From IMG/VR virus record IMGVR_UViG_3300049488_000029, positions 1-34,441 of that record: a stretch of 34,441 nt of DNA. One strand, 5' to 3'. Position 1 is the first letter of the stretch. The number at the start of each line of letters is the position of its first letter. Positions 1 through 34,441 of the stretch are shown one piece after another. Below the pieces are notes generated by a model. That model was not told the origin of the DNA. It was given only the letters and a program-made list of their open reading frames with translations, and did no database searches. Made by a program: the position numbers and the translations under genes. This DNA comes from a virus (taxonomy: Duplodnaviria; Caudoviricetes).

Positions 1-163
1 ACCTAGAAAAGATTTAGAAGATATTAAATTCGATGGATGGCAGCAGTTAGATGCTCTTGTTGTTTGGTCCAATGAAGCTTACTGTGCTGAAAGATTAGGC
101 ATAAGTGTTGATGCTTTAGCTTATAAAATTAAAGAAAAAACAGGCTTAAGTTTTTCTGAATAT
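1..163. repeat. Terminal overlap, left copy (circular permutation or assembly overlap)
   Basis: Identical to 34279-34441 except position 37 (A) versus 34315 (C). Confidence 0.97.
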
Positions 164-349
164 AAACAACAAAAGAAAGAGCCATTAAGAATTAATTTAT
201 TAAAGAAACAATATGATGTTGCAATGGCAGGAAATGTTTCAATGTTAATTTGGCTAGGTAAGAATGAATTAGGTCAATCAGATAAGCAAGATGTTTTAGC
301 CAAATCAGAAGTCGCTATTATAATTGATAAAGATGACTCAAATCTTTAA
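2..349 (+). CDS. terS: Terminase small subunit, 3' part (starts at ATG 34253; 124 aa when joined)
   Basis: Frame 2 is open to TAA 347-349; ...AERLGISVDAL...GNVSMLIWLGKNELGQSDK is typical of TerS; overlaps the terL start. Confidence 0.85.
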   Translation, partial: PRKDLEDIKFDGWQQLDALVVWSNEAYCAERLGISVDALAYKIKEKTGLSFSEYKQQKKEPLRINLLKKQYDVAMAGNVSMLIWLGKNELGQSDKQDVLAKSEVAIIIDKDDSNL

Positions 350-1598
350 GAAAACAAAAATTCAAGATAAAGCAGTAAGGCTACTTAGTGGCTCGCATAG
401 ACATATTATGCTGTATGGTGGCTCAAGAAGTGGAAAAACTTTAATACTTGTAAGGTCTATAGTCATACGAGCATGTAAAGAAAAATCAAGGCACATAATT
501 TTAAGAGATAAATTCAATCATGCAAAAACATCTATTTGGATGGATACTTTGCCTAAAGTTCTTTCTATATGCTTCCCTCAATTGAAAGTTTCTTGGTCTA
601 AAACTGACTTCTATATAAATTTTCCAAATGGTTCTGAAATCTGGATAGCAGGTTTGGACGATGCTGAAAGAGTTGAGAAGATTTTAGGGAAAGAATACAC
701 TACAATTTATTTTAATGAGTGCTCACAGATTTCTTACTCTTCAATACAAGTTGCACTTACTCGTTTAGCAGAAAAAAATGGTCTTACTAAAAAAGTCTAT
801 TACGACGAAAATCCACCTACTAAAAGACATTGGTCTTATTGGTTATTTATTAAAGGCATTGATCCAGAAGAAAATAATGCCATAGATAATAGCTCTTATG
901 CTTCGATGTTGATGAACCCTAAAGATAACTTAGAGAATATTGACCAAGATTATATCACAGAGATACTTTCTAAAATGCCTGAGAATCAAAGAAAGAGATT
1001 TGAATTAGGCGAATTTCAAGATGATTCAGACGGAGCCGTATATTATTCTTTTGACAGAGAAAAGAATGTAAAAATTGTAGATGATTCATTCCATCAAGGG
1101 CAAGTTGCCGTTGGAATGGATTTTAACGTTAATCCTATGACAGCAGTAGTCGGGTATTACATTAATAAAAAGTTTTATATTGTTGATGAAATTTATATGG
1201 AAAACTCGGATACTTATAAGATGAGCCAAGAGCTTCAAAGAAGAGGGTTTAAAGGTGCTACAATTTACCCTGACTCAACTGGTAGCAATAGAAAAACTTC
1301 TGGAAGATCGGACCATGAAATTTTGAGACAAGATGGATTTAGAATACAATCCACTAGAAATCCGATTGTATTTGACCGAGTGAACAATATAAATAGACTA
1401 TTATTTGAGCAAAAAATTGTTATTGATCCACGTTGTAGAAAATTAATTGCTGATTTAGAAAAGGTTTCATGGAAAAATAACGAGATAGATAAAAAGAGTG
1501 ATTCCTCTTTGACTCACATTTCAGATGCTTTAGGCTATTGGTGTTGGAATGTTGATAATATTACTTTAAGACCGTTGAATAGAATTGAAATATCATAA
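333..1598 (+). CDS. terL: Terminase large subunit (PBSX-like)
   Basis: Walker A GGSRSGKT, Walker B IYFNE, ENP coupling motif, nuclease GMDFN...HISDA; ATG 333 preferred over TTG 324. Confidence 0.96.
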   Translation: MTQIFKKTKIQDKAVRLLSGSHRHIMLYGGSRSGKTLILVRSIVIRACKEKSRHIILRDKFNHAKTSIWMDTLPKVLSICFPQLKVSWSKTDFYINFPNGSEIWIAGLDDAERVEKILGKEYTTIYFNECSQISYSSIQVALTRLAEKNGLTKKVYYDENPPTKRHWSYWLFIKGIDPEENNAIDNSSYASMLMNPKDNLENIDQDYITEILSKMPENQRKRFELGEFQDDSDGAVYYSFDREKNVKIVDDSFHQGQVAVGMDFNVNPMTAVVGYYINKKFYIVDEIYMENSDTYKMSQELQRRGFKGATIYPDSTGSNRKTSGRSDHEILRQDGFRIQSTRNPIVFDRVNNINRLLFEQKIVIDPRCRKLIADLEKVSWKNNEIDKKSDSSLTHISDALGYWCWNVDNITLRPLNRIEIS

Positions 1599-1606
1599 GG
1601 GAATTT

Positions 1607-3037
1607 ATGCAATTAACAGATGAAATAGTTTTTGAAATCTTATCTAATATTGAACACAAGCAAAACCAAGAAAGAAAGAAACGAGAATATATATCAGAGC
1701 AAATCTATGATGGGAACTTGTGGTTTTACGTTAAAGAAAGATTGAAACAATGGTACCCAATTACTTATGAAAATTATTCCATATCTGACTATTCAGTTCT
1801 TAAGAAAGTTGTAGATAAAAAATCAAAAGCATACAAAGAAGCCCCAAAAAGAAAACTTGAAAATGATGCAGAAACTAACGCTTATGAAGAAATCACTAAA
1901 GAAGGTGATTTAAACGTTGCTATGAAAAGAATTGATAAGCTTTACAATCAACACAAATACACTGCTATCGGTATTTTCAAAGAAGATGATGGCTATGACT
2001 TTGTGCCGTTAGCTCCATATTCTTTTGATGTAGTTAAAGACAATGATGGTAACGTTGTTTGCTATATTATTTCTTATCCTGATCAATTCGTGACAGATGG
2101 ACCATTTAAAGATTTATATAACCCTCTTATTGCTGAAACAGGTGGGCAAGATGAAGGTATTGGTAAAAAGCTTTATGCATTTTGGACTGACACAGATCAT
2201 AAACTGATTAGGGTATCGACTCAATCGAATGGAGAAAAGAAATTTGAAAACGTTCCAATCGATGGCAACCCAGACAATATCAACCCTTATGGCGTTCTTC
2301 CTTTTGTTTTTCTTCCTCATGAAATTGATCAGAATTACCCTAATCCTTCGCCACTTGCAGGGCAGACAGTCGAAGTAAATGCACTTAACTCTGTCTATTT
2401 AACATCTGGGAATATGCAGATAGGTCAATTAATTCTTAAATATCCAGCAGACCAAGATATTAAAACAGTTTCTCAAGGATTAATGACAGCTATTAAGCTT
2501 CCACAATCTACTAACCCAGATAGCAAGGAAACTACAGCCGATTATATTAGCCCAAGCCCTGATTTAGCAGGTCACAGAGAATCAATTATGACTTTCTTGT
2601 CTATGATTTTAGATGAGCAAGGGATTCAATCTAATCAAGTTATCACAGGTCAAAATGAAAAGTTTTCTTCTGGCTTTGATAGACTATTATCAAGCGCAGA
2701 TGTTCAAACTATCATTGAAGAAAATCAAGAATTATACCATTACGTAGAATGTGAGATTTACGAGATCATTAAAAAGATTGAAGAAAATTATGGTTCTATG
2801 GTTTTTAAATCAAAAGATTTACAGATAACTTATAAGAAGCCCAAAGTTCTTATATCTGATACTGAAAAACTAGACAACATTCAAAAGATGCAAGAATTAG
2901 GATTATTGGAGAATTGGGAAAAGTTTCAATTGATCGATCCAAATTTATCAGAAGACCAAGCAAAAGAAAAAGCTGGAAGGATTCAGAAAGAAAAATCAGT
3001 ATTACTTCAAGGTTTAAATAATGTTCAGCAAGGATGA
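1607..3037 (+). CDS. Portal protein
   Basis: 476 aa directly after terL; NPYGVLPFV portal motif. Confidence 0.9.
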   Translation: MQLTDEIVFEILSNIEHKQNQERKKREYISEQIYDGNLWFYVKERLKQWYPITYENYSISDYSVLKKVVDKKSKAYKEAPKRKLENDAETNAYEEITKEGDLNVAMKRIDKLYNQHKYTAIGIFKEDDGYDFVPLAPYSFDVVKDNDGNVVCYIISYPDQFVTDGPFKDLYNPLIAETGGQDEGIGKKLYAFWTDTDHKLIRVSTQSNGEKKFENVPIDGNPDNINPYGVLPFVFLPHEIDQNYPNPSPLAGQTVEVNALNSVYLTSGNMQIGQLILKYPADQDIKTVSQGLMTAIKLPQSTNPDSKETTADYISPSPDLAGHRESIMTFLSMILDEQGIQSNQVITGQNEKFSSGFDRLLSSADVQTIIEENQELYHYVECEIYEIIKKIEENYGSMVFKSKDLQITYKKPKVLISDTEKLDNIQKMQELGLLENWEKFQLIDPNLSEDQAKEKAGRIQKEKSVLLQGLNNVQQG

Positions 3038-3491
3038 AGTGTCAGCATTTATCCCTATTGATCTGCCAGAAGAATTAAGCAGATCAGAAAAAGCTAAAGC
3101 AAAAAAAGATATAGCTGAATACGTTTTAACATCAATCCTGGATTATGTTGGTGAAGGTAAAAGTCCTATAGTTGGTGAGTCGTTTAAGAAGCTAGGTAAG
3201 AGCTATGCAGATAATGAAAAAGGTGGAGACAGAACACCTAATTTAGATTTGAATGGCGATATGTTAGATGCTCTCATTTCAAAACCTAAAGGCGATGGCA
3301 TAGAGATAGGTATATTCAAAAAGAAAGAAGCTATTAAGGCTTATAATCACAATATAGGCGACACACTTCCAAGGCGAAGATTTATACCTGCCAAGAATCA
3401 GACGCTAAAAAAAGACATTTTAAACGGAATTGACGACATTATTCAGGAGTACCTTGATGCTAGGGAAACAAATAACAAAAAAAATAAATGA
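3021..3491 (+). CDS. Virion morphogenesis/neck protein (Mu gpG/P2 gpS-like), paralog 1
   Basis: PNLDLNGDMLDAL...HN.G..LPRRRFIP pattern. Confidence 0.65.
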   Translation: MFSKDEVSAFIPIDLPEELSRSEKAKAKKDIAEYVLTSILDYVGEGKSPIVGESFKKLGKSYADNEKGGDRTPNLDLNGDMLDALISKPKGDGIEIGIFKKKEAIKAYNHNIGDTLPRRRFIPAKNQTLKKDILNGIDDIIQEYLDARETNNKKNK

Positions 3492-3984
3492 TGCTATTAG
3501 ACAAAAGACAACTAAGGAATTATTTAAGCAATTACTAGGGAAGAATGGGATCATTTCAGTCATTGTTGATCTAATTAAAAAAGGTATCAGCCCAGTTAAA
3601 GGCTTCGCAGGAAGATTCGAGAAATATTCAGACTCTTATAAAAAGAAATTCGGTAAAGGTGAACTTAAAAGTAAAAAGAAATCACCCGTCAACTTAACTG
3701 CAACTGGTGAAATGCTTAATTCTTTATACATTAAACAGGAAGGCAATAAATTATTTGTTATGTCCAAAGGGGCTAGAAATAATAAACTACTTGATATCCA
3801 CAACACTAAAGGGGCTAGTAGAAAGAAAGTCATTAGAAGGCTTTTGCCAACTAACCAAGGTGAAGAATTTTCTCCAAGGATTAATAAACTGCTTTTAGAT
3901 AAAGCAAAAAAGTCACTCACATTCTCACTATTGAAGTTCTTGCCATCGAAGGCATTAAAGATAAAAATTAACACTAATAAATGA
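3457..3984 (+). CDS. Virion morphogenesis/neck protein, paralog 2
   Basis: VNLTATGEMLNSL...HN..G...RRLLP; AGGAG 3445-3449 precedes ATG 3457. Confidence 0.65.
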   Translation: MLGKQITKKINDAIRQKTTKELFKQLLGKNGIISVIVDLIKKGISPVKGFAGRFEKYSDSYKKKFGKGELKSKKKSPVNLTATGEMLNSLYIKQEGNKLFVMSKGARNNKLLDIHNTKGASRKKVIRRLLPTNQGEEFSPRINKLLLDKAKKSLTFSLLKFLPSKALKIKINTNK

Positions 3985-3986
3985 CA

Positions 3987-4018
3987 CCGCTTTACAACTA
4001 AGCGGAATTTGGTAACAT
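3987..4018 (+). promoter_or_regulatory. Putative sigma70 promoter for scaffold/capsid, overlapped by an inverted repeat
   Basis: TTTACA 3991-3996, 16 nt, TGn-TAACAT 4013-4018; CCGCTT/AAGCGG inverted repeat 3987-4005. Confidence 0.5.
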
Positions 4019-4033
4019 AATAGGAGAAAAGCA

Positions 4034-4660
4034 ATGACAGATCAAAGTGCCAATGTCGAAGGACAAGGCAACCAAAGCGAAGGCAATGGAAAAAGTTCAG
4101 AAGTTACACTTGAATCATTAACGAAGATGGTTGAGGAACTGAAAGGGACCAATTCTAGGCTTCTCGATGAATCAAAAAAGAACAAAGAACTTGCTCATTC
4201 GTACAAGAAAGAAAAAGAAGTCTTAGTAAACGAGAAGCTGGAAAGCTCAACAAACTTAGAGGAACAATTAAAAATTTGGAAAGAGAAAGCTTCGAAGCTG
4301 GAAACAGAAAAGAAAGATATCTCTAAAAAAGCTTTAACTGAATCAATTTTCTCTAGAGTTGTTAAGTATGCTCCTAATGCTCATAACCATAAAGACCTTC
4401 TTAATCAAAGCGAATACGCATCAATTCTATATGATGGGATAGATGAAGAAAGCCTTTCAATATCGGATGATGCAGTTAAATTGTATGTGCAAACACTGAA
4501 TGAAAACAAACCTTATCTGTTCAAGCAATCGCAAAGCGTAGGAACATTTAATAAAAAACCACCAACCGAAAACCCTACAGTCGGTAAAAATGTTAACTCA
4601 ATGGATAAAAATGAAATCCTTGAAGCATTGAAAAAACTTGGTGGGAATAGCTTAATTTAG
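4034..4660 (+). CDS. Capsid scaffolding protein
   Basis: Charged coiled coil with KPYLF motif, just upstream of the capsid gene; AGGAG RBS. Confidence 0.8.
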   Translation: MTDQSANVEGQGNQSEGNGKSSEVTLESLTKMVEELKGTNSRLLDESKKNKELAHSYKKEKEVLVNEKLESSTNLEEQLKIWKEKASKLETEKKDISKKALTESIFSRVVKYAPNAHNHKDLLNQSEYASILYDGIDEESLSISDDAVKLYVQTLNENKPYLFKQSQSVGTFNKKPPTENPTVGKNVNSMDKNEILEALKKLGGNSLI

Positions 4661-4668
4661 GAGATAAA

Positions 4669-5502
4669 ATGGCTGATTTAATTCATGGTAATACACAAAC
4701 AGGTGCTACAAAGCAAGACTTGATCGCTGCTCTAGTTCAAAAAGAACTAGCTTTTAACGCTCAACTTCTTCCACTTATTACTAACGTTTCTCAATTTGCA
4801 ATCAAGGGAGCTAAATCAATCAGCTTCCCAAAATTGACTTCTTTTTCTGTATCAAACAGAACTTCTGGTGCTCAAGGTGATGCTTCTGTTTTAACTTCAA
4901 GTGTAGATAAACTTGACCTTGATCAAGCAGCTTATTTAGCTTGGATCGTTGATTCAAATGATGAAGTTCAATCAACAATTGAATGGCAATCAGAACTAGC
5001 TATGAGAGCAGCCGCAGCGCATGGCCGCTATGTTGATACTCACGTTATTTCTAAATTAGAAGCTCATGGTTATGCAATCGCAACTGCTGGTGACATCACT
5101 AGAGATATCGTTTTAGATATGCGTGAACATTTACTAGCTAACTTTGCAAACAAAGATGCTCTAAGTTTGATCGTTGGTGTTGATCAAGAAAAAGCTATGC
5201 TTAAAATTGAAGAATTTACTAGAGCTGAAGTTTATGGTTCTGCTGTAATCCCTAACGGAATGATCGGAAAAGTTTACGGAGTTCCAGTTTATGTTCATAA
5301 TGGGTTAGCAGCTTCTTCTTACTATATGTTTGATAAAGCTGGTATCGCTTTAGCTTTCCAAAAAACTCCTGCGATGTCTGAACAATCAGCAAATGAATTT
5401 GGAACAGGTGCTAAACGTGTTGCTATGGACCAATTATTTGGTGCAAAAGGCTTACAGTTAGTTTCTGGTGTTTCTAAGTTAATCGTTAAGGATGACAACT
5501 AA
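4669..5502 (+). CDS. Major capsid protein (HK97 fold)
   Basis: 277 aa; GMIGKVYGVPVY and DQLFG motifs; strong RBS and biased codon use. Confidence 0.9.
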   Translation: MADLIHGNTQTGATKQDLIAALVQKELAFNAQLLPLITNVSQFAIKGAKSISFPKLTSFSVSNRTSGAQGDASVLTSSVDKLDLDQAAYLAWIVDSNDEVQSTIEWQSELAMRAAAAHGRYVDTHVISKLEAHGYAIATAGDITRDIVLDMREHLLANFANKDALSLIVGVDQEKAMLKIEEFTRAEVYGSAVIPNGMIGKVYGVPVYVHNGLAASSYYMFDKAGIALAFQKTPAMSEQSANEFGTGAKRVAMDQLFGAKGLQLVSGVSKLIVKDDN

Positions 5503-5504
5503 GT

Positions 5505-5696
5505 TTGAACAAAATTAGCATAATCCCTAATTACATAGTAGCCGCAACTTTAAAAGAGTTGCGGTTTCTTATGTTGAAAAACAATATTGCTAAGGGCGGT
5601 CAAGTTATCTATTTCGATATCCAATTCGTTGAAAAAAAATGGTATGCGTTTTATAATGAAGATGCTGAAGAATCACTTCTAAGGAACTCTTTATGA
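5505..5696 (+). CDS. Small hypothetical head-module protein
   Basis: TTG start 2 nt after the capsid stop; ATGA overlap with the next ORF. Confidence 0.6.
   Translation: MNKISIIPNYIVAATLKELRFLMLKNNIAKGGQVIYFDIQFVEKKWYAFYNEDAEESLLRNSL
5540..5570 (+). terminator. Intrinsic terminator/attenuator after the capsid gene
   Basis: AGCCGCAACTT/GAGTTGCGGTT stem followed by TCTT, inside the next ORF. Confidence 0.7.
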
Positions 5697-5974
5697 TGCC
5701 ATTCAACGAAAAAGAGCGTGAATATAAAAAGTTCCGTAGTTCTGGGGGCAATTCAAAAGTTGCAGTAGTTAGTGAAGAAGATTCTCAAGGGTTAATTGTT
5801 GACCAAGTTTCATCTACTTTGATTTATCTTGGTGAAGGATTAATTGGTGCTTTAACTAGTGAACCTAAATGGAAGGTTAAGAAAATTGATTTATCTAGTG
5901 GCATAAGAATAACTTGCGCTAGTTCTGAATTTGATAATATTTGGGACAATAGGAGTTCATTAACTTATGTCTGA
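5693..5974 (+). CDS. Hypothetical virion protein
   Basis: IYLGE...SEPKWKVKKI...FDNIWDNRSSLTY pattern; operon coupling. Confidence 0.6.
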   Translation: MMPFNEKEREYKKFRSSGGNSKVAVVSEEDSQGLIVDQVSSTLIYLGEGLIGALTSEPKWKVKKIDLSSGIRITCASSEFDNIWDNRSSLTYV

Positions 5975-6332
5975 TTTCAAAATTGTTCAACTATTAAATC
6001 CTATTCAATTAAATCTTACAGGTGACATTAATTTTACAGGAGAATATAATAATTCAACTGCATATAATGCACTTGATTCTGTATCTTACAATGGAAGCTC
6101 TTATGTTGCTTTATCATCAACAACTGGGAACACTCCAACTAACACGACTTACTGGCAATTATTAGCTGAAAAAGGTGAAGATGGGGCAGGTGTTACAGAT
6201 CATGGGATGCTAACTGGTTTAAGTGATGATGATCACACTCAATATCATAACGATACGAGAGGAGATATTCGCTATTATACGAAATCTCAAATTGATAATT
6301 TAGTCATAATTAATAGTTTAATATTTGGATAA
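5967..6332 (+). CDS. Virion protein with a CBM5/12-like carbohydrate-binding module
   Basis: GEYNNSTAYNALDSVSYNGSSYVAL...PTNTTYWQLLA plus DHGMLTGLSDDDHTQY. Confidence 0.6.
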   Translation: MSDFKIVQLLNPIQLNLTGDINFTGEYNNSTAYNALDSVSYNGSSYVALSSTTGNTPTNTTYWQLLAEKGEDGAGVTDHGMLTGLSDDDHTQYHNDTRGDIRYYTKSQIDNLVIINSLIFG

Positions 6333-6335
6333 ATA

Positions 6336-9300
6336 ATGAAGATAGTTTTACAAAGTGGTTACTCTTTCAATGCAGCAACAAAAGAGATTGATTTTTCTGG
6401 GTATGCAAGCTTTGATAAAAAGAATCTCTTGGCGGTTATTAATACAACAAAAGAAGCTGTTATTTATGCTGTTGGTTCACCCAATGGGGCGAGTTGGGCG
6501 TCAAATGTTGCGACTTTGGATTTCGATACAACTACACACAGTAACTCGGATGTTATTCAAATCTTTTATGATGAACCAAATGCAAACCTAAGTTCATCGG
6601 TTCAAACTTCACAATTAACAGTTTTAAATAATTTATTAAGTGAATTAGAGCTAAAAGCTAACTTATTTGAGACTCAGCCTGTTTCAATTTCAAGTCTTCC
6701 ACTTCCAAGTGGTTCAGCGACTTCAGCCAATCAAATTACAACAAATGGCAAGCTAGATAACTTATTAACTGAACTTCAATTAAAAGCTGATTTAAGTGAA
6801 ATACAACCAGTAAGCGCGGCAAGTCTACCATTGCCATCTGGCGCAGCCACGAGTGCTAATCAAGTCACGACTAATTCTAAATTGGATACACTAATCGCTA
6901 AAGATTTTTCTACAAGTGCCAAACAAGATACAGGAAATTCTTTTCTATCTAATATTGATGGGCATACAGCCAACATTGAGTCTTACGCGTCAACATCTAC
7001 TTCGTATCTTGGAAGCATTCAGTCTGCAATCACTAATAATGAAAAAGATGCAGGTTCAGGAATTGGATCATCTGGTAGAAATGTTCTCATTGGTGGAATG
7101 TATCGAGATAGCTTCACGGAGACTTTAAGTAATGGTGACCAATGCGAACTTGCAGTAACCAGTAAGGGTATTTTAAAAGTTCAACCTGAACTCACTCCGA
7201 TATTTTCGGCATTACCTTTAGATGTTAATTTCCCCTCGCTTCAATTTGTTTCTTCTAAAAGCGAAAGAGCGGGTTCGTCGGCAATCGCTCAAGAATCAAA
7301 GGGTGTTTTAATTGCAGGACAAGAAGACAATTCAATTCAGCGAAATATCAAAGTTGACTCATCTGGAAAAGTTCATGTCATTGATGATAATTCAATCAAT
7401 GGATCACAGCTAACTAAAATATACGATGGGACTAGTGTTATAGGTTCGGTTTCGAGCGGTGGAAGTGCTGCCTTAATGACCGCTCAGTCAGCCACTAATT
7501 TCATTTTCTCAAGTGGAAACTCATTCAATACTACATTGAGCGGTGGAGCTACAATAACAGGCTCAATCGTTACAACTCTAAACCAGCAAGCATACTCTAT
7601 TTTGATTAAAAATAATCAAATCGGGAACGTTTTTTTATACATGTATATTGATGCAGCAGGGACGCAACTTGCTCAGACAATTACTTTTTCAGCGGCAGCA
7701 GGTGGATTTGCTCGCTCTGGCGTTGTGAATGGAAATTATTTCAAACTTCAATATCAAAATGCCTCTGGTATTTCAGATACAGTCGTAATTGACACATACT
7801 TTGGAACTATCCCGAGTGCTACACAGTTAAATAATGCGCCAATTAGCTTAAACGAAGTAAATGGGACTAATTTTACTCTCGGTCAAAAAACTATGGTGAA
7901 CTCTCTCCCTGTAGTTCTATCTTCTGATCAAGCTTCAATCCCTGTGACTGTTTCAGGTGTAGCAACGTCAGCACTTCAGACAACTGGGAACACTTCTTTA
8001 GGGAATATCGATTCAAGGATTGGAACTACAAACACAGGTTTAGGCTCTATCGCTGATTCAGTTGCAACAACTGACACAGGCACATTTTCACTTATCGCTT
8101 TAACTAAAAAGATTGCTCAAAATATAACATCTCTAGCAACTTTATTTCCAACTTCATTAGGACAAAAAGCTGCTGCGTCTTCTTTAGCGGTGACTCTTTC
8201 CAATGAAAATGTTCAAGACCAAGCGATAACTGGACAGTCAGCTCAGACAGCTACAGTTAATAATATTTTAACAACTACGTCAGGATCTACTGCTACGGAC
8301 ACGACAGGTTATAGAAGTTTTGCGATTCAAGTTATTTCAACAGGGACATCAGGTAACTTTATTTTTGAATCATCTAACGACAATATAAACTTTGTTACAT
8401 GCCCAGTTAATAATTTACAGTCTCAAGGTGCTCCAATAGCGGTAGCAATTACAGCTACAGCATCTGCAATTATTTACATTGGCTCATGCACTGCTAGATA
8501 TTTGAGACTAAGAATAGGTTCAACTATTGGCGGTGGTTCGATTCAAGCATTCACTATTCTTTCTCAAAATAATTATAACCCACTTGCAAACTTGGTTCAG
8601 AATGCAACGGCTGCAAATTTAAATGCAACTGTTTCAATTGCAGCGGCTCAGACTTTAGCGACAGTGACTACAGTGGGGACAGTTACAACATGCTCGACTG
8701 TTTCCTCTGTAACGGCAGCCAATTTAGCCTCTGGCTCTGTAACGGATATTGCCTCAGCAGCGATCACGGTCACGTCAACGTCTGGTGCTATTTCTATGGC
8801 AAATACTCAGGCTATAGTTTGTTCTCTAGCGGTAACTGCCGTGAGTGGAACAGCACCAACAATGGACGTAGTTGTCCAAGAGACTTTTGACGGTGGGACA
8901 AATTGGGTTGATGTTTATCATTTTGAAAGAATAACAGCGACAGGATCATACAATACACCACTTTTAAAATTAAGCGGAACTCATATTAGATATGTCCAAA
9001 CTATCGCAGGTACAACACCAAGTTTCACTCGAGGCGTGGTAAGAGTTTCTAGGTCGCTTTCAACCCCAGCAATTAGAAGATTTTTTGACAGAACTATTTC
9101 CGTTAATTCACTCAATGCGACTACTTCCTCAATGTTTATCCAAGGATGCAACAGCATAAACGTACTAGCGAATATGGCAGCAGGTGGAACGCCGCCTGTG
9201 TTCACACTCGAAGGATCAGAGGACAATTCAAATTGGTTCACAGCAAGTGGAACGACTATCGATGCCGTTGCAGGTGGGTTCAAGTTCGTTACTTTCCCTC

Positions 9301-9392
9301 TAGGTATAGTTTGTAAATTTGTTAGATTAAGAGTTTCAACAGCAGGCACAGGGTCAACTTTAAATTACTTAACAGTTACAGCGAGAGATTAA
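6336..9392 (+). CDS. Large S/T/A-rich fibre or decoration protein (1018 aa)
   Basis: Internal 43-aa repeat and repeated beta-rich C-terminal modules; lies between capsid and connector genes. Confidence 0.65.
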   Translation: MKIVLQSGYSFNAATKEIDFSGYASFDKKNLLAVINTTKEAVIYAVGSPNGASWASNVATLDFDTTTHSNSDVIQIFYDEPNANLSSSVQTSQLTVLNNLLSELELKANLFETQPVSISSLPLPSGSATSANQITTNGKLDNLLTELQLKADLSEIQPVSAASLPLPSGAATSANQVTTNSKLDTLIAKDFSTSAKQDTGNSFLSNIDGHTANIESYASTSTSYLGSIQSAITNNEKDAGSGIGSSGRNVLIGGMYRDSFTETLSNGDQCELAVTSKGILKVQPELTPIFSALPLDVNFPSLQFVSSKSERAGSSAIAQESKGVLIAGQEDNSIQRNIKVDSSGKVHVIDDNSINGSQLTKIYDGTSVIGSVSSGGSAALMTAQSATNFIFSSGNSFNTTLSGGATITGSIVTTLNQQAYSILIKNNQIGNVFLYMYIDAAGTQLAQTITFSAAAGGFARSGVVNGNYFKLQYQNASGISDTVVIDTYFGTIPSATQLNNAPISLNEVNGTNFTLGQKTMVNSLPVVLSSDQASIPVTVSGVATSALQTTGNTSLGNIDSRIGTTNTGLGSIADSVATTDTGTFSLIALTKKIAQNITSLATLFPTSLGQKAAASSLAVTLSNENVQDQAITGQSAQTATVNNILTTTSGSTATDTTGYRSFAIQVISTGTSGNFIFESSNDNINFVTCPVNNLQSQGAPIAVAITATASAIIYIGSCTARYLRLRIGSTIGGGSIQAFTILSQNNYNPLANLVQNATAANLNATVSIAAAQTLATVTTVGTVTTCSTVSSVTAANLASGSVTDIASAAITVTSTSGAISMANTQAIVCSLAVTAVSGTAPTMDVVVQETFDGGTNWVDVYHFERITATGSYNTPLLKLSGTHIRYVQTIAGTTPSFTRGVVRVSRSLSTPAIRRFFDRTISVNSLNATTSSMFIQGCNSINVLANMAAGGTPPVFTLEGSEDNSNWFTASGTTIDAVAGGFKFVTFPLGIVCKFVRLRVSTAGTGSTLNYLTVTARD
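6627..6884 (+). repeat. Two diverged 129-nt (43-aa) tandem repeats
   Basis: NLLSELELKA...QPVS..SLPLPSG.ATSANQ.TTN.KLD occurs twice. Confidence 0.9.
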
Positions 9393-9393
9393 T

Positions 9394-9543
9394 ATGTATC
9401 AATTATTTGAGCTACAAGAGGATGGAAGTAAAATTTTACAGGGTGAGTACTTTACTCAATCAGAAGCCGAGGCGGCAATGGATGAGGGAGATACTTATTC
9501 TTTGGAATACAAAGAAGATACTTTTTCACAGGTAATTTTTTAA
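9394..9543 (+). CDS. 49-aa acidic protein (not in the ORF track)
   Basis: MYQLFELQEDGSKILQGEYFTQSEAEAAMDEGDTYSLEYKEDTFSQVIF fills the gap exactly. Confidence 0.7.
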   Translation: MYQLFELQEDGSKILQGEYFTQSEAEAAMDEGDTYSLEYKEDTFSQVIF

Positions 9544-9552
9544 GGATTTTTT

Positions 9553-9777
9553 ATGTCAGCAAATTTTCAAAATATTAAAGCAGGCGCACTCTATGCAAGA
9601 AGAATAATAGACCTTGTTAGGTTGAAGTCTCTAAGAGTGGGCGACATCGTTGACTTGCCTGTAGTTTATACAGAGTACTGGGATGCTCATTCATCGGAAT
9701 TTCAAACCCTTTTAAACAGAAATGGAATGTACTTAAGTGACGAGGGCGGGGATATTTGGAAATTAAGAAACTTATAA
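9553..9777 (+). CDS. Hypothetical protein, paralog A
   Basis: AAGGA RBS; shares D..DLP...T..W and NG..L.D.G...WK with the next ORF. Confidence 0.7.
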   Translation: MSANFQNIKAGALYARRIIDLVRLKSLRVGDIVDLPVVYTEYWDAHSSEFQTLLNRNGMYLSDEGGDIWKLRNL

Positions 9778-9787
9778 GGAGATAAAT

Positions 9788-10018
9788 ATGCCAGCAGCAC
9801 ACCAAATAGTACTAGATGGATTTAAACGAGCTGAAGAAGTTAATAAATTATTAGAAGCGGGTTTTTATGCTCCTAACGATAAATGTGATTTACCTCTAGA
9901 TTTTACGGATTTTTGGAGCACTTATAGTTATAATTTTAATGAGTATTGTGCCCATCCAAACGGACTAGAGCTACAAGATAGCGGCTCTGGTTATTGGAAA
10001 TTTGTGAGTTACCCTTAA
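9788..10018 (+). CDS. Hypothetical protein, paralog B
   Basis: AAGGAG RBS; motifs shared with 9553-9777. Confidence 0.7.
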   Translation: MPAAHQIVLDGFKRAEEVNKLLEAGFYAPNDKCDLPLDFTDFWSTYSYNFNEYCAHPNGLELQDSGSGYWKFVSYP

Positions 10019-10027
10019 GAGGTTTTT

Positions 10028-10816
10028 ATGTTGACTGTATTTCATGGAAGCAATGACTATTCAAAAAAGTTTGAGGATTACTTAAGTGATTCTGTTTCGC
10101 TTATTTTATTAGATTCTGAATCAATTGACATAGGCTTTCATAAGCCAATTAATGCCATGTATTTAGAACTTAATGCGTTTAATGCAAATACTTCTTTAGT
10201 ATCAGTACAATACTATAATGGGGCATTTACTGATTTAGTTATTGAAGAAGAAACTGATGGTCTTAAAAGATCAGGGTTTATTAAATGGGAAAGAAATCAA
10301 GCCAATGAAGTAAAGACAACTCTTCATTCTAAAGAAATGTATTGGTATAAGCTAAAAGTAGATTCAGATACAAGCTCAATTGAATACTCAGGTATTAATT
10401 TAGTTTTTTCAAATGACATTAACTTAACAGAAGAATACCCGAATATTTTAGACTTTTTACCTGAGAATAAATCATCATTCATAGGTTTCCACCAAGCAGC
10501 AAGAAATGACATTGTTACTAAGCTTAGAAACCAAGGAAATAAGATACAGGGATTGGAGCAAAAGAAGTTAGATCAATTTGACCTTTTAGATTTTGAAGAA
10601 ATGAAAGATGCGTCTAAGTTTTTAGTTCTATCAAAAATATTTTTTTGGATCAGTGATGCAGTTGGCGATAAATGGCATGAAAAAGCAGTTAAATTTGAAT
10701 CAAAGTATGGCGATAAAATAGATTTGTATTTTCTTTCTATTGATAAAAATGATGATGGCATTAAAGATGCAAATGAAACTCAATCAGTAAATTTCGCAAG
10801 GATAGATCGTGTCTAA
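10028..10816 (+). CDS. Head-tail adaptor-like protein with an extra N-terminal beta domain
   Basis: Helical C-terminal half ending D.NDDG..D..E; position before the terminator and tube genes. Confidence 0.55.
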   Translation: MLTVFHGSNDYSKKFEDYLSDSVSLILLDSESIDIGFHKPINAMYLELNAFNANTSLVSVQYYNGAFTDLVIEEETDGLKRSGFIKWERNQANEVKTTLHSKEMYWYKLKVDSDTSSIEYSGINLVFSNDINLTEEYPNILDFLPENKSSFIGFHQAARNDIVTKLRNQGNKIQGLEQKKLDQFDLLDFEEMKDASKFLVLSKIFFWISDAVGDKWHEKAVKFESKYGDKIDLYFLSIDKNDDGIKDANETQSVNFARIDRV

Positions 10817-11255
10817 TTTAGTTAAAGATATTCGGGATGGGTTAGAAAATTTAATTGAATCAACTTGTCCAAACTTTAAAAAATCTAGATATATATGGGA
10901 CTTTCAATTGAACAATGAAAGAACTAGCGGTGATATTTACGCAGTAAGACCAAACTCTGGAAGCTCAACAACTGGAACAAATAAAACAATCACTATAAAT
11001 CAAACTTTTGAGGTTCTACTAAGTTCTAAATTTAAGAATGTATCAGATAAGGATTCTGCCTTAGATTTAGTTATTATGGGGCTTTATGAAGAACATGAAA
11101 AACTTGAAAAAGTGCTATTTCAGCGTAACATTAATATAGCTAGAGTTTTAGTAGTTGAATCAATAGATTTATCTTCACCTGATATTGATAATGATAATAA
11201 TTCGGTAACTATTACGGCAAGCTATGTGATTAAATATAGAAATGAAACTTTATAA
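10809..11255 (+). CDS. Tail terminator/completion protein
   Basis: 148 aa directly before the tail tube; GTG start overlapping the previous gene. Confidence 0.55.
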   Translation: MSNLVKDIRDGLENLIESTCPNFKKSRYIWDFQLNNERTSGDIYAVRPNSGSSTTGTNKTITINQTFEVLLSSKFKNVSDKDSALDLVIMGLYEEHEKLEKVLFQRNINIARVLVVESIDLSSPDIDNDNNSVTITASYVIKYRNETL

Positions 11256-11267
11256 GAGGGGTACAAA

Positions 11268-12446
11268 ATGGGCATCGGTTTAGTTAAAGGAAAATCTAGT
11301 ATTTTCGTAAAAGAAGAAACTACAGAAGGCGTTTATGTAGCCCCTGCAAGTGCAACTGAGGCTTTAGAGGTATTGGAAAATGGACTAGAATTTTCTTTTA
11401 CACGTGAAGCTGTATCAAGAAATAACCTAACAAGCACAATTGAAGAAGTTGCTAGCCGTGTTGGTATGTCTAACTTAACTGGATCGGTTTCAGTTGAATT
11501 TAAAGCAAGTTCAACTGCTGGAAATGCTCCTAGAGAGGCAGCTTTATACAAGTCATTACTAGGAGATTTCAAAACATCTAACGCATCAACTACAAAAACT
11601 GGGAATACTTCTACGGTTATTCAAATTGAAGATGCAGATATTGGTAAATATGCAGCAAATGACATCATTTTAATTAAGCAACCAAGTGCCTTTGAAATGC
11701 GCCCAATCTCAGCAGTTGATTCAACTCCAAGTGCGGCAAATATTACTCTTAAGTTTGCTTTAGATAATGGTGCTCCAATTGATGAAGTAGTTATTGAAAA
11801 ATTTACTAAATATTTTCATAGTGAAGGCGCTCCAACTCTTTCTGTTACTGATTATGTTGGTGGAGAAATTGAAGAAAAAATGGCTGGTATTCGTTGCGTA
11901 AAAGCAGCTTTAGAAAATTATTCAACTGGTAAAGTTTCAAATTGGAAATTTGATGTTGAAGGTCTAAGTATGGTTAAGGTTGTAAATGCCCCAGCTTTTG
12001 AGCCAGATTTTTCAAATGATGCGCTTCCACCAGTTCTTTTAGATTCTTGTATTTGGATTAATGGGGTTGAAGTTGACTATACTGAATTTGGGCTAAACGT
12101 TGAAAATACTAAAGCAGAAGTTAAATCATCTTGTTCAGAGTCGGGTAAAATTGCATCTAGATTCACTAATCTTGCAGTAAGCGGAACAATTAACCCTTAT
12201 ATGGAAGATGATGACGTTGCTAGATTTGAATTATTTAATGCTAACAATGACATTCATATTTTTGGATATGCTAAAAATCCTACAAATACTACAGGTGAAG
12301 GCTCGAACTATGTGGCTTTTTGGATTCCTCAAGCTAAAATTGAAAACATGCCAAGTGCAGATATCGATGGCATTATGATTGACCAAATTTCATTCAAGTC
12401 TTACAGAAAACTTGGTGGTGACTCTATTTTTCTAGCCTTTGTTTAA
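11268..12446 (+). CDS. Major tail tube protein
   Basis: VKEETTEGVYVAP N-terminus; followed by a terminator, chaperones and tape measure; no sheath gene. Confidence 0.8.
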   Translation: MGIGLVKGKSSIFVKEETTEGVYVAPASATEALEVLENGLEFSFTREAVSRNNLTSTIEEVASRVGMSNLTGSVSVEFKASSTAGNAPREAALYKSLLGDFKTSNASTTKTGNTSTVIQIEDADIGKYAANDIILIKQPSAFEMRPISAVDSTPSAANITLKFALDNGAPIDEVVIEKFTKYFHSEGAPTLSVTDYVGGEIEEKMAGIRCVKAALENYSTGKVSNWKFDVEGLSMVKVVNAPAFEPDFSNDALPPVLLDSCIWINGVEVDYTEFGLNVENTKAEVKSSCSESGKIASRFTNLAVSGTINPYMEDDDVARFELFNANNDIHIFGYAKNPTNTTGEGSNYVAFWIPQAKIENMPSADIDGIMIDQISFKSYRKLGGDSIFLAFV

Positions 12447-12476
12447 TTAAAAAATTAACATTTATAAAACAAACAT

Positions 12477-12499
12477 AGCCCCTTAATTGGGGCTTTATT
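12477..12499 (+). terminator. Intrinsic terminator after the tail tube gene
   Basis: AGCCCC-TTAATT-GGGGCT followed by TTATT. Confidence 0.7.
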
Positions 12500-12510
12500 A
12501 TTGGAGAATT

Positions 12511-12885
12511 ATGAAGATTTTAAAACTTTCTGACAGAATTGAAATTAAATCAGGTGAAATTAAAATGCTTATTGCTCCGCTTTCTTTGGCTCAAAAAATT
12601 GAGATTGCAGGGATTACCAAGATTAATGGTGGAGAATTAACAGGCAACCAATTAGAGCAAGCCTATAAAGTCGTTAAATACTGTTTAAAGGGCATCGAAG
12701 GGCTTAAGTGCTATGATGATTCTGACTATGTTCCAGTGTTCGAGAATGGTTCATTAGACGATAACAGTGTTGATGAAATAATTAGCTCACTGAGCAATAC
12801 AAACGCTTTCGATAGTATAACAAAAGTTTTAGCTGGTGATTTTAATATTGATGGGGCAGAGGTAAAAGTCATCCCAAACAAATAA
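12511..12885 (+). CDS. Tail assembly chaperone (gpG-like)
   Basis: GGAG RBS before ATG 12511; between tube and tape measure; ends at a slippery heptamer. Confidence 0.8.
   Translation: MKILKLSDRIEIKSGEIKMLIAPLSLAQKIEIAGITKINGGELTGNQLEQAYKVVKYCLKGIEGLKCYDDSDYVPVFENGSLDDNSVDEIISSLSNTNAFDSITKVLAGDFNIDGAEVKVIPNK
12873..12879 (+). other. Programmed -1 frameshift site C CCA AAC
   Basis: In-frame X XXY YYZ heptamer just before TAA; the -1 frame is open into the 12942-13319 ORF. Confidence 0.8.
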
Positions 12886-13319
12886 AGACTGTCTTAGATT
12901 ATCTCATTTATGAGATCAATAAAGTCTCTCATGTTTCAGAAATGGAACATTTTGAGATTCTAACGACAGTCGAAGTTGTATCTAATAAATTCTTTAATTG
13001 CGAATTTTGCAAAAAGAAATATGGGCAAGCTTACAGGGATAAGAAAAAGGCTTGCGCTATAAAGTCTCAAAAACCTATCTTTGAAACAGAAAATGGCATA
13101 AAATACTATAGATGCCCTGCTAACTTTGCTAACTTTTCTATCATGCACTTTATAGACATGGTTAAGCATTTTAGAAATGGAGTCATGCCATTTAGTGGTT
13201 CTATGATGGAACAACCAAATAAGGTTATTGAAGTTTTAAATCTTATTGATAGAATTTTAATTAAGAACGAAAACGAAGAGATTGAAAGGAACCAAAGAAA
13301 ATGGCAGACAACGAAATAA
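12873..13319 (+). CDS. Tail assembly chaperone extension (gpT-like, read as a G-T fusion)
   Basis: No stop from 12873 to 13319; no RBS at ATG 12942; contains CEFC...C...C. Confidence 0.75.
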   Translation, partial: PKQIKTVLDYLIYEINKVSHVSEMEHFEILTTVEVVSNKFFNCEFCKKKYGQAYRDKKKACAIKSQKPIFETENGIKYYRCPANFANFSIMHFIDMVKHFRNGVMPFSGSMMEQPNKVIEVLNLIDRILIKNENEEIERNQRKWQTTK

Positions 13320-15544
13320 AAGTCCCCATTGAGATCGACGCAACAAAGCTAGAGCAATCGCTTCTTCGTATTGAAAAGTCATTAGACGGATTTTCAAATA
13401 AAACAGAAAAAAGCCTTTCAAAAGTAAGTCTATCTTTCAGTAATTTTATAGGTTCATTCGCAGCAAATACAGCAACAAAAGCAGTTGATTCAATATCTAG
13501 TTCTATTAAAGATTTCTTTAGTGGAGTAATTAGCGAATCAGTTAATGCTCAAAATGTAATGGTTAAACTTAACTCCGCTTTGCTATCCACAGGGGAGGCA
13601 ACAAAAGAAAACATCAAGTTATTTGATGAATTTGCCAAAACTATACAGAGCACAACTAAATTTGAAGATGATTTAGTTAAAGAGCAAGTTGCTGTTGCAA
13701 AGGCTGCTGGGTTAAGTAATGAAGCTACTAAACAATTAATAACGGCTGCAACTGATTATGCTGCAGTAACTGGGAAGGATTTACCTAGTGCAGTTGAAGG
13801 ATTGATTCTAAGTTTAAATGGTCAAGGAAGATCATTGAAAGTGCTAGGACCAGAGTTTGCTAATTTAACACAAGAGCAATTGAAATCTGGTGCAGCAATT
13901 GACTTGATAGCAAAAAAATTCTCAAGTGCTGCAGAAAATGAAACAAAAACTTTTGCCGGTGCTATAGCTTCATTAAAAAATTCGTATGGTAATTTGCAGG
14001 AAGAAGTTGGTAATACCATAGTTCAAAATGAGAGCTTTTCAAATCTTATATCAGCAGCTAAAAGCTTTGTTGATAGATTAACTGATTCAATTTCCAGAAA
14101 TTCTAAATCATTTGACATTGTAACTGATTCAATTAAATTTACTTTAGAACAATTTTCCTCATTCTTAAGGGGTGTTGATCTTTTAATTAAAGGTTTTAAT
14201 ACATTAAAAAATGTAGTTTTCTCTATTGGTAATTTATTTGGAGTTCTAGTTTCTTATTTAGGGAAAGGGTTTATCGCAGTATCTGATTTTACTGCATCTT
14301 TATTTGGATTAAGTGGAATATTCGATAAACTTAAGAGAAATTTTGATTTCCTTAATAATGGGTTTAAAGATTCTTTATCTAAAAACATAGATGCTTTATC
14401 TGCTAAATCAGAAAAAACTATATTTGGTAAAGCTTCAGACGAAGTTAAAAAACTTTCAACTGATATCACTAAAGGGATTGAACAAGATAATAAAGGACTA
14501 AACAACCTAACAAATACAGCTTCTAAATTTAAAGATGTGTTTAATAAATTAGATACTCCAAAAGGATTATCTAAATCTTTAGATGATCAAAATAAAATTC
14601 TTAATCAGCAGTTAGAAATCTATAAAAAGATTAATGAAGAAATAAAAGTTGGAGCAAGCAATCCACTTCAAGGAATATTTGGAAGCACTGACTTACAAAG
14701 ACAACTTAAAAAAGACTTGCAAGACAAAACTCTTACACCAGAACAAAGAAAGTTCTCTTCTGACTCATTAGATCAGGCGCAAAAAAATGCTAACATTGGT
14801 GGAATCGCAGGGGTTGGTCAATCTATTCTAGGTGGTGCTCAAGGTGCTTCTAAATTGATAGCAGGTGGTATTGGTCTTGCTGCAAATGCAGCAATCCCAG
14901 GACTAGGTGAAGTTGTTGGACCAATTGCTGAAACTCTTTTTGCTGGACCAGAGGCGGTTAAGGCTTTAGTTAAAGGTTTTACGGATGCTATACCTGACAT
15001 TATCATGGCATTAGTTGAAGCAGTTCCAGCAGTCATAGACGAATTAGTGGCTCAATTGCCAGTGTTAATAAATAAATTAGTTGAAGACCTTCCAATTTTA
15101 ATCGAATCATTAGCTGAAAGTATGCCGAGAGTTGCTATAGAATTAGGTCTTGCAATGCCCCAAGTTGCTATTTCATTTGCCATGGCTCTTATTGGTCAGG
15201 CTCCAAAAATAGCGGCTGAATTAATAAAAGCTGCTTCTGGGTACAATACAGTTAAGAAGTTATTCCACTTTGCTGGAGGGGGTATTGTTGGGGGTAACTC
15301 TTTTACTGGTGACAATGTTAATGCAAAAATAAATAGCGGTGAAATGGTTTTAACCAGAAGCCAGCAATCAAACTTATTTGAAATAGCAAATGGTAAGAAA
15401 AGCTCAAGAAATGATAGCCAGATAATTGATGCAATAAATATGTTATCTAATCAAATTATGGGACAGCCTATAATTGTTCAAGTGGATGGACGTGAGATAG
15501 CTAGAGCTACCAGAAATCAAATAAGACAAGGTTTCGTTATATGA
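13301..15544 (+). CDS. Tape measure protein
   Basis: 747-aa helical protein with FAGGGIVGG...GEMVL...VQVDGREIA C-terminus. Confidence 0.92.
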   Translation: MADNEIKVPIEIDATKLEQSLLRIEKSLDGFSNKTEKSLSKVSLSFSNFIGSFAANTATKAVDSISSSIKDFFSGVISESVNAQNVMVKLNSALLSTGEATKENIKLFDEFAKTIQSTTKFEDDLVKEQVAVAKAAGLSNEATKQLITAATDYAAVTGKDLPSAVEGLILSLNGQGRSLKVLGPEFANLTQEQLKSGAAIDLIAKKFSSAAENETKTFAGAIASLKNSYGNLQEEVGNTIVQNESFSNLISAAKSFVDRLTDSISRNSKSFDIVTDSIKFTLEQFSSFLRGVDLLIKGFNTLKNVVFSIGNLFGVLVSYLGKGFIAVSDFTASLFGLSGIFDKLKRNFDFLNNGFKDSLSKNIDALSAKSEKTIFGKASDEVKKLSTDITKGIEQDNKGLNNLTNTASKFKDVFNKLDTPKGLSKSLDDQNKILNQQLEIYKKINEEIKVGASNPLQGIFGSTDLQRQLKKDLQDKTLTPEQRKFSSDSLDQAQKNANIGGIAGVGQSILGGAQGASKLIAGGIGLAANAAIPGLGEVVGPIAETLFAGPEAVKALVKGFTDAIPDIIMALVEAVPAVIDELVAQLPVLINKLVEDLPILIESLAESMPRVAIELGLAMPQVAISFAMALIGQAPKIAAELIKAASGYNTVKKLFHFAGGGIVGGNSFTGDNVNAKINSGEMVLTRSQQSNLFEIANGKKSSRNDSQIIDAINMLSNQIMGQPIIVQVDGREIARATRNQIRQGFVI

Positions 15545-16305
15545 TTAAGTTCTACAATTATAATCTAGTTAATCAACCACAAACAGTTATTACGGCAACA
15601 AATGAAAACGCAAGTTTTCCAATTAGTAATCTTAAAGATGACAGGACTACGAAAGTTTTTAGGAGCACATCAAATTCAAGTCAAATTATTTTTGATTTTA
15701 TTACTACAGAGCCAGTTGACTCAATAGTCTTGGTTCCAAATTCAATTAATGGATGGGGCATGGTAACTCCAATCACAATTGAAGCTAATGCGACAAGTAA
15801 TTTTACTAGTCCAGCATTTACAACAACAATAGCAAGCTTTGACCAAGAGAATGAAGTAGCTTTTAAAGAAATATCAGAGCAAAATTATCGCTTTTGGAGA
15901 CTGTCCATAAATGGGACTTCTTTTTGTGAATTAAGTAAAATATTCATAGGAAAATCTTTAACTATAGGCGATCGTGGACCAGACCTTAGTTGGACATTTG
16001 TTGACCAAGATAGCTCAGAAGTGATCCAAAATAAGTACGGGACTCGTTTCATAGATACTTATGTTAAGCAAAAATCTATGCAAATGAGTTTTTCATATCT
16101 AGATAAAGACGAACTAGATAGCCTCCTAGAGATTGCGGATTATAATTCGATCACAAAACCGCTATTTTTAAGAATAGATTGTCCAGATATTCTTAATAAT
16201 GTGAACAGGTTTGCTGGGTATTTCTATATGTCCAATTCTCCTCAGATATTAAATCCTTCTTACTCTTTATATAGCACATCACTTTCTTTTGTTGAGGCTA
16301 AATGA
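15541..16305 (+). CDS. Distal tail protein-like, with an inserted galactose-binding-like domain
   Basis: Follows the tape measure gene; FPISNL.D...YRFWRL pattern; ends F.E. Confidence 0.55.
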   Translation: MIKFYNYNLVNQPQTVITATNENASFPISNLKDDRTTKVFRSTSNSSQIIFDFITTEPVDSIVLVPNSINGWGMVTPITIEANATSNFTSPAFTTTIASFDQENEVAFKEISEQNYRFWRLSINGTSFCELSKIFIGKSLTIGDRGPDLSWTFVDQDSSEVIQNKYGTRFIDTYVKQKSMQMSFSYLDKDELDSLLEIADYNSITKPLFLRIDCPDILNNVNRFAGYFYMSNSPQILNPSYSLYSTSLSFVEAK

Positions 16306-16742
16306 AGTTATTAGTCGATGAATTAACAGATTCGTTAGAACAAGTTTTTAATTTGACCGACAATAGAACGCATCATTTAAAAGCAATTAGACCTTATTTA
16401 TACGTACACAATAACCCATCTGGAACTTTTACATTAGAAGTTTTAAGTGGATCAAATGTGCTTGATTCAGTCTCATTTACTTCTTACGACTTGTATAATT
16501 CACTAAACACAGAAGACTTGTATGCCCATCTTTTATATAGGGTTGACCTAAATAAAACTTTACCATTGAAAAAGGGTACATATAAGTTAAAATTATCTTC
16601 AAGCGGTTATATATATAGTGACTCATCTTTTTTAGGGTGGGTTAAGGAACATGAAAATTTAAAAGGCGAAGTTAATGGAGTTCCGTCTAGCGATAGCCAA
16701 AACCCTTTAACTTTTGAATTGGTCGAATATGAGAATAGTTGA
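16302..16742 (+). CDS. Tail tip protein
   Basis: Beta-rich ORF coupled within the tail module. Confidence 0.5.
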   Translation: MKLLVDELTDSLEQVFNLTDNRTHHLKAIRPYLYVHNNPSGTFTLEVLSGSNVLDSVSFTSYDLYNSLNTEDLYAHLLYRVDLNKTLPLKKGTYKLKLSSSGYIYSDSSFLGWVKEHENLKGEVNGVPSSDSQNPLTFELVEYENS

Positions 16743-17427
16743 TATTGCCGATGGGTACAGCTCAAATACCAATCCTTACATGGGGCAGCTTACTGCCTCT
16801 AAATTAGTTCAATATATTTCAGATTCTGCTTATGTAACAGCTAATGGTTCACCGACTGGTGGAGAAATCTATTTTAATACTACAGTTGGTGGAGCTAGGA
16901 TATACGACACAAATACCTCAGCGTGGGAAGATGTTGGTACTAGTCTTTCATACTCTCAAGAAAACCCAATTGGGTTAGTAAATGGGACAAATAAAGACTT
17001 CACAATAACTTATGCCCCGTTAAATTCAGACTCATTGATAGTTTACAAAGATGGTGTTTTAGTTAATAAAGCAGATTATTCTTATAGTCTTGGGGTTATT
17101 ACTTTTGTAACCGCTCCCAATATTGGTGAAGAGATTTATTGTGTCTATATGACAGGTGGGAGTTCTTCAATCCCACCTCTTTCTTTAACTGGTCAATTTT
17201 CTGAATACAGAACTTTAACTGGTGGAGAAATTTCAGCAAAACAAATTGTTCTTGCACAAACTCCAAGCGAGCCAAGCAAAACATTATTAGATTGGATAGG
17301 CGTTTGCTCCCAAGTTTACTCAGTTGATTTTGCAGTTTCTGGAAATGTTTTATCTTGGAACTCTTTGGCTTTAGATGGTGTTTTAACAGCAGGCGATATT
17401 TTAAGAATATATTATTTACTTTTTTAA
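16729..17427 (+). CDS. Tail fibre/tip-associated protein
   Basis: GEIYFNTT; NGTNKDFT...VYKDGV...ITFVTAP beta module. Confidence 0.55.
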   Translation: MRIVDIADGYSSNTNPYMGQLTASKLVQYISDSAYVTANGSPTGGEIYFNTTVGGARIYDTNTSAWEDVGTSLSYSQENPIGLVNGTNKDFTITYAPLNSDSLIVYKDGVLVNKADYSYSLGVITFVTAPNIGEEIYCVYMTGGSSSIPPLSLTGQFSEYRTLTGGEISAKQIVLAQTPSEPSKTLLDWIGVCSQVYSVDFAVSGNVLSWNSLALDGVLTAGDILRIYYLLF

Positions 17428-17436
17428 AGGTTATTT

Positions 17437-18390
17437 ATGTCACAAATTTCTACAAAAGCTTTAGCAGATGATTCAGTTAATGATCTAAAAATTAAGCTTA
17501 GGTCAAATCAACCTTTAAGGGCAAGAAACAATGCTGGTTCAGCAGATGTAAATCTATTAAAACTTAATTCCAGTGATATTTTAGAGTTCAGTTTATTGCC
17601 TCAATATTCTGGTTCAAGCGTAGCAACTCAAGGTTATGTTACAACTGCTTTAGGTAGCTATGTATTAAGTTCTTTAATAGGAGCTAATAGCGGAGTATGT
17701 CCTCTTGATGGAACTGGAAAGGTTGCAAGTACATATCTTCCTGCATACGTTGACGATGTTTTAGAGTATGCCAATTTAGCAGCTTTCCCTGTGTCTGGAA
17801 CAACTGGAATTATCTACGTTGCACTTGATACGAATAAAACTTTTAGATGGTCAGGATCGGCCTACATTGAAATTTCACCAAGTGAAGTAAATTCAGTCAA
17901 TGGCTCAACTGGTGTAGTTGTTTTAACAACTTCAAATATCTCTGAAGGTTCAAACCTTTACTATACAGCAGCAAGATTCAATGCAGCTTTCTCGGGTAAA
18001 TCAACGACTGACTTAACTGAAGGAACGAATCTTTATTTCACTGACTCAAGAGCAAAAACAGCAGCAGTTTTAAATTCAACTTCTGGGTCACAGACAGATC
18101 AAGCCGCTTCAGTTTCGGCAATGAAGTCTTATGTGGCAGCGAATAGCGCAACTGTATCAACCCAATTTTTTACGTTATCTGGTACAAATATCACAAACCA
18201 GTATATTGATTTATCCGTAACAGCTACAGGAATTTTATCCGTAGATGTTAAAGGGTACCCTACCTTTTGGCTAACGGATGATTACAGTGTTTCTCTTTCT
18301 GGTGGAGCAAGTGGCACGACTCGCATTTCTTTTGCAGGTGATATGGCAAGTCTATTATCTGGTGATAAAGTAAAAGTAACTTATAAATAA
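17437..18390 (+). CDS. Tail fibre protein
   Basis: PLDGTGKV...LPAYVDDVLEY, VNSVNGSTGVV and two T..[IL].EG.NLY[YF]T repeats. Confidence 0.7.
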   Translation: MSQISTKALADDSVNDLKIKLRSNQPLRARNNAGSADVNLLKLNSSDILEFSLLPQYSGSSVATQGYVTTALGSYVLSSLIGANSGVCPLDGTGKVASTYLPAYVDDVLEYANLAAFPVSGTTGIIYVALDTNKTFRWSGSAYIEISPSEVNSVNGSTGVVVLTTSNISEGSNLYYTAARFNAAFSGKSTTDLTEGTNLYFTDSRAKTAAVLNSTSGSQTDQAASVSAMKSYVAANSATVSTQFFTLSGTNITNQYIDLSVTATGILSVDVKGYPTFWLTDDYSVSLSGGASGTTRISFAGDMASLLSGDKVKVTYK

Positions 18391-18400
18391 GGCTTAATTT

Positions 18401-19057
18401 ATGTCAAAGATTCAAGGTAAAAGCGTAAAAAATTCCACCGATATAGTCTCAGGCGGTGGCGCTATAAGTGATTTAATCACGGATGATCAATTGTATATAT
18501 CAGCCAACTCCATTAATAAAACTTTAAAACAGTCTGTCATCGATGGAGACATCGGAGCAGGTGGAGCATGTTCTTTAGTTTGGAAAAAAACTGGAATAAC
18601 TTCTCCAAATACAAGATTCGTTGACGGTTTTGAATTATTAGATTTTGCTTATGATGTTTCCCAGGAAATATACTGTACTTTTATTGTCCCATCTAGTTAT
18701 TCAGCAGGGAAGCAAATCCAATTAAAAAATGCTGCATTTTTCACAACTGCAACAACGAATAAAGTATTTTTTAAATCTCAATCAACGCTAATCAGAGCAG
18801 CTTCAACGGTTCTTGGAACTTACTCAAACCAAAGAACCTCCACTAATGCAGAAGTAACTGTTTCAGGCACAACTAACCAATTAAAAGCAGTTGGGAGTCT
18901 TGATCTTACGTCAAGTACTGGTCAAATTAATGCTGTGTCGGTCGCAGCAGGGGATATTATCAGAGTGAGAATTTATAGAGACATTGCCGCAGAAAGTGCT
19001 TCGGCTGCTGCTGATGCTGGTTTAGTTATTGATGCAATCGAATTAACATTAAAATAG
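18401..19057 (+). CDS. Tail fibre/receptor-binding-like protein
   Basis: Beta-rich C-terminal domain in the fibre block. Confidence 0.5.
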   Translation: MSKIQGKSVKNSTDIVSGGGAISDLITDDQLYISANSINKTLKQSVIDGDIGAGGACSLVWKKTGITSPNTRFVDGFELLDFAYDVSQEIYCTFIVPSSYSAGKQIQLKNAAFFTTATTNKVFFKSQSTLIRAASTVLGTYSNQRTSTNAEVTVSGTTNQLKAVGSLDLTSSTGQINAVSVAAGDIIRVRIYRDIAAESASAAADAGLVIDAIELTLK

Positions 19058-19064
19058 AGGTCTT

Positions 19065-20723
19065 ATGAAATTTCTTTTACTTTTTTTATTAACAAACATT
19101 GCTTACGGGCAATTTACTAATTCACAAAAACCTTATTTAGATAAAAATAATGGGATTTTAAACGCAGGATTTGAAGAAGGTAAAACTAAGTGGACTATTG
19201 CAAGTGGTACTGCTTCAACGACTAGTTCAACTCCTTTTGGTGACAAGGCTTTAACGATAACAGCAAGCTCGCAAGCTTCAACTTTAACAAGTTCATCACT
19301 TGGGAGTTCTTATGCTGGTTTGAATTGCATGGCATCGGCTTATGTCCAAACAAGTTCAACTTTAGCTCAAGTTTGTCCAGTTATAGATGGGACAGTTTCA
19401 ACTTCACTTTGTGTAAATGTAAACTCAAATAATGCTCTCGCAAACTATCAAATTCCAGTAGTATGTGGAGCAACTTCTACAGCAGTTCAAATTAGATTCT
19501 CAAGTTCAACAACTGGAAGCTTTAATGTTGATAATGCTTTTGTTGGAGTAAGCCCAGTAGGGAATATTTCTTCATGCTCAAGTTCAACAAACTGTGCGAC
19601 AGTTTTTTCAGTAAAGACAACTCAAGCAGGGACAGTATCGCAAGAAAATTTAGATTGGATTAATGGCTCATGTTCTTCTGTGACTACAGGAAGAACTTCA
19701 TGCACAGTAAATTCTAATATTTTTACTGTAGCTCCAAACTGTACTTGTACTGCTTCTATAACAGGTCAAGTTTCAGAATGTCAGCTATACCCAGACCCAA
19801 CGACATCAACGATTATTACGCAGACTTATGACCACACAGGGACTGGCACTAACGTGGACAGGTTCATAACTTGCCAAAAACAAGGTGTAGATTATACCAA
19901 TGCGGTAGCAACTTCGCCTTCGATTAATGCAAGCAATGCTGATTTTGACTATATAGCATATACTCCAAGTTTCACGGGATTTGGGACAGCAACTTCTATT
20001 GATTTTAAATACAAGAGAGTAGGTAGCGATGCCTATATTAATGGGATTTTTACTTGTGGTACTACGACAGGAGTGGAGGCACAAATTACTCTTCCTTCTG
20101 GATTAACTTCTTCAACTGCTAATATTCAAACTTTAGCGATTGCAGGGTCAGCAGGAAGAACTGGGACTATTTCAACAACGACTTTTGGAAACCTAAATAC
20201 ATTAATGGAGCCTACAAAAACTTATTTCACGATGGGGGATTCAGCCTCAACTAGGTCATCAGTAACGAAACAAAATGGGACTACGGTATGTTCAAGTGGT
20301 GACACAGTCAGGTTATATGCTCGCATTCCCATCCAAGGATGGCAAAATTCAAATGTTATAATTGGAAGTTTTGCTAACATATTGATTCACCCAAATGTAT
20401 CAACTCCGAAAGGCGGCTCGGCTCATGTAGCAGGAGCAACTATAGGAACTGTTTGTTCCGGAACTTGCTCTTTGTACAATAATTATGAATCAATGATTTC
20501 GTCCATAACTAGAAACAGCTCAGGGGATTATACTATAAATTTTACGACTGGATTTTTTTCGGTAGCTCCAAGATGTGTAGTCACTGGCGGTTCAGCGGGT
20601 TCAGGTCAAATCACTTATCAAAATATTGGCTTTTTGACCTCTACGGCAACAAAAATAAATACACTATCAGATGCAGGTTCGGCAACCGATGGTTACTTCA
20701 CCATTCAATGTGATGGATACTAG
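19065..20723 (+). CDS. Cys-rich, S/T-rich fibre/adhesin-like protein with an N-terminal signal peptide
   Basis: MKFLLLFLLTNIAYG-Q leader; NAGFEEG..W CBM-like start; 18 Cys; GAGG RBS. Confidence 0.65.
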   Translation: MKFLLLFLLTNIAYGQFTNSQKPYLDKNNGILNAGFEEGKTKWTIASGTASTTSSTPFGDKALTITASSQASTLTSSSLGSSYAGLNCMASAYVQTSSTLAQVCPVIDGTVSTSLCVNVNSNNALANYQIPVVCGATSTAVQIRFSSSTTGSFNVDNAFVGVSPVGNISSCSSSTNCATVFSVKTTQAGTVSQENLDWINGSCSSVTTGRTSCTVNSNIFTVAPNCTCTASITGQVSECQLYPDPTTSTIITQTYDHTGTGTNVDRFITCQKQGVDYTNAVATSPSINASNADFDYIAYTPSFTGFGTATSIDFKYKRVGSDAYINGIFTCGTTTGVEAQITLPSGLTSSTANIQTLAIAGSAGRTGTISTTTFGNLNTLMEPTKTYFTMGDSASTRSSVTKQNGTTVCSSGDTVRLYARIPIQGWQNSNVIIGSFANILIHPNVSTPKGGSAHVAGATIGTVCSGTCSLYNNYESMISSITRNSSGDYTINFTTGFFSVAPRCVVTGGSAGSGQITYQNIGFLTSTATKINTLSDAGSATDGYFTIQCDGY

Positions 20724-20769
20724 TTCGGTAATTAACGAAATTATTCACTAAAAAATTCGGATATTAACG

Positions 20770-23265
20770 ATGAATTTTGAGAACTATAAAAATAAACCAG
20801 TAAGTGAAAAAGTTGTTATTGCATTAATACAATGTAATGAGAACTTAAAAGGATTTAATGTTTACGATGGTTCTATTTATAAAAAAGAATTAGATTTTAA
20901 TCCTATAAAAGTTTATTCAAGTAATTCTGAATTATCCAAAGCATCTTCAATTGCTTCTATTTCATCTAACAAATGGTTTTATGAATCAACTGAGAAAACT
21001 CTATACATTGATTCTGATTTATCAAATGTAAAAATTAAATATGAACTTCCATTTTCAACTGGTGATTTCATTTTACCTTATGATTTAGATAGTGGTTTTG
21101 ACATTCCGTTTGAAGGCAGATTGTCTGGGACTTCTTCATTCGGTCATGATTTAGACAGCGAGCAAATGGGCACAGCTTTACAAGGTCAAGGAAGTTTAAG
21201 CCTATTAAATTCAGATGGGTACTTTGATGAAATTTTTGATCGTATGAATTTTGAAAATCAAATGGTTAAGATTTATTCATGGTCTCCACGAATTCCCATA
21301 AACCAAGCTAAATTAATTTATAAAGGTTTTATAAAAGGTAAGTCTTTTTCTATAAGTTCAGTTTCTTTTGATTTGTATGATTTTATGGCAAAGCTTGAAT
21401 ATGATTTGGCTATACCGAAGTTCGATGGAACGGAAGGTGATTACCCTGATTCTCAAATTGGAACTTACAAAAGAAGAATTTATGGAAGAGTTGCAGGGCT
21501 TAAAGTAGCCCCATTAGACAATATTTTAACTGGCTATACTGGAAGTGGAACAATATCAGGTGAAGCAAATCAGAAAAATTTAATAGGGGTAGGAACTTTT
21601 TTTCTAGCTGAATGCTCACCAGATGATGACATATTAATAGGCGAGAAAACTTATAAAATTGAATCAATAACAGGCAACAATAATTTAATTGTTTCGTCTA
21701 AATTAGAGGAAAACGTTCCAAATTCTGCATTTAAAGTATCGCCAAAAATAAATTATAGATTAAAAAATAGAAAGTGGTTAATAGCTCACCATGATCTAAA
21801 AAAAATTCAATGCCAAATAACTAATGTAATAGCAAATAACAGGGTAGAAGTTAATACTATAGAAGACTTTTATGCGGGTGATTTAGTTATCATCAATGGA
21901 GAGCAATCAACCATTAGAAGATTATCTGGAAATTTAATAGTCCTAGAAGCTAATTTGAATTCAACTCCATCAGTAGGTGATACAGCCTATAAATACCCAA
22001 TACAAGACGTTAAAGAATCACTTAAAAGTTATGTAGTTTTCAGAGATTATGATTTAGTTAATGAATTTTTTGGATCATGTATAGAATTTAATCCTCTAGC
22101 TGAGTTTAATATTACTAGAGAATTCCCATTTATTGGATCAGCAACATTCACAGATACTTCTAGAATAGTCACTGGCACAGACACTTCTTTTGATACAGAT
22201 TTTTCTTCCAGAGATTGGATTAAACCAAGTTCGACAAGTATGTGGTATGAAATTTTATCAATTGATTCACCTACTCAAATTACATTAAGGATTCCTTTTT
22301 CTGACACAACAACAACTGAAACAGGCGTTAAGAAAAATGTTAAATATTTCCAAGATGATTCAATTATTTTACTAGATTGCTATGGTAAAACAGAAGATGG
22401 AACAGAAGACGGAGTGTGGATAAAAACAGCCCCTCAAGTGATTAAAGATGCTTTAAAAGATGTGAGCCTAGACTCTGAAATTAATATAGATTCATTTTCA
22501 AAAAACACCGCTCTAATCTCTTTAAAAGTTCCATTAAAAGAATCAGTAATGTCGTGCAAAGATTTAATTGATTCAGTCAATAAGTCAGTTCTAGGCTCAC
22601 TCTTTAACAATGACTCGTTTGAAATTGAGTTTTCTTTAATCGAAGCAAATAAACCACAAAATATGTTAAAACTCAAAGATGATGATATTATTAGCTGGGA
22701 AGTTGCTAACGATAATTCAAATCTAGTAAGCGAATTTATCTGCGCTTATAAACATATAGACATTGATGTAACATCAATGAAAGAAAGCTCTTATTATAAG
22801 TCGCACGTTAATTCTTTCACTGAAAACTACCTAGAAGTTAACCGCTCTAGAGTTGAAAATGTTTATCTGTATAATGAAGATGATGCTGGTGCTATATGTC
22901 AAAGGTATGCATTAATTAATTCACAGGGAAAAACACAAATTAGCATAAGTAGTAAATTGAATTTAATTAATACCCAGTTAAATGATAAAATAACAGTCAA
23001 TTTCAATCGCCTATTCAAAGGCAAGACAACGCAACTTAATTACAAAACAGCTATAGTTAATTCTGTTAAAAAAAGTGGGACTTCAGTAAATGTTAATTTA
23101 GATGATCTTGGCAACATTTGGGGTAAGGCTTTTAACCTATCAGAAAATGATGTCAACTATTCTTCAGCTACAGATGAAGAGAAAGTTTTGAATGGTTTTC
23201 TAACTGATTCAGATGGACTTGTTTTAGGCTTGGACTTCACGGATAAAGCGAATATAATTACTTAA
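20770..23265 (+). CDS. Tail hub/central tail-tip protein
   Basis: 831 aa; RIYGRV motif; two GT.TSF-type inserted repeats. Confidence 0.6.
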   Translation: MNFENYKNKPVSEKVVIALIQCNENLKGFNVYDGSIYKKELDFNPIKVYSSNSELSKASSIASISSNKWFYESTEKTLYIDSDLSNVKIKYELPFSTGDFILPYDLDSGFDIPFEGRLSGTSSFGHDLDSEQMGTALQGQGSLSLLNSDGYFDEIFDRMNFENQMVKIYSWSPRIPINQAKLIYKGFIKGKSFSISSVSFDLYDFMAKLEYDLAIPKFDGTEGDYPDSQIGTYKRRIYGRVAGLKVAPLDNILTGYTGSGTISGEANQKNLIGVGTFFLAECSPDDDILIGEKTYKIESITGNNNLIVSSKLEENVPNSAFKVSPKINYRLKNRKWLIAHHDLKKIQCQITNVIANNRVEVNTIEDFYAGDLVIINGEQSTIRRLSGNLIVLEANLNSTPSVGDTAYKYPIQDVKESLKSYVVFRDYDLVNEFFGSCIEFNPLAEFNITREFPFIGSATFTDTSRIVTGTDTSFDTDFSSRDWIKPSSTSMWYEILSIDSPTQITLRIPFSDTTTTETGVKKNVKYFQDDSIILLDCYGKTEDGTEDGVWIKTAPQVIKDALKDVSLDSEINIDSFSKNTALISLKVPLKESVMSCKDLIDSVNKSVLGSLFNNDSFEIEFSLIEANKPQNMLKLKDDDIISWEVANDNSNLVSEFICAYKHIDIDVTSMKESSYYKSHVNSFTENYLEVNRSRVENVYLYNEDDAGAICQRYALINSQGKTQISISSKLNLINTQLNDKITVNFNRLFKGKTTQLNYKTAIVNSVKKSGTSVNVNLDDLGNIWGKAFNLSENDVNYSSATDEEKVLNGFLTDSDGLVLGLDFTDKANIIT

Positions 23266-23267
23266 GT

Positions 23268-23771
23268 ATGGCATATATATCACAAACCACAAAAGCTATT
23301 GGTGACTCAATAAAATATGAAGATTGGAATACAAATATTTCAAATGCTTCTGATCATGAATCAAGAATAGCTAATATTGAAACTATAACCCAGAAAGTTG
23401 TAGTTTTTGATTTTCCTATTTATTCAGCAGGGGCAGCCTCAACTATTACAGGATTAACAATCTGGAAATCACCTCTTAATTTTACATTAACTAGCTGTAA
23501 AATAATGGTTTATGATGTTTCTGGCGCTTCGGGAGTGCTAGAATTAGATATTAAAAAGCTAACTGTGCCACCAAGCCATAGTTATACTAGCGTCTTCACA
23601 ACTAAACCTAGCGTTAATTTTCCAGTATCTTCAAATTATACAGAATCAACGAATGCAATATTTGATAATGGGCTTAAAGATATAGTTGAAGGGGATATTT
23701 TAAAAGTTGATTTAACATCAATTCCATCAACTCTAGTCAAATGCCATATATTTTTGGTGGGTGAAATATGA
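23268..23771 (+). CDS. Tail fibre-associated protein
   Basis: DHESRI coiled-coil motif and beta domain (VFTTKP...GDILKVD). Confidence 0.5.
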   Translation: MAYISQTTKAIGDSIKYEDWNTNISNASDHESRIANIETITQKVVVFDFPIYSAGAASTITGLTIWKSPLNFTLTSCKIMVYDVSGASGVLELDIKKLTVPPSHSYTSVFTTKPSVNFPVSSNYTESTNAIFDNGLKDIVEGDILKVDLTSIPSTLVKCHIFLVGEI

Positions 23772-24286
23772 CAGCTCCTTTGATAGTACCTTTTGATAAT
23801 AACCCAGTAGCTAGATATACAAAGACTAGTTCTTATACAATCCCGAGTGGTCATTATGCTAAAGTAACTCCCATCACTCCGTATTTAATTATAGATGGCG
23901 TTCAGCAATACCATTCTTTTGGAATGACAGCGTCTAAGTCGGGTTCTGGAACAGCCACACAAATAGCATCATGTTTCGGGACTGTTTATATAACAGCATC
24001 TGGTAATATATCTTTTACTACAGGATCATTTTCTTATGGTGTAGCGGATGGGAATGGCGGGGCTAGTGTTTCAGTAGCATCTAGAACTTCGTCTGGAACA
24101 ATGACATCAAATTCAATAACAGCTTCACAAATATACGTTTCTGCTACTTCAGCAGGTGGCGGTGGTGATAATATCACTATTTCTGCCACAGTTTACTGCG
24201 GTTTTTTGACTGATTTTTGGGTTAAATCTGGGACAGTTTTAGATGGTGGTAAATATAAAGTAGAAGAATATATTGAACTTACATAG
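23768..24286 (+). CDS. Tail-tip/receptor-binding-like protein
   Basis: SYTIPSGHYAKV...FWVKSGT frame around a G/S/T-rich insert. Confidence 0.5.
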   Translation: MTAPLIVPFDNNPVARYTKTSSYTIPSGHYAKVTPITPYLIIDGVQQYHSFGMTASKSGSGTATQIASCFGTVYITASGNISFTTGSFSYGVADGNGGASVSVASRTSSGTMTSNSITASQIYVSATSAGGGGDNITISATVYCGFLTDFWVKSGTVLDGGKYKVEEYIELT

Positions 24287-24294
24287 GGGATAAA

Positions 24295-24441
24295 ATGATT
24301 ATTGCTATTTTTTTCGGATTCTTCGTTGCTAAAATGTCTTCCGTAACAATTTCAGACATTCAATGTAAAAACATAGAATACAAAGGTGAAGCTTGCAAAG
24401 AAGCTAAATTTGTAAATGATGTAAGTCAAAACTTCAAATGA
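24295..24441 (+). CDS. 48-aa membrane-anchored protein (possible antiholin; not in the ORF track)
   Basis: MIIAIFFGFFVAKMSS...C...C; GGGG RBS; ATGA overlap with the next gene. Confidence 0.6.
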   Translation: MIIAIFFGFFVAKMSSVTISDIQCKNIEYKGEACKEAKFVNDVSQNFK

Positions 24442-24665
24442 AAAATATAAAGGATAAGATTAAAGATAACTTAATTGAAATATTTTTAACTTTATTCTTT
24501 GGCGGTTTTTTCCACATTTTTTATATATGCTGGATTTCTTTTCCTGTAGTTCAAGCAGACGTTATTAATCTAAAAGAAAATGATGAAACTATTAAAACAG
24601 TTTTATGTGAAATGGCCATTAACCAGTATAGAGACAACCAAAAAATCTTAAGAGCGTGTAAATGA
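24438..24665 (+). CDS. Putative holin (single TM, C-terminal soluble domain)
   Basis: Hydrophobic LIEIFLTLFFGGFFHIFYICWISF; directly before the endolysin. Confidence 0.5.
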   Translation: MKNIKDKIKDNLIEIFLTLFFGGFFHIFYICWISFPVVQADVINLKENDETIKTVLCEMAINQYRDNQKILRACK

Positions 24666-25132
24666 TTAATAAGCAGGGGTTAGAATTAATCGAATTATTT
24701 GAAGGGTTTTCTCCTAACCCATATCTATGTCAAAGGGGAGTGCCTACAATTGGCATAGGCAGCACAACTTACAAAGATGGCTCCCCTGTTACTCTTAAGG
24801 ATAGCGCCATAAATAAAATACTGGCTTATGATCTACTTAATTTTCATGTTGAAATAATATCAAATAAAATTGGAAAGTTTTTAGATTCAATACACTTAAA
24901 ATTAAATGAAAATCAGTTTTCAGCCTTAGTATGCTTCTCTTACAATTTAGGAATAGGACCAATAATAAAAGAAGGAAGAAGTGTAAACGAAGCTCTTAAA
25001 AAAAGAGACCATAAGCTTATCGCAGGCAGTCTTTTGCTTTATGTAAAATACACTGACAATAATGGAAACAAACAAATCTCTAATGGTCTTCAAAGAAGAA
25101 GGAAAGCAGAAAGAGATTTATATTTATCTTAG
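24662..25132 (+). CDS. Endolysin, GH24 lysozyme
   Basis: FEG...YLC...PTIGIG (E-X8-C-X5-T), NQFSALVCFSYNLG, GLQRRRKAERDLY. Confidence 0.95.
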   Translation: MINKQGLELIELFEGFSPNPYLCQRGVPTIGIGSTTYKDGSPVTLKDSAINKILAYDLLNFHVEIISNKIGKFLDSIHLKLNENQFSALVCFSYNLGIGPIIKEGRSVNEALKKRDHKLIAGSLLLYVKYTDNNGNKQISNGLQRRRKAERDLYLS

Positions 25133-25140
25133 GAGATATT

Positions 25141-25353
25141 ATGTCTTATGAAATTGATTCACTAGTAGAAAAGTTAAAAGGAAAAGGGATGCCAGTAGCA
25201 GAAGAAGCGGCAAAACAAGTTGCTGAAGCTGTTTTTGAATGGCTTGAAGAGTCAATTATTGCTTCAGAAAATAAGTACGATGATGTAGCTATTGCATTTA
25301 TTCCAATGATCAAAGAACACGCATTAAAAGAAATTGAAAAAATTAATCCTTAA
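25141..25353 (+). CDS. Hypothetical lysis-cassette protein
   Basis: AGGAG RBS; amphipathic 70 aa. Confidence 0.65.
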   Translation: MSYEIDSLVEKLKGKGMPVAEEAAKQVAEAVFEWLEESIIASENKYDDVAIAFIPMIKEHALKEIEKINP

Positions 25354-25362
25354 GAGGTTTTT

Positions 25363-25548
25363 ATGGCGAGCATCCTTAAATATTTGATAGCTGAAATAGT
25401 TATTCCTTTACTTAAGGATGCCGTTTTCATGCTTGTTAATTCTTATAAAATTAGACAATTAAGAAAAGAAAAAGAGGCTGCTACAATTAAAGCAGTAAAA
25501 GAATATGAAGAAAAGCCTAGCTCTAATACTTTTAATAATCTTCCTTAA
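25363..25548 (+). CDS. Putative i-spanin-like membrane protein
   Basis: Hydrophobic N-terminus and charged helix; overlaps a lipoprotein gene. Confidence 0.4.
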   Translation: MASILKYLIAEIVIPLLKDAVFMLVNSYKIRQLRKEKEAATIKAVKEYEEKPSSNTFNNLP

Positions 25549-25837
25549 TAGCTGCACAACGCAGCCCTTAATAACTACTCAATGCTCAATTGATTTATCT
25601 TACATAGATAAAGATACGATCGATGCTAATAAGTCATCTTGCTGGTGTAGAAAATACGAATTTTCAAAAGACCATTTAGGGGCTATTGGTAATTCGTGGA
25701 AAGAGCCTGATTTAAAAACTTGTCATTTAATGATAGGTTTTACTCTTAAAGAATATCCTCATGTGGTAGAATTTTGGAATGATGTTAGACTTGAAATTAT
25801 CTCCCAAAAAGAAAAAAATAACAGATACAATCGCTAA
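25505..25837 (+). CDS. Lipoprotein, putative o-spanin
   Basis: MKKSLALILLIIFLNS-C lipobox. Confidence 0.65.
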   Translation: MKKSLALILLIIFLNSCTTQPLITTQCSIDLSYIDKDTIDANKSSCWCRKYEFSKDHLGAIGNSWKEPDLKTCHLMIGFTLKEYPHVVEFWNDVRLEIISQKEKNNRYNR

Positions 25838-25943
25838 ACTTGAAGAAGACCTGAGTGTTGCTTTAGTGGAAGAGAATCACGTTAAAGTTAAAGCTATTTT
25901 AAAAACTATTGCAGCTTTAAAGAAGATAAAGAATGAGAAGTAA
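25779..25943 (+). CDS. Possible 54-aa UVR-like helical hairpin protein (not in the ORF track)
   Basis: IAKLEEDLSVALVEENHVKVKAILKTIAALK; overlaps both neighbours. Confidence 0.4.
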   Translation: MMLDLKLSPKKKKITDTIAKLEEDLSVALVEENHVKVKAILKTIAALKKIKNEK

Positions 25944-26337
25944 TATGGAAAACCATACAATCATTATCGCTTGGAATTTTATCGCAAACTATGGAACAAA
26001 TCTGTTTATCATCTATCTTGTCATTAAACTTTTTAAGAAACTTAAAAATCAAGTCGATACTGATTTTTAAACAGTTATCCAAATCGCCTGATCGAGCGGA
26101 TATTCTTTTGTCTTTTGTATAGAATTCTTTCATGTAAAAGTATGCTTCTAATTTAAAATATTTTTCATTCGAATAACTTAAGGCAACCTTCTTTATTTCT
26201 TCACTTTGATTAGTTAAATAATTACTAAATTCTGATTCATAATTATAAGTAGATTTCTTTTTATGAAATCTTTTAGACTTAAAAGAGAATGTTTTTGCAT
26301 TATTTAAACTTAAAGCTTTCATTGGTATTTTGATCAT
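25906..26337 (-). CDS. rusA: RusA-like Holliday junction resolvase
   Basis: SLNN, GDLDNCLK...D and IDDKQI motifs. Confidence 0.8.
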   Translation of the reverse strand: MIKIPMKALSLNNAKTFSFKSKRFHKKKSTYNYESEFSNYLTNQSEEIKKVALSYSNEKYFKLEAYFYMKEFYTKDKRISARSGDLDNCLKISIDLIFKFLKKFNDKIDDKQICSIVCDKIPSDNDCMVFHITSHSLSSLKLQ

Positions 26338-26382
26338 GTATTAATACTAGGTAAATTTTGCCTATATGTGTATCATAAATAC
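26338..26382. promoter_or_regulatory. Divergent promoter pair with a central palindrome
   Basis: -10-like TAGTAT (minus, 26349-26344) and TATCAT (plus, 26371-26376), each 7 nt from an ATG; TAGGTAA/TTGCCTA dyad 26348-26364. Confidence 0.5.
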
Positions 26383-27339
26383 ATGAGTGATAAGGAAAAA
26401 CTCCACGAATTAGTGAAGTATCTAAAAGACTTAGCCTTAGAGCTTGGTAGAACTCCTACCTCATACGAGTTTATAGACAAATATGGGAACTCAAATGCTC
26501 TAAGAAGAATAAAGTTTTCTAAGTTAATTGATGCAGCTGGGCTAAAACACCACAAGTTTTCTCATTTTAAATCATCTAAAAAACCGAAAATTCTTTTATT
26601 AGATATAGAAACTGCTCCATCATTGGGCTTTATATGGGGCTTATTTGATCAAAACGTTGGGTTAAATCAACTTAAAGAAGAATGGCATCTATTATCATTC
26701 GCTTGTAAGTGGTTAGGTGAAAAAGAAGTTTTTTATATCGATGGAAGAAATGAAGAAGAACTGTCTAATGATTTAAAAATATGTAAATTTGCCCATAAGT
26801 TTCTAGATGAGGCAGATATTGTAATAGGTCATAACTCTAAAAGGTTTGACGTTAAAAAATTAAATGCAAGATTTATTATAAATAAATTAAAACCACCTAG
26901 CCCATATAGGCAAATAGACACGCTAAACATAGCTAAATCAAAATTCTCTTTCACTTCAAATAAACTTGAATACCTTGCCAGCAAATTAACTAAAAAGAAA
27001 AAAATGACTAAAAGAAAATTTGAAGGGTTTTCTCTTTGGATGGAATTTTTAAAAAGAAACAAACTAGCTTACAAGGAAATGGAGCTTTATAATAAGCAAG
27101 ATGTGATAGTTCTGGAAGAAGTTTATAATAAACTAATCGCTTGGGATAAATCTATTAATTTTTCAGCTTTTCAAGATGGAGTTAATATCTGCCAATGTGG
27201 GTCAGATGATTTTAAGGAAAATGGATACAATGTAACCAACCAAGGAAAGTTCATAAGATATAAATGTAGTAATTGCGGAGCTAATTTTCAAAATAAAAAG
27301 AACATGATAAGTATGAAAGAATCATTAAGACCTGTCTAA
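26383..27339 (+). CDS. RNase H-like (DEDD/YprB-type) exonuclease with an N-terminal helical DNA-binding repeat and a C-terminal Zn ribbon
   Basis: LLDIET, GHNSKRFD, IDTL, YNKQDV; ELGRTPT; CQCG...CSNCG. Confidence 0.85.
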   Translation: MSDKEKLHELVKYLKDLALELGRTPTSYEFIDKYGNSNALRRIKFSKLIDAAGLKHHKFSHFKSSKKPKILLLDIETAPSLGFIWGLFDQNVGLNQLKEEWHLLSFACKWLGEKEVFYIDGRNEEELSNDLKICKFAHKFLDEADIVIGHNSKRFDVKKLNARFIINKLKPPSPYRQIDTLNIAKSKFSFTSNKLEYLASKLTKKKKMTKRKFEGFSLWMEFLKRNKLAYKEMELYNKQDVIVLEEVYNKLIAWDKSINFSAFQDGVNICQCGSDDFKENGYNVTNQGKFIRYKCSNCGANFQNKKNMISMKESLRPV

Positions 27340-27376
27340 TTTGCTATTTAATGCCATTTAGAATTAAACTAATATA

Positions 27377-27446
27377 GTCAATCATGGATGATTGATAGCG
27401 TTGATACCACTTGTTGGCTGCGCCCTTAAAAAAGGCGCAGTTTTTT
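27377..27446 (+). ncRNA. Candidate small RNA (about 70 nt) with a CsrA/RsmA-type GGA hairpin
   Basis: TTGCTA-18-TAAACT upstream; TCAATCAT-GG-ATGATTGA hairpin; ends at a terminator. Confidence 0.4.
27417..27446 (+). terminator. Intrinsic terminator
   Basis: CTGCGCC/GGCGCAG stem followed by T6, between convergent units. Confidence 0.9.
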
Positions 27447-27485
27447 ATATAAAATTACATGAATTTTCAATTTTTTTATATAATT

Positions 27486-27608
27486 TTATACATCTTCAAA
27501 ACCTCTGTCATATCCGCATTCTATTCCATGAATAAATTCAGAGTCAGAATGTCGATTAGTTCTTATCGTTAAATAATGCTCACGCAGACTGTTCATTGTA
27601 TGTTTCAT
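27486..27608 (-). CDS. 40-aa hypothetical protein (not in the ORF track)
   Basis: MKHTMNSLREHY...GYDRGFEDV; ATGA overlap with the upstream gene. Confidence 0.55.
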   Translation of the reverse strand: MKHTMNSLREHYLTIRTNRHSDSEFIHGIECGYDRGFEDV

Positions 27609-27973
27609 GTAAACATTCCCCTATAGGGTAAATTATTTCTAACGAAGAAATCATTGACTGTTTCGTATCCATCCTTCCCAGTAAATCCAAGAAATGTTTC
27701 CTCAATGTCTTTTCTTAATCTAATAATTTCATTTCTTGAATTATCTATGGGTAGGATAGTGAGCTGTAATTGCTTCTTAATATCAGCTAATGTTTCATAT
27801 GTAATTAGAACATAGTCCTGATATGTATCCCCGATAAATTGCATCTTATACGTTAAATCATCATTTCTTTGGAAGCATTTTATTTGTTCTGAATTAATTA
27901 AAAAGTGACCCCATATTGAGTATGGTTCATTCCCATTCTTTTTAAATACTGTATTAAATTCTATTAATCTCAT
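27605..27973 (-). CDS. Hypothetical protein
   Basis: GGAG RBS; ATGA coupling. Confidence 0.75.
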   Translation of the reverse strand: MRLIEFNTVFKKNGNEPYSIWGHFLINSEQIKCFQRNDDLTYKMQFIGDTYQDYVLITYETLADIKKQLQLTILPIDNSRNEIIRLRKDIEETFLGFTGKDGYETVNDFFVRNNLPYRGMFT

Positions 27974-28191
27974 TTTATCTCCATTGCCTTATTTAATTTG
28001 TATTCTTTATAAGATTCACTGTATCCACTCCAATTATCTACTCCATGTTCAATTAACGAATCGAGGAAATTAACCCTGTCTTGGAGGTACAGATTTTCTT
28101 CTTCTAATTCGTCACAATGTTTTTCTAATTTACAAATCAAACATTCACCATCGAGGTTTAGCCTATATTCTGGACATGTGTGTATAATCAT
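27970..28191 (-). CDS. Small phage protein (GVDNWSGY motif, N-terminal Cys/His cluster)
   Basis: FLDSLIEHGVDNWSGY; AGGAG RBS. Confidence 0.75.
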   Translation of the reverse strand: MIIHTCPEYRLNLDGECLICKLEKHCDELEEENLYLQDRVNFLDSLIEHGVDNWSGYSESYKEYKLNKAMEIK

Positions 28192-28391
28192 TTCCTAACT
28201 CCTAATTTAATATCCTGAATTATTTTCTTCCCTGTCCCAAATCTCTTGGCAATATCACTGACAGGCATACCAACACGGATGCAGTCTTTGATTCTTTCTA
28301 GTTCTTTTTCGGTAAGTTTATTTCTGCCAGTCCTGATAATTTTAATTTTTCCTTTCTCTTTGCATTTTTTATTCTTTGTAAAATGCGATTC
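28188..28391 (-). CDS. Start-less open frame encoding an HTH domain (frameshift product, ATT start or indel)
   Basis: KLTEKELERIKDCIRVGMPVSDIAKRFGTGKKIIQDIKLG; its stop overlaps the next ATG (ATGA). Confidence 0.6.
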   Translation of the reverse strand, partial: ESHFTKNKKCKEKGKIKIIRTGRNKLTEKELERIKDCIRVGMPVSDIAKRFGTGKKIIQDIKLGVRK

Positions 28392-28483
28392 TTATAATTA
28401 TCTCTTATTAATATTTTATAATGTATGCCGCATCTGAGCCAATCAACGCCCCAATTATCTAAGATCATTTTTGTTATGTTCAT
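28298..28483 (-). CDS. Basic hypothetical protein; probable N-terminal part of the HTH protein
   Basis: Overlaps the HTH frame; contains an in-frame A AAA AAT. Confidence 0.55.
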   Translation of the reverse strand: MNITKMILDNWGVDWLRCGIHYKILIRDNYKNRILQRIKNAKRKEKLKLSGLAEINLPKKN

Positions 28484-28775
28484 TTTGTACCTGCTCTTTA
28501 CTTGTAATTTTTTCTAAAAAGTTTCTTCTATCTTTTAAATCAGCTTCAATCAATTTGTGTATAGGGAAATCTAAAAATGTAGATAGTTTTACAAATTTTT
28601 CAGGTGGTATAGATGCCAAGCCACGCTCACAATTTGAAATAAATTGAGAGCACTTAAACCCTAGGGCAGTTGCAACAGAATCTTGAGAAGCACCAGCAGT
28701 ATATCTAGCTAGAGCGATTGTCTCTGCCATGTATCTAAACTTTCTATCAACTATTCTACTTGCTGTTACTCTCAT
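28455..28775 (-). CDS. XRE/Cro-CI family HTH regulator
   Basis: ASQDSVATALGFKCSQFISNCERGLASIP. Confidence 0.85.
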   Translation of the reverse strand: MRVTASRIVDRKFRYMAETIALARYTAGASQDSVATALGFKCSQFISNCERGLASIPPEKFVKLSTFLDFPIHKLIEADLKDRRNFLEKITSKEQVQNEHNKNDLR

Positions 28776-28873
28776 TTTTTAATCCTTCTTATAAGCTCAA
28801 TTTGCTTTATTCTTTTGTCTTTTTTTATTAAAAAAAATGTAACAAAACAACCTGATAAAAAACTTTTTAGCAT
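28772..28873 (-). CDS. 33-aa peptide (not in the ORF track)
   Basis: MLKSFLSGCFVTFFLIKKDKRIKQIELIRRIKK fills the gap; ATGA overlap. Confidence 0.45.
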   Translation of the reverse strand: MLKSFLSGCFVTFFLIKKDKRIKQIELIRRIKK

Positions 28874-28880
28874 TGTCCAA

Positions 28881-29501
28881 TCATATGAAGTCATAAGTAA
28901 TATCCTTGTCTATTTCAATTAACTTTTTAAATAATTGCATACATGCTTCAGTATCTGAGCGAGCATCGTGATGTTTTAAGTTAATTTTAAAATGATCACA
29001 CAAAGAATTAAGAGATAAAGAAACTCTTGCCACTTTCCCACCATCTTTTTTTGTGGCAGCAATTCCAAGTTTTCCTGATTTATTTAATTTTTGAGCTAAA
29101 CAATGAGTGGAAATAACTTTTGAAAAAATAACTTTTCTCCACTCCCAAATTAAATTTGCGCCAAGCATTTCCCAATTTAACATAGCCCCATCATAAGCAA
29201 AAAATCCTTTGTCATTCTGCTTTTTAGAATGACAAACGAGTATATGTTTTTCACCAATCCAATTTATTAACTCTAGAAGAGATTCATTCTTATCTTTAAA
29301 TTGCATACAAGCTTCTTTTGTAATGCCATGAATCTGAACAGCATCGTAATATCTTTCAATCCATCTTTCAGTTTTAAAAGTAAAATATTTTTGGTCAATG
29401 ACTTCTAAGTTTTTGGTCAATTTAATTGCGTACAAAGTAAGAATCTCGTTATCAGTTACATGGATACCCGTTGTTTCGCAATCAACCACTAAATAATTCA
29501 T
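28881..29501 (-). CDS. DEDDh 3'-5' exonuclease (DnaQ-like)
   Basis: VVDCETTG, IHGIT, HHDARSD. Confidence 0.9.
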   Translation of the reverse strand: MNYLVVDCETTGIHVTDNEILTLYAIKLTKNLEVIDQKYFTFKTERWIERYYDAVQIHGITKEACMQFKDKNESLLELINWIGEKHILVCHSKKQNDKGFFAYDGAMLNWEMLGANLIWEWRKVIFSKVISTHCLAQKLNKSGKLGIAATKKDGGKVARVSLSLNSLCDHFKINLKHHDARSDTEACMQLFKKLIEIDKDITYDFI

Positions 29502-29617
29502 CTATAAGACCATTGAGGATAAATTAACAAAATCTTTTCTATAAAAATTTGTGAAATAACAAAACCTATAAAACATGAAATTAAAGTTAAAAATACCTCA
29601 AAAATTAATCTGATCAT
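29498..29617 (-). CDS. 39-aa membrane peptide (not in the ORF track)
   Basis: MIRLIFEVFLTLISCFIGFVISQIFIEKILLIYPQWSYR; ATGA overlaps at both ends. Confidence 0.65.
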   Translation of the reverse strand: MIRLIFEVFLTLISCFIGFVISQIFIEKILLIYPQWSYR

Positions 29618-30180
29618 TTTTTAAACTCGAACATAGAATTGACTTGCTCAAAAGCTAGTTTATCCCAACCTTCAAACTTAGGAAAAATCTTTCTGATTTC
29701 TTCATCAGTCATTGGGTATTTCTTTTTAAGTGCATTAACTTGCGCTTGAGTAGCTAAGTTACCGCTATTTACTTTTGGTGGTTTTGTCAGTTCGTTATTA
29801 GGTTGTTTTTGTACCAGGTCTTGCCCATCAGTGTCTTCTTCGCTAGTAGAGATGCCGAGTAGAGCTTGTAATTGATACCTTTTGTAATATGTAATTAATG
29901 ACCCATATTTTTGGGGGTCCGAATGACTAGGGAGGATCATCTCAGATTCAATAAATTCTCCTGAAATGTGAATAAGCTTAGTTATTAATACGGTCTGACC
30001 ATCTAAAATCTTCATTGGCTGTACAATAGATAGTCCATTGCTTGTTAAGATGGGCAAAACATGGTCAAGGATACCTGAGAGAGATAAATAGTTACTCTTA
30101 AAGAAGGGGTTAACTGAATCCTTCCCTGCTGGCTTTAACTCACTTTGAAACTTTACTAATGATTTACTTATGTTTTGCAT
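29614..30180 (-). CDS. erf: ERF-family ssDNA annealing protein
   Basis: NPFFKSNY; PQKYGSLITYYKRYQLQALLGI...EDTDG. Confidence 0.92.
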   Translation of the reverse strand: MQNISKSLVKFQSELKPAGKDSVNPFFKSNYLSLSGILDHVLPILTSNGLSIVQPMKILDGQTVLITKLIHISGEFIESEMILPSHSDPQKYGSLITYYKRYQLQALLGISTSEEDTDGQDLVQKQPNNELTKPPKVNSGNLATQAQVNALKKKYPMTDEEIRKIFPKFEGWDKLAFEQVNSMFEFKK

Positions 30181-30370
30181 TTCTATTCCCCTTAATCATA
30201 TTTTCTAATAGTTCGTCTAACTGTGTTCGTTTACCTGCAATTCCTGAGATTGGCTTCTCGATGAAAATATCTGTGCATATTGGGCAATTTTCAACGTCAT
30301 GATCTTTGCATTCATATCTACCATTAACACCATTCCCATCTTCGTCAAAATCTTCAATCCAATTCTTCAT
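30164..30370 (-). CDS. Small putative Zn-binding protein
   Basis: CKDH....CPIC. Confidence 0.65.
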   Translation of the reverse strand: MKNWIEDFDEDGNGVNGRYECKDHDVENCPICTDIFIEKPISGIAGKRTQLDELLENMIKGNRNAKHK

Positions 30371-30564
30371 TTACTGTCCTTCGCTAATCTTTGTTGCCAA
30401 GCGATATCAAGGTATTTAATTGCATCTTCAGATGCTTCTGAATAATCAAATACTAAAGAATCTCTATAGCTCCATGAGTTTGATTTAACTAGTAACTCAA
30501 TATCTTTTACTATTTCTTTTGCTTTAAGAGATAACATAACTAAATCTTTTATTTTAATTTTCAT
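30367..30564 (-). CDS. Hypothetical protein
   Basis: ATG 30564 follows the upstream stop; overlap with the next gene. Confidence 0.6.
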   Translation of the reverse strand: MKIKIKDLVMLSLKAKEIVKDIELLVKSNSWSYRDSLVFDYSEASEDAIKYLDIAWQQRLAKDSK

Positions 30565-30565
30565 T

Positions 30566-30718
30566 TTAAAACCCATGATCTAAAAAATTCGAGTACTCTC
30601 TGAAAAGATCATGAACAGACATCATTTTTAGTTGAGTGATGTAAATATTTAGCTCATCAAAATTCATTATATTTACAGCTTTATTAATTAAAAAATCTTT
30701 GATTTCTAATGTATTCAT
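30566..30718 (-). CDS. 50-aa first gene of the early operon (not in the ORF track)
   Basis: AGGAG RBS; MNTLEIKDFLINK...FLDHGF; downstream of a consensus promoter. Confidence 0.7.
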   Translation of the reverse strand: MNTLEIKDFLINKAVNIMNFDELNIYITQLKMMSVHDLFREYSNFLDHGF

Positions 30719-30747
30719 GTAAGCTCCTATGTTTTGTTATTAAACCA

Positions 30748-30776
30748 ATTATATATTAATAATTAAACAATGTAAA
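30748..30776 (-). promoter_or_regulatory. Strong sigma70 early promoter
   Basis: TTTACA-17-TATAAT on the minus strand. Confidence 0.85.
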
Positions 30777-30804
30777 TATAATTGAGCAGTTTAATCAATT
30801 TATT

Positions 30805-31377
30805 TTACCTTTGCTGTAATTTTAATAATTTATCCTTTCCAATAGCTTTAATCTTCTCAAAATCATTACCCATACCAGCATCGAACCAGTCAAATATTGC
30901 ACATTTTAAAAACTTCTCATGCTCAGGCAAGTAGGGAAGTTCAAAAACATGCTTTAAATGCCATTTAAGGTACTTTTCAATGCCTTCCTGCCCCAATAGA
31001 CGGATCATCTCCCCTTTAAGTTTTTCAAACTTCTCTTGCTCTCTTTCGTAAACCGTATCAGATGTCTTTCGAGTATCCTCTTGAGGCATAAAAAGGCGCA
31101 CAGAAGCAACGATTTCTGAATAGCTTGGAAAGTATTGAGTTGTTTCAGCTAGACGATTTAAACCTGATTTGATCGCTGAATAACGGTATCCTGTGCTGAC
31201 AAGCTTGCTTGCTATAGCTTTCTGAGCATCTTTAGTGACTGCCTTAGAATATAACGCAGCAGTATCACGAATCAGCATTTCAACAATGTCAGTCAAAATA
31301 TGAAAACTAGTAGCATTTCTATAATCCATCTTATCAAGCTGTTCAGGTGTTAAATGGTCTTTGTATGCACTGCTCAA
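30805..31377 (-). CDS. Putative helicase loader/inhibitor-like replication protein
   Basis: YFPSYSEI resembles the FPs.aE motif of lambda P/G39P-like proteins; GGAG RBS, TTG start. Confidence 0.5.
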   Translation of the reverse strand: MSSAYKDHLTPEQLDKMDYRNATSFHILTDIVEMLIRDTAALYSKAVTKDAQKAIASKLVSTGYRYSAIKSGLNRLAETTQYFPSYSEIVASVRLFMPQEDTRKTSDTVYEREQEKFEKLKGEMIRLLGQEGIEKYLKWHLKHVFELPYLPEHEKFLKCAIFDWFDAGMGNDFEKIKAIGKDKLLKLQQR

Positions 31378-31459
31378 AACGACTCCAATTAAAAAATGTT
31401 TTAACTTTCTAAATCAAAATTATCCAAAATTAAAGTAAATTAGTATAAATAAAATAATA

Positions 31460-31486
31460 TTTACAAATCTTAAGTTAAGTTATAAT
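31460..31486 (+). promoter_or_regulatory. Putative promoter for the structured RNA
   Basis: TTTACA 31460-31465 and TATAAT 31481-31486 (short 15-nt spacer); AT-rich upstream. Confidence 0.5.
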
Positions 31487-31495
31487 TAATTTCTC

Positions 31496-31882
31496 GTAGC
31501 GGCAGGGGATTAGGCTCTCCCAAGTTATCGGCAATAGTCGCTGCAAGCTGATGATTCAAACCTAATGGGTTGCTCATTTGACGGAAGCAAATCAATGAGA
31601 CTCTAGTTTAAGATTTTACTAATTAGAAATAAATCACTGAATTGGGAATATAGTCCTAGCTTGCTTTAAGCGAAAAGATTCAGGTTTACTACTCTCTTAA
31701 TTTCAAGTCATGTTGAAGGAAGCGCATAAACGCAGGAAGAGTACGAGGATTAAACTTAGAGATTTAACCATCACTAAGATGAGCTTGCTATTCTCAAAAA
31801 GCAAAATATCCAGAATTAAGATGTAGCTAATGAAGCTAAGACAAGTGAAACGAAAGTGTAACGTCACTTTCAAGTAGCCTCG
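31496..31882 (+). ncRNA. Large structured non-coding RNA of unrecognised class
   Basis: At least 13 contiguous helices, several multi-way junctions, G-U pairs favouring the + strand, a possible pseudoknot, no credible ORF. Confidence 0.7.
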
Positions 31883-32009
31883 CTTAAGTAAAAAAACACT
31901 CACATAAGAAAGATTAATTGTTAGAAAGATTACACGCTGCCTTAACTATTATTTCTGATACCATTTAATTAAGACAAACAATTAAGTTTTTCTCATTTAA
32001 TTGGTGTTT

Positions 32010-32357
32010 ATGAAGCCATACTCTTTTAATCACCCTGTTTATCCTCAAACTTTTATTATGTTCAATAACTGGACTAATTCACAAGTTAATCAATGGCTTT
32101 ACGTTAATAAGTATTCTATGGGCGTTGAAATAGAAAACTGCTCAGCTTTAGTCTTTGTGATCGATGGAGTTATCTTTCTTTGGTTTGAAACAACAGAATT
32201 TAAAATTGCCTCCCTTGGAAGATTGGTCCACGAAGTAGGTCACGCTGTAAATTATATGTTTAAGAAAATGGGGATAAAACCAGACTTAGACAATGATGAA
32301 ACATCTTGTTACGAATCGCAATGGTTGTTTTGTCAGATAGCTAAAAAATTCAAATGA
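32010..32357 (+). CDS. HEXXH zincin-like small protein
   Basis: LVHEVGHA with a downstream E (NDETSCY). Confidence 0.65.
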   Translation: MKPYSFNHPVYPQTFIMFNNWTNSQVNQWLYVNKYSMGVEIENCSALVFVIDGVIFLWFETTEFKIASLGRLVHEVGHAVNYMFKKMGIKPDLDNDETSCYESQWLFCQIAKKFK

Positions 32358-32569
32358 ACGTCAAGTTTTTAAGTACTCTTTATCAACCAGATGAAAAAGA
32401 AAGAGAAAGGCTAAATAATTTACAAGTAGAGCTTTCAATTGTCCAGACAGAGCTTTCTTATATTTTTAGAGATTTGCACCCCTATGAAAAGATGTTTAGA
32501 AAGCAAGTTTTTCATAATAAATTTAGAGATCGATCAATTAAACTTGTCAAATCAACTCAAGAATTATAA
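32354..32569 (+). CDS. Hypothetical protein
   Basis: ATGA coupling with the previous gene. Confidence 0.6.
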   Translation: MNVKFLSTLYQPDEKERERLNNLQVELSIVQTELSYIFRDLHPYEKMFRKQVFHNKFRDRSIKLVKSTQEL

Positions 32570-32646
32570 AAATAATTATCAACAAACTCCCATTTGAAGA
32601 TATCAAACGTCACTAGTTAATCCTTGATCGTGTTTTCTGGTGGTGT

Positions 32647-32675
32647 TTGACTTTAATAGCAATGCAAAATAAGAT
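32647..32675 (+). promoter_or_regulatory. Sigma70 promoter at the head of the packaging operon
   Basis: TTGACT-17-TAAGAT; predicted +1 at ATG 32682. Confidence 0.7.
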
Positions 32676-32681
32676 AGTTAT

Positions 32682-32843
32682 ATGGAATTCAAATCAAATC
32701 ATGTTTATTACCATACTGAAAAAGACAGGCTATTTGTTATTCAAAAAATGTTTGGTTGGTATTTTATAGATTATGAGCATGGCGTTAAATACATTTCAGA
32801 TAGAAAGCATGAAGATATTATTATTTGTCTAGGTGAATTATGA
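32682..32843 (+). CDS. 53-aa hypothetical protein (not in the ORF track)
   Basis: MEFKSNHVYY...IICLGEL; ATGA overlap with the ParB-like gene. Confidence 0.7.
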   Translation: MEFKSNHVYYHTEKDRLFVIQKMFGWYFIDYEHGVKYISDRKHEDIIICLGEL

Positions 32844-33379
32844 AGATAGATTGCGCTTATGATGCTTTGGTTCCTATTGAGAAGATAGTACCAAATCCAA
32901 GAAATAATAATCGACATTCAATTGAGCAGATAGAAGCACTTTGTAAGCTCATTAAGGCACATGGATTTAGAAATGCTTTAGTAGTTTCTAATCGCTCAGG
33001 CTTTATTGTGGCAGGACATGGGAGACTAGAGGCTGCTTTAAAACTTGGGTTAACTAAATTGCCAATTGATTATCAAGATTTTGAAAGTGAAGCGGAAGAA
33101 TATCAATGTTTAACTGCAGATAATGAGATAGCGAGATGGAGCCAATTAGACAAACAATCTGTCCACTTAGCACTTGAAGAAATTCCTGATTTAAATTTAG
33201 AACTTTTAGGAATTGATAAATTTAACATCGAGCCTATTGCTGATTTTGAAATGGGAGAAGAACTGAGAGAAGACATGAATAAGAAGTTTTTGCTCGAGAT
33301 TCAATTTCCAAATGACATGGAAATGATGGACATACACGATGACCTCACTCATCGTGGTTACTTGGTAAAAATTAAATGA
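32840..33379 (+). CDS. ParB/Srx N-terminal domain protein
   Basis: PNPRNNNRH, IVAGHGRLEAA, ADN. Confidence 0.9.
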   Translation: MKIDCAYDALVPIEKIVPNPRNNNRHSIEQIEALCKLIKAHGFRNALVVSNRSGFIVAGHGRLEAALKLGLTKLPIDYQDFESEAEEYQCLTADNEIARWSQLDKQSVHLALEEIPDLNLELLGIDKFNIEPIADFEMGEELREDMNKKFLLEIQFPNDMEMMDIHDDLTHRGYLVKIK

Positions 33380-34269
33380 ACTTTGGCATTCCTTACATGG
33401 GATCAAAATCAAAGATATGCGAGCAAGTTTGTAGGTTATTTCCTAACGCTGAAAACTTTTACGACTTATTCGGTGGTGGTTTTTCAATATCTCACTTCAT
33501 GTTAAAACATAGATGTAAAGATTTTAAACAATTACATTTTAACGAGATACGTGAAGGTGTTTGCGAATTAGTAAAAGATGCAATTAATGGAAAGTATAAT
33601 TATGATAAATTTAAACCAGATTGGATTTCTAGTGATGAGTTTAAGAAAAGAGTTAATAGTGACATATTTGTAAAACTCATCTGGTCTTTTGGAAATAATG
33701 GCAAAAATTATCTTTTCGGAAAAGATATTGAATTTCAAAAAAAAAGCCTACATAATGCTATTGTCTTTAATGAATTTAATGAATTTGCGACTAAGATATT
33801 TGGAGTTAGTAGTTTCCCTAATGGGTTTACCATTATTCAAAAAAGATTACATTTAAAAAATAGATTAAGGATTAATGGCAAAGGAGAACGACTCGAACAA
33901 CTCGAACGACTCCAACAACTCCAACAACTCGAACGACTCGAACGACTCGAATTTTATACTGGAAGTTATATCGATGTTCCAATAAAAGAAAATTCAGTAA
34001 TTTACTGTGATATACCATATGAATCAACTGCTTCTTACGATAAAAATAACTCATTTAATAGGAAAGAATTTCTTGATTGGGCAGCTAATAATAAAGAAGC
34101 TGTTTTTATATCTGAGTATCAAGTTAAAGATGAAAGGTTTAAATGTATTTCTAATTTTGAAAAAAGATCAATGCTATCAAGCGATAAATCAAATACTTTA
34201 ATTAAAATAGAAAAAGTTTTTGTTAATGAAGTTGGATATAAAAGGATTTTCGATGCCAGAAAAAAATAA
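33376..34269 (+). CDS. Dam/D12-class N6-adenine DNA methyltransferase
   Basis: PYMGSK, DLFGGG, YCDIPY (DPPY variant). Confidence 0.88.
   Translation: MNFGIPYMGSKSKICEQVCRLFPNAENFYDLFGGGFSISHFMLKHRCKDFKQLHFNEIREGVCELVKDAINGKYNYDKFKPDWISSDEFKKRVNSDIFVKLIWSFGNNGKNYLFGKDIEFQKKSLHNAIVFNEFNEFATKIFGVSSFPNGFTIIQKRLHLKNRLRINGKGERLEQLERLQQLQQLERLERLEFYTGSYIDVPIKENSVIYCDIPYESTASYDKNNSFNRKEFLDWAANNKEAVFISEYQVKDERFKCISNFEKRSMLSSDKSNTLIKIEKVFVNEVGYKRIFDARKK
33886..33951 (+). repeat. Seven 9-nt tandem repeats (SAACRACTC) inside the methylase gene
   Basis: Encodes ERLEQLERLQQLQQLERLERLE. Confidence 0.97.
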
Positions 34270-34441
34270 AGGTGGAAGACCTAGAAAAGATTTAGAAGAT
34301 ATTAAATTCGATGGCTGGCAGCAGTTAGATGCTCTTGTTGTTTGGTCCAATGAAGCTTACTGTGCTGAAAGATTAGGCATAAGTGTTGATGCTTTAGCTT
34401 ATAAAATTAAAGAAAAAACAGGCTTAAGTTTTTCTGAATAT
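34253..34441 (+). CDS. terS: Terminase small subunit, 5' part (continues through the overlap to 349)
   Basis: MPEKNKGGRPRK... open to the window end. Confidence 0.85.
   Translation, partial: MPEKNKGGRPRKDLEDIKFDGWQQLDALVVWSNEAYCAERLGISVDALAYKIKEKTGLSFSEY
34279..34441. repeat. Terminal overlap, right copy
   Basis: Matches 1-163 with one mismatch. Confidence 0.97.

Follow-up and report, generated by a model that had tools for sequence, protein, structure and literature searches.

A hairpin-rich intergenic gap next to a predicted helicase-loader gene is a candidate replication origin in an uncultured 34-kb tailed phage

At a ColE1-type origin, a G-rich tract nucleates the RNA-DNA hybrid. R-loop initiation at the ColE1 and T4 origins is described in PMC5333043, and the locus that we analyze here would share with ColE1 RNA II and the T4 R-loop origins (PMC5333043 and PMC3016281) an origin without a dedicated initiator, a transcript of several hundred bases and the use of the host replisome. 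This locus is a gap of 632 nt (31378-32009) in a viral record of 34,441 nt, the whole of which we call the window. Several features set the gap apart from the ColE1 and T4 origins: blastn with its DNA gave no match in 72,556 plasmids (or in 50,697 phages) and Rfam gave none, its longest G-run is G4 at 31505 with no long G-tract, and the one candidate antisense unit lies over the 3' end. The promoter of a ColE1-type primer RNA lies several hundred bases upstream of the priming site; in the gap a TATAAT is present, at a frequency that chance would give in this flank. In place of the PriA pathway used by ColE1, we propose that a phage-coded DnaB loader would act.

The lambda O/P and SPP1 G38P/G39P systems are similar in that the gene beside the gap is weakly P/G39P-like and that relatives of the phage have the O-P layout. 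A lambdoid origin has its iterons inside an O-like initiator gene. Here, however, neither an O-like gene nor iterons were found, and the loader-like gene heads a leftward operon with non-coding DNA upstream. As for large phage RNAs, we know of no job for most of them, including GOLLD and ROOL. Like GOLLD (RF02032) and ROOL (RF03087), the gap is a large, gene-free, hairpin-rich phage stretch, but its fold is shorter, matches no model and has no tRNA cluster. The study 10.1101/2024.12.08.627333 describes GOLLD and ROOL as often adjoining tRNA genes, and gives example ornate RNAs of 659 nt and many of over 800 nt.

The record represents an uncultured phage and has a completeness rating of 100%. 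Its ends (1-163 and 34279-34441) overlap by ~163 nt with one mismatch, so it is circular despite its "linear" label; a likely small terminase gene spans the end join. Annotation with PHROGs and Pfam placed the terminase, capsid, tail and lysin genes on the + strand, and indicated a leftward early operon with an ERF recombinase, an exonuclease and an HTH protein and a rightward operon with ParB-N and an adenine methylase, leading to the terminase. The rightward operon opens with a 115-aa gene (32010-32357, +) of phrog_1365, a family of unknown function. The capsid protein has no counterpart in a cultured phage. Within the adenine methylase gene, window positions 33872-33985 hold a short low-complexity repeat of the LEQLERLQQLQQ type.

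The gap sits at the strand switch between the two operons and is, as the original prediction had stated, the longest intergenic stretch of the genome. That prediction proposed a transcribed, structured RNA of about 400 nt at 31496-31882, and described this region as visibly more GC-rich than its flanks, which agrees with the counts: 38.2% GC against 16.1% and 25.2%, in a genome of 33.6%. The remaining gaps, a few of which may be partly coding in that they hold small unannotated ORFs, are at 29.7% GC (Fisher p=0.003). Third codon positions reach 23% GC compared with 38% in the region, and this elevation suggests constraint. Most of the excess comes from the opening 100 nt, where the two 50-nt bins hold 56% and 40% GC; later bins range over 26-42%. 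The preceding AT-rich stretch (31378-31495, 16% GC) is a putative divergent promoter and might contain an unwinding element. All six frames of the gap are closed by 14-24 stops each, the longest stop-to-stop frame within it being 80 aa on the minus strand, so the gap is non-coding, in keeping with the RNA proposal.

All of the helix arms named in that proposal are present at the coordinates given. Domain 1 (31496-31544, +), a closing stem with a GC-rich inner hairpin, is the part with the highest GC and the strongest + strand bias. It is followed by hairpins at 31555-31627 (+) that include the first copy of a stem-then-GGAAGC module, by domains 2 and 3 (31637-31743, +) with the second copy, and by domain 4 (31744-31882, +), a multi-hairpin junction that is the best-folding part. 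Two copies of GGAAGC were present in 3 of 1000 shuffles, for a motif chosen after it had been seen. Directly after the fold lies an A7 run (31890-31896, +) that might serve as a primer end or unwinding point, and an additional AU-rich stem, overlooked in the original prediction, spans 31907-31992 (+; arms at ~31907-31922 and ~31977-31992).

Folding energy against shuffled sequence had been named in advance as a check on the RNA, and the region folds no better than its shuffles. The RNA MFE z was +0.64 on the + strand, where 73 of 100 shuffles did equally well, was -0.47 on the minus strand, rose to +0.87 when the region was extended to 31995, and came to -0.49 and -0.77 for folding as ssDNA. 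Taken separately on the + strand, domain 1 gave z -0.9, the hairpins -0.25, domains 2 and 3 -1.04 and -1.3, and domain 4 -2.21 (-1.78 on the minus strand), such that domain 4 alone stands out; among the 100-nt windows overlapping the fold, none fell below z -1.0 on the + strand. For multi-junction or pseudoknotted RNAs, z-scores can be weak. Perfect Watson-Crick stems of at least 5 bp within 30 nt numbered 15 against 7.0 expected (7 of 500 shuffles), an excess that fades at cut-offs of 4 bp (89 of 500) and 6 bp (104 of 500). Elsewhere in the genome, 387-nt windows score up to a stem z of 2.9, and the grid windows over the gap are not in the top 12 of 262 for stem count.

The evidence on the strand and the promoter of the proposed RNA is weak. 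G-U pairs had been said to work only on the + strand, and the 12 helices that we listed do contain 7 of them, but the argument is circular because the helices were picked on that strand; across the whole region the minus strand folds equally well (-86.2 vs. -87.0 on +), and it is in domain 1 that the + strand is favored (-14.1 vs. -7.7 on -). Pairing does start ~10 nt after a TATAAT (31481-31486, +), as claimed. As a possible -10 box, however, this hexamer has no -35 at 16-18 nt, was not called in the promoter scan and turns up in 316 of 1000 shuffled versions of the flank, so the promoter is weak. The only terminator-like site of the region is on the minus strand (31872-31851), at the last hairpin of domain 4. 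No + strand terminator was found before the gene at 32010, and the final stem ends within 20 nt of its start codon. Together with a promoter-like site at 31977-31948 (-), the minus-strand terminator-like site would give a ~90-nt antisense RNA overlapping the fold at its 3' end, the promoter-site counts behind this prediction being at chance level.

As expected from the original prediction, which had placed the RNA in no recognized class, no Rfam family matches the gap: a scan of the whole window at E<=1 returned one irrelevant match (E 0.9), and the gap alone at E<=10 returned two, both sub-threshold. A match of the gap to rli62, at 24 bits against a cut-off of 83, was taken as chance. The GOLLD model RF02032 gave 0 matches at E<=10 and none in the all-family scans, and RF03087 (ROOL) was absent from the all-Rfam scans of the window (E<=1) and gap (E<=10). 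ARAGORN and Rfam were both blank for tRNA and tmRNA (0 genes in the window by ARAGORN), the hallmarks of which had been reported as lacking. The same was said of introns, and for group I this agrees with 0 matches to RF00028 at E<=10 and with flanking genes that diverge, leaving no interrupted host gene. By eye, stretches near 31598 and 31650 look like group I P7 strands, with P3, J3/4 and J6/7 misfitting. A hammerhead ribozyme needs an invariant catalytic core and a non-G cleavage site; 31820-31868 has its three-stem layout by eye, but A occupies position 5 of the core and G occupies position 17, and Rfam gave no match. We also rejected a CsrA/RsmA sponge RNA, as GGA occurs 6 times against 5.4 (454 of 1000 shuffles) and ANGGA 2 times against 1.95, and a DnaA-dependent origin, as the gap has two one-mismatch sites and no DnaA-box cluster. 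Genome-wide, matches to the DnaA-box consensus numbered 96 against 122 expected. We found no description of this element in the literature, and one 16-nt motif was absent from six of the nine supplementary files of PMC10690425.

Searches for homologs reached one other copy of the phage, a second assembly that is 99.9% identical with the gap unchanged. It was found via the loader gene in viral contigs, as one of 15 and one of 10 candidates and as the same contig both times. The same route gave 0 of 14 viral contigs with P0008, 0 of 20 with a distant subgroup, 0 of 595 metagenome contigs, and 1 of 19 genome contigs, where the match was spurious and lay in an unrelated gene of a bacterium. Loader profiles matched 0 of 22 and 0 of 56 related records, and no loader relatives were found among annotated phages. 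Gap DNA gave 10 short matches (E 0.009-0.17) in 30 capsid-related records; of these, the match in L048 is coding sequence. nhmmer with the gap over 150 and then 84 loci returned self only, plus one match at E 4.3. Three covariance models, each low-powered because it was built from essentially one sequence, gave 0, 1 and 0 matches in 68 records, the single match (14.7 bits) lying in DNA that reads as coding, and in 53 loci gave the self control plus matches of 17.1 and 16.3 bits only. When viral contigs were scanned for exact motifs, one scan returned 13 stretches (1 self and 12 similar in the motif alone) and a second scan 1 (self), and an exonuclease-based scan covering 39 of 64 parts showed no close relative among the matches listed. 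Relatives with 55-64% identical loader proteins and 57-62% identical exonucleases are on contigs of 34-37 kb; these closer relatives are known here from proteins alone, and the blank in the homolog search therefore says little.

The gap lies directly 5' of the first gene of the leftward operon (30805-31377, -), whose 190-aa product is a predicted helicase loader or inhibitor of the G39P/lambda-P type (N-terminal helical domain). The protein has no Pfam, PHROG or other HMM match. By ESM Atlas features it scores 0.93 and 0.92 to clusters that include G39P_N (11%) and lambda P (14%) proteins, and the AlphaFold (AF2) model has a pLDDT of 91. In fold searches, SPP1 G39P was listed with Z 4.7 at rank 36, behind unrelated AAA+ lids, viral P/G39P/loader rows appeared at E 0.3-0.6, and in searches of the PDB the loader entries ranked behind unrelated helical proteins. 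Entries for G39P, lambda P or helicase loaders thus appear with the language-model features and in each of the three fold searches, always below threshold. The protein family comprises 64 clusters at E<=0.001, two rows of which are long repetitive proteins and probably false. Searched against 6 proteins, the family profile gave a weak match (E 0.003) to the P-like gene of L017, and that gene matches a helicase-loader PHROG at E 0.0033. From this weak but consistent evidence, we regard the 190-aa protein as a putative helicase loader or inhibitor, in line with the "helicase-loader-like" label of the original prediction. G39P-type proteins can inhibit DnaB, according to the title of 1no1 and to PMC4926192.

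The relatives, which were found via capsid, ERF and exonuclease genes, have an O-like initiator after their divergent promoter and, behind the initiator, either a short gene at the place of the loader (in L017, L020, L041 and G021, with a loader-family match in L017 only) or a helicase (L037 and L179). In the complete genome studied here, a PHROG scan of the 49 ORFs found ERF, two exonucleases and RusA but no initiator, helicase, primase or polymerase. Three PHROG initiator families searched against the genome with stops read through gave nothing at E<=1, and tblastn of five initiators gave a best E of 0.43. A profile built from six O-like initiators matched 8 of 12 related records (5 of these had supplied seed sequences and 3 were independent) and missed this genome. 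The absence is suggestive only, because the profile also misses 4 of the 12 relatives, including G017, whose initiator PHROGs detects, and because the early region contains several small unassigned ORFs of 40-122 aa. The missing initiator, overlooked in the original prediction, offers another role for the gap.

We tentatively propose, with a probability of roughly 0.3, that the gap is a replication origin opened by a rightward transcript of ~390-500 nt and not by a phage initiator protein. What points to an origin is that the gap is directly upstream of the loader-like gene in a genome where no initiator was found. The raised GC also counts in favor, as does G017, where a short initiator is at once followed by a folded 220-nt element, although that element has no detectable homology to the gap. 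Host RNA polymerase would start near 31493-31496, and the locally folded transcript would re-hybridise to its template as an R-loop, in the manner of ColE1 and T4. The displaced strand or the AT-rich flank could then turn single-stranded, the 190-aa protein may capture host DnaB and place it there, and host primase and Pol III would complete replication. Weighing against a transcript-opened origin are the lack of a thermodynamic signal, the weak promoter, the absence of iterons and of a DnaA-box cluster and a G-run of only 4, as well as a loader call that is below every significance bar for a protein that may inhibit DnaB. The presence of ERF, two exonucleases and RusA would also allow recombination-driven replication. 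Should the gap prove to be a real folded RNA, the absence of an initiator would provide that RNA with a specific and testable job, and the proposed origin, if true, would couple RNA priming of the ColE1 type with a helicase loader of the lambda type. We think it doubtful that a clade of ~34-kb tailed phages replaced its O-type initiator with a folded RNA of 390-500 nt that forms the origin R-loop while a P-like loader delivers host DnaB, which would make an RNA-initiated lambdoid replicon.

The RNA could instead be a stand-alone ornate transcript of ~390-500 nt, the first of a new GOLLD/ROOL-like family made early in infection and unrelated to replication, which we hold to be rather unlikely. 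The sharp GC step at 31496, 10 nt past the TATAAT, would fit such an RNA, as would helices that tile the region without overlap, A-rich linkers, the repeated stem-GGAAGC module, the marginal excess of short stems and RNA-like stretches in two relatives (L028 and L032), but the z of +0.64, the lack of a + strand terminator, of an Rfam match and of a homolog in the collections searched, and the absence of the nearby tRNA seen with GOLLD and ROOL all argue otherwise. Of the predicted transcribed large ncRNA of unrecognized class, then, the non-coding status, raised GC and lack of an Rfam family stand, whereas the fold, no better than shuffles, and the weak promoter and strand evidence do not sustain it: the gap is a lead, not a new RNA class. 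Shuffles that fold as well or better are just what would be seen if the helices were those of any 38% GC sequence, perhaps with one or two real regulatory hairpins, in an ordinary divergent promoter region with an extended 5' leader for the rightward operon. The position at the operon strand switch, the missing terminator ahead of the next gene and the last stem within 20 nt of the 32010 start codon are consistent with this explanation, to which we likewise give a limited chance, as the divergent regions of relatives measure ~120-240 nt and are mostly AT-rich, compared with 630 nt and 38% GC here, and as it leaves the missing initiator unexplained. If the gap is a mere leader or promoter it is ordinary, yet the start of replication in this phage still needs explaining.

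The gene-content argument applies equally to an origin that works at the level of DNA, where hairpins or protein sites in duplex or ssDNA would be bound by a small unrecognized phage protein or by host restart proteins and any transcript would be incidental. AT-rich sequence on both flanks and a stem excess in Watson-Crick pairs, workable on both strands, agree with this, but ssDNA z values of only -0.49 and -0.77, the lack of iterons and of a DnaA-box cluster, and a primosome-site motif that found no confirmation in the literature make it improbable in our estimation. We consider it very unlikely that the gap is the decayed remnant of a protein gene such as a former initiator: in length and in lying 5' of the loader it does resemble the slot of an O gene, and its GC is near coding level, but each frame contains 14-24 stops, no initiator similarity appears with stops read through, and the second assembly carries the identical sequence. 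Compared with these alternatives, the transcript-opened origin is the reading that we prefer.

Intergenic elements in the relatives were also observed. In G017, a 180-aa HTH initiator is directly followed by a 220-nt multi-hairpin element (L028 531-752, corresponding to L235 ~6078-6300, +) with a 9-bp closing stem and z -2.83. It has no Rfam match and no second copy in the fetched loci, and its homology to the gap is undetectable (the + strand score was equalled by 71 of 200 shuffles); as a candidate ncRNA or origin, it folds better than the gap. A second RNA-like intergenic stretch, L032 2508-2760 (+), shows GNRA-type loops by eye, with z +1.43 and neither an Rfam match nor a homolog. Just 5' of ParB-N, four relatives have a conserved hairpin of 12-18 bp (L020 3740-3850, L017 3780-3890, L028 3245-3345 and L032 2820-2910, all +), whose stems differ while CTTCC is in or at the loop. 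It folds better on the + strand in 3 of the 4 and is a candidate small cis-regulatory RNA or terminator; a profile search found it nowhere beyond these four relatives and not in the window. The G017 cytosine-methylase-like gene has overlapping frames at L235 3667-4590 (307 aa) and 3681-4511 (276 aa), both minus. Finally, L017 (2189-2260) and L020 (2125-2197, +) have one tRNA match each (~51 bits), in the same place after the replication genes.
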